Shown: positions 1 through 43,050 of the stretch, piece by piece
How positions within the stretch are numbered: the first letter of the stretch is position 1
Layout: the number at the start of each line of letters is the position of its first letter
IMG/VR virus record: IMGVR_UViG_3300033146_003090
Coordinates: 1 to 43,050 of that record
Length of the DNA: 43,050 nt
Strand: one strand, 5' to 3'
From: a virus
Taxonomy: Duplodnaviria > Caudoviricetes
The notes under the pieces: model-generated
Seen by the model: the letters and a program-made list of their open reading frames with translations, nothing else
What the model was told of the DNA's origin: nothing
Databases searched by the model: none
Position numbers and translations under genes: made by a program

Positions 1-1
1 G

Positions 2-181
2 CAATCCACTCCTCATGAGTTAGTTTTACAGCATCAGAGTTGTTTGGTTGCAAGATCAGATGCTTTTGAGTTTGAAAGAGAAGTGCATGATCATTTCAAA
101 GAGTTCGCAACTGGTCGTGAGTGGTTTAAGGGGATTGATGTTCAGACTGTAATTGATTATATTGAAGAAATTGTTAATTAG
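2..181 (+). CDS. 3' end of a T5orf172/MUG113-like (GIY-YIG-related) domain protein, partial
   Basis: Own translation from nt 2: QSTPHELVLQHQS...AFEFEREVHDHFKEFATGREWFKG...IVN*, stop TAG 179-181; E-x-E-x-H-x-x-F...EWF pattern typical of this domain. Not in the ORF track because the start is missing. Confidence 0.6.
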   Translation, partial: QSTPHELVLQHQSCLVARSDAFEFEREVHDHFKEFATGREWFKGIDVQTVIDYIEEIVN

Positions 182-184
182 GTG

Positions 185-213
185 TTGACAAGTACCAAAT
201 GATGAACTATATT
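185..213 (+). promoter_or_regulatory. sigma70-type early promoter
   Basis: TTGACA-N17-TATATT. Confidence 0.8.
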
Positions 214-266
214 CAAGTAGAGATTGGAATTCACTGATCTCTATTACAAAAAAAAAGGAAAGAAAC

Positions 267-638
267 ATGACAGATTCAAACAAAGCATTGACTATTTTTC
301 AGAACAAAGATTTCGGGACACTGAGCGTAATTGAGTACAAAGGAGAACCATACTTCATCGGTAAAGAAGTTGCCGGAAAGTTGGGTTACAAAGATACCAA
401 TGACGCAATCAAACAACATTGCAAGAAACAAATAGTAGTAAAAGCTAAAGATTTAGGAGACTTAGAACTCAAAGGTGAATCACCTTTGAGTTATTTTGGG
501 CAACGTGGAGCTACTCTCATCCCGAAGTCTGACCTCTTCCGCCTCATCTCAAGATCAAATCTACCTGCAGCAGAAGAGTTCATGGATTGGGTCTTTGAAG
601 AAGTTCTTCCTTCCATTGAAAAGCATGGTCTGAATTGA
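267..638 (+). CDS. BRO-N domain protein (antirepressor N-terminal half)
   Basis: FQNKDFGTL..GEPYFIGKEVAGKLGY..AIKQHC..SDLFRLISRSNLPAAEEFMDWVFEEVLPSIEKHG is a canonical BRO-N. Confidence 0.9.
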   Translation: MTDSNKALTIFQNKDFGTLSVIEYKGEPYFIGKEVAGKLGYKDTNDAIKQHCKKQIVVKAKDLGDLELKGESPLSYFGQRGATLIPKSDLFRLISRSNLPAAEEFMDWVFEEVLPSIEKHGLN

Positions 639-1075
639 AAAGCATGTTTGAAGGCATGATGCAAGATCTGAAGCAAACCATGATGGAAGAGACATACAAA
701 GCTCATGCCCTTCATAAAGAAGAGTACAAGAAATTCGGAGAAGAGATGATCATTGTCGTCAATGAAAGGAATGCAATCATTGCTGATCAACAACTACTCA
801 TTGAATCCAAAGATGAGTCAATCAAAGAGCAGGATGACTTCATTGATGAACTTCTCCCAAAGGCAGAGTTTCATGACATCGTGGCCATTTCAAAGGGCAA
901 CGTGGACATAGAAGCATTCGCTAAAATGGTTACTATTGGTAGAAACACAATGTATAAGGTTCTCAGAGATCAAGGCTTCTTGATCGACAGTTACAAAGAC
1001 CACAACCTTCCATATCAAAAGTGGATCAATGCCGGGATCTTTGAAGTCAATGAAAGGATAGTCTTAAGATTCTAA
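635..1075 (+). CDS. Coiled coil plus phage antirepressor KilAC/ANT domain, apparently C-terminally truncated
   Basis: PKAEFHD..IEAFAK..IGRNTMYKVLRDQGFL..NLPYQKWINAGIFEV. Confidence 0.8.
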   Translation: MKSMFEGMMQDLKQTMMEETYKAHALHKEEYKKFGEEMIIVVNERNAIIADQQLLIESKDESIKEQDDFIDELLPKAEFHDIVAISKGNVDIEAFAKMVTIGRNTMYKVLRDQGFLIDSYKDHNLPYQKWINAGIFEVNERIVLRF

Positions 1076-1121
1076 GAGAAGAAAGGTAAAGTCTTGACAA
1101 GTACCATTTGAGAAGTCAATC

Positions 1122-1161
1122 TAATGACTGTAATTCAAATTACCCTGAATTACAGTCATTA
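1122..1161. repeat. Perfect 16-bp inverted repeat
   Basis: TAATGACTGTAATTCA-N8-TGAATTACAGTCATTA. Confidence 0.9.
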
Positions 1162-1214
1162 AATACATTCATAGAACATAGAAACAAAAATTCACCTCAA
1201 CCAAAGGAAACATT

Positions 1215-1406
1215 ATGTCCGAAGTAACTTACGAAGAAGCACTACATGCAACCATGGTAGCAGCCAATGATCTTGTCCTGGAACTCAAGAAGGCCAGCAC
1301 CAACAAAGCTGCAGCCCGACGTGCCCGCAAGATTACAAGTTCATTTGCAGGTAAACTCGGCAAAGAGTTTCGTAAACTCTCAGTTGCCAACGACAAGAAA
1401 AAGTAA
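1215..1406 (+). CDS. Histone H1-like protein (Hc1 family)
   Basis: 63 aa, basic, NKAAARRARK...KEFRKLSV motif of the Hc1 family; AAGGA RBS. Confidence 0.75.
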   Translation: MSEVTYEEALHATMVAANDLVLELKKASTNKAAARRARKITSSFAGKLGKEFRKLSVANDKKK

Positions 1407-1414
1407 ACTATTTC

Positions 1415-2215
1415 ATGAAAGGAGGGATTCAGTTCCCTCCAAGGGAGAATCAAGTGCACAATCAAATCAAAACATTCCCATCTATATCTTTTGGTAATCT
1501 TCATTCTGTTTTGGGCATGTACGTGGGGAATGAAATATGCGCCAATCTTGGTTTTAAAAATGCATCCTCATCTATCAAAACTCATTGCCCTGGTCGGGTC
1601 AGGGTCAACTTTACTCTCAAAGAAACACCTTATGATCTTGAAGCCAATTCCATATTTGAACCAATGCCGAAAAAAGGCCTGGTTCTCATTCCAGGAACAG
1701 ATGTTTTAACATTGATTGAAAAATCACATGAACCTGAATCAAAGACAAGTGCATTCAAAGATGCAATATTACAATTCTTTGTGTTGAATGACCTTGATAG
1801 TTGTGCCATAGCTCCTACCAATGAGACTGCAGAAGACTCTCCAAATATTGACACAATGACTATGAAATTGGATGAGGTTGAAAAAGATTTACGAACTCTG
1901 ATATCTACACTTGATGTTTCAAAAGGTAAGACCATCGATCAATTGGCTTTTGGTTGTTCAGTCCCTAAAAGCACATTGGTTAAATTTCTTCAGGAAAATA
2001 ATTTTTTGCTATTGAACACAGAAATTCCATATCTGAAGTGGGTGGCTGCTGGTGTTTTCTCAGACACGAAAAATCAAAACACCGGAGAAGTAGAAACATT
2101 GATCACTCCATTGGGGATGAATCTATTCATCAAGATTCTATTGGAAAGGTTTGTCCCAAAGAAGAAGAAGGAATCATTATGGGACAAAATCAAGGGGGTT
2201 TTCAGTCATGAATAA
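1415..2215 (+). CDS. Divergent BRO-N / KilAC antirepressor-like protein
   Basis: YVGNEICANLGFKNASSSIKTHC (BRO-N-like); FLQENNFL..IPYLKWVAAGVF..TLITPLG (KilAC-like). Confidence 0.7.
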   Translation: MKGGIQFPPRENQVHNQIKTFPSISFGNLHSVLGMYVGNEICANLGFKNASSSIKTHCPGRVRVNFTLKETPYDLEANSIFEPMPKKGLVLIPGTDVLTLIEKSHEPESKTSAFKDAILQFFVLNDLDSCAIAPTNETAEDSPNIDTMTMKLDEVEKDLRTLISTLDVSKGKTIDQLAFGCSVPKSTLVKFLQENNFLLLNTEIPYLKWVAAGVFSDTKNQNTGEVETLITPLGMNLFIKILLERFVPKKKKESLWDKIKGVFSHE

Positions 2216-2420
2216 AAAACAAATCATTTTCATCTTTCAAACCATCATCATAGAACTATTTGCAATCTGGTACGCTGGAATCTTTGCTTTACCATCATTG
2301 ACTCTCATTTCAGGTTGCATGGTCATCCCTATTCTTAAAGGCAATATCATTGGGATATTTCTTTTTTTGATCATCGAATTCATCATAGAATATTTTAGGG
2401 ATCTTAAATCTATCAAGTGA
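2208..2420 (+). CDS. Small hydrophobic membrane protein
   Basis: ATG 2208 overlaps the upstream gene end, GGGGG RBS; 2-3 hydrophobic segments. Confidence 0.6.
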   Translation: MNKKQIIFIFQTIIIELFAIWYAGIFALPSLTLISGCMVIPILKGNIIGIFLFLIIEFIIEYFRDLKSIK

Positions 2421-2503
2421 TATCATTTCAATGATATTATGTAGTTAAATGGGGATATTATCAAGTTCAAATCTTGGATCCCTAAATTAAATGCAGAAAC
2501 TTG

Positions 2504-2532
2504 TTGACAAGGCCAAACAATCAAGTTATTAT
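2504..2532 (+). promoter_or_regulatory. sigma70-type early promoter
   Basis: TTGACA-N17-TATTAT. Confidence 0.85.
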
Positions 2533-2576
2533 GGATTCAAGTTCAACAAATAACTTTACTCAGGAGCATCTTTATT

Positions 2577-4019
2577 ATGCCAGAATTCAATGGAATTACC
2601 CTTACAACCGAACAAGAAAATGTAGTCAAGACAGTCATTAAAGAAGAGAATACCAAAATATCAGCATATGCCGGGACAGGTAAGACATTCATTACAGCTT
2701 GCATTTCCCATGTGTATGCACAGAAACGTGGTATATATCTTTGCTTCAACAAAAGTGCAGCTGTAGATGCAGCCAAACGATTCCCGAACAACGTGGACTG
2801 CCGTACAGTTCATTCTTTGGCATATCAAGCCATTGGTTATAAATACAGAGATCGTCTTGAACGGTTCAATGGCTTTGAGCTTATGAAGTGTTTTGATATA
2901 GGCTCAGTTCAATATTTTAAGAAGAAAAAGTATGTCAAGGGTAATTTCATACTTCAAACTATTACACGCTTCTGTCAGACGGCAAAGGCTGAAATTGATA
3001 TCTATTGTACTCCGTATAGTGATATTAAGAAATTTGTTGAAGAGGACTATGTGGAAGCTGCACAGTTCGACATAGTGAAGTATGCCAAGTTGGTCTGGAA
3101 GGAGATGAACAGAGAAGGTTCCAGGATGCCCATTACTCATGATTTCTATCTAAAGAAATTTGGAATGTTAGATCCTGTCCTTGACTGTGACTTCCTTATT
3201 ATTGATGAAGCCCAAGATTCTAATCCTATCACTCTCCAGATTGCAGAAAATCAGAAATGCCAGGTAATATATGTCGGGGATCAGTACCAGGCCATATACA
3301 GCTGGAGAGGTGCCATAGATGCGATGACCAACATTCGCACACCTGGTAACACATCAATTTCCCAGTCATTCCGATTTGGGCCCAGAATCGCAGCCCTTGC
3401 CAACGAAATCCTGAACTCTTATATCCCTGGTGCCAATACCAACATCAAGGGGTTTGAAAAACACGATACAGAAATTGGTGAAGTAACAACACCTGATGTT
3501 ATCATTACCCGAACAAATAAGGGTACCATGGAGGCAATCATGAAGAACCTCCAGGATAGAACAATATATATTACAGGTGGCCCCAATCCTCTTATCAAAA
3601 TGTTTGAAGGTGTCCTTGCTCTTCAGGCGGGCAATAAAACTTACCATCCCGATCTCAAACTCTTTACTAAATGGTCTGAGGTTGAAGAGTTCGCTGAAAC
3701 CAAACTGGGATCTGATCTCAAAGTCATTGTTAATCTGGTTAAAGTCCATGGTGCACAGAATCTCATAGACACCTTACAACAAACATCTCCACGATATCAA
3801 GAAGGTTGTCTCACTATCACTTCTGCTCATAAATGCAAAGGCATGGAATGGGGCAACGTCACTCTCTGGAATGATTTCTTTGCAACCAAGATCGATGAAG
3901 CCACTGATCAAGTCATTTACCCAGAAGCCGAAGCCAAATTACTCTATGTGGCTTGTACTCGTGCACAGAAAAAGTTGGATATCTCTATGTGCTCGGCAGT
4001 TAATAGACTCATACATTAA
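2577..4019 (+). CDS. Superfamily 1 (UvrD/Rep-like) DNA helicase
   Basis: AYAGTGKT, IIDEAQD, VGDQYQAIYSWRGA, SFRFG, HKCKGMEW, LLYVACTRA. Confidence 0.93.
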   Translation: MPEFNGITLTTEQENVVKTVIKEENTKISAYAGTGKTFITACISHVYAQKRGIYLCFNKSAAVDAAKRFPNNVDCRTVHSLAYQAIGYKYRDRLERFNGFELMKCFDIGSVQYFKKKKYVKGNFILQTITRFCQTAKAEIDIYCTPYSDIKKFVEEDYVEAAQFDIVKYAKLVWKEMNREGSRMPITHDFYLKKFGMLDPVLDCDFLIIDEAQDSNPITLQIAENQKCQVIYVGDQYQAIYSWRGAIDAMTNIRTPGNTSISQSFRFGPRIAALANEILNSYIPGANTNIKGFEKHDTEIGEVTTPDVIITRTNKGTMEAIMKNLQDRTIYITGGPNPLIKMFEGVLALQAGNKTYHPDLKLFTKWSEVEEFAETKLGSDLKVIVNLVKVHGAQNLIDTLQQTSPRYQEGCLTITSAHKCKGMEWGNVTLWNDFFATKIDEATDQVIYPEAEAKLLYVACTRAQKKLDISMCSAVNRLIH

Positions 4020-4072
4020 GATTTCAGGGGAGTCAAACAGGCTCTCCTTTGAATTACTCACTTTAATCGTCA

Positions 4073-4079
4073 TTAAATA
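4073..4079 (+). promoter_or_regulatory. Putative late promoter
   Basis: TTAAATA upstream of the 60-aa ORF and gp15; the motif recurs before structural genes. Confidence 0.6.
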
Positions 4080-4100
4080 TTCATATCAAGGGGAAACAAC

Positions 4101-4283
4101 ATGGGAAAATACACCAAACAAAGAGTGGCATTGGCTCGCAGCATCAAAAAATCAAAACCAGTCAAGGCTGCTGCCAGACTCAAGTCTAAAAAAAGAAAAG
4201 ATGGTAGGGGAGCCTTTGATATGCTCCATACATTCGTTTCTGATAATTCAGAGATAGACGACACACAGGAACTGCCCGAATGA
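4101..4283 (+). CDS. Small hypothetical protein, basic N-terminus and acidic C-terminus
   Basis: AGGGG RBS; stop overlaps the gp15 start (ATGA). Confidence 0.6.
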   Translation: MGKYTKQRVALARSIKKSKPVKAAARLKSKKRKDGRGAFDMLHTFVSDNSEIDDTQELPE

Positions 4284-5047
4284 ATAGACCATACTTTTAC
4301 CACGGTTCCCTTAGACGGTACACCATACTAATGGGAACACTTCTTTCTGATATTCAAATCATGCGTAATGACTTGAATTATGATCCTGAAAATTCTACAC
4401 ATCAGGATTTGATTACTGTTCCAGTAAAGTATGGCAAGGGTCAATACTATGTGAAGGTAGAAACTCCAAACTCTGATCAATCTTCAAAGAAAAGAGTAGT
4501 ATTGCCTCATATTTCATATTCTATGATGGATATCAATTATGACCCAGAGAGAAAGACCAATGCAAACTGTAAAATCCTGAATACAGTCGTTGGAGCCAGG
4601 ACAGAGAATGAAGTACAGTGGTCTTTTAATAAAGTCCCCTATAACACTTTATTCACTGTTTCAGTACGAACTAAAACTATGGATGATCTGCTGCAAATCA
4701 TAGAACAGTTGGTTATCCTATTTGACCCAGCCAAAGTTGTTAAATTGAACATGGCAAATGATCAAAATGAAGCCTATGATCATTTAAGTGTTGACATCTT
4801 GAGCGAATCTGTTAAGATATCACTCACAGATATTAGTTTTAGTGATACAAGAGAAGATGAGAGTCAGGGTCAGATAGAAGCGGACCTTGATTTTACTCTC
4901 CAGGGTCATCTCTATAAACCTGTTGTCGAGCAACCAGTCATTACTGAGATTAATCTTAACTTTACACCAAATGATCTTGGAAACATTGAGTCAATTGACT
5001 TTAGTAAAGCCACTGACATGGACCAAGACACCTTCATCATTCATTAA
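4280..5047 (+). CDS. gp15: Tail sheath stabilizer / tail completion protein (T4 gp15-like)
   Basis: YFYHGSLRRYTILMGTL..VPVKYG..LP..YDPERKTN..VPYN..QIIEQ..F. Confidence 0.88.
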   Translation: MNRPYFYHGSLRRYTILMGTLLSDIQIMRNDLNYDPENSTHQDLITVPVKYGKGQYYVKVETPNSDQSSKKRVVLPHISYSMMDINYDPERKTNANCKILNTVVGARTENEVQWSFNKVPYNTLFTVSVRTKTMDDLLQIIEQLVILFDPAKVVKLNMANDQNEAYDHLSVDILSESVKISLTDISFSDTREDESQGQIEADLDFTLQGHLYKPVVEQPVITEINLNFTPNDLGNIESIDFSKATDMDQDTFIIH

Positions 5048-5064
5048 TTCAAGGGGATTACAAC

Positions 5065-5736
5065 ATGAACAAGGTCAAACTTTCTACAGAAACAATTGAA
5101 ATTATGAAGAATTATTCTATGATCAACCCAGGAATGATTCTTCATAAAGGTAACACTCTCAGAACTATTTCAGTATCTGGGGCAATATTTTCTGAGTGTG
5201 TTATTTCAGAAACTATCCCAATGGATTTTGGAATCGGAATGCTATCTCAGTTCATTCAAGTTCTTACACTCCCGAATATGGCTGACTGTGAAGTTGAGTT
5301 CACTGATACACATGCTGACATAGTGGCCCCCTCTGGCGATAGGATTCGATACTACAAGCAAGAAGCAAATGCCATAGTTACAACTGATAAAATTAATTCT
5401 CTACCTACTCCTTCATTTTCATTCAAGCTTACCTCTGATCAATTAATTGATTTTCTGAAAACTGCCGCTGTTCTTAAATCCCGGGCAATGGTAATTTCTG
5501 TAGAAAATAATAAGCTCACCATGAATGCTACTATCCCCAAAAAAGATAGTACACATTCATATAAACTTTGCTTACCAGATGTTAGTTGTCCTGATATGGC
5601 TATTGTCATGGATATCAGTAAAGGTTTTAATGTCCTACATGACGATTATACAATCAACGTCATGAATGATATTGGAATGGAATTATGCTCAGACAACAGA
5701 AAACTCAGATATGCGATGGCTACAATAGATGACTAA
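5065..5736 (+). CDS. gp45: Sliding clamp (T4 gp45-like)
   Basis: KLSTETIEIMKNYSMINPGM..GNTLRTIS..FGI..LSQF; length and position near gp44/gp62. Confidence 0.9.
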   Translation: MNKVKLSTETIEIMKNYSMINPGMILHKGNTLRTISVSGAIFSECVISETIPMDFGIGMLSQFIQVLTLPNMADCEVEFTDTHADIVAPSGDRIRYYKQEANAIVTTDKINSLPTPSFSFKLTSDQLIDFLKTAAVLKSRAMVISVENNKLTMNATIPKKDSTHSYKLCLPDVSCPDMAIVMDISKGFNVLHDDYTINVMNDIGMELCSDNRKLRYAMATIDD

Positions 5737-5760
5737 TGATTTCAATTAGTTAGTCATTAC

Positions 5761-5809
5761 ATTGAGTTTTTCCTCAATTCCAATAGGTTATTTTGAGGAA
5801 AAACTCAAT
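5761..5809. repeat. Perfect 17-bp inverted repeat
   Basis: ATTGAGTTTTTCCTCAA-N15-TTGAGGAAAAACTCAAT. Confidence 0.9.
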
Positions 5810-5845
5810 CAATCTTCAAAATAGGTCAAAAAGTCAAGACTTTGG

Positions 5846-5868
5846 CCCTACAAAACAGAAAATTAAGT
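5846..5868 (+). repeat. Dispersed 23-bp element, copy 1
   Basis: CCCTACAAAACAGAAAATTAAGT, exact reverse complement of 30095-30117. Confidence 0.9.
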
Positions 5869-6002
5869 TGTTGATTTCATTACATTAAATCAATAAACTA
5901 CTTTTTTGAGGTTTTGCACAGTAAAGAGGTCAAATTGGTTGATCTCTCTTTAATATGTTTCATTCAAGGAGGTTCGCTATTGAAAATTCAGTTTTAGCTT
6001 AC

Positions 6003-6452
6003 ATGTCTAAGGTGTGCATTATTGCAATATGCATTCTACTAATCCCAGCCTGTGGATTCATCAGGGCACCAGGTGAAGTTGAGTCAGAGAGTAAATTCAT
6101 TTCCTATGTGCAGTGTGAACTCGAATACGGTCATGCTCTTAAGGAGGCCACGCTGGATAGATGCGGAAAATGTTCTATTGGGGATACTATCACAGAGGAG
6201 CAAGTTAATATCATCATAGACAAAGCAGACTCTCTTCAAGTGATTATGAATGATATTGCAGAAAACTTGATTTCATATCGACAAGCAATAATCGATGGCA
6301 GTGAAATCAAGGATCTACATGCATATATCAAAGAAAGGATGACTCTCTTCAAAGAACTTCAGCGAGAGTTTCATTTCTACACACTGAGCATATGCTCAAC
6401 CATAACTAAAATTCAATTTAATCGCCAACCTTCAATCATTTTGCTATGTTAA
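6003..6452 (+). CDS. Putative lipoprotein / exported helical protein (start may be 5955)
   Basis: MSKVCIIAICILLIPA-C signal peptide with an imperfect lipobox. Confidence 0.55.
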   Translation: MSKVCIIAICILLIPACGFIRAPGEVESESKFISYVQCELEYGHALKEATLDRCGKCSIGDTITEEQVNIIIDKADSLQVIMNDIAENLISYRQAIIDGSEIKDLHAYIKERMTLFKELQREFHFYTLSICSTITKIQFNRQPSIILLC

Positions 6453-6464
6453 AGGACAACATTC

Positions 6465-6650
6465 ATGAATCGAGCTCAAATTAAATTGGCGCTAACAGTT
6501 GCAGAGATCACACTCAATGAAGGGCTTCCGGCCTTGTGTAAATTCATTGACCGTCTGGCTTCAGTAACAAAGAATAAATCTCTACCCACAGAAGCAGAAA
6601 TTCAGTCAGTGGTTCATGCACCAGATGCAGCCAAGTATTTCAAATTGTGA
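6465..6650 (+). CDS. Hypothetical protein
   Basis: AAGGA RBS, 61 aa, followed by a terminator. Confidence 0.7.
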   Translation: MNRAQIKLALTVAEITLNEGLPALCKFIDRLASVTKNKSLPTEAEIQSVVHAPDAAKYFKL

Positions 6651-6657
6651 TTAAGGT

Positions 6658-6692
6658 GGGCTTGGAACCTTCAATGGCTCCAAGCCCTTTTT
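6658..6692 (+). terminator. Rho-independent terminator
   Basis: GGGCTTGGA...TCCAAGCCC followed by TTTTT. Confidence 0.85.
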
Positions 6693-6707
6693 AATTGCAT
6701 TTTGTTC

Positions 6708-6736
6708 TTGACAAAGTTCATTAAAAATACTATGAT
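6708..6736 (+). promoter_or_regulatory. sigma70-type promoter
   Basis: TTGACA-N17-TATGAT. Confidence 0.85.
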
Positions 6737-6789
6737 CAAGACATTAGAAAGTAGCATTTCATTCATCATACCACACTAAGGAGATTTTT

Positions 6790-7746
6790 ATGCATTTCAA
6801 TGAAAAAGAATTCATCTGGGCAGAGAAGTTTCGACCTAATACTATCAAAGATGTTATTCTCCCTCCCAAGATCAAACAGATATTTGAAAAGTTCATCGAA
6901 AAGAAAGAGATTCAAAATCTTGTACTTCATTCCACTAATCCTGGATCTGGTAAAACTACTTCAGCCTATGCACTTTCAAACGATATTGGGTGTTCAAAAC
7001 CTCTCTTCATTAATGCTTCTCTGGATACCAGTATAGATATCATTCGTAATGATGTTTATGAGTATTGTTCTCACGCCTCTCTGATCAATAAAGCCAAATG
7101 CAAGGTGGTTATACTCGATGAGTGTGAAAGACTCTCATTGCAGGGGTTAAACAGCCTCAAGGGGTTATTTGAATCAGTATCCAAGAATGCAAGATTCATC
7201 ATGACCACGAATGATCTTGAAATCATCCCTGAACCTCTTCTATCCAGATGCTTGGTTATCTCTTATGAATTTGATGATGCCGATGAACTGTTCATCATGA
7301 AACACCTTTTCCAGAATGTGGTAAATATGCTTGATCAGGAAAAGATTGAATATGAACTCCCTGCTATTGCACAGGTTATCAAACTATGTAAACCTGATTG
7401 CAGAAAGATCATCAATGAACTCCAGACACTGTCTCTGTATGGAAAGATTGACATGTCTGCTGTACAGAAGGTTTCTGTGGTGGATACAGATGCATTGGTG
7501 AGTATCTTAAAGGCTCAGGACTATGTTGCCCTGAAAACCTTTGTGATGGCCAATCAGAAGAAATTCGGGAAGTCTTTCTTTAGTAAGTTCTTTGGTATAA
7601 TGGATCCAGTAATTGTTGATCAGACATCACCTGCCCTGGTTCAGATTCTTGGGGATGCTCAAAAGTATTTCAGTAAAGTTCCTGATCTTTATATCTTCTG
7701 GCTTGATGTAATGGTTCGGTGTTTGATTGATATTCAGTTCAAGTAG
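6790..7746 (+). CDS. gp44: Clamp loader large subunit (T4 gp44-like AAA+)
   Basis: WAEKFRP, PGSGKTT, VVILDECE, LLSRC. Confidence 0.95.
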   Translation: MHFNEKEFIWAEKFRPNTIKDVILPPKIKQIFEKFIEKKEIQNLVLHSTNPGSGKTTSAYALSNDIGCSKPLFINASLDTSIDIIRNDVYEYCSHASLINKAKCKVVILDECERLSLQGLNSLKGLFESVSKNARFIMTTNDLEIIPEPLLSRCLVISYEFDDADELFIMKHLFQNVVNMLDQEKIEYELPAIAQVIKLCKPDCRKIINELQTLSLYGKIDMSAVQKVSVVDTDALVSILKAQDYVALKTFVMANQKKFGKSFFSKFFGIMDPVIVDQTSPALVQILGDAQKYFSKVPDLYIFWLDVMVRCLIDIQFK

Positions 7747-7756
7747 GGGGAAAACC

Positions 7757-8206
7757 ATGGCCAAGACAACAAAAAAGAAAGCATCAAAGGAAAAATCAGA
7801 TAAGATGGGTTTGTTTGATTGGACAAAGAATATCCTGGAAAGCAAGAAACCAATTCCATGGAGTCCAAAGGTTGAAAGAGAATATACCCCATTCATTATT
7901 AGTCGAGCACTTGTAAATTATATTGACTGTATAATGATCGTAAATGAGCTGAATAAGCTGGGCACTATCTCAAAGAAACTTCACTACACATATCTGTTCA
8001 ATGCGATCCCAAAGAAGCGAAGGGGATTCCAGAAGGGGTTTGTGATGGCAGTCAAGAAACCTGATGAAGATGTATTGGCTGTTTGTAAGATTTATTCTGT
8101 ATCTCCAGAAGTTGCAATGGATTACATGAACATCCTTACTCCCGAGAATATAACTACAATCAAGGCTACCTTACTGTCATTAAATAGTAATGACAGAATG
8201 GATTGA
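7757..8206 (+). CDS. gp62: Clamp loader small subunit (T4 gp62-like)
   Basis: YTPFIISRAL..DCIMIVNELN..LHYTYLFNAIPKKRR; directly follows gp44. Confidence 0.9.
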   Translation: MAKTTKKKASKEKSDKMGLFDWTKNILESKKPIPWSPKVEREYTPFIISRALVNYIDCIMIVNELNKLGTISKKLHYTYLFNAIPKKRRGFQKGFVMAVKKPDEDVLAVCKIYSVSPEVAMDYMNILTPENITTIKATLLSLNSNDRMD

Positions 8207-8413
8207 GATACAATGGGCAACAACGTACCAACTGGTAAGGGAGTCCAACCTCAAACTATTTTCATCAAGCTTTGATATTGAATGAAAAAATATGCTATCA
8301 AGAGTCAAACACGATAACCAAGTGAATGATTCTTGATAGTAGTTCGGGTTGTTGCGATTTACAGTACGTGGATTAACTTGAATTAACATACATAATTGAG
8401 GAGACTGACGGGA

Positions 8414-8884
8414 ATGGGAATTATTAAAAGATGTCCAAGTATGGATTTTTTGGGCAAACCTTATAAGTGTGAATCGGATGTTATTCCGTATTTGGTTGAA
8501 GTTTCTCTTGGGGATTCAACTCAAGATGCTTATTTGACAATCAAAGAAACTCTGAGCAGAATCGGAGTATCATCTAAATTCAGAAAGACATTATTCCAGA
8601 CCTGTCATATTCTCAGTAAGAGAGATCGTTTTTATATTTGTCATTTCAAGATGCTTTTTGCCTTGACAAATTGTCGAAAAACTGATATAACTACTGGAGA
8701 TATTGCCAGGCAGAATAAAATTGTTGATCTATTGGACCAATGGGGTCTTTGTAAAATCATCGATAGAACACAAGTTGCTGGACAATGTGGTATTGGGTCA
8801 GTAAAGATAGTGAAGTATGCAGACAAGGATAATTGGAAATTTGAGCAGAAATACATTTTTAGGTCAGAAAGGGGTCATGAATAA
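8414..8884 (+). CDS. regA: Translational repressor RegA
   Basis: LTIKETLSRIGV..LFQTCHILSKRDRFYICHFK..RQNKIVDLLDQWGL..W..QKY. Confidence 0.93.
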   Translation: MGIIKRCPSMDFLGKPYKCESDVIPYLVEVSLGDSTQDAYLTIKETLSRIGVSSKFRKTLFQTCHILSKRDRFYICHFKMLFALTNCRKTDITTGDIARQNKIVDLLDQWGLCKIIDRTQVAGQCGIGSVKIVKYADKDNWKFEQKYIFRSERGHE

Positions 8885-9363
8885 TGGAAGGTTTTAAATT
8901 TTGTGTAACACGGGATACTGAATCACCAGAGAGAGCAAACAGTACTGATGCTGGAGTTGATTTTTTCATTCCATATGATTATAATAATGGAGTAACCAAG
9001 ATGTTGGATCCAGGCGAAACAGTAGTCATTCCCACGGGGATCCACGTCAGGTTGAATCCTTATACTGCATTAATCTTTGCCGACAAATCGGGTGTAGCAA
9101 GTAAATGTGGCCTGATCCTTGGAGCCAAGGTCATTGATGAAGGTTATCAGGGTGAAATCTTCATCAATATGTGGAACATTTCAAATCATCCACAGAAAAT
9201 TATTCCAGGGAATAAGATAGCACAGGGGATTATTCATAATGTATGTTATGAAACTCCAGTGAAAATGAATAGTATTGAAGAACTTTACCCAACCAAATCA
9301 GAACGCGGAACCGGTGCTACTGGTTCATCTGGTTTAACAAAACAAGGGGATGCTGAAATATGA
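8884..9363 (+). CDS. dut: Trimeric dUTPase
   Basis: AGVDF, KSGVA, VIDEGYQGEI, KIAQ, RGTGATGSSG. Confidence 0.93.
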   Translation: MEGFKFCVTRDTESPERANSTDAGVDFFIPYDYNNGVTKMLDPGETVVIPTGIHVRLNPYTALIFADKSGVASKCGLILGAKVIDEGYQGEIFINMWNISNHPQKIIPGNKIAQGIIHNVCYETPVKMNSIEELYPTKSERGTGATGSSGLTKQGDAEI

Positions 9364-9887
9364 AAGCAGAAAATACGAAGAAAGTTAATGAGATCAAAGC
9401 CTTTTTCAAAACAACTTTCAATGAAAATCTTCAGGAAATGCAATATGCAGATGATGAATTCGTTTTGCTCATTGATGATGCCAAAAGTATTATGCTTAGT
9501 ATTGGCTTTGCCGAGCAAGGGGATGGTCTTGCAGTAAACCTTCTTTCAGAAGTTGGACGTGCAGTATATATCTGTTCAATGATAGTCAAAAAGTTTGATT
9601 TGGAAATATATGAACCATATATTGTCGATTCAACCGGTAGCCTCCAATTCGGTAAAGATGCTTATGCAATCAGACAGGCTTATGAAGAGAAACTATCTAA
9701 ATTCATTTCACTCCCTGGTATCGATTCACTGGATAGTATTCCACTTGAAGAGGTAGGAGAAGAAATTGGTGATCCTAATTTATCTACAGATCCCCTCCAG
9801 ACATTCACTCCGGTTATTGGTTCCGAGGAAAAGAAAATCAAATCAGTAATCACCCCATTGAATACAGGGCAGATCATCATTCCATGA
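9360..9887 (+). CDS. Hypothetical acidic protein
   Basis: 175-aa ORF coupled to dut (ATGA overlap). Confidence 0.7.
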   Translation: MKAENTKKVNEIKAFFKTTFNENLQEMQYADDEFVLLIDDAKSIMLSIGFAEQGDGLAVNLLSEVGRAVYICSMIVKKFDLEIYEPYIVDSTGSLQFGKDAYAIRQAYEEKLSKFISLPGIDSLDSIPLEEVGEEIGDPNLSTDPLQTFTPVIGSEEKKIKSVITPLNTGQIIIP

Positions 9888-9894
9888 TAGTCAA

Positions 9895-9919
9895 ACGGGT
9901 ACAAGTGAATTGTACCCGT
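9895..9919 (+). other. Intergenic 10-bp stem hairpin just before the RuvC-like gene RBS
   Basis: ACGGGTACAA-GTGAA-TTGTACCCGT, no U tract. Confidence 0.7.
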
Positions 9920-9931
9920 CAAGGAGTAATT

Positions 9932-10489
9932 ATGAAACATATAATTGGTATTGATATGTCCATGTCTTCTCCAGCCATATGTATATCCCCAGAAGATAAT
10001 ATTGATCTTGACTTCAAGCATTGCAAATTCTTTAATATTCAAACGATTAAGAAATATTGTGGTGTATTCGGAAACATTCGTATTGATAAATTACCACCAC
10101 CCAAGACATATCTATCCAGAGAAGCAAGATACGATTTCTTGAAACTCTGGATGGAAATTATATTAATGGATTATACCATAGAGCAAGTATTCATTGAAGG
10201 GTATTCTATGGGTTCAAAGGGTAATATCTCTGGAATCTGTGAGCTTGGTGGGGTGATACGTCATGTTTTGTTCTCAAATGGCTATAAGATTATAGAGTTG
10301 CCTCCCAAGACAGTTAAAAAGGTGTTTTCAGGGGCAGGGGATGCAAATAAGGATGAGATGATTGACACCTTTACTCAAAGGACAAAAGTTGATCTATCCA
10401 AACAACTGGGAATTGATGATTTTCATCATAAACTCATAACTGATATTGCGGATAGTTATGCCGTGCTATACACTGGATTAAGATCATGA
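9932..10489 (+). CDS. RuvC-like Holliday junction resolvase
   Basis: IIGIDMS, VFIEGY, PKTVKK..GAGDANKDEM, DIADSYAV; AGGAG RBS. Confidence 0.88.
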   Translation: MKHIIGIDMSMSSPAICISPEDNIDLDFKHCKFFNIQTIKKYCGVFGNIRIDKLPPPKTYLSREARYDFLKLWMEIILMDYTIEQVFIEGYSMGSKGNISGICELGGVIRHVLFSNGYKIIELPPKTVKKVFSGAGDANKDEMIDTFTQRTKVDLSKQLGIDDFHHKLITDIADSYAVLYTGLRS

Positions 10490-10959
10490 AGTCAAACAAT
10501 ATATTTACATCGAAACATGAAATATACCATTTGCATGAATGGATGGGTATAGTTAAGGAAATGATTTCCTCTAACACTCCCATTACAGAGATTAGGGAAT
10601 TTTCTACTAAACATTCATACATCGAACCTCAGATAATGCAATTTTTTGAACTTGCATATTCACCTATTGATTATTTTGAGCATGTAAGAGCAGCAGGCCC
10701 AGTGACATATACCCCTGATCGTAATCATCCTGACAGGGCATTGATGTACTTTGATGCTTTTATTAAAGAATTACATTACTACATGCCAGACTCAAACATG
10801 AAACCCATGAAACAAAGGATTAAATGGTGTTCTGGGCTTGATTGCATGTGTGCCAAAGATTCAGAGCTGTTCGTAAAATTATTGAACAATGAATTCACTG
10901 ATCCACTCATTACCATTTCATTTCTTAAATTATTGTTTTTTGATATTAGGTTGAAATGA
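10486..10959 (+). CDS. Hypothetical protein in the FmdB/gp33 neighbourhood
   Basis: 157-aa ORF overlapping the upstream stop. Confidence 0.65.
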   Translation: MKSNNIFTSKHEIYHLHEWMGIVKEMISSNTPITEIREFSTKHSYIEPQIMQFFELAYSPIDYFEHVRAAGPVTYTPDRNHPDRALMYFDAFIKELHYYMPDSNMKPMKQRIKWCSGLDCMCAKDSELFVKLLNNEFTDPLITISFLKLLFFDIRLK

Positions 10960-11092
10960 GTAAAATACAAGGGGGTCAGGGTAATCCCCTTGATAATTCC
11001 CCTTATTAGAGTGTTTTGCTCTGAGGTTTTAATTAGATTGTTCAATGGCTATCTTTCCATCCATGAATACAAAGAACATAGGGGACACCAGT

Positions 11093-11338
11093 ATGACTAT
11101 CTACACGTTTGCATGCACAGTTTGTGGGCACACATTCGAGAAAAATGTACCTATGACATCAAGGAATGAAGTACCTTGTGAGTCATGCGAAAATAATACA
11201 AAAATTTTGTTGACAGAAACCTCTTCAGGGTGTAATATGATTTCAGGAATATCAAGAAACAAGAAACCAATGTGGCTTTCTGATAAACTGAAAAGACTTA
11301 GAGATGATTCAGGAAGCCTTAACCGAATGGATCTATGA
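11093..11338 (+). CDS. FmdB-family zinc-ribbon regulatory protein
   Basis: MTIYTFACTVCGHTFE...PCESC. Confidence 0.85.
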   Translation: MTIYTFACTVCGHTFEKNVPMTSRNEVPCESCENNTKILLTETSSGCNMISGISRNKKPMWLSDKLKRLRDDSGSLNRMDL

Positions 11339-11355
11339 TGGGACGGAGATTTACT

Positions 11356-11643
11356 ATGATATCTATTGCAGACTTAAATGACATGGAACTATCAGAAATC
11401 ACTAAATCAGATTTCAGTGAGGTAGTTGAATCTACCTATATGAAGAACAACGCTGAATTATCATATATTGAAGTTACTTCAATGATTGCAACTACTATTG
11501 GGATTGAATTCAAGAAAGTCCCGGCACTGCTTGAAAAGGTAATTATTCAGAAGATCGAATATGAGGCAAATGAGCTTAATCTATTGAAAGACAATATAAA
11601 ATCATTTGATCTCAGAAAAATCTTGACAAACCCAAAAAGATAG
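11356..11643 (+). CDS. gp33: Late transcription coactivator (T4 gp33-like)
   Basis: FSEVVE..SYIE....GIE...VPALL..IIQKIEYEANELNLLK; lies before gp32. Confidence 0.8.
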   Translation: MISIADLNDMELSEITKSDFSEVVESTYMKNNAELSYIEVTSMIATTIGIEFKKVPALLEKVIIQKIEYEANELNLLKDNIKSFDLRKILTNPKR

Positions 11644-11726
11644 ATTAAGATATCAAGAATCAAAGGGAATGAATCCAATTTAATTCTCAAAAAGTTCTTG
11701 ACAAGTACAGTACAACACGTTATATT
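11623..11726 (+). promoter_or_regulatory. Tandem sigma70-type promoters for gp32
   Basis: TTGACA(11623)-N17-TAAGAT and TTGACA(11698)-N17-TATATT. Confidence 0.8.
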
Positions 11727-11811
11727 AAGCAAAAAGTCAATCATGACAAATTGCAGATATTCATGGGAAACCCATTCAGGGAAACCCAAACATTAAAAGG
11801 AGCACTACAAA

Positions 11812-12828
11812 ATGGCTATTAATTTCAATGCACTCAGATCACAGGGTAATTCTTTAGATGCAGCTAACAAACTGGCAGAGAAATTGGGACAGAAAAAGAA
11901 TTATGATGATGATCGGTTTTGGAAACCAACTTGGAATACAGACCTTGTTTCTGAAAATATTATCCGCTTCTTGCCTGTTTCTCTTACTGATATGGAAAAA
12001 CAAGAAGCCGGTGAAATTGAAATAGCATCACCTATGGTCACAGTAAAGAAGCATTTCTTCAAAGGCCCGAAAGGTTGGTATGTTGAGAATAGCCTTCAGA
12101 CTCTTGGAGAGAACTGCCCCGTTGTTACCCATGATGCCCCTCTCTGGAAAGGTTGGACAGCTGATGGCAAGCCAGACAATCAACTCAAACAGACTCTAAT
12201 GAATCGCATTTCCAGAGATGAAACCATTGTCAACATTTACGTCATCAAAGATACCAATGTACCTGAGAACAACGGTAAAAACTTTCTGTATAAGATTACG
12301 GCATCTATCCAGAAAAAGATCGAAATGGCCAATCAGCCCAAGTTTGCTGGAGTTGAGCCAATTGATGTTTTTAATCTTTTTACAGGGGCCACGTTGCTGT
12401 TGAATCTTACTGGTACCAATAACAAGAATAACAATGGCAAATCATTCATCAAACCTAATTTCGATGAATGCAAATGGGTACCCGTTGGGCCTCTCTTTGA
12501 CAATGATGCAGATATGGAAAAAGTCTGGAAAGCATCATACTCTTTAGCTGCTTTCCTGGAGAAAGATAACTTCAAGACATATGAACAACTGGAAGCCAAA
12601 TTTTTTAAGGTAATGGGGTATCAGACAGATGCTGGATCTCAAGCCACACCAAATGATGCACCAGCTCAAAAGAACCTGAAAGATTATCAGACATCACCAG
12701 CTCAGGAACAGACACCTCCTGCAGAGACTGAATCAAGTTCCATTCCTGGTAAACCTACTGAGACAAAAGGTGAAGCCGGAGAAGCCGGAGCAGCCATTGG
12801 AAATTTTGAATCACTGCTTATGAATTAA
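11812..12828 (+). CDS. gp32: Single-stranded DNA-binding protein (T4 gp32-like)
   Basis: DDRFWKP, IIRFLP, HFFKGPKGWYVENSLQTLGENCPV, NIYVIKD..PENNGK. Confidence 0.95.
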   Translation: MAINFNALRSQGNSLDAANKLAEKLGQKKNYDDDRFWKPTWNTDLVSENIIRFLPVSLTDMEKQEAGEIEIASPMVTVKKHFFKGPKGWYVENSLQTLGENCPVVTHDAPLWKGWTADGKPDNQLKQTLMNRISRDETIVNIYVIKDTNVPENNGKNFLYKITASIQKKIEMANQPKFAGVEPIDVFNLFTGATLLLNLTGTNNKNNNGKSFIKPNFDECKWVPVGPLFDNDADMEKVWKASYSLAAFLEKDNFKTYEQLEAKFFKVMGYQTDAGSQATPNDAPAQKNLKDYQTSPAQEQTPPAETESSSIPGKPTETKGEAGEAGAAIGNFESLLMN

Positions 12829-12836
12829 AGTAACTC

Positions 12837-12870
12837 AGCCCGCCCCGGTACTATTGGGGGCGGGCTTTTT
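12837..12870 (+). terminator. Rho-independent terminator
   Basis: AGCCCGCCCC...GGGGCGGGCT followed by T tract. Confidence 0.9.
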
Positions 12871-12897
12871 GATTTTAAAACAACAAGGAAATTATTT

Positions 12898-15588
12898 ATG
12901 GAAGATACATCGCTGAGTAATACCTACTATACCAACGTGGAACAAAGAGGGAAATTCATTTACTTACGCTATGTACTGGATGGAGAGAAAAAGTCACTCA
13001 AGATCCCGTGCAAGCCTACTCTCTATATCCCTGCTGGTGAAGGCCAAGAACCTATAATGTGGGGATTGAAGAAAGAACCATTGACCCCAGTGAAGTTTGA
13101 AACTCCAAAAGAAGCCAAAGATTTCATAGAGACATACAAGACTGTGGACAACTTCAATGTCTATGGAATCGATAACTTTGCCTCTGCATTTGTGTGTAAG
13201 AACTTTGGACATAAATTTGAGCACAAAAGTGATATCCTGAAAATAGCCAACTATGATATTGAAATCTTTTCTGGGTATAGAGATGAACAAGGCAATCCAG
13301 TCAGTATTCCATTTGAAAAGATGCCTATTATCATTGACAAGGCTGAACTCCCAATCACTGCTATCACATTACATAATTCAGCTGATGATATATATCATGT
13401 ATGGGGTTTACATGAATCAGAGGATGTAAGCTATACAGACCCAAAGAAAACAGGTCAAACAGTCAAATATCATGAATTTTATGATGAAGTTGAGATGCTA
13501 AAGCATTACTTATTGTATTGGGAGTCACAGTCATTTGATATTGTAACTGGTTTTAACATCGATGGCTTTGATAATCCATATGTAGTTCGCAGGGTCAAGA
13601 AGCTGTTTGGTGATGACGCAAAGAAATGGTTCTCTAAACTATCACCCTGGGGCATTGTTACTGAGTCAAAGAAGAAAGATAAATGGAATAATGAAATGTG
13701 GGTGGTCAAGTTCATTGGTATCGATTCCTTGGACTTTATGAAATTATACCAGAAATTCACCTTCCATCCAATGACAAATTATAAGTTGGCTACCATTGGG
13801 GAATATGAAATTAATGAGAAAAAGTTGGATTATTCAGAAGCCAGGAATTTGAATATCCTTTTTTTGACCAACTTTCAGAAATATATTGACTATAATATCC
13901 AGGATGTTGCTTTGGTTAATCGATTGATCAAACACACTGGTCTACTTGATCTGGCTATTACTTTGGCCTACACTACAAAATCCAATTATAGTGATGTATT
14001 TGGCACCATAAAGCCTGTGGCTAACCTTCTATATAGTAGGCTATACAATCAGAAGAAAGTCCCTTTAATTAAGAGTGTATATAAAGGGGATATCTCTTTT
14101 GTTGGTGGTTATGTCAAGGAGCCTGTACCCGGATTATATAAGTATCTACTTTCAGCTGATCTCAATTCACTCTATCCACATTGCTGGTCACAACAGAACC
14201 TTGGCCCAGAGACAATTATTGAAGATAATGAAATGTCTAATGAACTCCTTAATTGGCTTTTAACAATTAGGAATGACCCAAATAAGATAGAGAATTGCAT
14301 CAATAAGAAATATGATACTTCTATTTTGGATGGGTATCCAGGCATTGGTCTTTCAGTCAATGGTTATCTCTGGAAAACTGAAGAGAGTTCCATCCTGAGA
14401 GATTTTAAAGATGATCTATATGGAGTCAGAAGCAAGGCCAAGAAACATATGATCATTGAGAAACAAAAACTTGAAAAACTCCATGAATTAATGAAGACCT
14501 TAGCCAATCCAGACATTGAAATCAAAGAAAGTGTTCTTAAGTCATTGATAAGTCTTTTAAATAATACACAATTATCACAAAAGACAGTTCTTAATGCCAG
14601 TTATGGAGCATTATCTAATCGTTACATGAAAGATTTCTTTGATATTAGGATCGCAGAAGCCATCACAACATTAGGACAGACAGTCAACAGAACCTGTGCC
14701 AATAAGCTCAATGAATTTCTTAATGATTATCTTGAAACCAAAGATAAAGATTTTGTAATCACTATGGATACAGATTCATTTTACTTTGATGCTGAGATGG
14801 TTGTCTATAAGTTCGGTTGGGAAAATCTTGACGATCAAACGATTGCAAACAACCTTGATCAATGGTATAAAGACAATCTTACTGATAGGATCACCAAATG
14901 GATGCACGAAATTAAGGATTATTTACATTCCAAAGACAACCAGATGTTTTATGCCAGAGAGAAGATAGCGAAATCAGGCATCTTTGTCGCCAAGAAGAGA
15001 TATGCACTTGCAGTAATTGATGATGAAGGTGTAAGATATAAAAGTCCAAAGATCAAAGTCATAGGATTAGAATCAGTCAGATCAACATTCCCGGCTTGGT
15101 CCAAGAAATATCTGAAAGAGTGCTATAGTATAGCACTTCTTGAGGATGAAACAAGGCTTCATGCTGCAGTAAAAGAGATTAAGGCTGTATTTGATAAGAT
15201 GCCTATAGACGACATAGCCTTGAATGTGAAGCTGGGTGATCTCAATAAGTATGAGTGTGCTCGTGGATTCATCAAAGGTACACCGTCACAATATAAAGCA
15301 GCCTTGGTGTTCAACAGAAAAGTAATTCAACTTGGTCTTGATTATCCTCTCATAGAGTCAGGGGATGCAGTCAAGATCATCCTTCTGGAACCAATGAATC
15401 AGTTCTTCAATGATAGGTTGGCCTTTGTGGATCATATCCCAGAAGAGTTTGAAATTGAAAAATGTATTGATCGTGAAACAGTCTGGGAAAAGTCATTCAT
15501 CACCCCACTTCAGGCTTTCTTGGATGCAATAGGTTGGAAGTACAAGAAGATAAATACACTTTTTGCATTTTTTGGTAAAAAAGGTTAA
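12898..15588 (+). CDS. gp43: Family B DNA polymerase (T4 gp43-like)
   Basis: ExoI DIE, ExoII FNIDGFD, ExoIII YNIQD; DLNSLYP, KTVLNASYG, DTDS, KKRYA; C-terminal clamp-binding-like TLFAFF. Confidence 0.97.
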   Translation: MEDTSLSNTYYTNVEQRGKFIYLRYVLDGEKKSLKIPCKPTLYIPAGEGQEPIMWGLKKEPLTPVKFETPKEAKDFIETYKTVDNFNVYGIDNFASAFVCKNFGHKFEHKSDILKIANYDIEIFSGYRDEQGNPVSIPFEKMPIIIDKAELPITAITLHNSADDIYHVWGLHESEDVSYTDPKKTGQTVKYHEFYDEVEMLKHYLLYWESQSFDIVTGFNIDGFDNPYVVRRVKKLFGDDAKKWFSKLSPWGIVTESKKKDKWNNEMWVVKFIGIDSLDFMKLYQKFTFHPMTNYKLATIGEYEINEKKLDYSEARNLNILFLTNFQKYIDYNIQDVALVNRLIKHTGLLDLAITLAYTTKSNYSDVFGTIKPVANLLYSRLYNQKKVPLIKSVYKGDISFVGGYVKEPVPGLYKYLLSADLNSLYPHCWSQQNLGPETIIEDNEMSNELLNWLLTIRNDPNKIENCINKKYDTSILDGYPGIGLSVNGYLWKTEESSILRDFKDDLYGVRSKAKKHMIIEKQKLEKLHELMKTLANPDIEIKESVLKSLISLLNNTQLSQKTVLNASYGALSNRYMKDFFDIRIAEAITTLGQTVNRTCANKLNEFLNDYLETKDKDFVITMDTDSFYFDAEMVVYKFGWENLDDQTIANNLDQWYKDNLTDRITKWMHEIKDYLHSKDNQMFYAREKIAKSGIFVAKKRYALAVIDDEGVRYKSPKIKVIGLESVRSTFPAWSKKYLKECYSIALLEDETRLHAAVKEIKAVFDKMPIDDIALNVKLGDLNKYECARGFIKGTPSQYKAALVFNRKVIQLGLDYPLIESGDAVKIILLEPMNQFFNDRLAFVDHIPEEFEIEKCIDRETVWEKSFITPLQAFLDAIGWKYKKINTLFAFFGKKG

Positions 15589-15596
15589 GATTTTTG

Positions 15597-15625
15597 TTGA
15601 CAACGTGGTTGTTGTTTGGTAATAT
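15597..15625 (+). promoter_or_regulatory. sigma70-type promoter
   Basis: TTGACA-N17-TAATAT. Confidence 0.85.
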
Positions 15626-15657
15626 CATTTCAACAATCACTCATCAAGGAGATTCAT

Positions 15658-15933
15658 ATGCCTCTTTACGATCAACGACACGTCAATCTTTGTACAACAT
15701 TCGACAACACTGATTTTTCTTCAATGCAATATTTGACCGATATAGTTTTTCCATATATGAGAAAGGAAATTGACTTCATTGAGAATTTGTTGATTTTGGA
15801 TCTAAATGAAAATCAACTCCAAGTCATTAGAAGAGATTTGGCTATTCTTAATGAGTCATACATCAAAGGAATTAAGCGCATGAGTTCAAGTCCTTGTCAT
15901 GATGAGTTTTTCGCTTTCTTGAAAACATTGTAG
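15658..15933 (+). CDS. Hypothetical early protein
   Basis: AAGGAG RBS before ATG 15658, downstream of the promoter. Confidence 0.7.
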   Translation: MPLYDQRHVNLCTTFDNTDFSSMQYLTDIVFPYMRKEIDFIENLLILDLNENQLQVIRRDLAILNESYIKGIKRMSSSPCHDEFFAFLKTL

Positions 15934-15940
15934 AAAATTG

Positions 15941-15984
15941 TTGACATGTGGGTGATAATCTGATATTTTCAGATTATCACCCAC
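15941..15984 (+). promoter_or_regulatory. sigma70-type promoter embedded in a 16-bp perfect inverted repeat
   Basis: TTGACA-N17-TATTTT; GTGGGTGATAATCTGA-TATTT-TCAGATTATCACCCAC. Confidence 0.75.
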
Positions 15985-16002
15985 TTTTAATAGGAGAAAC
16001 CA

Positions 16003-16452
16003 ATGGCTATTTACCAATTTACGAAATCAGAGTTTGAGGCTTCTTTACCCATCCATAAAAACACTGGAGAGCCTCTTTGGGCATATGCCGGATTAATCAA
16101 AGGGGAACACTGTTACACAATGGATGTCAATGAAGTTCAAATCATGATTCGATCATCAGTCAAAGAATCTGGTTTTGCGGCTTCAACAGGACAAGATTCA
16201 ATCAGACTCTATTTCATGAATAATGGGAATTGCCATGGCTCAAAACTTTCATTATACATTACCAGGGTAACAGGGTGGGAGGAAAGGCTGCTCAAACAGC
16301 TCAGGATTATGTTTAAGAGAGGTTTGGCTCTCCAGACATGCTCTATATGCAACCAACCTCTTGCACTCTTTAAATCAAAGAAAACAGGGGATCTGTTCCA
16401 GACATGCCCAAACCATTTCATGAAGGTTTTCATTCCATATGAAGGAGAATGA
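16003..16452 (+). CDS. Hypothetical protein with a C-terminal zinc ribbon
   Basis: AGGAG RBS; CSIC..CPNH. Confidence 0.75.
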   Translation: MAIYQFTKSEFEASLPIHKNTGEPLWAYAGLIKGEHCYTMDVNEVQIMIRSSVKESGFAASTGQDSIRLYFMNNGNCHGSKLSLYITRVTGWEERLLKQLRIMFKRGLALQTCSICNQPLALFKSKKTGDLFQTCPNHFMKVFIPYEGE

Positions 16453-16453
16453 T

Positions 16454-16960
16454 ATGTTCTATGTTCATGTTGAAACTATAGGAGACAATATATTTGAAAC
16501 TGCAGATGATATGGCTCAAGTTTTAGATATGTCAGATATCATAATTAATGGTGATAGATATTATTATCGAACAATGCGCTTTGATAGTTTTGGCATCCTT
16601 GAATATGGGATTAAATTGAAAATGTTCATCTATGAAGACTTCAACTATATCTCTATGAATCGTCTCCTGGAAATTATCAATGTCTACCACAGAGATCATC
16701 AACCAACATGGAAGGAAGGTGATCCTAATATCAGGTTCAGGTTTGATCCTGTTCCTGGTACTGGGGTTAGACACTGGGGTTGTAGCTACAGACACCCAAG
16801 AACAACTCAGGAACTGAGATCAAATTTGGCCTTTGATGGTTATGTCAGAGGTAAAAGAACCAAGAAATTTCTATCAACTTTTTGGGACGATGTACCAAAG
16901 GCAAGACAACCTCACAAATCATGGAAGCAAGCTAAAAGGAAACGACAATGGAGTTTGTAA
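16454..16960 (+). CDS. Phage hypothetical protein with a basic, Trp-rich C-terminus
   Basis: PVPGTG..RHPRTTQE..WDD..SWK..RKRQW; AAGGAG RBS. Confidence 0.7.
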   Translation: MFYVHVETIGDNIFETADDMAQVLDMSDIIINGDRYYYRTMRFDSFGILEYGIKLKMFIYEDFNYISMNRLLEIINVYHRDHQPTWKEGDPNIRFRFDPVPGTGVRHWGCSYRHPRTTQELRSNLAFDGYVRGKRTKKFLSTFWDDVPKARQPHKSWKQAKRKRQWSL

Positions 16961-17472
16961 GAGTTCTACAACATTACCTTTCTGATTTTGGAAAACAAAC
17001 CATTGATGAGGTCATGATTACCAAGTCATATAGGATTCAACTGTTTCTGCAGGGCATAGAGTCACCACGAAAGAAACTAATCAAGCTTAAAGCTATTGCA
17101 ACTGCAGAAGAGATCAAAAAAGAAGACGCTGGATTGGTTCGCTTGGCTATCTTATTTTGGGAATCATGTGTAATCGACAAAGGTAAGAGAATTAACCCAG
17201 ATTCATATTTTGGTCATATTCATAGTGAATATGAAATGACAGTGACTATTGATGCAATCATGCCAATTTCCAATGGGTCTTTCGTGGTAAAATTCATTAA
17301 TGGCAATGATTTGTTTGTTTGGTTTTCTAATTACGATCCACTCAAACATTGGCAAGTCCAAGTAAATAGTTCCATATCTATTCGATTCTATCTTGCAGAC
17401 CACAAGTTTTTCAGGAATGAAATGCAAAACATCATCACTTCAGTGACCAAAATAGGAGAGTTAAATGGTTGA
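16948..17472 (+). CDS. Hypothetical protein, possible C-terminal OB-fold
   Basis: SYFG..GN..VWFS..DH..RNEMQNIIT pattern resembles phage OB-fold proteins. Confidence 0.55.
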   Translation: MEFVRVLQHYLSDFGKQTIDEVMITKSYRIQLFLQGIESPRKKLIKLKAIATAEEIKKEDAGLVRLAILFWESCVIDKGKRINPDSYFGHIHSEYEMTVTIDAIMPISNGSFVVKFINGNDLFVWFSNYDPLKHWQVQVNSSISIRFYLADHKFFRNEMQNIITSVTKIGELNG

Positions 17473-19291
17473 CATATCAAAGTTCAAGAAATTATCAGAT
17501 AGAGAGCATGTATTGATTAGACCCGGAAGATATATTGGGTCAACAGTTCCAGTAAACTATGATATTATTATCGATAGTGCCAAACGGGCAGTTAAAGTAT
17601 CACCTGCATTTCTTCTTCTATTCTCTGAGGTAATTTCAAATGCAATCGATCACTCCAAAACCAAAGAAGGTAAATGCCTCAAACATATCAATGTCAGGGT
17701 CAACAAACTTCAGTCCATCATTACAGTTCAAGATGATGGTGCCGGGATTCCAGTTGTTATTCACCCAGAAGAACAGTTGTGGATTCCTGATATGGTTTTG
17801 GGGCACTTGAAGTCAGGTACTAACTTTGATGATTCAATGGATCAATTAACTGGTCAGAATGGGGAAGGAGCCAGTTTAACCAATATATATTCGTCAAACT
17901 TTAATGTTTATACTGGAGATGGTAAGAAATCATTTACCAAGCAATATTATGATAATATGGGTAGATCAGATGAACCAACAATAGCCCCTTGTACAGCACA
18001 GGTACATGGGACTACAATCACATATAAACCTGATATGAAGAGGTTGGGTGCTAATACACTCAACGGTGATCATATCAGGTCTATTGAGTATTCAGTCACT
18101 GAAATGGCAGTAGTCAATCCCAAGATCAAATTTACTTTCAATGGAGAACCTATTGAGAAGACTTTCATTGAACATGCAAATGATATCTGCCCTGGAATTG
18201 TTTCCGATGAAACCGATGATTTGACTTTCTGTATTGGTAGTGCTCCAGAAGGATTTCAGACACTCACTTTTATCAATAGCACCAGAGTAAACAATGGTGG
18301 TACTCATATTGAATATATTGGTAACAAAGTCATTCAGGTAATACGTGAATTGGTATCCAAGAAATTAAAGGCAGATGTGAAGCCATCGAGTATTAAGCCC
18401 CTTGTCCATATGTTCTTCAATATCTCTATGAACAACCCACGTTATGACTCTCAAACCAAAGATCAATTAATTACGGCTGCTTCTGATTATGGTTTCTCTT
18501 ATGAGGTGTCGAGTAAATTCAGAAAGGAATTGGCCAAATCTCAATTGGTGCTTGACATTATCGAATCAATGAAGTATAAAATCAAATTGGACGATCTGAC
18601 TAAGGCTTCAACTATGATCAAACCACCAAAAAATATCAAGTCTATAGAGAAATATGAACCTGCAGGATCAAAGACTAACAGAGAAGATTGCACACTGATA
18701 TTAACAGAAGGTGATTCGGCTGCAAAAACTATGATATCTGCCCGGGATTCTAATCTTCATGGTGTATTCCCATTGAGAGGTAAATTAGTAAATGTTAGGG
18801 ATATGAGTATTTCAAAAATCATCAAGAAAAATGAGATCCAGTCAGTGATCCAGATCCTTGGTGCCAATCTTAAGCAAACAGATTTGGATTTGAGATATGG
18901 AAAGATTCTCATCGCTGCAGATCAGGATTTGGATGGTTTTCATATTCTTGGGCTTTGCTTGAATATGTTCTCTATCCTATTACCCAAGTTGGTTGCAGAT
19001 GGAAGGTTATATTCACTCAGAACTCCAATCATGACAGCCAGGTGTAAAAAGGAATTAGTGGAGTTCTTTACACAGGATGAATTTGATTCCTGGTCAGGTG
19101 ATAAGCTTACTAATGTGAAATATTATAAAGGGCTTGGTGGCTGGGATACAAAAGACTTCAAACGATTCCTGGTTGATCCTAAGTATACTGTACAAATGGT
19201 ATTCGATCCAATTGCAGATGAAGCATTGGATCTGGTTTTTAATTCAAAACGAGCTAATGACAGAAAGACTTGGTTAGGAGGGATTGCTTAA
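17465..19291 (+). CDS. gp39: DNA topoisomerase II large subunit (fused gp39+gp60; GHKL + TOPRIM)
   Basis: EHVLIRPGRYIG, EVISNAID, GQNGEG, TEGDSA, PLRGK, DQDLDG, YYKGLG. Confidence 0.96.
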   Translation: MVDISKFKKLSDREHVLIRPGRYIGSTVPVNYDIIIDSAKRAVKVSPAFLLLFSEVISNAIDHSKTKEGKCLKHINVRVNKLQSIITVQDDGAGIPVVIHPEEQLWIPDMVLGHLKSGTNFDDSMDQLTGQNGEGASLTNIYSSNFNVYTGDGKKSFTKQYYDNMGRSDEPTIAPCTAQVHGTTITYKPDMKRLGANTLNGDHIRSIEYSVTEMAVVNPKIKFTFNGEPIEKTFIEHANDICPGIVSDETDDLTFCIGSAPEGFQTLTFINSTRVNNGGTHIEYIGNKVIQVIRELVSKKLKADVKPSSIKPLVHMFFNISMNNPRYDSQTKDQLITAASDYGFSYEVSSKFRKELAKSQLVLDIIESMKYKIKLDDLTKASTMIKPPKNIKSIEKYEPAGSKTNREDCTLILTEGDSAAKTMISARDSNLHGVFPLRGKLVNVRDMSISKIIKKNEIQSVIQILGANLKQTDLDLRYGKILIAADQDLDGFHILGLCLNMFSILLPKLVADGRLYSLRTPIMTARCKKELVEFFTQDEFDSWSGDKLTNVKYYKGLGGWDTKDFKRFLVDPKYTVQMVFDPIADEALDLVFNSKRANDRKTWLGGIA

Positions 19292-20586
19292 TGGATATAT
19301 CAGAGTTCATAAATACAGATTTCAAATCATTCTCAATGGCAGATAATATAAGGAATATCCCGTCAATATGTGATGGGTTCAAACCTTCTCAGAGAAAGAT
19401 CATCTATACCATGATGCACAAGGATAGACTCTGGAAAGTATCCAGGCTGGCATCTGCAGTAGCAGAATTTACTCATTATCAACATGGTGAAACATCTTTG
19501 GCTGATACTGCCATAACAATGGCCCAGGACTATCCAGGGTCAAATAACTGTCCCCTTTTGCTCAAGCATGGTCAATTCGGTAATTCATTGGATAAGTCAG
19601 GGGCATCAGCTCCCAGGTATATCTCTGTTGATCTTGGAAAGTGGTATAAAGAGTTCTTTGATAGAAATGATGATGATTTATTGGAATTACAATCCATTGA
19701 AGGAGAAGATGCAGAACCATTTCATTTGATGCCTTTGATTCCTATGTGGGCAGTCAATGGTTCTTCTGGAATTGGTACTGGTCATGCAACCAAAATTATT
19801 CCTCATAGATTATCAGATATCAAGAAAGTAATTAAGAAGTATCTCAAGGATGGTGAGGATATCATACCAATGGTTCCTTATATCAATGGGTTCGGTGGTA
19901 ATATCTCTCTGGCTGACGGTAGAGTGACTTTAACTGGTGTTTATAAGGTAGTCAATACTACCCATATAAATATCACAGACATTCCATATTTGTATGATAA
20001 TGACAGCTACAAAGCACTTCTGAATAATCTCATTATTTCAGGGGATATAAAAGATTATACCAATAAATCCACTGAAGATGGGTGGATGTTTGAAATATCA
20101 TGTCCCAGGACAACTACCAAGAAGACCAAGAAGCAAATCATTAAACTCTTTGGCCTGCAACGAACATTGACTCAGAACTTCACTCTATGGGATACTAATG
20201 GATTGCTTCATAATTATGGAACCATAGGAGAAGCACTTAAGGAATGGATTGATTGGCGTTTGGCCCTGGTAGTCAAGCGTAAAGCCCTAATGATGAAGCA
20301 ATTCAAAGCAGAGATTCTATGGAGTCAAGTTCAGAGTGATTTTGTGACGTGGTGGAATACCAATTCTGCTTCTTTGGTAAAGCTCAATGCCTCAGACTTA
20401 ATTTCAAGGATTAAAGGAGAGGTTACACCAAAGAGAATGTTCATAGAGCTATTGATGAAAAAACCTATATCATCACTCACTCTTGAATCTGTTATGAGGT
20501 TTAACAAGAAGATTGAAAGACATAATTTTGAAATGAATGAATTAGATGCAAAAAAGCCGGTTGACATCTTCTATGATGCACTATAG
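19291..20586 (+). CDS. gp52: DNA topoisomerase II medium subunit (T4 gp52-like)
   Basis: DGFKPSQRK, YQHGE, SAPRY (catalytic Tyr), NGSSGIGTG. Confidence 0.96.
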   Translation: MDISEFINTDFKSFSMADNIRNIPSICDGFKPSQRKIIYTMMHKDRLWKVSRLASAVAEFTHYQHGETSLADTAITMAQDYPGSNNCPLLLKHGQFGNSLDKSGASAPRYISVDLGKWYKEFFDRNDDDLLELQSIEGEDAEPFHLMPLIPMWAVNGSSGIGTGHATKIIPHRLSDIKKVIKKYLKDGEDIIPMVPYINGFGGNISLADGRVTLTGVYKVVNTTHINITDIPYLYDNDSYKALLNNLIISGDIKDYTNKSTEDGWMFEISCPRTTTKKTKKQIIKLFGLQRTLTQNFTLWDTNGLLHNYGTIGEALKEWIDWRLALVVKRKALMMKQFKAEILWSQVQSDFVTWWNTNSASLVKLNASDLISRIKGEVTPKRMFIELLMKKPISSLTLESVMRFNKKIERHNFEMNELDAKKPVDIFYDAL

Positions 20587-20589
20587 ACT
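20561..20589 (+). promoter_or_regulatory. sigma70-type promoter for the macrodomain gene
   Basis: TTGACA-N17-TAGACT. Confidence 0.8.
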
Positions 20590-20621
20590 AACAAAACAAC
20601 ACAGATGAGGAGAAGTTCATT

Positions 20622-21206
20622 ATGATTACATTCGAGACTATTAAGGGTGATATTACCAAGATCAAAGCAGACTGCAGCGTGAACGCTGCAAACACTATTA
20701 TGATGGGTGGTGATGGAGTAGATGGTGCTTTACATCGAGCAGCAGGGAAGCAGCTTAAAAACTACATAGAAATGACTTACCGATCAGGTTTGGAACCCAA
20801 TGAACCTGCAGTCAAGACCGGCCAAGTAATCCATACACCATCTTTTGGGCTACAAGACATATGCCATAGCATTTTTCACGTAGCAGGGCCAGATTGTAGA
20901 ATATTAGATGAAGATCAGGCTTTCGATTCATTAGTAGAGACTTACAAGAATATTGCCATCACTATCATGAAATGGAACGATCACTACCTGCAGACAAATG
21001 ATAGAGAGAAATTGATCAATGAAATCACTATCCCGGCAATTTCCACTGGCATATATGGGATGGAAGCCCTAATGTCTTCATGTGTCGCCATAACCACATT
21101 AAATGAAATATTAGGGGATTACGAGAGAAAGGTTAAGGTAATTTTTGTTTTGTTTAATGACTATCTTAAAAAGATTTACGACAAAGTTTTGTTTTACAGT
21201 GAATGA
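20622..21206 (+). CDS. Macrodomain protein (ADP-ribose binding / hydrolase, MacroD/YmdB-like)
   Basis: KGDITK, VNAAN, GGDGVDGALHRAAG, HVAGP, PAISTGIYG. Confidence 0.93.
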   Translation: MITFETIKGDITKIKADCSVNAANTIMMGGDGVDGALHRAAGKQLKNYIEMTYRSGLEPNEPAVKTGQVIHTPSFGLQDICHSIFHVAGPDCRILDEDQAFDSLVETYKNIAITIMKWNDHYLQTNDREKLINEITIPAISTGIYGMEALMSSCVAITTLNEILGDYERKVKVIFVLFNDYLKKIYDKVLFYSE

Positions 21207-21226
21207 AGGTAATTACATGTTCATCG

Positions 21227-21264
21227 AAAGCCATATTTCTTCATTGGAATATGGCTTTTGTTTT
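21227..21264 (+). terminator. Rho-independent terminator
   Basis: AAAGCCATATT...AATATGGCTTTTGTTTT. Confidence 0.8.
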
Positions 21265-21269
21265 AAATA
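21263..21269 (+). promoter_or_regulatory. Putative late promoter
   Basis: TTAAATA about 40 nt upstream of the 1096-aa ORF. Confidence 0.6.
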
Positions 21270-21309
21270 GTAAAAGAACTATTTTAATTTTAATCTTTTT
21301 GGGGGTATT

Positions 21310-24300
21310 ATGAAATCCATATTCAGTGATGCAAATACATCTAAACTTCTAACAGAGTCCTTCAACTCAGAACCATTCGAGTGGACTAAAAGCATCGTTT
21401 CAGGTGAAGTAGTATATGACTTTGATGTTGATCTTGGTAATGAAGAAGTTTTTGAGTATCGTGTCAAGTTCATGAAAGTGTCTAAAACAACGATCAAGAT
21501 GCCTGTTGATAAGGCTACATCCAAACAAACTACAATGATCGGATTCGGTCAAAGAATGCCCGGGGCAGGTAAATTTAAGCAGTTGAAAAAAATCATAGAG
21601 CCATTCAGAACCATTGGAACTATGTCTGCAATCATGAATGACTTTTTGGTCTCTGCCAAAACCAAACCAATCAATGGTTTCATCTTTGCCTTTCAGCCTA
21701 AAATATACAAGAAAGTCAAGCGTGTCCTTCCTATGATTTTCAAAAAAACAACCAAGAAGATTAAGCATGTTGATGTCAATGTCTCTTTACTCCCAGGAAA
21801 ACAGTTCATGTATTTCTGTAGAAAGAATGTTGATCCTGCTTCAGTATTTGTTTTCCCTGAATATGAAGGTGAGTTTAGCCCAGAAGCCATACAGTCAAAC
21901 AAAGATAACAATCCTGGTATCCCTTCCTCTTCAATTTCAACTGATGAAGTAACTATCCCAGCAATTCAGCCTATTACTGTAGATGATAAATTGAATGTGA
22001 TTTTTAGTATCTTTGATGAAGAGTATTTTGTGCAAGGTTCTGATAGTGCATGGGATAGATGGTCAGGTGCTCATTACTTTGGTTATCGAAAGATTATTAA
22101 TGGGAAATTGATCAGGGTGAGAGTAGAGATTGAAAATATATATAATGCCATCAAGAATGGAGAGTCATATGTTCCTGGTGAAGTTATATATAGTTCAGTT
22201 CCCGATATATCCGAAATTGACTTTCCAGTGAATCCCACGTCATTAATGTCTTTCCTTAGTGGATTAGAAGGTATCTATGGAAATTCAACGGATACTGGTT
22301 CAGAGAAGACTGCTATCTTCTCTACATATACAATGGCTCAAAATGTTGTAAAGTTGATGAATAAATATAACTCCAATATTAATGTCAGTTCCTATGAAGA
22401 CAAAGTAACTATTACCAATTATGATGAATCTTCCAGTATCACTGAAGAAGCTGATGATGTATTAGATGCAATGAGACGATTGGATGATTATTCATGGTAT
22501 CCCGATGAATTTCAATATGACTTTGATGCAGAATTATTTCTACCCATTGATGAGAATGAAGATTGGTATGGTGTTCCTATTCCAATCAATAGTGATTGGA
22601 AAGTTATCAGTAATCCATCTCAATATATTATTCACTATCAGGATGATGAAACAGGGGGTATAGTAGAGTTTAATAATGGGATATATGTCTACACATTAGA
22701 TGGTGTCAATGAAGTCGGTACAGGTGGATATAAGCACCTTGGGGGTATAGTTACTGTACTCAAAGAAGCCCGGGATTATTTCAAGAATCCCAATATCACC
22801 TCATCTATGAAAATGAATTTTGTCGCCATGGAATTTGAAGATACTTATCATTTATCAGATGGAGTTCAATGGGAAAAGATTACAGATGAGGATCATTTCA
22901 TTTATAAAGGTACCATTGATGGTGAAGATGCCAAGTTGACTGTTGACATGGATAAAATATATCAACAGTCTTATGATATGAGTTATGAGAAAGTACTGGG
23001 AAATCTTGATTATGGAGATAACTCAATGGAAGTTGAAGTTGAAACAGATCCAATTAATTTTTTAAATTTTCTGGAAACACTCAAAGCTCAAGCCATTGGT
23101 TCCTTCATAGATAGTCCTGATACTGATGAAGATGAAGTATATTTGACAGAAATCTCATACCCTTTCAATGGCTTTGATGTTATTCAATCATCTGGGAAAC
23201 AAGCCAGAGGATATTTTCTTACTCAAGTTAAAACATATATAGACAACAGTGCCAACGAAACAAGTCAGATTGATATCAATATCAACCCCAAAGCAGTCGT
23301 CATTTCTAATATTACATCTGAAGAAGTTAATCTTTTTAATTTATGGTATGATGATGTAATGGAATTAATGAATCCAGGGCATAGTGATTCAGTGCCAGTA
23401 GTATGGCTTGAATTTGAAGATTGGGATTTAAATGAAATATCCAATGAGAAAGTAGAATATACTAATCATTATGGTAAATTTACTTCAGTAATATCTATTG
23501 ATGGAGATACCTTTTCACTCAAAATCAATGGTCAACAATCTTCATTATTCGATAATAATCCATTTAAGGATCTCAAAAAAGATGTAATTGAAGTAGTAGT
23601 GTCATACTTGAATGGGGTTCAGTCACCTATTGTAAGTTGGCCTGATGTAATATCATGGGATCAAATGAGCAGTGCTAATGAATTTCAGATGCAGTATATT
23701 CGTGGTGATATCACTGTTCTTATTGATAGGATCAATAGGGAATATACCATTGGTAATAACACTGAACCAGTTAAATTTAATCTTGAAATCAAATCACTTC
23801 TTGCACAGATTTGGGAAATATCCAAATACACACCTGGTACATATGTTAAAGTGGATCCAACATCTGAATTATGGCTTACGTCTGAATTTCAGACAGAACT
23901 TAAAGCTCATAATTGGATAGGCAGAGTGTCTGGGATTAGTGGCCTTTCTTATATTAAGATTGGAATTCCATATATGCCTGAGATCGAAAATGAGACAATC
24001 TCAGTATCTAACATACAAGAAATAATATTCAAGCCATCCAAGAGTTCATTTGAAACGTCATATAATTGGCCAGTTATATCTGGTTGGTCTAAAGATATAA
24101 AGGAAAAAGTTGCTTTTTACTCGTTAGATGATATTGAATTGAAATTTGATTCAATCTCCAGCAACTATACATTGAAAGTTGATGGGCTACCTATTAGTAC
24201 TGGTGTATTTGAGCAAGGTGATATTGTTGATATCATCAATAAAGCTCAAAAGGATCACGGTAAACTGACTCATGAACCGGGGACACCTTTAAAATTTCAT

Positions 24301-24600
24301 ACAGAATCTGATCATTATCCTACACCCAAGGGTTTGAAGATCATTACAGATGCTAATTTTGAAGCTGAATTTGTGATGGAATTGGATGATGGAACAGTCA
24401 TAGCAAAGACTTCATCCGGGAAACAGTTTACAACCAAGAAAGAAGGCATTTCAGGAGTTGTGGGTGAAACTGGTATACCTGGTGATTGTACTGTAGAAGA
24501 AAATGATGTTGGTGAAGTTATTTTCACTCAGGATGAAACAGTTATCAAATTCACTAAAGAAGAGTCAATTGAACTCAAGACTTGGTTACGTCAACAATAA
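21310..24600 (+). CDS. Large multi-domain protein with a T4 Alt-like N-terminal domain; probable internal head protein
   Basis: N-terminal LLTE (gp21-type site); MYFCRKNVDPASVFVFPE resembles T4 Alt ILIHRKNVSLEDIPGVPE as recalled; late-type promoter; acidic repeated remainder. Confidence 0.6.
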   Translation: MKSIFSDANTSKLLTESFNSEPFEWTKSIVSGEVVYDFDVDLGNEEVFEYRVKFMKVSKTTIKMPVDKATSKQTTMIGFGQRMPGAGKFKQLKKIIEPFRTIGTMSAIMNDFLVSAKTKPINGFIFAFQPKIYKKVKRVLPMIFKKTTKKIKHVDVNVSLLPGKQFMYFCRKNVDPASVFVFPEYEGEFSPEAIQSNKDNNPGIPSSSISTDEVTIPAIQPITVDDKLNVIFSIFDEEYFVQGSDSAWDRWSGAHYFGYRKIINGKLIRVRVEIENIYNAIKNGESYVPGEVIYSSVPDISEIDFPVNPTSLMSFLSGLEGIYGNSTDTGSEKTAIFSTYTMAQNVVKLMNKYNSNINVSSYEDKVTITNYDESSSITEEADDVLDAMRRLDDYSWYPDEFQYDFDAELFLPIDENEDWYGVPIPINSDWKVISNPSQYIIHYQDDETGGIVEFNNGIYVYTLDGVNEVGTGGYKHLGGIVTVLKEARDYFKNPNITSSMKMNFVAMEFEDTYHLSDGVQWEKITDEDHFIYKGTIDGEDAKLTVDMDKIYQQSYDMSYEKVLGNLDYGDNSMEVEVETDPINFLNFLETLKAQAIGSFIDSPDTDEDEVYLTEISYPFNGFDVIQSSGKQARGYFLTQVKTYIDNSANETSQIDININPKAVVISNITSEEVNLFNLWYDDVMELMNPGHSDSVPVVWLEFEDWDLNEISNEKVEYTNHYGKFTSVISIDGDTFSLKINGQQSSLFDNNPFKDLKKDVIEVVVSYLNGVQSPIVSWPDVISWDQMSSANEFQMQYIRGDITVLIDRINREYTIGNNTEPVKFNLEIKSLLAQIWEISKYTPGTYVKVDPTSELWLTSEFQTELKAHNWIGRVSGISGLSYIKIGIPYMPEIENETISVSNIQEIIFKPSKSSFETSYNWPVISGWSKDIKEKVAFYSLDDIELKFDSISSNYTLKVDGLPISTGVFEQGDIVDIINKAQKDHGKLTHEPGTPLKFHTESDHYPTPKGLKIITDANFEAEFVMELDDGTVIAKTSSGKQFTTKKEGISGVVGETGIPGDCTVEENDVGEVIFTQDETVIKFTKEESIELKTWLRQQ

Positions 24601-24639
24601 GATATACGAGGGATTAAGAGTCCCTCTTGGAGGATTGAA

Positions 24640-26049
24640 ATGAGCAACATTCAAGTAGGTAATAGTAAGATATCTGTGATCATAGGGGAAGTCATTATCA
24701 CTGACTCTGGTAAGACTATTGATATTCCTCTTCATACTGTCAAATCAATGCTAAATATCTATGATCTCAAAGATGCAACCATAGTCACTACTGAACAGTT
24801 TGAGGCAGGTATTGAAGGTTGGAAAACTTTTTCAAATAAATTGAATGACCTAACCAATGGTGATCTCCAGCTTCTCACATATGATGAAGTCAGTGATGTG
24901 GCTAAGCTCTATGGTATCACACAGATTTCAGTCAAGCGGGCAATGAAAGTCCAAGATGGATTATCAGAAGCAGATACAAATTCTCTTTGGGTAATGAAAA
25001 ATCCACCCAATATTACATCAAAGAAAGTCATTCAGGTTCCTATTCACAAAGTTTTAAAGAATATGAAGAAATATAGCAGCCCAGACTTGATGAAATGGAT
25101 AAAAACTAATCCCATCCCGACTAACCCAAGTGCTAAAGTGTGGTCATTTAAAGATGACAAGAAACTCCAGACACTATATGGTAATTTCCAGGGAATGTAT
25201 CAAGGCAAGGATATGGTTCTTACTGATGCCATTAAGTCTTTATCTATGGGAAAAATACCTAAAGAAGATGCTTATAAAATTGAAAGTTTCACGAATAATG
25301 TTAGTGCTGAGGTATACTCCAAGTTGAAGAAAACTCAAATGGCGATGACTACTGATGGTAGTTCAGCAGTTAAGACTTTTTGTGGTAGTTATTATAGTAC
25401 AATTAATGGATTCTTGAAGGGATATAAAACTACAAATACAGCTGGTGTACAGGATGTATGCAAAAATATGGATAAAGCCTTTACTAAACAGGGTATTAAG
25501 TTGGATCCTAATATCTACCTGTACAGAAGTCAAACGATTGAAAAAGAGAAACTTCAAAATTTAGAAGCTGGTATTGTTTTACCATATGATGGCTACGTTT
25601 CTTTTACTCTCAGATTTGGGATGGCTACATCATGGAAAAATGCTTCATTAATGAATATGTTTAAATTAAAAGGATCATATGACACTACAGTTGTTTTCAT
25701 CTGTAAGGGTTTTGATAAGTGTTTAAGTTTATTCCCGGCAGATATTAGTCCACATTCTGGAGAACATGAGATTATTGCAAACCGGGGAATTGGAATCAAG
25801 ATCCTTAGACGTCTGAATAAAAAAGATGCCCATACCAATTTTTATGAAACTGAGATAGTTACATCGGAGGTAGAAACTTTGGTTGAATCAAGTATGGATA
25901 CTTCAATACCATCAGATATCATGAAACTTATTGCCATTGAGAATGAACTTGAGAAAGATCCAAAATATTGTGCCAGGAAAGCAGCAGAAACACAGAATTA
26001 TAATTCTGAGAAATGGAATGAATCGATCAATTTTGATGATTTTGAATAG
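24640..26049 (+). CDS. NAD+:protein ADP-ribosyltransferase (Alt/VIP2-like, R-S-E clade)
   Basis: FCGSYYSTINGFL..MDKAF..LYRSQ..GYVSFTL..GEHEII; GGAGG RBS. Confidence 0.88.
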   Translation: MSNIQVGNSKISVIIGEVIITDSGKTIDIPLHTVKSMLNIYDLKDATIVTTEQFEAGIEGWKTFSNKLNDLTNGDLQLLTYDEVSDVAKLYGITQISVKRAMKVQDGLSEADTNSLWVMKNPPNITSKKVIQVPIHKVLKNMKKYSSPDLMKWIKTNPIPTNPSAKVWSFKDDKKLQTLYGNFQGMYQGKDMVLTDAIKSLSMGKIPKEDAYKIESFTNNVSAEVYSKLKKTQMAMTTDGSSAVKTFCGSYYSTINGFLKGYKTTNTAGVQDVCKNMDKAFTKQGIKLDPNIYLYRSQTIEKEKLQNLEAGIVLPYDGYVSFTLRFGMATSWKNASLMNMFKLKGSYDTTVVFICKGFDKCLSLFPADISPHSGEHEIIANRGIGIKILRRLNKKDAHTNFYETEIVTSEVETLVESSMDTSIPSDIMKLIAIENELEKDPKYCARKAAETQNYNSEKWNESINFDDFE

Positions 26050-26071
26050 CATTATGAATATCTAAACATAT

Positions 26072-26136
26072 CAACCACTTATGAAACTACGTGAGGGTAT
26101 AGTCAATACAGCCTTTTTCGTCTTCATAAGTGGTTG
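26072..26136. repeat. 14-bp inverted repeat with a structured 37-nt loop
   Basis: CAACCACTTATGAA...TTCATAAGTGGTTG. Confidence 0.85.
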
Positions 26137-26205
26137 TTTTGACTGTACTTTTTCTGGAGGTATGATTCCAAATGACAAAAATAGGAAAAAAAGAATTAAA
26201 AACTG

Positions 26206-26234
26206 TTGACAAACAGATTTTCATACTATATCTT
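26206..26234 (+). promoter_or_regulatory. sigma70-type promoter
   Basis: TTGACA-N17-TATCTT. Confidence 0.75.
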
Positions 26235-26288
26235 GAAGATGAAATTGAGATTGATATGAATGAAGCAAAGCAGATTTTGGGAGTCAAT

Positions 26289-26963
26289 ATGCTGGATATC
26301 AGTAATTACATCAAGATAGGCAATCAACAGGGGTCAAATACAGGTGGATTCTATTCAGAGAAGGAAACAGGTGAACAATTTTACATGAAGTTCTATGAGA
26401 ACATCGAAATCACCGATACTGAATTTTCTGCAAACAAGTTCTATGATATCTTGGGAGCCAATGTCCCTTCATTGAGCAAAGTTAAAAATGAATCAGGGGA
26501 TATTGGGATTGCATCCAAAGTCGTGGAAGGATTGTCCATTGATCAGCAAGCATTAAAGACAGATCCCAAGCTCAGGGCAGGAATCATGGAAAACTTTGCC
26601 ATTGATTGCTGGTTGGGAATGTGGGATGTGAAAGGTCTTGATTGGGACAACCTGTTGGTTGATACTATCAAGGGCCAGGTCATTAGGATTGATACGGGTG
26701 GCTCTATGAGATGGCGGGCCATGGGAACCAAGAAGAAAGCATCTGATTTTTCATGTGATGTTCCGGAGCTTGTATCAATGAAAGACCCCAAAAGGTCAGC
26801 GGGGAAACTCTTTCATAGCATTACAGATGCAGAAATTCAGATAGGAATTAACAAAGTCACTTCACTATCTGATGAAACAATAGCCAATGTCATTGGAGAC
26901 GATCAGGAATTGATTGACATTCTGATCTGTCGACGGGAAACACTTCGTAATTATTTCAACTAA
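26289..26963 (+). CDS. PI3/4-kinase / HipA-like kinase-fold protein (start may be 26172)
   Basis: Gly loop QGSNTGGFY, FYMK, E..ANKFY..LG..VP, DCWLGMWD..DNLL, RIDTGG. Confidence 0.75.
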   Translation: MLDISNYIKIGNQQGSNTGGFYSEKETGEQFYMKFYENIEITDTEFSANKFYDILGANVPSLSKVKNESGDIGIASKVVEGLSIDQQALKTDPKLRAGIMENFAIDCWLGMWDVKGLDWDNLLVDTIKGQVIRIDTGGSMRWRAMGTKKKASDFSCDVPELVSMKDPKRSAGKLFHSITDAEIQIGINKVTSLSDETIANVIGDDQELIDILICRRETLRNYFN

Positions 26964-26975
26964 AAGGGGATTCAA

Positions 26976-27725
26976 ATGAGCATCAATGTAACTGTACTTT
27001 CAGAGTCAAAAGAGAATTACCTGGCAGCAATGATTGGAATGGGCCTGGCTTTCAACAAGACTGCTCATTGTAAGTCTATCGATGATCTCAAAAGGAATAG
27101 TCAATTAAGATCATCTATGCACCAGAGAGCTATGAAGATGGCTTTCAAGGGGAAAGGGCATTCCAAGTTCTTGAGGGCTATTCATCTTGATCTTTTGGTT
27201 GAGGCACCACTTGATTGGTGGACACAGCAGGCAACTTATACTACCACAGACGCTGTACAGTCAACATCCACAATGCACACTTTAAAACGTGACGGTGGTG
27301 TCTTTGATGATAATGTCGATTCTGTCATCATGGATCGTGTTAATGAGATGCTCGATGACCCATCAATTTCATTGGATATTCTCAAGAAATCTATTCCAAT
27401 TGGATTCATCTACACCAGAACCATTCATCTGAACTACCAAACACTGCAGCATATGTTCATGCAGAGGCATAATCACAAATTAAAGGAATGGAGGGATTTT
27501 TGTGAACAGATCATGGAGCAGATAGCTCATCCATATTTCATTGACCCTGATTACATGAAGACTATTAAAGTTAAGGTTGATTTACTTCGTCGAAGCAAAG
27601 GCAGGATCTCAGCTATCAAAGAATATCATTGGAGTACAGGGCTATCTCTCCGAATGGCAAAAGATTGGTGCGATGAGAGATATTCAGATGGTAAGTTTTC
27701 GGACGATTACCAAGAAGAAAATTAA
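26976..27725 (+). CDS. Divergent ThyX-like protein with a C-terminal L7/L12-like domain
   Basis: GHSKFLR, APLDWWTQ..TY..STSTMH, LNYQTL..QRHNHKLKEW; C-terminal ISAIKEY..TGLSLRMAKDWCD. Confidence 0.7.
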   Translation: MSINVTVLSESKENYLAAMIGMGLAFNKTAHCKSIDDLKRNSQLRSSMHQRAMKMAFKGKGHSKFLRAIHLDLLVEAPLDWWTQQATYTTTDAVQSTSTMHTLKRDGGVFDDNVDSVIMDRVNEMLDDPSISLDILKKSIPIGFIYTRTIHLNYQTLQHMFMQRHNHKLKEWRDFCEQIMEQIAHPYFIDPDYMKTIKVKVDLLRRSKGRISAIKEYHWSTGLSLRMAKDWCDERYSDGKFSDDYQEEN

Positions 27726-27738
27726 TTACAGAAAGTTC

Positions 27739-27767
27739 TTGACAATGTGCTTTTAATAGGTTAATAT
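27739..27767 (+). promoter_or_regulatory. sigma70-type promoter
   Basis: TTGACA-N17-TAATAT. Confidence 0.85.
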
Positions 27768-27829
27768 CATTTTAACGATCAATTAGAAGCACATCCATTA
27801 ATGTAGTAAAATGAAAAGGAAAATTCATC

Positions 27830-28612
27830 ATGAAAAAGATCATTTTCATCATTGCAACAATCATCATGCTCCATTCTATCAATTCACAAGCGGACGGAAT
27901 CCCTTTCTTCGATGATTCATTTAAAATTACATATGCAGCAAGTAATATGATGAAGAGGATTGTCGGAGAACCAGTGAATCCATTAATCAAGGAATATGAT
28001 AGGAATCTTCTGGCTTTGAATCCAGGGCAATGTTCAATGAAATATCTTCTTGAGAGCAAGAAAAATGCTCTCAGTAGCTTTAAACTTACAATGATGATGC
28101 ATGATGATGCCATGAAATATTTCAGCTTGGCAGAGAAGTTACTTGTGAATATAGACACATATGAATCCGAAACGAGAATCATTGAATCATGGGATGTCCC
28201 GGCTCAGGTCTACATCAATGAAATAGTTGAACTTTACAATCAAAATCATGCTTCTGATATCGCAAAGGCAGATGAAGTTTTAAAACAATTACATGATCAA
28301 GGAAAACAAAATACCTCTGGTTACCGTCGACTACTCGCAGATAGGAATCGAATCATTGACACTGTTAACAATTCAATTCAGGGATTCAAGGACGCAGAAG
28401 CCAAGAAAAAGAAAATAGGTAAGTTCAAAAGAACAGTTTCTTTGAAATTAATCAATGACCTTAAGAGAGAGGTTGCTGATGAAATTAAGAAAACAGGGAA
28501 AGTAGATAGTAACGATTACACTACTATGATAAGGATGTTGTCCGAAAATAGTGACAAGATCGCAAAACTCCAAAGTAAATTCATAGCCGATTACAGGGCA
28601 CTGCTCAGATGA
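27830..28612 (+). CDS. Secreted / periplasmic helical protein
   Basis: MKKIIFIIATIIMLHSINSQA Sec signal peptide; own promoter and terminator. Confidence 0.8.
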   Translation: MKKIIFIIATIIMLHSINSQADGIPFFDDSFKITYAASNMMKRIVGEPVNPLIKEYDRNLLALNPGQCSMKYLLESKKNALSSFKLTMMMHDDAMKYFSLAEKLLVNIDTYESETRIIESWDVPAQVYINEIVELYNQNHASDIAKADEVLKQLHDQGKQNTSGYRRLLADRNRIIDTVNNSIQGFKDAEAKKKKIGKFKRTVSLKLINDLKREVADEIKKTGKVDSNDYTTMIRMLSENSDKIAKLQSKFIADYRALLR

Positions 28613-28626
28613 TCGATCAAATGGTT

Positions 28627-28662
28627 AAAGGGGCTTCCGAATCAGTGGAAGCCCCTTTTTTT
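28627..28662 (+). terminator. Rho-independent terminator
   Basis: AAAGGGGCTTCC...GGAAGCCCCTTTTTTT. Confidence 0.9.
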
Positions 28663-28663
28663 G

Positions 28664-28692
28664 TTGACATAGTTAAATAGTCATGATATGAT
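28664..28692 (+). promoter_or_regulatory. sigma70-type promoter
   Basis: TTGACA-N17-TATGAT. Confidence 0.85.
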
Positions 28693-28735
28693 TAGGGCAT
28701 CTTACTAATGAATTACCTTGATTGGAGGATTGGTA

Positions 28736-29797
28736 TTGAGTTTATACATTGATAGAGAATACATCAATAAGATTTCATTCACATTGGATCTGTTTAAATG
28801 GGTCAAATCTAATGAAGCCAATTTCAGATGTCCTCTATGCGGTGACTCTTCCAAGAAAGCATCAAAGAAACGTGGCTGGTTCCATTTAGATTCAAATCGA
28901 GATTCAGAGAAGTTCTTTTATAAATGCTTCAATTGTGGTGCCAATCCCCCTTTTCATACTTTCCTCAAGAATTATGATTCTATCTTATATGAAGAGTATT
29001 TATTGGACACCTTTAATCGAAAGGGTAAACCAAAGAGGAAAGTGTTTAAGAAAGCAGTGGCTCCTTTTGCCCTGAAAGAGAACGGTAAGCCGGTTAGAGT
29101 AGTAGAGCATAAGAGTTCAGTTAAACCTTCCATTATGGATAGGTTCCTGCGTGTCTGTGACTTAGATGACCGTCATGAAGCAAAGCAGTATGTCAATAAT
29201 AGGAAACTTCCAGAATATACCCATAAAATTTTACATTACACTGAAGACTGGGTTGACCTGGTAGAATTGATTGATCCTATGCTTGCAAAGAAGTCCTGGC
29301 ATGAATCAAGATTACTGATCCCATTCTATGATCAAGCTCGTGAACTGACATATGTACAAGGCAGATCATTTGACCCTAATGCATTTCTTCGGTATATCAC
29401 TTTGAAAGTTCCAGATACTGAAGGCAGAAAGCTCTATGGCTTAGATAGATGTAATCAAGCCAAGACTGTATTGGTTTGTGAAGGTGGGATTGATTCCTTG
29501 TTTCTATATAATTGTGTGGCTGTAGGTGATGGCTCTCTATTATCATGTGATTTTGGAGATATCTATTTGCCTGATATTCAGATGAGAAACAAAGAGGTAG
29601 TGTCTACCTATAAGAAGATCATAGAAGCAGGCAAGGAAGTAGTAATTTGGGGATCTGATTGGAAGTACAAAGGAAAAGATATCAATGATTTCATTATGAA
29701 TGGAGCCAGTATCCAGGAAATCCATGAATATATAGCCAAGCATAAGTACAAAGGGCTCAAGGCCATGCTTAAATTAGGGGAATATCAGAGGATATGA
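28736..29797 (+). CDS. gp61: DNA primase (T4 gp61-like)
   Basis: NFRCPLCGDS..KKRG..KCFNCG, RLLIPF, QGRS, RYIT, EGGIDSLF, KDIND; TTG start after GGAGG. Confidence 0.95.
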   Translation: MSLYIDREYINKISFTLDLFKWVKSNEANFRCPLCGDSSKKASKKRGWFHLDSNRDSEKFFYKCFNCGANPPFHTFLKNYDSILYEEYLLDTFNRKGKPKRKVFKKAVAPFALKENGKPVRVVEHKSSVKPSIMDRFLRVCDLDDRHEAKQYVNNRKLPEYTHKILHYTEDWVDLVELIDPMLAKKSWHESRLLIPFYDQARELTYVQGRSFDPNAFLRYITLKVPDTEGRKLYGLDRCNQAKTVLVCEGGIDSLFLYNCVAVGDGSLLSCDFGDIYLPDIQMRNKEVVSTYKKIIEAGKEVVIWGSDWKYKGKDINDFIMNGASIQEIHEYIAKHKYKGLKAMLKLGEYQRI

Positions 29798-29868
29798 TTC
29801 TCATGTTACAAAATAGGCTAAAAATTAGGAAATATGCTGTTTTTCAGAAAAAGTGAATAAATCCAATT

Positions 29869-29894
29869 AGTTAAGATTTGAGTTTGTAGGGCCA
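29869..29894 (-). repeat. Degenerate copy of the dispersed element
   Basis: AGTTAAGATTTGAGTTTGTAGGGCCA; 19/26 identical to the reverse complement of 5843-5868. Confidence 0.7.
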
Positions 29895-30094
29895 TGAACT
29901 GAGTTTTTTAAAATTTAATGTAACAATGAGGATACTCTGATTTTGAAGAGTATTTATAAATGTATCATTGAACTGATATTAGATTCAACTTGAACTCAAA
30001 TCATACTCAATATTTGATTGGATGTTCATTTTTGTGTCATTTCTTCCAAGAAAGGCCAAAAGTTAGAAATTTCGATTGTCTAATCATTTCAAGC

Positions 30095-30117
30095 ACTTAA
30101 TTTTCTGTTTTGTAGGG
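30095..30117 (-). repeat. Dispersed 23-bp element, copy 2
   Basis: ACTTAATTTTCTGTTTTGTAGGG. Confidence 0.9.
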
Positions 30118-30184
30118 AAATGATTTTAGTTTTTAAGTACATCAGAGAAGGTTTAAAATCAACCATTTTGAAGGAGAAAAATCA

Positions 30185-30283
30185 ATGAAACAGTTTTTCT
30201 TGTGGTTCATATTATTTGGGGTTTGGACGGTGGATCAGTTGGCGATGCAGTTTTGCATCTATCATTGGATGTTTTTAGCTTAA
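30185..30283 (+). CDS. 32-aa hydrophobic peptide
   Basis: AAGGAG RBS; MKQFFLWFILFGVWTVDQLAMQFCIYHWMFLA*; below the ORF-track cutoff. Confidence 0.55.
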   Translation: MKQFFLWFILFGVWTVDQLAMQFCIYHWMFLA

Positions 30284-30295
30284 AGGAATTGAATC

Positions 30296-31021
30296 ATGGA
30301 TTTGAATATTTTGTGCAGCATTCATGAAACTTGGGCATTGTACGTCAATGGTCATCTCATTACTTCTATGCCTAAATATCTTCAGGATACATTTAAGGAA
30401 CATGCAGAAGATTTTGGCGTAAAGCTTATTGATGAAGTCGTTGAAATCATGGTCACTGAAGAAGGGGATTCATATATTGAAAGATTTGGTTTCCCAATGA
30501 AACAAGATGATTTACCGGGAATATATCCAGGAAATTACAAAACCATTAATCATATCAAACCTTCTAATGACGAATATTACTTCAAAATGCTTGAAGTAAT
30601 TTCTCTCAGGTCAGGATGCAGTAGAGGAAGAGCATCATGCTTGTTTGTCAAGAATGATGATATTGTAGCCACTGGTTTCAGTGCAACTACTCCCGGGCAG
30701 CCAGATTGTGATGAATTGGGTCATGAATTCATCACTACAATTGAATCAGGGGAATTACACAAGCATTGTGTTCGATGCATGCATGCCGAACAAATGGCAA
30801 TAGCCAGGGCAGTTAAGAATAGAATTTCATTGAAAGGGACTACTTTGTACGTTTCTTTTACTCCATGCATGGTTTGTGCCAGGATGATCGCGCTAACGGG
30901 ATGTGTAGCTGTTGTAGCTTGGAATCAATATCAATCACAAGAATCAGTTAGAGAGGTTTTGGTTGCAGCTGGAATCAGTTTGAGGCACATTAATGAAAAA
31001 ATACAAGATTACTCAAATTAA
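30296..31021 (+). CDS. dCMP deaminase with an N-terminal extension
   Basis: RSGC, ATGF, HAEQMAI, TLYV..PCMVC. Confidence 0.9.
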   Translation: MDLNILCSIHETWALYVNGHLITSMPKYLQDTFKEHAEDFGVKLIDEVVEIMVTEEGDSYIERFGFPMKQDDLPGIYPGNYKTINHIKPSNDEYYFKMLEVISLRSGCSRGRASCLFVKNDDIVATGFSATTPGQPDCDELGHEFITTIESGELHKHCVRCMHAEQMAIARAVKNRISLKGTTLYVSFTPCMVCARMIALTGCVAVVAWNQYQSQESVREVLVAAGISLRHINEKIQDYSN

Positions 31022-31024
31022 TTG

Positions 31025-31053
31025 TTGACAGAGTTGGATTCATGTGGTAGGAT
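31025..31053 (+). promoter_or_regulatory. sigma70-type promoter with extended -10
   Basis: TTGACA-N17-TAGGAT, TG upstream of the -10. Confidence 0.8.
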
Positions 31054-31087
31054 CAATTTAATTCGACAACAAACAAAGGAAAAACAC

Positions 31088-31507
31088 ATGACTCCAACTA
31101 AACACGAACGGGCAGGAATCATTCCATTTTACATCGAAAATAATAAGGTCTTTGTCTATCTAATGATCCCTTCAAACAAACGATTTGGAGGAACTCAACC
31201 TCAGATAGCCAAAGGATGTAAAGATGGGGACGAAACCCCATGGGAAACCGCTACCAGAGAAGCATATGAAGAAATTGGTCTCATGGAATCAAATCTCAAA
31301 GGGGATTCCATTACATTAGTGGATTCCAAGAACAAAATAACAATCTTTGCAAATGAAATCTACTCTCTTGCAGATTTTGATGAGTTTGGTCCAGAGACAG
31401 CGGGGACAGTGATATTGCAGTTAACTGAGAATAACATTTCATTGGTCAGGAAATGGCAACAACCTTACTTCATGGCTTTAATTGAATATTTTGAAAAAAA
31501 GTCTTGA
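31088..31507 (+). CDS. Nudix hydrolase (T4 NudE-like)
   Basis: AGIIPF; Nudix box KGCKDGDETPWETATREAYEEIG. Confidence 0.9.
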   Translation: MTPTKHERAGIIPFYIENNKVFVYLMIPSNKRFGGTQPQIAKGCKDGDETPWETATREAYEEIGLMESNLKGDSITLVDSKNKITIFANEIYSLADFDEFGPETAGTVILQLTENNISLVRKWQQPYFMALIEYFEKKS

Positions 31508-31532
31508 CAAAGGTAAACAATCAAGTTAGAAT
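31504..31532 (+). promoter_or_regulatory. sigma70-type promoter
   Basis: TTGACA-N17-TAGAAT. Confidence 0.85.
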
Positions 31533-31587
31533 CATTTCAAGTTCGATAGTAGTACAAACAACAACTTCATTTTAAAGGATTAAAAAC

Positions 31588-31905
31588 ATGAGCGAAACTA
31601 TCTTTTGTACAGCATGTGGTCATCCAGGAATCAATATCAATGCAACTGCATGTCCTTCTTGCGGAAAACCATTTAAAGCAGTACCAGCAGTCACAGAGAA
31701 ATCAAAATTTGCATTCCTGGTCATGCTCTGGTTTTTGGGTGGATTTGGAGCCCATTATTTCTACCTCGGGAAACCAAAAATAGCCAAAAAGTTTCTTCTT
31801 TCTTGGCTGATCTTGGCTCCATTTGTTTGGCTCCCATACAACTTTTGTTGTGTCATGTTCATGACCGATGCCCAGTTTGCAGAATATGTAAACAACTTGG
31901 AGTAA
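31588..31905 (+). CDS. Zinc-ribbon plus TM2 domain membrane protein
   Basis: FCTACG..CPSCG; KSK..WFLGGFGAHYFYLGK. Confidence 0.9.
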   Translation: MSETIFCTACGHPGININATACPSCGKPFKAVPAVTEKSKFAFLVMLWFLGGFGAHYFYLGKPKIAKKFLLSWLILAPFVWLPYNFCCVMFMTDAQFAEYVNNLE

Positions 31906-31924
31906 ATTTCAAATAGTTCCTAAG

Positions 31925-31962
31925 CAAAAAGCCCATTCACATATTAACGTGAATGGGCTTTT
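31925..31962. terminator. Bidirectional terminator between convergent genes
   Basis: AAAAAGCCCATTCAC...GTGAATGGGCTTTT. Confidence 0.88.
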
Positions 31963-31968
31963 CATATT

Positions 31969-32346
31969 TTAAACTTCAGTGACATCAACACGAAAGAAAT
32001 CTGGCATGGCATCATTGATCATGAATTCGATTGCAATGTTTTCATTATGATTATGAATAATATCAGCAATCTCTGTACCGTCCAGAGGGATATATTGTTG
32101 TTTATATTTTTTATCTTCAACTATCCAAGTAATATCAACCCCAAGCTCGGGTTCTTTAATCAATACTCCAGTAGATGATATTTTATTATGGATCCAATCA
32201 TCAAATAAAATCCAATAAACCCCTTCTCTATCTATATCATAATCCACCATCATATCTGCAATTTTATCTTCTGAATATTCGCAAATCTCTCTGGTGATTC
32301 CAGCTGTATTTCCCTCTATTTCAAATTCAAATTTCAAATTCACCAT
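31969..32346 (-). CDS. Hypothetical acidic protein (only credible minus-strand gene)
   Basis: GGGGGA RBS on the minus strand; fills the gap; ends at the bidirectional terminator. Confidence 0.75.
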   Translation of the reverse strand: MVNLKFEFEIEGNTAGITREICEYSEDKIADMMVDYDIDREGVYWILFDDWIHNKISSTGVLIKEPELGVDITWIVEDKKYKQQYIPLDGTEIADIIHNHNENIAIEFMINDAMPDFFRVDVTEV

Positions 32347-32356
32347 GCTATCCCCC

Positions 32357-32378
32357 TTAAATAATTACATTTTAAATA
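32357..32378 (+). promoter_or_regulatory. Putative late promoter(s)
   Basis: TTAAATA at 32357 and 32372, before gp16. Confidence 0.6.
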
Positions 32379-32411
32379 GTATTAAGACAATCATATTTAA
32401 CGGAGGTTGTG

Positions 32412-32942
32412 ATGGATGTTAATAGTGCCATTAAAGATGCAATTGAATTTGGCAATGAAATAGCTAATGGAGATGAAGACTTCTCCGATAAGCAAGAATA
32501 TGAAATGGATATTAAAGAAATTCCGAGTACAATGGTGGGTGAGGATGATCTATCCATTGACTATAAACAAGCACGCAATATGCTGTATACACTTTCAGGA
32601 GTATGTCAGCAAGTAATAAACAATTCAATGACCATGTTACTGGATGTACAGCATCCAAGAAGTGTTGAAGCAGTAGTTGCAGCCATGCAATTAATGAGAA
32701 CACTAATTACAGATATGGCTGGTGGATTACATGAGAAGCATCAAAGAGTAATATCAGAGATGCTTGATAATTTACCGGATAATGAAGATATAGATACAAG
32801 TGACGATATGAGTGAGATTGTAGGCTCATTACAAGAGATTTTGGATGGTATTGAAAATCTTGACATTCAAGCAAAGGATGAATCTAATGGCAAAGGGACG
32901 CAGGAACAAGGAGAAGAGGAAAGCAGCTCCAGTACATCCTAA
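32412..32942 (+). CDS. gp16: Terminase small subunit (T4 gp16-like)
   Basis: DYKQARNM..QHPRSVE; directly upstream of gp17. Confidence 0.85.
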   Translation: MDVNSAIKDAIEFGNEIANGDEDFSDKQEYEMDIKEIPSTMVGEDDLSIDYKQARNMLYTLSGVCQQVINNSMTMLLDVQHPRSVEAVVAAMQLMRTLITDMAGGLHEKHQRVISEMLDNLPDNEDIDTSDDMSEIVGSLQEILDGIENLDIQAKDESNGKGTQEQGEEESSSSTS

Positions 32943-34611
32943 GAAAATATCTGTTCCTGGTGTATCTGATTGGTCTATGACTCTGAAAGAATGCTATCTT
33001 GGAAATCCAACGGTTAAAATTGCCGGGATATCCAAAAGATTTACAAAACCTCAGATAGCAGAAATTATTAAGTGCTCAAGATCAGTAGAATACTTTACGA
33101 TGAATTATTGTAGGATCATTTCCATCGATGAAGGTGAAGTTCCTTTTATACCATATGATTATCAAATTGAATTACTCAAGAAATATCAAGATAACAGATT
33201 CGTTATTACAGTACAGGCAAGACAGTCAGGTAAGACTATCACTACCGCTGCGTATATCCTATGGTATGCCCTGTTTCATTCACAAAAGACTATAGGCATA
33301 CTTGCTAATAAAGAAGCCCAGTCAAAAGAGATTTTACTGAGAATCACACAGATGTTTCAAGGTCTGCCTTTCTTCTTACAGCAAGGTGCCACTGAGCTCA
33401 ATAAAAAATCAATTTCATTTGAAAATGGCTCCAGGATTTTAGCCTCAGCCACATCTTCAAGTGCAATTCGTGGCATGAGCTTGAGCTTATTATATTTGGA
33501 TGAATTTGCATTCGTGGCTGACGATGTTAATTTCTTCAGTTCAGTTATGCCGACAATTTCAAGTGGTAAAGAATCAAAGATTATCATTTCATCTACTCCC
33601 AATGGTCAAAGAGGGATGTTTCATAAATTATATACTCAGGCTGAAAGAGGTTTGAATGAATATGCATTTATGAATATAAAATGGGATAGAGTTCCAGGAA
33701 GAGATGAAACTTGGAAGATATCCACCATCTTGTCCATGTCTGGTAATGTATCACAATTTGAGCAAGAATATTGTAATAATTTCCAAGGGTCAGAAGGTGC
33801 ATTGCTTTCAATGGAATATTATCAAACAATGTCCTTCTTTAATCCAATTAGGAACATAGGAGATTTTTTAAATATATATGAAGAAGCGAAAAAGGATAAT
33901 AAATACATTGGAGTAGTAGATTGCGCAGGTGGAGAAGGTGGAGCAGCCGACAGCTCAGTTATTCAGATAATTGATGTCACACAGATACCATATAAACAAG
34001 TGGCAATGTATAGGAATAATAAGATTTCACCCTTGTTATTCCCGTATACAGTCGTTTCAGTCTGTGAGCAATATAACTCTTGTCCTGTTCTCATCGAAAA
34101 TAATCATCGTGTAGGTGGAACAGTTTCATATGCAGTTTATATGGAGCTGGAATATGAGGGTTGTTTAACTACGTCCCCTGATAAGATTAGGTCAAAGAGA
34201 ATCATGGGAAGGAATGCAGTACCTGGAATTGAAATTAACAAGAAAATCAAAGCTATTGGCTGTTCAAATCTCAAGACTCTTATTGAGAATGATAGATTGA
34301 TTTTGGTAGATGAAACCACTATCAATGAGATTGGTGTCTTTGTTGATAATAAAAAGGGGTCATATGCTGCCGATCAGGGATGCCATGATGATACAATATC
34401 ACCATTTGTAATATTTGGATGGTTGACCAAAACTGATTGGTTTCTTGATTATTACAATACCAACATTTCAGTAAATGTTTATGAGCATCAAAGAGAAAAA
34501 ATGGCAGAGGATCTGCTACCATTTATTACTTCAAATGAACCTGAAATGCATCATACAACTGTTGCTGAAAATGCATTTGGTGAAACCGTCATAGAGTCTT
34601 CCATGTTTTGA
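32887..34611 (+). CDS. gp17: Terminase large subunit (T4 gp17-like)
   Basis: YLGNP, ARQSGKT, YLDEFAF, STPNG, FEQEY, VDCAGG, HDD. Confidence 0.97.
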   Translation: MAKGRRNKEKRKAAPVHPKKISVPGVSDWSMTLKECYLGNPTVKIAGISKRFTKPQIAEIIKCSRSVEYFTMNYCRIISIDEGEVPFIPYDYQIELLKKYQDNRFVITVQARQSGKTITTAAYILWYALFHSQKTIGILANKEAQSKEILLRITQMFQGLPFFLQQGATELNKKSISFENGSRILASATSSSAIRGMSLSLLYLDEFAFVADDVNFFSSVMPTISSGKESKIIISSTPNGQRGMFHKLYTQAERGLNEYAFMNIKWDRVPGRDETWKISTILSMSGNVSQFEQEYCNNFQGSEGALLSMEYYQTMSFFNPIRNIGDFLNIYEEAKKDNKYIGVVDCAGGEGGAADSSVIQIIDVTQIPYKQVAMYRNNKISPLLFPYTVVSVCEQYNSCPVLIENNHRVGGTVSYAVYMELEYEGCLTTSPDKIRSKRIMGRNAVPGIEINKKIKAIGCSNLKTLIENDRLILVDETTINEIGVFVDNKKGSYAADQGCHDDTISPFVIFGWLTKTDWFLDYYNTNISVNVYEHQREKMAEDLLPFITSNEPEMHHTTVAENAFGETVIESSMF

Positions 34612-34613
34612 CG

Positions 34614-34620
34614 TTAAATA
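34614..34620 (+). promoter_or_regulatory. Putative late promoter
   Basis: TTAAATA before gp18. Confidence 0.65.
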
Positions 34621-34675
34621 TACATAGACAAGAAAATGAATTATTCACGAAAAACAAAAATAAAGGAGCATTCAA

Positions 34676-37147
34676 ATGTTCTCAGTAAGCCCTACAGTAG
34701 AATTTACAGAAACTGACTTAACTTACGTTGTTAGGTCTCAAACATCTGCCATTGGTGGTATCGCAGGTAAGTTCCTTTGGGGGCCTGCCGATGATCCTTA
34801 TTTCATAACCGAAGGTGAAACCGAACTTATCACAAAGTTTGGAAAACCATCTACATCGTTGTATTCATCTCAGCTCCAGGCCATTGATTATCTTTCATAT
34901 GCTGATCAGCTATGGGTTAATCGTGCTGTAGGCCCTAATGCCAGATGCGCAGTTAGAGATACTGCAGTTCCCCTCTATATTCGCAATGATAATGAATATG
35001 TAGATGCTGTCATTGTTGGTACAGAGTTTTTGGCCAAATATGTTGGTGCTCTTGGTAATAATCTAATTGTTGACGTTGCAGATGCAGCCAAGTTCAACTC
35101 TAATTGGGAATATGCCCGGTATTTTACTAAAGAACCCCAGCCTGGTGAATTTGCCATTGTTGTGCTTGATAAAGATGGTTATTTTTCGGGTGGCCTTGGA
35201 GCTACTGGCCAGGAAGATACTTTAACCATTGAAGGTGAGGCTGCAGGCGGTATTCAGCAGATTGAAGATTATACTTTCCTTGGTGGACCTATCTCTGGGG
35301 GAGTTAAACAACAGGAAGTGATCTCAATTAATGGTATTGCAACTGGAGTTGGACCTTTGGTTGTTGCACATACTGCCCTTGTTCCTGGAACTGTTACGAC
35401 TTCCATGGCTATTGGTGATATGCCTGCAACAATAGCAGTTCAGATGGCTGCCGATTTTCTGGCTGATCCCAACTTTGACTCTGCCGTGGTTATTAATGGA
35501 TCTCAGGTATTGGTTACTTATTCCGATTACCTGCTTCATGCCAAGATAGCTGATTATTCCCTTGACGGTATTACAGTAACTTCAGTGATTACAACTGCTG
35601 GAAGTAATGTAGTTTCAATCGTTGTTGATGGAAATAATGTTGACTGCCTTGATACTGATACAATCACTGATGTTGCAACCAAGTGTAAAGCTGTAATGGA
35701 TTTGAATCCTGCATACTCTGCAGTAACTGCTACCGCTGGTGTCCTGAATGTCACTTTTGCCGAGCCGATTCTGAGAACAGTAATAGGTGCTACCTCATTC
35801 AGTGGTGTGACTGGTTCTTCAACTATTGTAACTCCCGGTGATGCTTTCTTTAATTTCAATTATCTTGGGCAGGTTATTAGTCTCAAGAATAAAGATAACG
35901 CAGCTGTAGTTGCTGCTAAAGTTGCTCAGGCAATTAAGATTGGTTTGCCTTTGGATTATGATACAGTCATAACTAATGGTTCGACAATCATATTGAACCA
36001 TGCTATACTTGGTGTTCAGGTTCTCACTGCACCACAGGCCATGACTCTTGGAATTAAAATTACAACTTCAATCACTGAAGTCTGTAATCATGGGGATATC
36101 CTGGAAAAATATGAATCTGTCTCTATTAACCCTGGTGCTTTGTATGACGATGGATCAGTGAAGTATTATATTGATCTGATCAATAATAAGTCTAATTATA
36201 TTAGAGTGGGTGATACTACTATGCCCCTGGCTAATGTAACACTGGAATTGGCTGGCGGAGTAGATGATAATGCATGTGATTTATTGGATGCTTTTGACAC
36301 TTTCGTGAATGCTGAGCAATTTGATATTAACTTCATGTTTGGTGCTTCAAGTGTAGTAGAACAACAGAAGATGATAGATATTGCAGGTACACGTAGGGAT
36401 TGTACTGTTCATATCTCTCCAATGCTTTCTGATCTTACAGCTTCTGATATCCTTACCGAAGTGTCTGAGTGGACTACAGTAGAACTCCAGCGTGATTCTT
36501 CTTATGTCTTCAAAACAGGAAACTGGGGTTATGTAAAGGATTCTTATAATGGGGTCTGGCGATGGATTCCTTGTGCCTCTGGAACGGCTGGAATTGCAGC
36601 CCGAATGTATAAAAAAGGCCAGCCTTGGTTTTCAGTTGCTGATGCTGATTATGGATATTATAAGAATTATGCCAAATTGGCTTGGAATCCCAATAAAGCT
36701 CAGAGGGATAAATTGGTCAAGTATCAGATCAACCCTGTCGTGTCTTTTAAGGGTGACGGCATTCGTTTGTTTGGTGACTGGACTGGTACTACTAAGCAGT
36801 CAGCCTTTCAGTTCTATCACATCCGCTGCCTCTTCATAGAGCTTGAAAAAGCAATTTCTACATTTGCTCATAAATATCTCTTCAAGATCAATGATGAGAT
36901 TACCAGAGCAACATTTCTTAATGCTGTTCGACCTTATCTCCGGGATATCAAGGCAAAACGTGGAATGCAGGATTTTAGAGTAGTAATTGATTCCAGGAAT
37001 AATACATCACAGCGTGTAATGTCTGGGGAAATGTATGCAGATTTCATGATCAAGCCCCTCTATTCTATCCGGTACATTTACCTGAATTTCTCAGCCATTA
37101 GAAGTGACTTCACCTTTGATGAAGTTGAGGATATGCTTTTTACCTAA
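34676..37147 (+). CDS. gp18: Tail sheath protein (T4 gp18-like) with a central insertion
   Basis: SP.V...ETDLT, GKFLWGP, FGKP, INPVV, R.LFI.LEK, IKP..SI.YI.LNF. Confidence 0.95.
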   Translation: MFSVSPTVEFTETDLTYVVRSQTSAIGGIAGKFLWGPADDPYFITEGETELITKFGKPSTSLYSSQLQAIDYLSYADQLWVNRAVGPNARCAVRDTAVPLYIRNDNEYVDAVIVGTEFLAKYVGALGNNLIVDVADAAKFNSNWEYARYFTKEPQPGEFAIVVLDKDGYFSGGLGATGQEDTLTIEGEAAGGIQQIEDYTFLGGPISGGVKQQEVISINGIATGVGPLVVAHTALVPGTVTTSMAIGDMPATIAVQMAADFLADPNFDSAVVINGSQVLVTYSDYLLHAKIADYSLDGITVTSVITTAGSNVVSIVVDGNNVDCLDTDTITDVATKCKAVMDLNPAYSAVTATAGVLNVTFAEPILRTVIGATSFSGVTGSSTIVTPGDAFFNFNYLGQVISLKNKDNAAVVAAKVAQAIKIGLPLDYDTVITNGSTIILNHAILGVQVLTAPQAMTLGIKITTSITEVCNHGDILEKYESVSINPGALYDDGSVKYYIDLINNKSNYIRVGDTTMPLANVTLELAGGVDDNACDLLDAFDTFVNAEQFDINFMFGASSVVEQQKMIDIAGTRRDCTVHISPMLSDLTASDILTEVSEWTTVELQRDSSYVFKTGNWGYVKDSYNGVWRWIPCASGTAGIAARMYKKGQPWFSVADADYGYYKNYAKLAWNPNKAQRDKLVKYQINPVVSFKGDGIRLFGDWTGTTKQSAFQFYHIRCLFIELEKAISTFAHKYLFKINDEITRATFLNAVRPYLRDIKAKRGMQDFRVVIDSRNNTSQRVMSGEMYADFMIKPLYSIRYIYLNFSAIRSDFTFDEVEDMLFT

Positions 37148-37154
37148 CAATCAA

Positions 37155-37182
37155 GGCTTGAGAGTTAAATGGCTCTCAAGCC
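37155..37182 (+). other. Intercistronic hairpin between gp18 and gp19
   Basis: GGCTTGAGAGTT-AAAT-GGCTCTCAAGCC, no U tract. Confidence 0.7.
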
Positions 37183-37211
37183 ATTAAAATTTACAATAGG
37201 AGATGTATAAA

Positions 37212-37742
37212 ATGGACATAAATACTTTCAAAGCCGCGATCAGTACCGGTGTTGTAAGACCTTATAGATGGAGAGTAATTTTTAATTTTCCAAGTGGAAC
37301 TGAGACAGGGGAAGGTGGGCGACAAGCAAACTTGCTTGCAAAAACAACTGTTCTCCCTTCTGCAACATTAGGCAAAATTGAACTCCCTTGGGGCGGTAGA
37401 ATTGTACCAGTGCCCGGAGACCGAGAATTTGCAGACATAGAATTTTCATTCCTGGCAGTCCAAAATTTCGATGTATGGGCAAGCTTTACTAAGTGGTCTG
37501 ACTATATCAATGGGTTTGAATCTAACGTCCCGCAGGATACCAGCTACATCGAGCAGACCAAAGATATCACGATGGAACTTTTGGATGCCCATGATAATGT
37601 ACTCCAACAGATAATTCTTTCAGGGGCATATCCTCTGGTAGTTGGTGAGATGACTTTGGATAGGGGAGCTCGCGACGAAGCCTCAGAGTTTAATGTCACC
37701 ATGGCCTACATAGAGCATCATATCACCAGTGTAACCACATAA
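37212..37742 (+). CDS. gp19: Tail tube protein (T4 gp19-like)
   Basis: INTFK..RP..V..FP, LP..LG.IE....GR....GDREF, GAYP. Confidence 0.93.
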   Translation: MDINTFKAAISTGVVRPYRWRVIFNFPSGTETGEGGRQANLLAKTTVLPSATLGKIELPWGGRIVPVPGDREFADIEFSFLAVQNFDVWASFTKWSDYINGFESNVPQDTSYIEQTKDITMELLDAHDNVLQQIILSGAYPLVVGEMTLDRGARDEASEFNVTMAYIEHHITSVTT

Positions 37743-37771
37743 TATAGTAATATCAATATCTTATGAATTTG

Positions 37772-37812
37772 AAATAGCATCACATAATGATTTTCATTAT
37801 GTGATGCTATTT
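37772..37812. repeat. Perfect 19-bp inverted repeat (possible terminator)
   Basis: AAATAGCATCACATAATGA-TTT-TCATTATGTGATGCTATTT. Confidence 0.85.
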
Positions 37813-37843
37813 TGATAGGGATTAAACAAGAAACATATCTCTT

Positions 37844-37850
37844 TTAAATA
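37844..37850 (+). promoter_or_regulatory. Putative late promoter
   Basis: TTAAATA before gp20. Confidence 0.65.
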
Positions 37851-37871
37851 TCAGAAAAAGGAGATCCTGTC

Positions 37872-39446
37872 ATGAGATTTAATTTCAAAAAAATCAATAC
37901 CCTGGCCAATGATATGTTTGGTTATAGGGTAAAGCCTATAGCAAAGCAAGCAGAAGATGAAGACAAAGAGATAACTGATTTACAAATTATTCAGCCTGAT
38001 CTTGAATCGGGTTCTATTATCTCAGATGAATCTGAATTTACATCTCAACAGATTGATGTTGAAACATCAATCAAGAGACAGCGAATGATCATTGAGAAAT
38101 ATCGTGAAATGTCTAAGGATGCCACTATTGATTTTGCGATCAATGAAGTAGTAAATGATGTTATCAATGTAGATGCAGAAGAAGATGTTGTGGAAATAAA
38201 TATTGCAGATGTGGATGGCATATCAGAATCTATTAGGCTGAAAATTCTTTCGGAGTGGGAATATATACATGACCTTCTGAAACTGGATGAAATGGGTCAT
38301 GAGCGACTGAGACAATACTATGTGGATGGTTCTTCATATTTCCATGTTGTAGTAAATAACAAACAACCCAAATTAGGAATCAGGCAATTGATTCCTCTGG
38401 ATCCAAGATATATCAAACGTGTACATGAGATCAAGCGAAAGAAAGATGCATTTACTGGGGTTGATACTATCATATCAAAGAAGGAATACTATGCATATTC
38501 AACTGAACCTGATGATTTATATAATGGTGGATTCCTACAGACATATGGTAGGCAACTAAAACTTGCCCCTGAGTTGGTTGTTCATGTAAATTCAGGTTTA
38601 TTTGGCTCTGGACGTGATAATGGTATGATTTATTCTCATCTTGAAGTAGCCAAAAAACCATTGAATATCCTAAATCAACTTGAAGCCACTTTATTGGTAT
38701 TTAGACTTACAAGGGCACCCAATAGGTATCTATTTTCAATTGATGTTGGGACACTCCCAAGTAAGCAAGCCAATGCTGAGGTTATGAAGTATGCCAGAGA
38801 GTATAGAACTACCGTCAATTATGATGAATCTTCTGGCGAACTATCGACTAATGGCAAGAAGATGGCTTTGACTGATAATTACTTTCTACCTCAGCGTGAA
38901 GGTAAAGGAACCAGTATAGACACTCTTGATGGTTCCACTGATTTCCTGCGCGACCTTGATGACCTTCTGTACTTTGAGAAGAAACTCAGGAGATCAACCC
39001 ATGTACCTAATGATAGATTTGAAACTGAACCTTCAATGATGGGCTCAAGACTTTCAGAAATTACCAGATCTGAGTGGAGATTCCAGAAGTTCATTCATAG
39101 GATCAGGAAAAGGTATATGAAACTATTCAAGGATGTTTTACGTACTCAATTGGTTCTCAAAAAGGTAATTACATTAGATGATTGGGATCAGCTCATAGAG
39201 CCTAATATTTCATTCATTTTCTCATCTGATTCCATTATCATTGAAATGCGCAAGGCTGAGATTCTACAAGAGAAATTATCTACTTTACAATCAACTACAG
39301 ATGGTGTAGGAAAATACTACAGTCATGAATGGATCAGACGAAATGTACTCAATCAGACTGATGCTGAAATAGAGTCTGAAGATAAGCTAATGAAAGCAGA
39401 AGAGAATGATCCAAAATATCAAGTAGTAGAGGAAGGAGGATTTTAA
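37872..39446 (+). CDS. gp20: Portal protein (T4 gp20-like)
   Basis: YREM, YVDG, LDPR, RLTRAP.R..F.IDVG.LP, LPQREGKGT.I.TL, EITR.E..F.KF. Confidence 0.96.
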   Translation: MRFNFKKINTLANDMFGYRVKPIAKQAEDEDKEITDLQIIQPDLESGSIISDESEFTSQQIDVETSIKRQRMIIEKYREMSKDATIDFAINEVVNDVINVDAEEDVVEINIADVDGISESIRLKILSEWEYIHDLLKLDEMGHERLRQYYVDGSSYFHVVVNNKQPKLGIRQLIPLDPRYIKRVHEIKRKKDAFTGVDTIISKKEYYAYSTEPDDLYNGGFLQTYGRQLKLAPELVVHVNSGLFGSGRDNGMIYSHLEVAKKPLNILNQLEATLLVFRLTRAPNRYLFSIDVGTLPSKQANAEVMKYAREYRTTVNYDESSGELSTNGKKMALTDNYFLPQREGKGTSIDTLDGSTDFLRDLDDLLYFEKKLRRSTHVPNDRFETEPSMMGSRLSEITRSEWRFQKFIHRIRKRYMKLFKDVLRTQLVLKKVITLDDWDQLIEPNISFIFSSDSIIIEMRKAEILQEKLSTLQSTTDGVGKYYSHEWIRRNVLNQTDAEIESEDKLMKAEENDPKYQVVEEGGF

Positions 39447-39874
39447 TGTCAAGGCCATATATCCCAAAATATCTCAAACTTCATGAAGTGCTGCCTAAAG
39501 ACTGCTATAAATTATGGAAGAACAAATCATATGCAATCTGGGGTCTTTTCTCTTCTGATTTACTCAAGGCGGTTGATCTATTGAGAGAAGAGTGTGGACC
39601 AGTGCTTTGTAATAACTGGTCTACAGGTGGAAATCTACAATTTAGAGGCTATAGGCCAATGGATAGTAAGGTAGGTGCTTCTCTATCTACACATAAGGCA
39701 TTTCAAGCTTTAGACCTGAATTTCAAGGAGTCCTCCGAAGCAGTTAGGCAAAGAATCTTCTCTGACCCTGATAAATATAAGATTTCATGCATTGAAATGG
39801 ATATTTCTTGGGTTCATATTGACACTCGCAACCATGATTATCAAAAATATGGAATTTTAAAAATTTACCCATAG
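39446..39874 (+). CDS. Zinc peptidase M15 family (peptidoglycan hydrolase / endolysin candidate)
   Basis: GYRP..VGAS.STH....A.D..WVHIDTR. Confidence 0.8.
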   Translation: MSRPYIPKYLKLHEVLPKDCYKLWKNKSYAIWGLFSSDLLKAVDLLREECGPVLCNNWSTGGNLQFRGYRPMDSKVGASLSTHKAFQALDLNFKESSEAVRQRIFSDPDKYKISCIEMDISWVHIDTRNHDYQKYGILKIYP

Positions 39875-39882
39875 GAGATCAT

Positions 39883-40044
39883 ATGTCTATTACTCAAAGT
39901 ATTGCAGATGGGAATTTGATTCAGGCATCCAATGAATTAAATGACTATATGTCTGAAAAAACTAATAAAATTCATAGTAACATAAAGACTTTCATTGCAG
40001 AAAATCTCAATGAGTTACTTGAACCAGAATCTGAGGAAAATTAA
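39883..40044 (+). CDS. Small acidic prohead core protein (gp67-like)
   Basis: AGGAG RBS; MSITQSIADGNLIQASNEL...EPESEEN*; gp67 position; below the ORF-track cutoff. Confidence 0.7.
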   Translation: MSITQSIADGNLIQASNELNDYMSEKTNKIHSNIKTFIAENLNELLEPESEEN

Positions 40045-40353
40045 ATGTCTATTGTTCAAGATATAGCAAAAGGTGATTTACTGAGTGCAACAATCAAAGC
40101 TGATGATAAATTCAATTCTATATCAACACTGGATGAAGCCAAAATTATTAAAGTCGTGAGACAAGGAAAAAAAGTCAAACGGGCAGTTGCCAAAGCAAAT
40201 TATAAAGTAGTAAATGGTCATTACGTCAAAATGTCCAGTAAGGAAAAAATGAATAGGAAACGGGCAGCCAAGAAGACAGCCCGAAAGCTACACTCAAAGT
40301 CCCGAGTAGCAGCCAACCGGAAACGGGCCAAATCAATGAAAAAGAGGACTTAA
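40045..40353 (+). CDS. gp68: Basic prohead core protein (gp68-like)
   Basis: LDEAKIIKVVRQG..RKRAAKK..RKRAKSMKKR; precedes gp21. Confidence 0.75.
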   Translation: MSIVQDIAKGDLLSATIKADDKFNSISTLDEAKIIKVVRQGKKVKRAVAKANYKVVNGHYVKMSSKEKMNRKRAAKKTARKLHSKSRVAANRKRAKSMKKRT

Positions 40354-40998
40354 ATGGCTAAATTATTACATGAACCTCTTATGTTGGTTGAGAGTGTAGA
40401 GCAAAATACTTCAATAGGGAAACAGATGTTTATTGAAGGGAAATACTTTTCAACTAATAAGAGAAATATCAATGGTAGAGTATACCCCAAGTTGATGATG
40501 GAATCTGTCATTGATAACTATCGAAGAGATTTTATGGATATTAATATGGCAGGTGGTGAACTCAATCATCCTAATAGACCTACATTGGATCCACATAAAA
40601 TAGCAATCAAGATAAATGATCTTGATTGGGATAATGACTATGTTACTGGGAAATCATTAGTTGTTGAAGAGATGCCAGCGGGAAAGAATGTAGGGGCATT
40701 AATGAGAGCAGGTTTCCGGATGGGAGTCAGTTCACGTGGACTTGGTTCTTTAACTGAAGATAATATAGTGATGGATGACTATGAAGTGAGAGCCATAGAT
40801 GTCGTTACCAACCCTTCTGGTGACAGCTGTTTCGTCAATGCCCTATATGAATCTACTGATTGGATCATGAAAGACGGTGTATGGCTACAGGAAACAGCTG
40901 TACAGAATCTTAACAAGAAGACAAAGAGTGAACTCTTCAATGAGTCAGTAATGATCAAGAGATTGGAGAAGTTTCTTGGGGAACTTAAACTTGCTTAA
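40354..40998 (+). CDS. gp21: Prohead protease (T4 gp21-like)
   Basis: NGRVYP, GELNHP, GVSSRGLGSL, DVVTNPS. Confidence 0.95.
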   Translation: MAKLLHEPLMLVESVEQNTSIGKQMFIEGKYFSTNKRNINGRVYPKLMMESVIDNYRRDFMDINMAGGELNHPNRPTLDPHKIAIKINDLDWDNDYVTGKSLVVEEMPAGKNVGALMRAGFRMGVSSRGLGSLTEDNIVMDDYEVRAIDVVTNPSGDSCFVNALYESTDWIMKDGVWLQETAVQNLNKKTKSELFNESVMIKRLEKFLGELKLA

Positions 40999-41001
40999 AT
41001 A
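40995..41001 (+). promoter_or_regulatory. Putative late promoter
   Basis: TTAAATA before gp22. Confidence 0.65.
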
Positions 41002-41031
41002 TAGGCAAACAACAACATAGGAGCCTAACCA

Positions 41032-41772
41032 ATGAATGAAGAATTGAAAGCACTATTCTTGGCTGAAGGAATAGAAGTTAGTGACAAATTTGCCAGTGAT
41101 CTGGTTGTGATCGTTGAATCGGGTATTGAAAAACAAGTAAGTGTTAAGTCCGCTCAGCTTGATGAAGATTACAATACCAAGGTTACTCAGCTTGATGAAG
41201 ATTACAATACCAAGGTTACTCAGCTTGATGAAGATTACAATACCAAGGTTACCCAGCTTGACGAAGACGTGGATGCATTTATTTCCAGTAAATCCAAACA
41301 GTGGCTCAATGAAAATAAAGTTGAGATTGAAAATAAAGCCAAAGTTGAATTAGCTGAAAGCCTATTCACGGGTATCAAGACCTTGGTTGAATCTCATGAT
41401 ATGGATCTGGACATGTCTAAAGCTCAGTTGATTGAAGACAAAGATGTACAGATTGACCAACTTACTGAATCAGTTAATGATTCCCTGGCCAAAGAGATCA
41501 CATTAACCAAGGAAATTGCTCAACTGAAATCAGATAAAATCATCACTGAGTGTGTTAAGGACTTGGCTGATACTGAAATTGAAAAAGTATCTGGCCTTTG
41601 CGCAAAGATGACTTACGAAACAGATGACCAGTATAGATCACTTGTTACTGAAGCAGTTCAGAGTATTCATCGTGATCCCATCAATGATCCCATCAATGAT
41701 CCCAAGAAGACATTGATCAATGAAGCTGTTGATCCTGATGTACTTGCAGTGCTTAATCTACTCAAGGGTTAA
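41032..41772 (+). CDS. gp22: Prohead core scaffold protein (T4 gp22-like)
   Basis: Acidic coiled coil, WLNENK..K.ELAES...G.K; between gp21 and gp23. Confidence 0.9.
   Translation: MNEELKALFLAEGIEVSDKFASDLVVIVESGIEKQVSVKSAQLDEDYNTKVTQLDEDYNTKVTQLDEDYNTKVTQLDEDVDAFISSKSKQWLNENKVEIENKAKVELAESLFTGIKTLVESHDMDLDMSKAQLIEDKDVQIDQLTESVNDSLAKEITLTKEIAQLKSDKIITECVKDLADTEIEKVSGLCAKMTYETDDQYRSLVTEAVQSIHRDPINDPINDPKKTLINEAVDPDVLAVLNLLKG
41155..41267 (+). repeat. 33-bp coding tandem repeat, about 3.4 copies (QLDEDYNTKVT)
   Basis: CAGCTTGATGAAGATTACAATACCAAGGTTAC[T/C] x3 plus a partial copy. Confidence 0.95.
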
Positions 41773-41781
41773 TCACATACT

Positions 41782-41788
41782 TTAAATA
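41782..41788 (+). promoter_or_regulatory. Putative late promoter
   Basis: TTAAATA before gp23. Confidence 0.7.
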
Positions 41789-41842
41789 CATATATCAAGA
41801 ACATAATTAAATCAATTTAGAAACACACAAAAGGAGTTTTAT

Positions 41843-43050
41843 ATGTTGATCACAGAAGCTGTAAAAGCAAAATGGCAAGCAGTTATGGTTGAGGATGATA
41901 AGAGCCTATCAGCCTTGTCCAAAGAAGATGTAACCATACTTATGATGGAAAATCAGAGTAAGTGGAACAAAGAAAATCTGAGTGAGTCTGTCGTTGCGAA
42001 CAATACAATGGGTTCTAATGCCATTGCAACCTGGTCACCAGTTCTCATCAAGATGGCTAAACGAATTTCATATGCAAATATTGGTTTTGATCTGATGGGT
42101 GTGCAGCCTCTAAAGACTCCCGATGGACAGATTTTTGCAATGAGAGCCAGATATGCTACTCAGAGTGGTTCTGAAGCATTCATGAATGAAGCCGTAACAT
42201 CTACATCAGGTGACCCGACAGGTTCTCATTCTGGTGACACCTCTGGTTTTCCTGCTACTCATGTTGGATCTGGTGGTACCGCTTCCAGTGTTGCTCCTGG
42301 TATGCTGACGAAAGATGCAGAGAAGTTGGGAACTACCACTGGTAATCCCTGGAAAGCAATGGCAATCAGTATTGAGAAACAGACAGTATCTGTTAAAACT
42401 CGTGCTTTGATGGCTTCCTATACCTCTGAGATTCGTGAAGACATGAAAGCCGTTCATGGTGAAGATGTTGATAAGATCCTGACCGATGTATTGACAACTG
42501 AAATTCAGGCAGAAATGAATAGAGAGTTTATTCGTCTCTGTAACATCTCAGCCAAATACGGTGGAATTGGAGTCACTAATGCTGGTGTCCTGGATATGGC
42601 CACTGATGTAACAGGTAGATGGTCTGCAGAGAAGTTTCGTGAGATGCTTTTTCAGATTGAACTTGAATCTAACTCCATTGCCCGTGAAACAAGACGTGGA
42701 AAGGGTAATAAACTCATTACTACTTCCAATGTTGCTTCTGCCCTGGCCATGGCTGGTTTACTTGATCATGCAGTTGATTATAACAAAGCAAACGGAATCA
42801 ATATGCAGTCAGTCAATGATGTAAATTCTGCATATGTTGGCACCCTGGCCACTGGTCATGCTGTATATGTTGATGCATTTGCAATGTCTGATTATATTTC
42901 CATTCATTATAAAGGTGCAAGTCCTCTGGATGCTGGTTTATTTTACTGCCCATACGTACCATTAACCATGTACCGGGCAAGTGGGGAAGAGTCCCTTTCA
43001 GATTCCAGGATTGGTTTTAAAACCAGATATGGTATCTGTGCAAACCCCTT
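41843..43050 (+). CDS. gp23: Major capsid protein (T4 gp23-like), 3' partial
   Basis: Own translation: MLITEAVKAKWQ..GVQPLKTPDGQIFAMRARY..EIQAEMNRE..RRGKGN..FYCPYVPL..IGFKTRYG..ANP; runs off the window; AGGAG RBS. Confidence 0.97.
   Translation, partial: MLITEAVKAKWQAVMVEDDKSLSALSKEDVTILMMENQSKWNKENLSESVVANNTMGSNAIATWSPVLIKMAKRISYANIGFDLMGVQPLKTPDGQIFAMRARYATQSGSEAFMNEAVTSTSGDPTGSHSGDTSGFPATHVGSGGTASSVAPGMLTKDAEKLGTTTGNPWKAMAISIEKQTVSVKTRALMASYTSEIREDMKAVHGEDVDKILTDVLTTEIQAEMNREFIRLCNISAKYGGIGVTNAGVLDMATDVTGRWSAEKFREMLFQIELESNSIARETRRGKGNKLITTSNVASALAMAGLLDHAVDYNKANGINMQSVNDVNSAYVGTLATGHAVYVDAFAMSDYISIHYKGASPLDAGLFYCPYVPLTMYRASGEESLSDSRIGFKTRYGICANP

Follow-up and report, generated by a model that had tools for sequence, protein, structure and literature searches.

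Alt, the ADP-ribosyltransferase (ART) of bacteriophage T4, modifies arginine, and record annotations agree with this. The protein is cut at ITE-6 and LTE-619 (PMC5694885), gp21 removing 6 N-terminal and 63 C-terminal residues (PMC5694885, PMC9026906), and the report that describes the cleavage leaves open the reason for Alt's large N-terminal part and two propeptides (PMC5694885). ARTs packaged in the head are already known, as are virion proteins with several effectors (PMC9503650, PMC5512222). Literature searches at the level of listings and abstracts gave no account of a conserved split of Alt, of a portable Alt N-domain or of the kinase family considered below, architectures that the supplements of PMC9503650 may list.

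The stretch of DNA analysed here (the window, 43,050 nt, IMG/VR record IMGVR_UViG_3300033146_003090) is a whole assembly, that of a divergent T4-like myophage. It carries T4-type core genes (clamp, clamp loader, RegA, gp32, gp33, gp43, topoisomerase II and primase) as well as T4-type virion and packaging genes (terminase, sheath, tube, portal, gp21 and gp22), and its closest portal match is that of Ralstonia phage RSP15 (37%). As the original prediction had it, four adjacent genes lie in one orientation, all on the + strand, and their domain calls held: a MacroD-type macrodomain (20622..21206), a 1096-residue protein that bears an Alt N-terminal domain (21310..24600), an R-S-ExE ART (24640..26049) and a kinase of the CtkA/PI4K/HipA fold (26172..26963). 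The predicted Nudix hydrolase is also present about 4 kb beyond the locus (31022..31507, + strand; Pfam PF00293, E 2e-5), amid nucleotide-metabolism genes. Each of the four proteins is a singleton at 90% identity. Scans of IMG/VR with the ART, the N-terminal part of the large protein, the portal, topoisomerase B and the kinase alignment gave no relative with genomic context, and motif scans for relatives returned no locus in one case, one chance locus in another and six chance metagenome loci in a third; an Rfam search gave no match.

We consider it moderately likely that the locus encodes an Alt-derived pair of late head-cargo proteins. The kinase would probably be injected as a further effector, and the macrodomain gene would likely serve early anti-defence without relation to the pair. 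The best reading of its use is host takeover or anti-defence.

The ART and the 1096-residue protein

The ART (469 residues) matches PF03496 (E 9e-11) and, over residues 132-410, the Alt-like family phrog_802 (E 3.9e-27). Aligned to T4 Alt, its R-S-E catalytic set is R296, S321 and E375-H-E377, the second motif being S-F-T, not S-T-S. The polypeptide begins with a module of about 45 residues and ends in a predicted acidic C-terminal propeptide; the Alt N-domain is missing from it and is found on the upstream 1096-residue protein. The predicted gp21-type LxE sites are split too, with LTE-16 on the large protein and LVE-416 on the ART. LVE-416 falls within one column of T4 Alt LTE-619, and an LxE at this position is kept in 5/5 ART relatives reaching it; LxE close to the C-terminus is common (48/52), so it was not counted on its own. 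A search with the ART gave 50 non-self hits among 1.8 billion representatives, and in 37 of the 50 (a spurious repeat hit, P0018, being left in the denominator) the Alt N-domain is fused to it. The 13 without the domain comprise four closest relatives or fragments, one spurious hit and eight that are unexplained.

The homologues of the 1096-residue protein are confined to its residues 10-230, approximately, and come from 330 phage records, chiefly of Ackermannviridae. A profile of this protein and five such N-termini aligns with four T4-type Alt N-termini (hhalign 92.9%, E 3.8e-7), and an HMM of the N-termini of the 37 fused ART hits, chosen with an HMM containing the large protein and finally built without any window sequence, matches residues 12-191 (E 4.2e-16). 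When the HMM is made from the four T4-type Alts only, it fails to detect the large protein (E 0.31). The counterpart of LTE-16 in the alignment is ITE-6 of T4 Alt. The domain is portable: RSP15 has one on an R-S-E ART and another on a PARP-like protein, and Vibrio phages have it on two paralogues with differing bodies. It is shared by gp214 of phage Sajous1 (29.5% over 183 residues, E 1.5e-14), which ranks in the top five by abundance in virions purified on CsCl, where it yielded 196 spectra (PMC10892097, Table 6). The N-domain of this abundant Ackermannviridae virion protein, annotated as hypothetical or as tail completion, can thus be reassigned as Alt-derived, and the match qualifies, on sequence grounds, the statement in the CBA120 paper that ViI-like phages have no Alt homologues (PMC3184105).

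Beyond the N-domain the large protein has an acidic body, in which no catalytic domain was detected; its remaining 900 residues gave no Pfam or Atlas match. A homologue search among proteins of 602-1918 residues found nothing, nor did a search of residues 600-1096 against proteins shorter than 602. Internal repeats in the body are weak, the best of many comparisons giving a z of about 6, and the single-sequence fold was unusable (pLDDT 30).

The late-type TTAAATA proposed upstream of this gene is present at 21263..21269 (+ strand), and it shares its motif and spacing with those of structural genes: on the + strand, 6/13 TTAAATA copies sit 27-61 nt 5' of head or tail genes, namely terS (two), the sheath, the portal, gp22 and the presumed gp23. 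The case for a late promoter rests on this position, as TAAATA itself is not enriched in the window (36 copies versus 46 expected). Delivery of the ART by the virion, as had been proposed, is likely.

By homology, the large protein is an Alt N-domain with a long unique body, and the ART is the catalytic part of Alt headed by a new N-terminal module. The steps beyond this (packaging, cleavage, activity, binding) are ones that we infer. TTAAATA would drive late expression of the pair, the large protein entering the prohead via its short N-terminal propeptide, to be cut at LTE-16, and the ART by way of the C-terminal propeptide, removed at LVE-416, the N-terminal module or both. Once ejected, the ART would act like Alt and mono-ADP-ribosylate arginines of host proteins, be it RNA polymerase or proteins of defence.

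The kinase and its N-terminal module

The kinase (263 residues) has no Pfam, PHROG or NCBIfam match, and its assignment comes from fold search and catalytic residues. A model predicted from two sequences (pLDDT 64) has a full C-lobe and matches CtkA (Z 13.5, rmsd 4.0, 205 residues aligned), as well as PI4KII-alpha (Z 11.8), actin-fragmin kinase (11.8), CotH and HipA (11.0), with Foldseek in agreement on the fold; K73, E84, D152, N160 and D174 are invariant in 11/11 aligned sequences. This bears out the PI3K/HipA-like fold that had been suggested. Identity as a HipA toxin finds no backing in a HipA Pfam match or an antitoxin-like (hipB) neighbour, both of which were absent.

Twenty phage proteins were hit by the kinase, and in the nine records examined in detail, which represent about three lineages and not nine independent events, the kinase domain is always internal to a protein of 734-3289 residues. 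A Pfam ART lies in the same chain in 4/9, and a fifth chain has an annotated ART without a Pfam match; a Nudix gene lies two genes beyond the kinase protein in these same five (four by Pfam). The kinase-domain proteins of three Gordonia phages (3/9) come after the portal gene, and for two of them an ART gene lies two genes further; one record, DSL-LC01, showed no ART. The structural neighbours in the Atlas and BFVD are fusion proteins whose other domains are Nudix, MuF, portal and ART. Such repeated fusion and adjacency in other phages, together with a probable N-terminal module in common, upholds the functional link between kinase and ART.

The first residues of the kinase, about 45, resemble the N-terminal module of the ART. 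A PSSM of four ART N-termini placed the kinase N-terminus, in register, ahead of every other non-self window of the 11,486 scored, and it outscored all 41,418 windows of related fused proteins. The score was reached by 1/2000 shuffles for the kinase and by 28/2000 for an independent kinase homologue (P0002), which retains a similar N-terminal extension; the null comparisons gave 487/2000 for the C-terminus of the large protein, which was rejected as a carrier of the module, and 962 for the macrodomain. The similarity was not significant in HMMER, the pairwise alignment is weak and the likeness was first spotted by eye, so that a shared module of about 45 residues is probable, judging from sequence, but not proven. 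The kinase with this module would take the same route as the ART and might phosphorylate host proteins, a weaker step in our reading than those proposed for the pair.

A generic sigma70 scan of the window performs at chance level (70 observed versus 66.8), and the strict TTGACA-N16-18-TANNNT is enriched (15 copies versus 2.9 expected, on the + strand only). One such site (TTGACA-17-TATCTT, 26206..26234, + strand) had been credited as the kinase's own promoter; it is inside the ORF (codons 12-21), 5' of an in-frame ATG at 26256 (Met29). A second candidate, TTGACT-16-TATGAT (26139..26166, + strand), a consensus match alone, ends 5 nt 5' of the kinase ATG. Early expression of the kinase is uncertain, and a codon-usage classifier of late and early genes failed its leave-one-out control, for which reason the GC3 contrast was not used. 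Between the ART and the kinase lies a 14-bp inverted repeat with a long loop and, after it, a U run (26072..26140, + strand; z -3.1), a possible terminator or processing site. This strong hairpin and the two sigma70-like sites at the kinase start fit a distinct early transcript that would span the kinase and the gene behind it, which follows after a gap of 12 nt.

These signals speak for a different reading of the gene, in which the Alt-derived pair holds and the kinase, heading an operon with the next gene, would be expressed independently at early or middle times to act in the cytoplasm, resembling the ART at its N-terminus by chance or as a relic. The lack of a significant HMMER match and of an LxE propeptide motif in the first 30 kinase residues agrees with it, but the PSSM and shuffle results, the extension kept by P0002 and the recurrence of the family in ART-, MuF- and portal-linked proteins do not, and we judge an independent kinase to be rather unlikely. 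The kinase as a probable second injected effector is the reading that we prefer.

One might speculate further, unlikely as we take this to be, that loading is two-tiered: a catalytically empty Alt N-domain carrier would enter the prohead and recruit interchangeable ART and kinase cassettes by the shared tag of about 45 residues, and the internal promoter would yield a tag-less early kinase from Met29. If so, one gene would give both an injected and a cytoplasmic form of the kinase, and the kinase would typify a family, widespread though uncharacterised, of CtkA-like kinases that are injected from the virion and act with ARTs. A transferable tag, if true, would be a new route for protein loading into T4-like heads. 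In any case the kinase of the window, small, stand-alone and easily expressed and assayed, represents an ART-tied phage family not studied so far.

The macrodomain gene

The macrodomain (194 residues) is of the MacroD/YmdB type (Pfam PF01661, E 1e-20), with GDIT, NAAN, GVDG and ISTGIYG motifs, and scores below the NCBIfam equivalog cut-offs. Its loop reads GGDG and not an intact GGGG, Asp31 standing at Gly37 of OiMacroD, the glycine of the catalytic water. Both signals predicted to frame the gene were found: a sigma70-type promoter of the enriched class (TTGACA-17-TAGACT, 20561..20589, + strand), which overlaps the end of topoisomerase II A, and an intrinsic terminator-like hairpin (21225..21260, + strand; 15 pairs and a U tail, the intergenic stretch having z -3.8). 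By these sequence signals, the macrodomain is transcriptionally boxed off from its neighbours.

The original prediction was of a timed circuit, in which the virion delivers the ART as writer, a macrodomain expressed early reads or removes its marks and the kinase times the switch. The adjacency of the genes and their differing promoter classes are what such a circuit would look like, Asp31 could alter the specificity of the macrodomain, and human MacroD2 took the mark of AcrIF11, a phage ART, off Csy1 in lysate (PMC12421852). Against this, MacroD enzymes are reported to prefer ester-linked ADP-ribose, the removal of arginine-linked ADP-ribose needing ARH/DraG (PMC7050489), and at the position of Asp31 the G37V change in OiMacroD displaced the catalytic water, lowered kcat fourfold and gave the lowest de-ADP-ribosylation with binding kept (PMC5413906). 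Macrodomains and ARTs are put at 41% and 30% of myoviruses, respectively, in a report that argues for host-made derivatives as the targets of phage macrodomains (PMC9503650), and no gene was annotated as a macrodomain in 10/10 Alt or N-domain neighbourhoods, a result that covers the annotated functions and a minority of the hypothetical genes. Compared with ART-macrodomain pairs of the DarTG and SirTM type, the chemistry known from the literature is mismatched, and a terminator-like hairpin separates the macrodomain gene from the Alt genes.

With the mismatch of ester and arginine chemistry, Asp31, the gene's own promoter and terminator, and the precedent of T4, whose macrodomain AdfM counters DarTG2 and whose Alt helps to evade Mokosh (bioRxiv 2025.11.20.689424), we regard the circuit as quite improbable and unsupported. 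The caveat attached to it, namely that the macrodomain may instead counter host NAD+/ADP-ribose defences, is the better reading. The macrodomain is likely a separate early anti-defence gene, which would bind or hydrolyse host-made ADP-ribose adducts or signals without reversing the ART.

The split of Alt and comparison with known systems

The predicted split of Alt, with the N-domain on the large protein and the catalytic part on the ART, recurs on the ART side in three relatives of the ART. P0006 (479 residues, 41% over 6-468), P0056 (482 residues) and P0008 start at most 3 residues from the ART start, lack the Alt N-domain and possess the N-terminal module of the ART. Because three independent close relatives begin at the same point, we consider the split to be a lineage trait. 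The two genes are separated by 39 nt (24601..24639, + strand), a spacer that is in frame and open and contains a hairpin (24608-24626) and a GGAGG ribosome-binding site for the ART. It is very hard to believe that a single 1578-residue Alt-like protein was broken here by one TAA (through mutation, assembly error or read-through), as the common frame and open 13-codon spacer, fused relatives as long as 1611 and 1681 residues and a frameshift-split alt annotated in phage Melville might suggest, when three ART relatives share the start residue, the ART has its own GGAGG site, its N-terminal module is missing in fused relatives, and open in-frame spacers occur at 6/30 junctions of the window, which makes this one unremarkable and led us to reject read-through of the TAA. 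A natural and conserved split, with one propeptide per gene, makes the question of Alt's large N-terminal part and two propeptides directly testable.

The locus shares with T4 Alt the N-domain, the R-S-ExE catalytic domain, an LxE site at either end and a late-type promoter; it differs in having the N-domain and the catalytic domain on separate genes, a unique body of 900 residues, a new N-terminal module on the ART and an adjoining kinase. The Ackermannviridae proteins of phrog_3867 (Sajous1 gp214, CBA120 orf111, D5lw gp126) and ORF127/128 of RSP15 similarly combine an N-domain and LxE motif with long variable bodies, gp214 being abundant in virions; their bodies are however unrelated to the one described here, scans of three Kuttervirus/Vibrio proteins showed no ART, and the RSP15 ART is fused. 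The macrodomain belongs with YmdB and OiMacroD by its MacroD-type sequence, from which it departs by the Asp at the G37 position, and is likened, by description, to T4 AdfM (Tk.4), a phage macrodomain beside yet independent of Alt.

As for the kinase, it has the fold (rmsd about 4 Å) and the catalytic residues of H. pylori CtkA, PI4KII, actin-fragmin kinase and HipA, at 11-16% identity and with no family HMM match. The Dolphis-like kinase-ART fusions and the portal-linked Gordonia proteins (27-36% identity) similarly tie this kinase family to R-S-E ARTs, Nudix or portal, but there the kinase is internal to a long protein, whereas the present T4-like phage encodes it separately. Finally, the polyvalent proteins (Iyer 2017, PMC5512222) are described as having several effector domains per chain, among them a kinase without C-lobe and an ART of the HYD type; in the present locus the domains lie on separate genes, the kinase has a full C-lobe and the ART is of the R-S-E type.

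Further features of the window

Past the kinase gene, 12 nt separate it from a gene for a phrog_6721 protein (26976-27725), which carries what we take to be a ThyX-like motif, and a 260-aa protein (27830-28612) follows under its own TTGACA promoter and terminator; it has no family match, and its N-terminus resembles a signal peptide. A stretch of some 500 nt 3' of the primase gene (29798-30295) holds no long ORF, and a 125-aa reverse-strand ORF without a match lies upstream of terS (31969-32346). The presumed major capsid gene (41843-43050), incomplete at the contig end, encodes a protein with an Alt-like start, M-L-I-T-E. The genome is T4-like and of lytic type, and Bro-N/KilAC antirepressor-like genes occur at 267-2215, the Bro-N and ANT halves being on two overlapping ORFs.

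Partners of the Alt N-domain in other phages

ORF127 of Ralstonia phage RSP15 (L003:9017-13138) combines the Alt N-domain with a PARP-like domain (Pfam PF00644, E 4e-7) in one protein, and adjoins ORF128, which bears an R-S-E ART. Two Alt-N-domain paralogues flank a 154-aa gene in Vibrio phage 207E48.1 (L002:8451-8915); its product has no match in Pfam or PHROG, and its YHGT start is suggestive of an ART.

Alt splitting and the Kuttervirus cluster

In Salmonella phage Melville (L009:3012-5119) the annotation records a confirmed frameshift that divides the alt gene, an independent case of a split Alt. Kuttervirus gp214, annotated "tail completion", bears the Alt N-domain (Sajous1 gp214-217, L025:5642-9301; also L001:5995-9670). 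Short propeptide-like F-x-x-F/L-K-E stretches open gp215 and gp216, and resemble the targeting sequences of T4 internal proteins. All four Sajous1 proteins are present in virions (for gp214, PMC10892097). Kuttervirus gp214-217 looks like a cluster of internal head proteins rather than a tail or iron-uptake operon.
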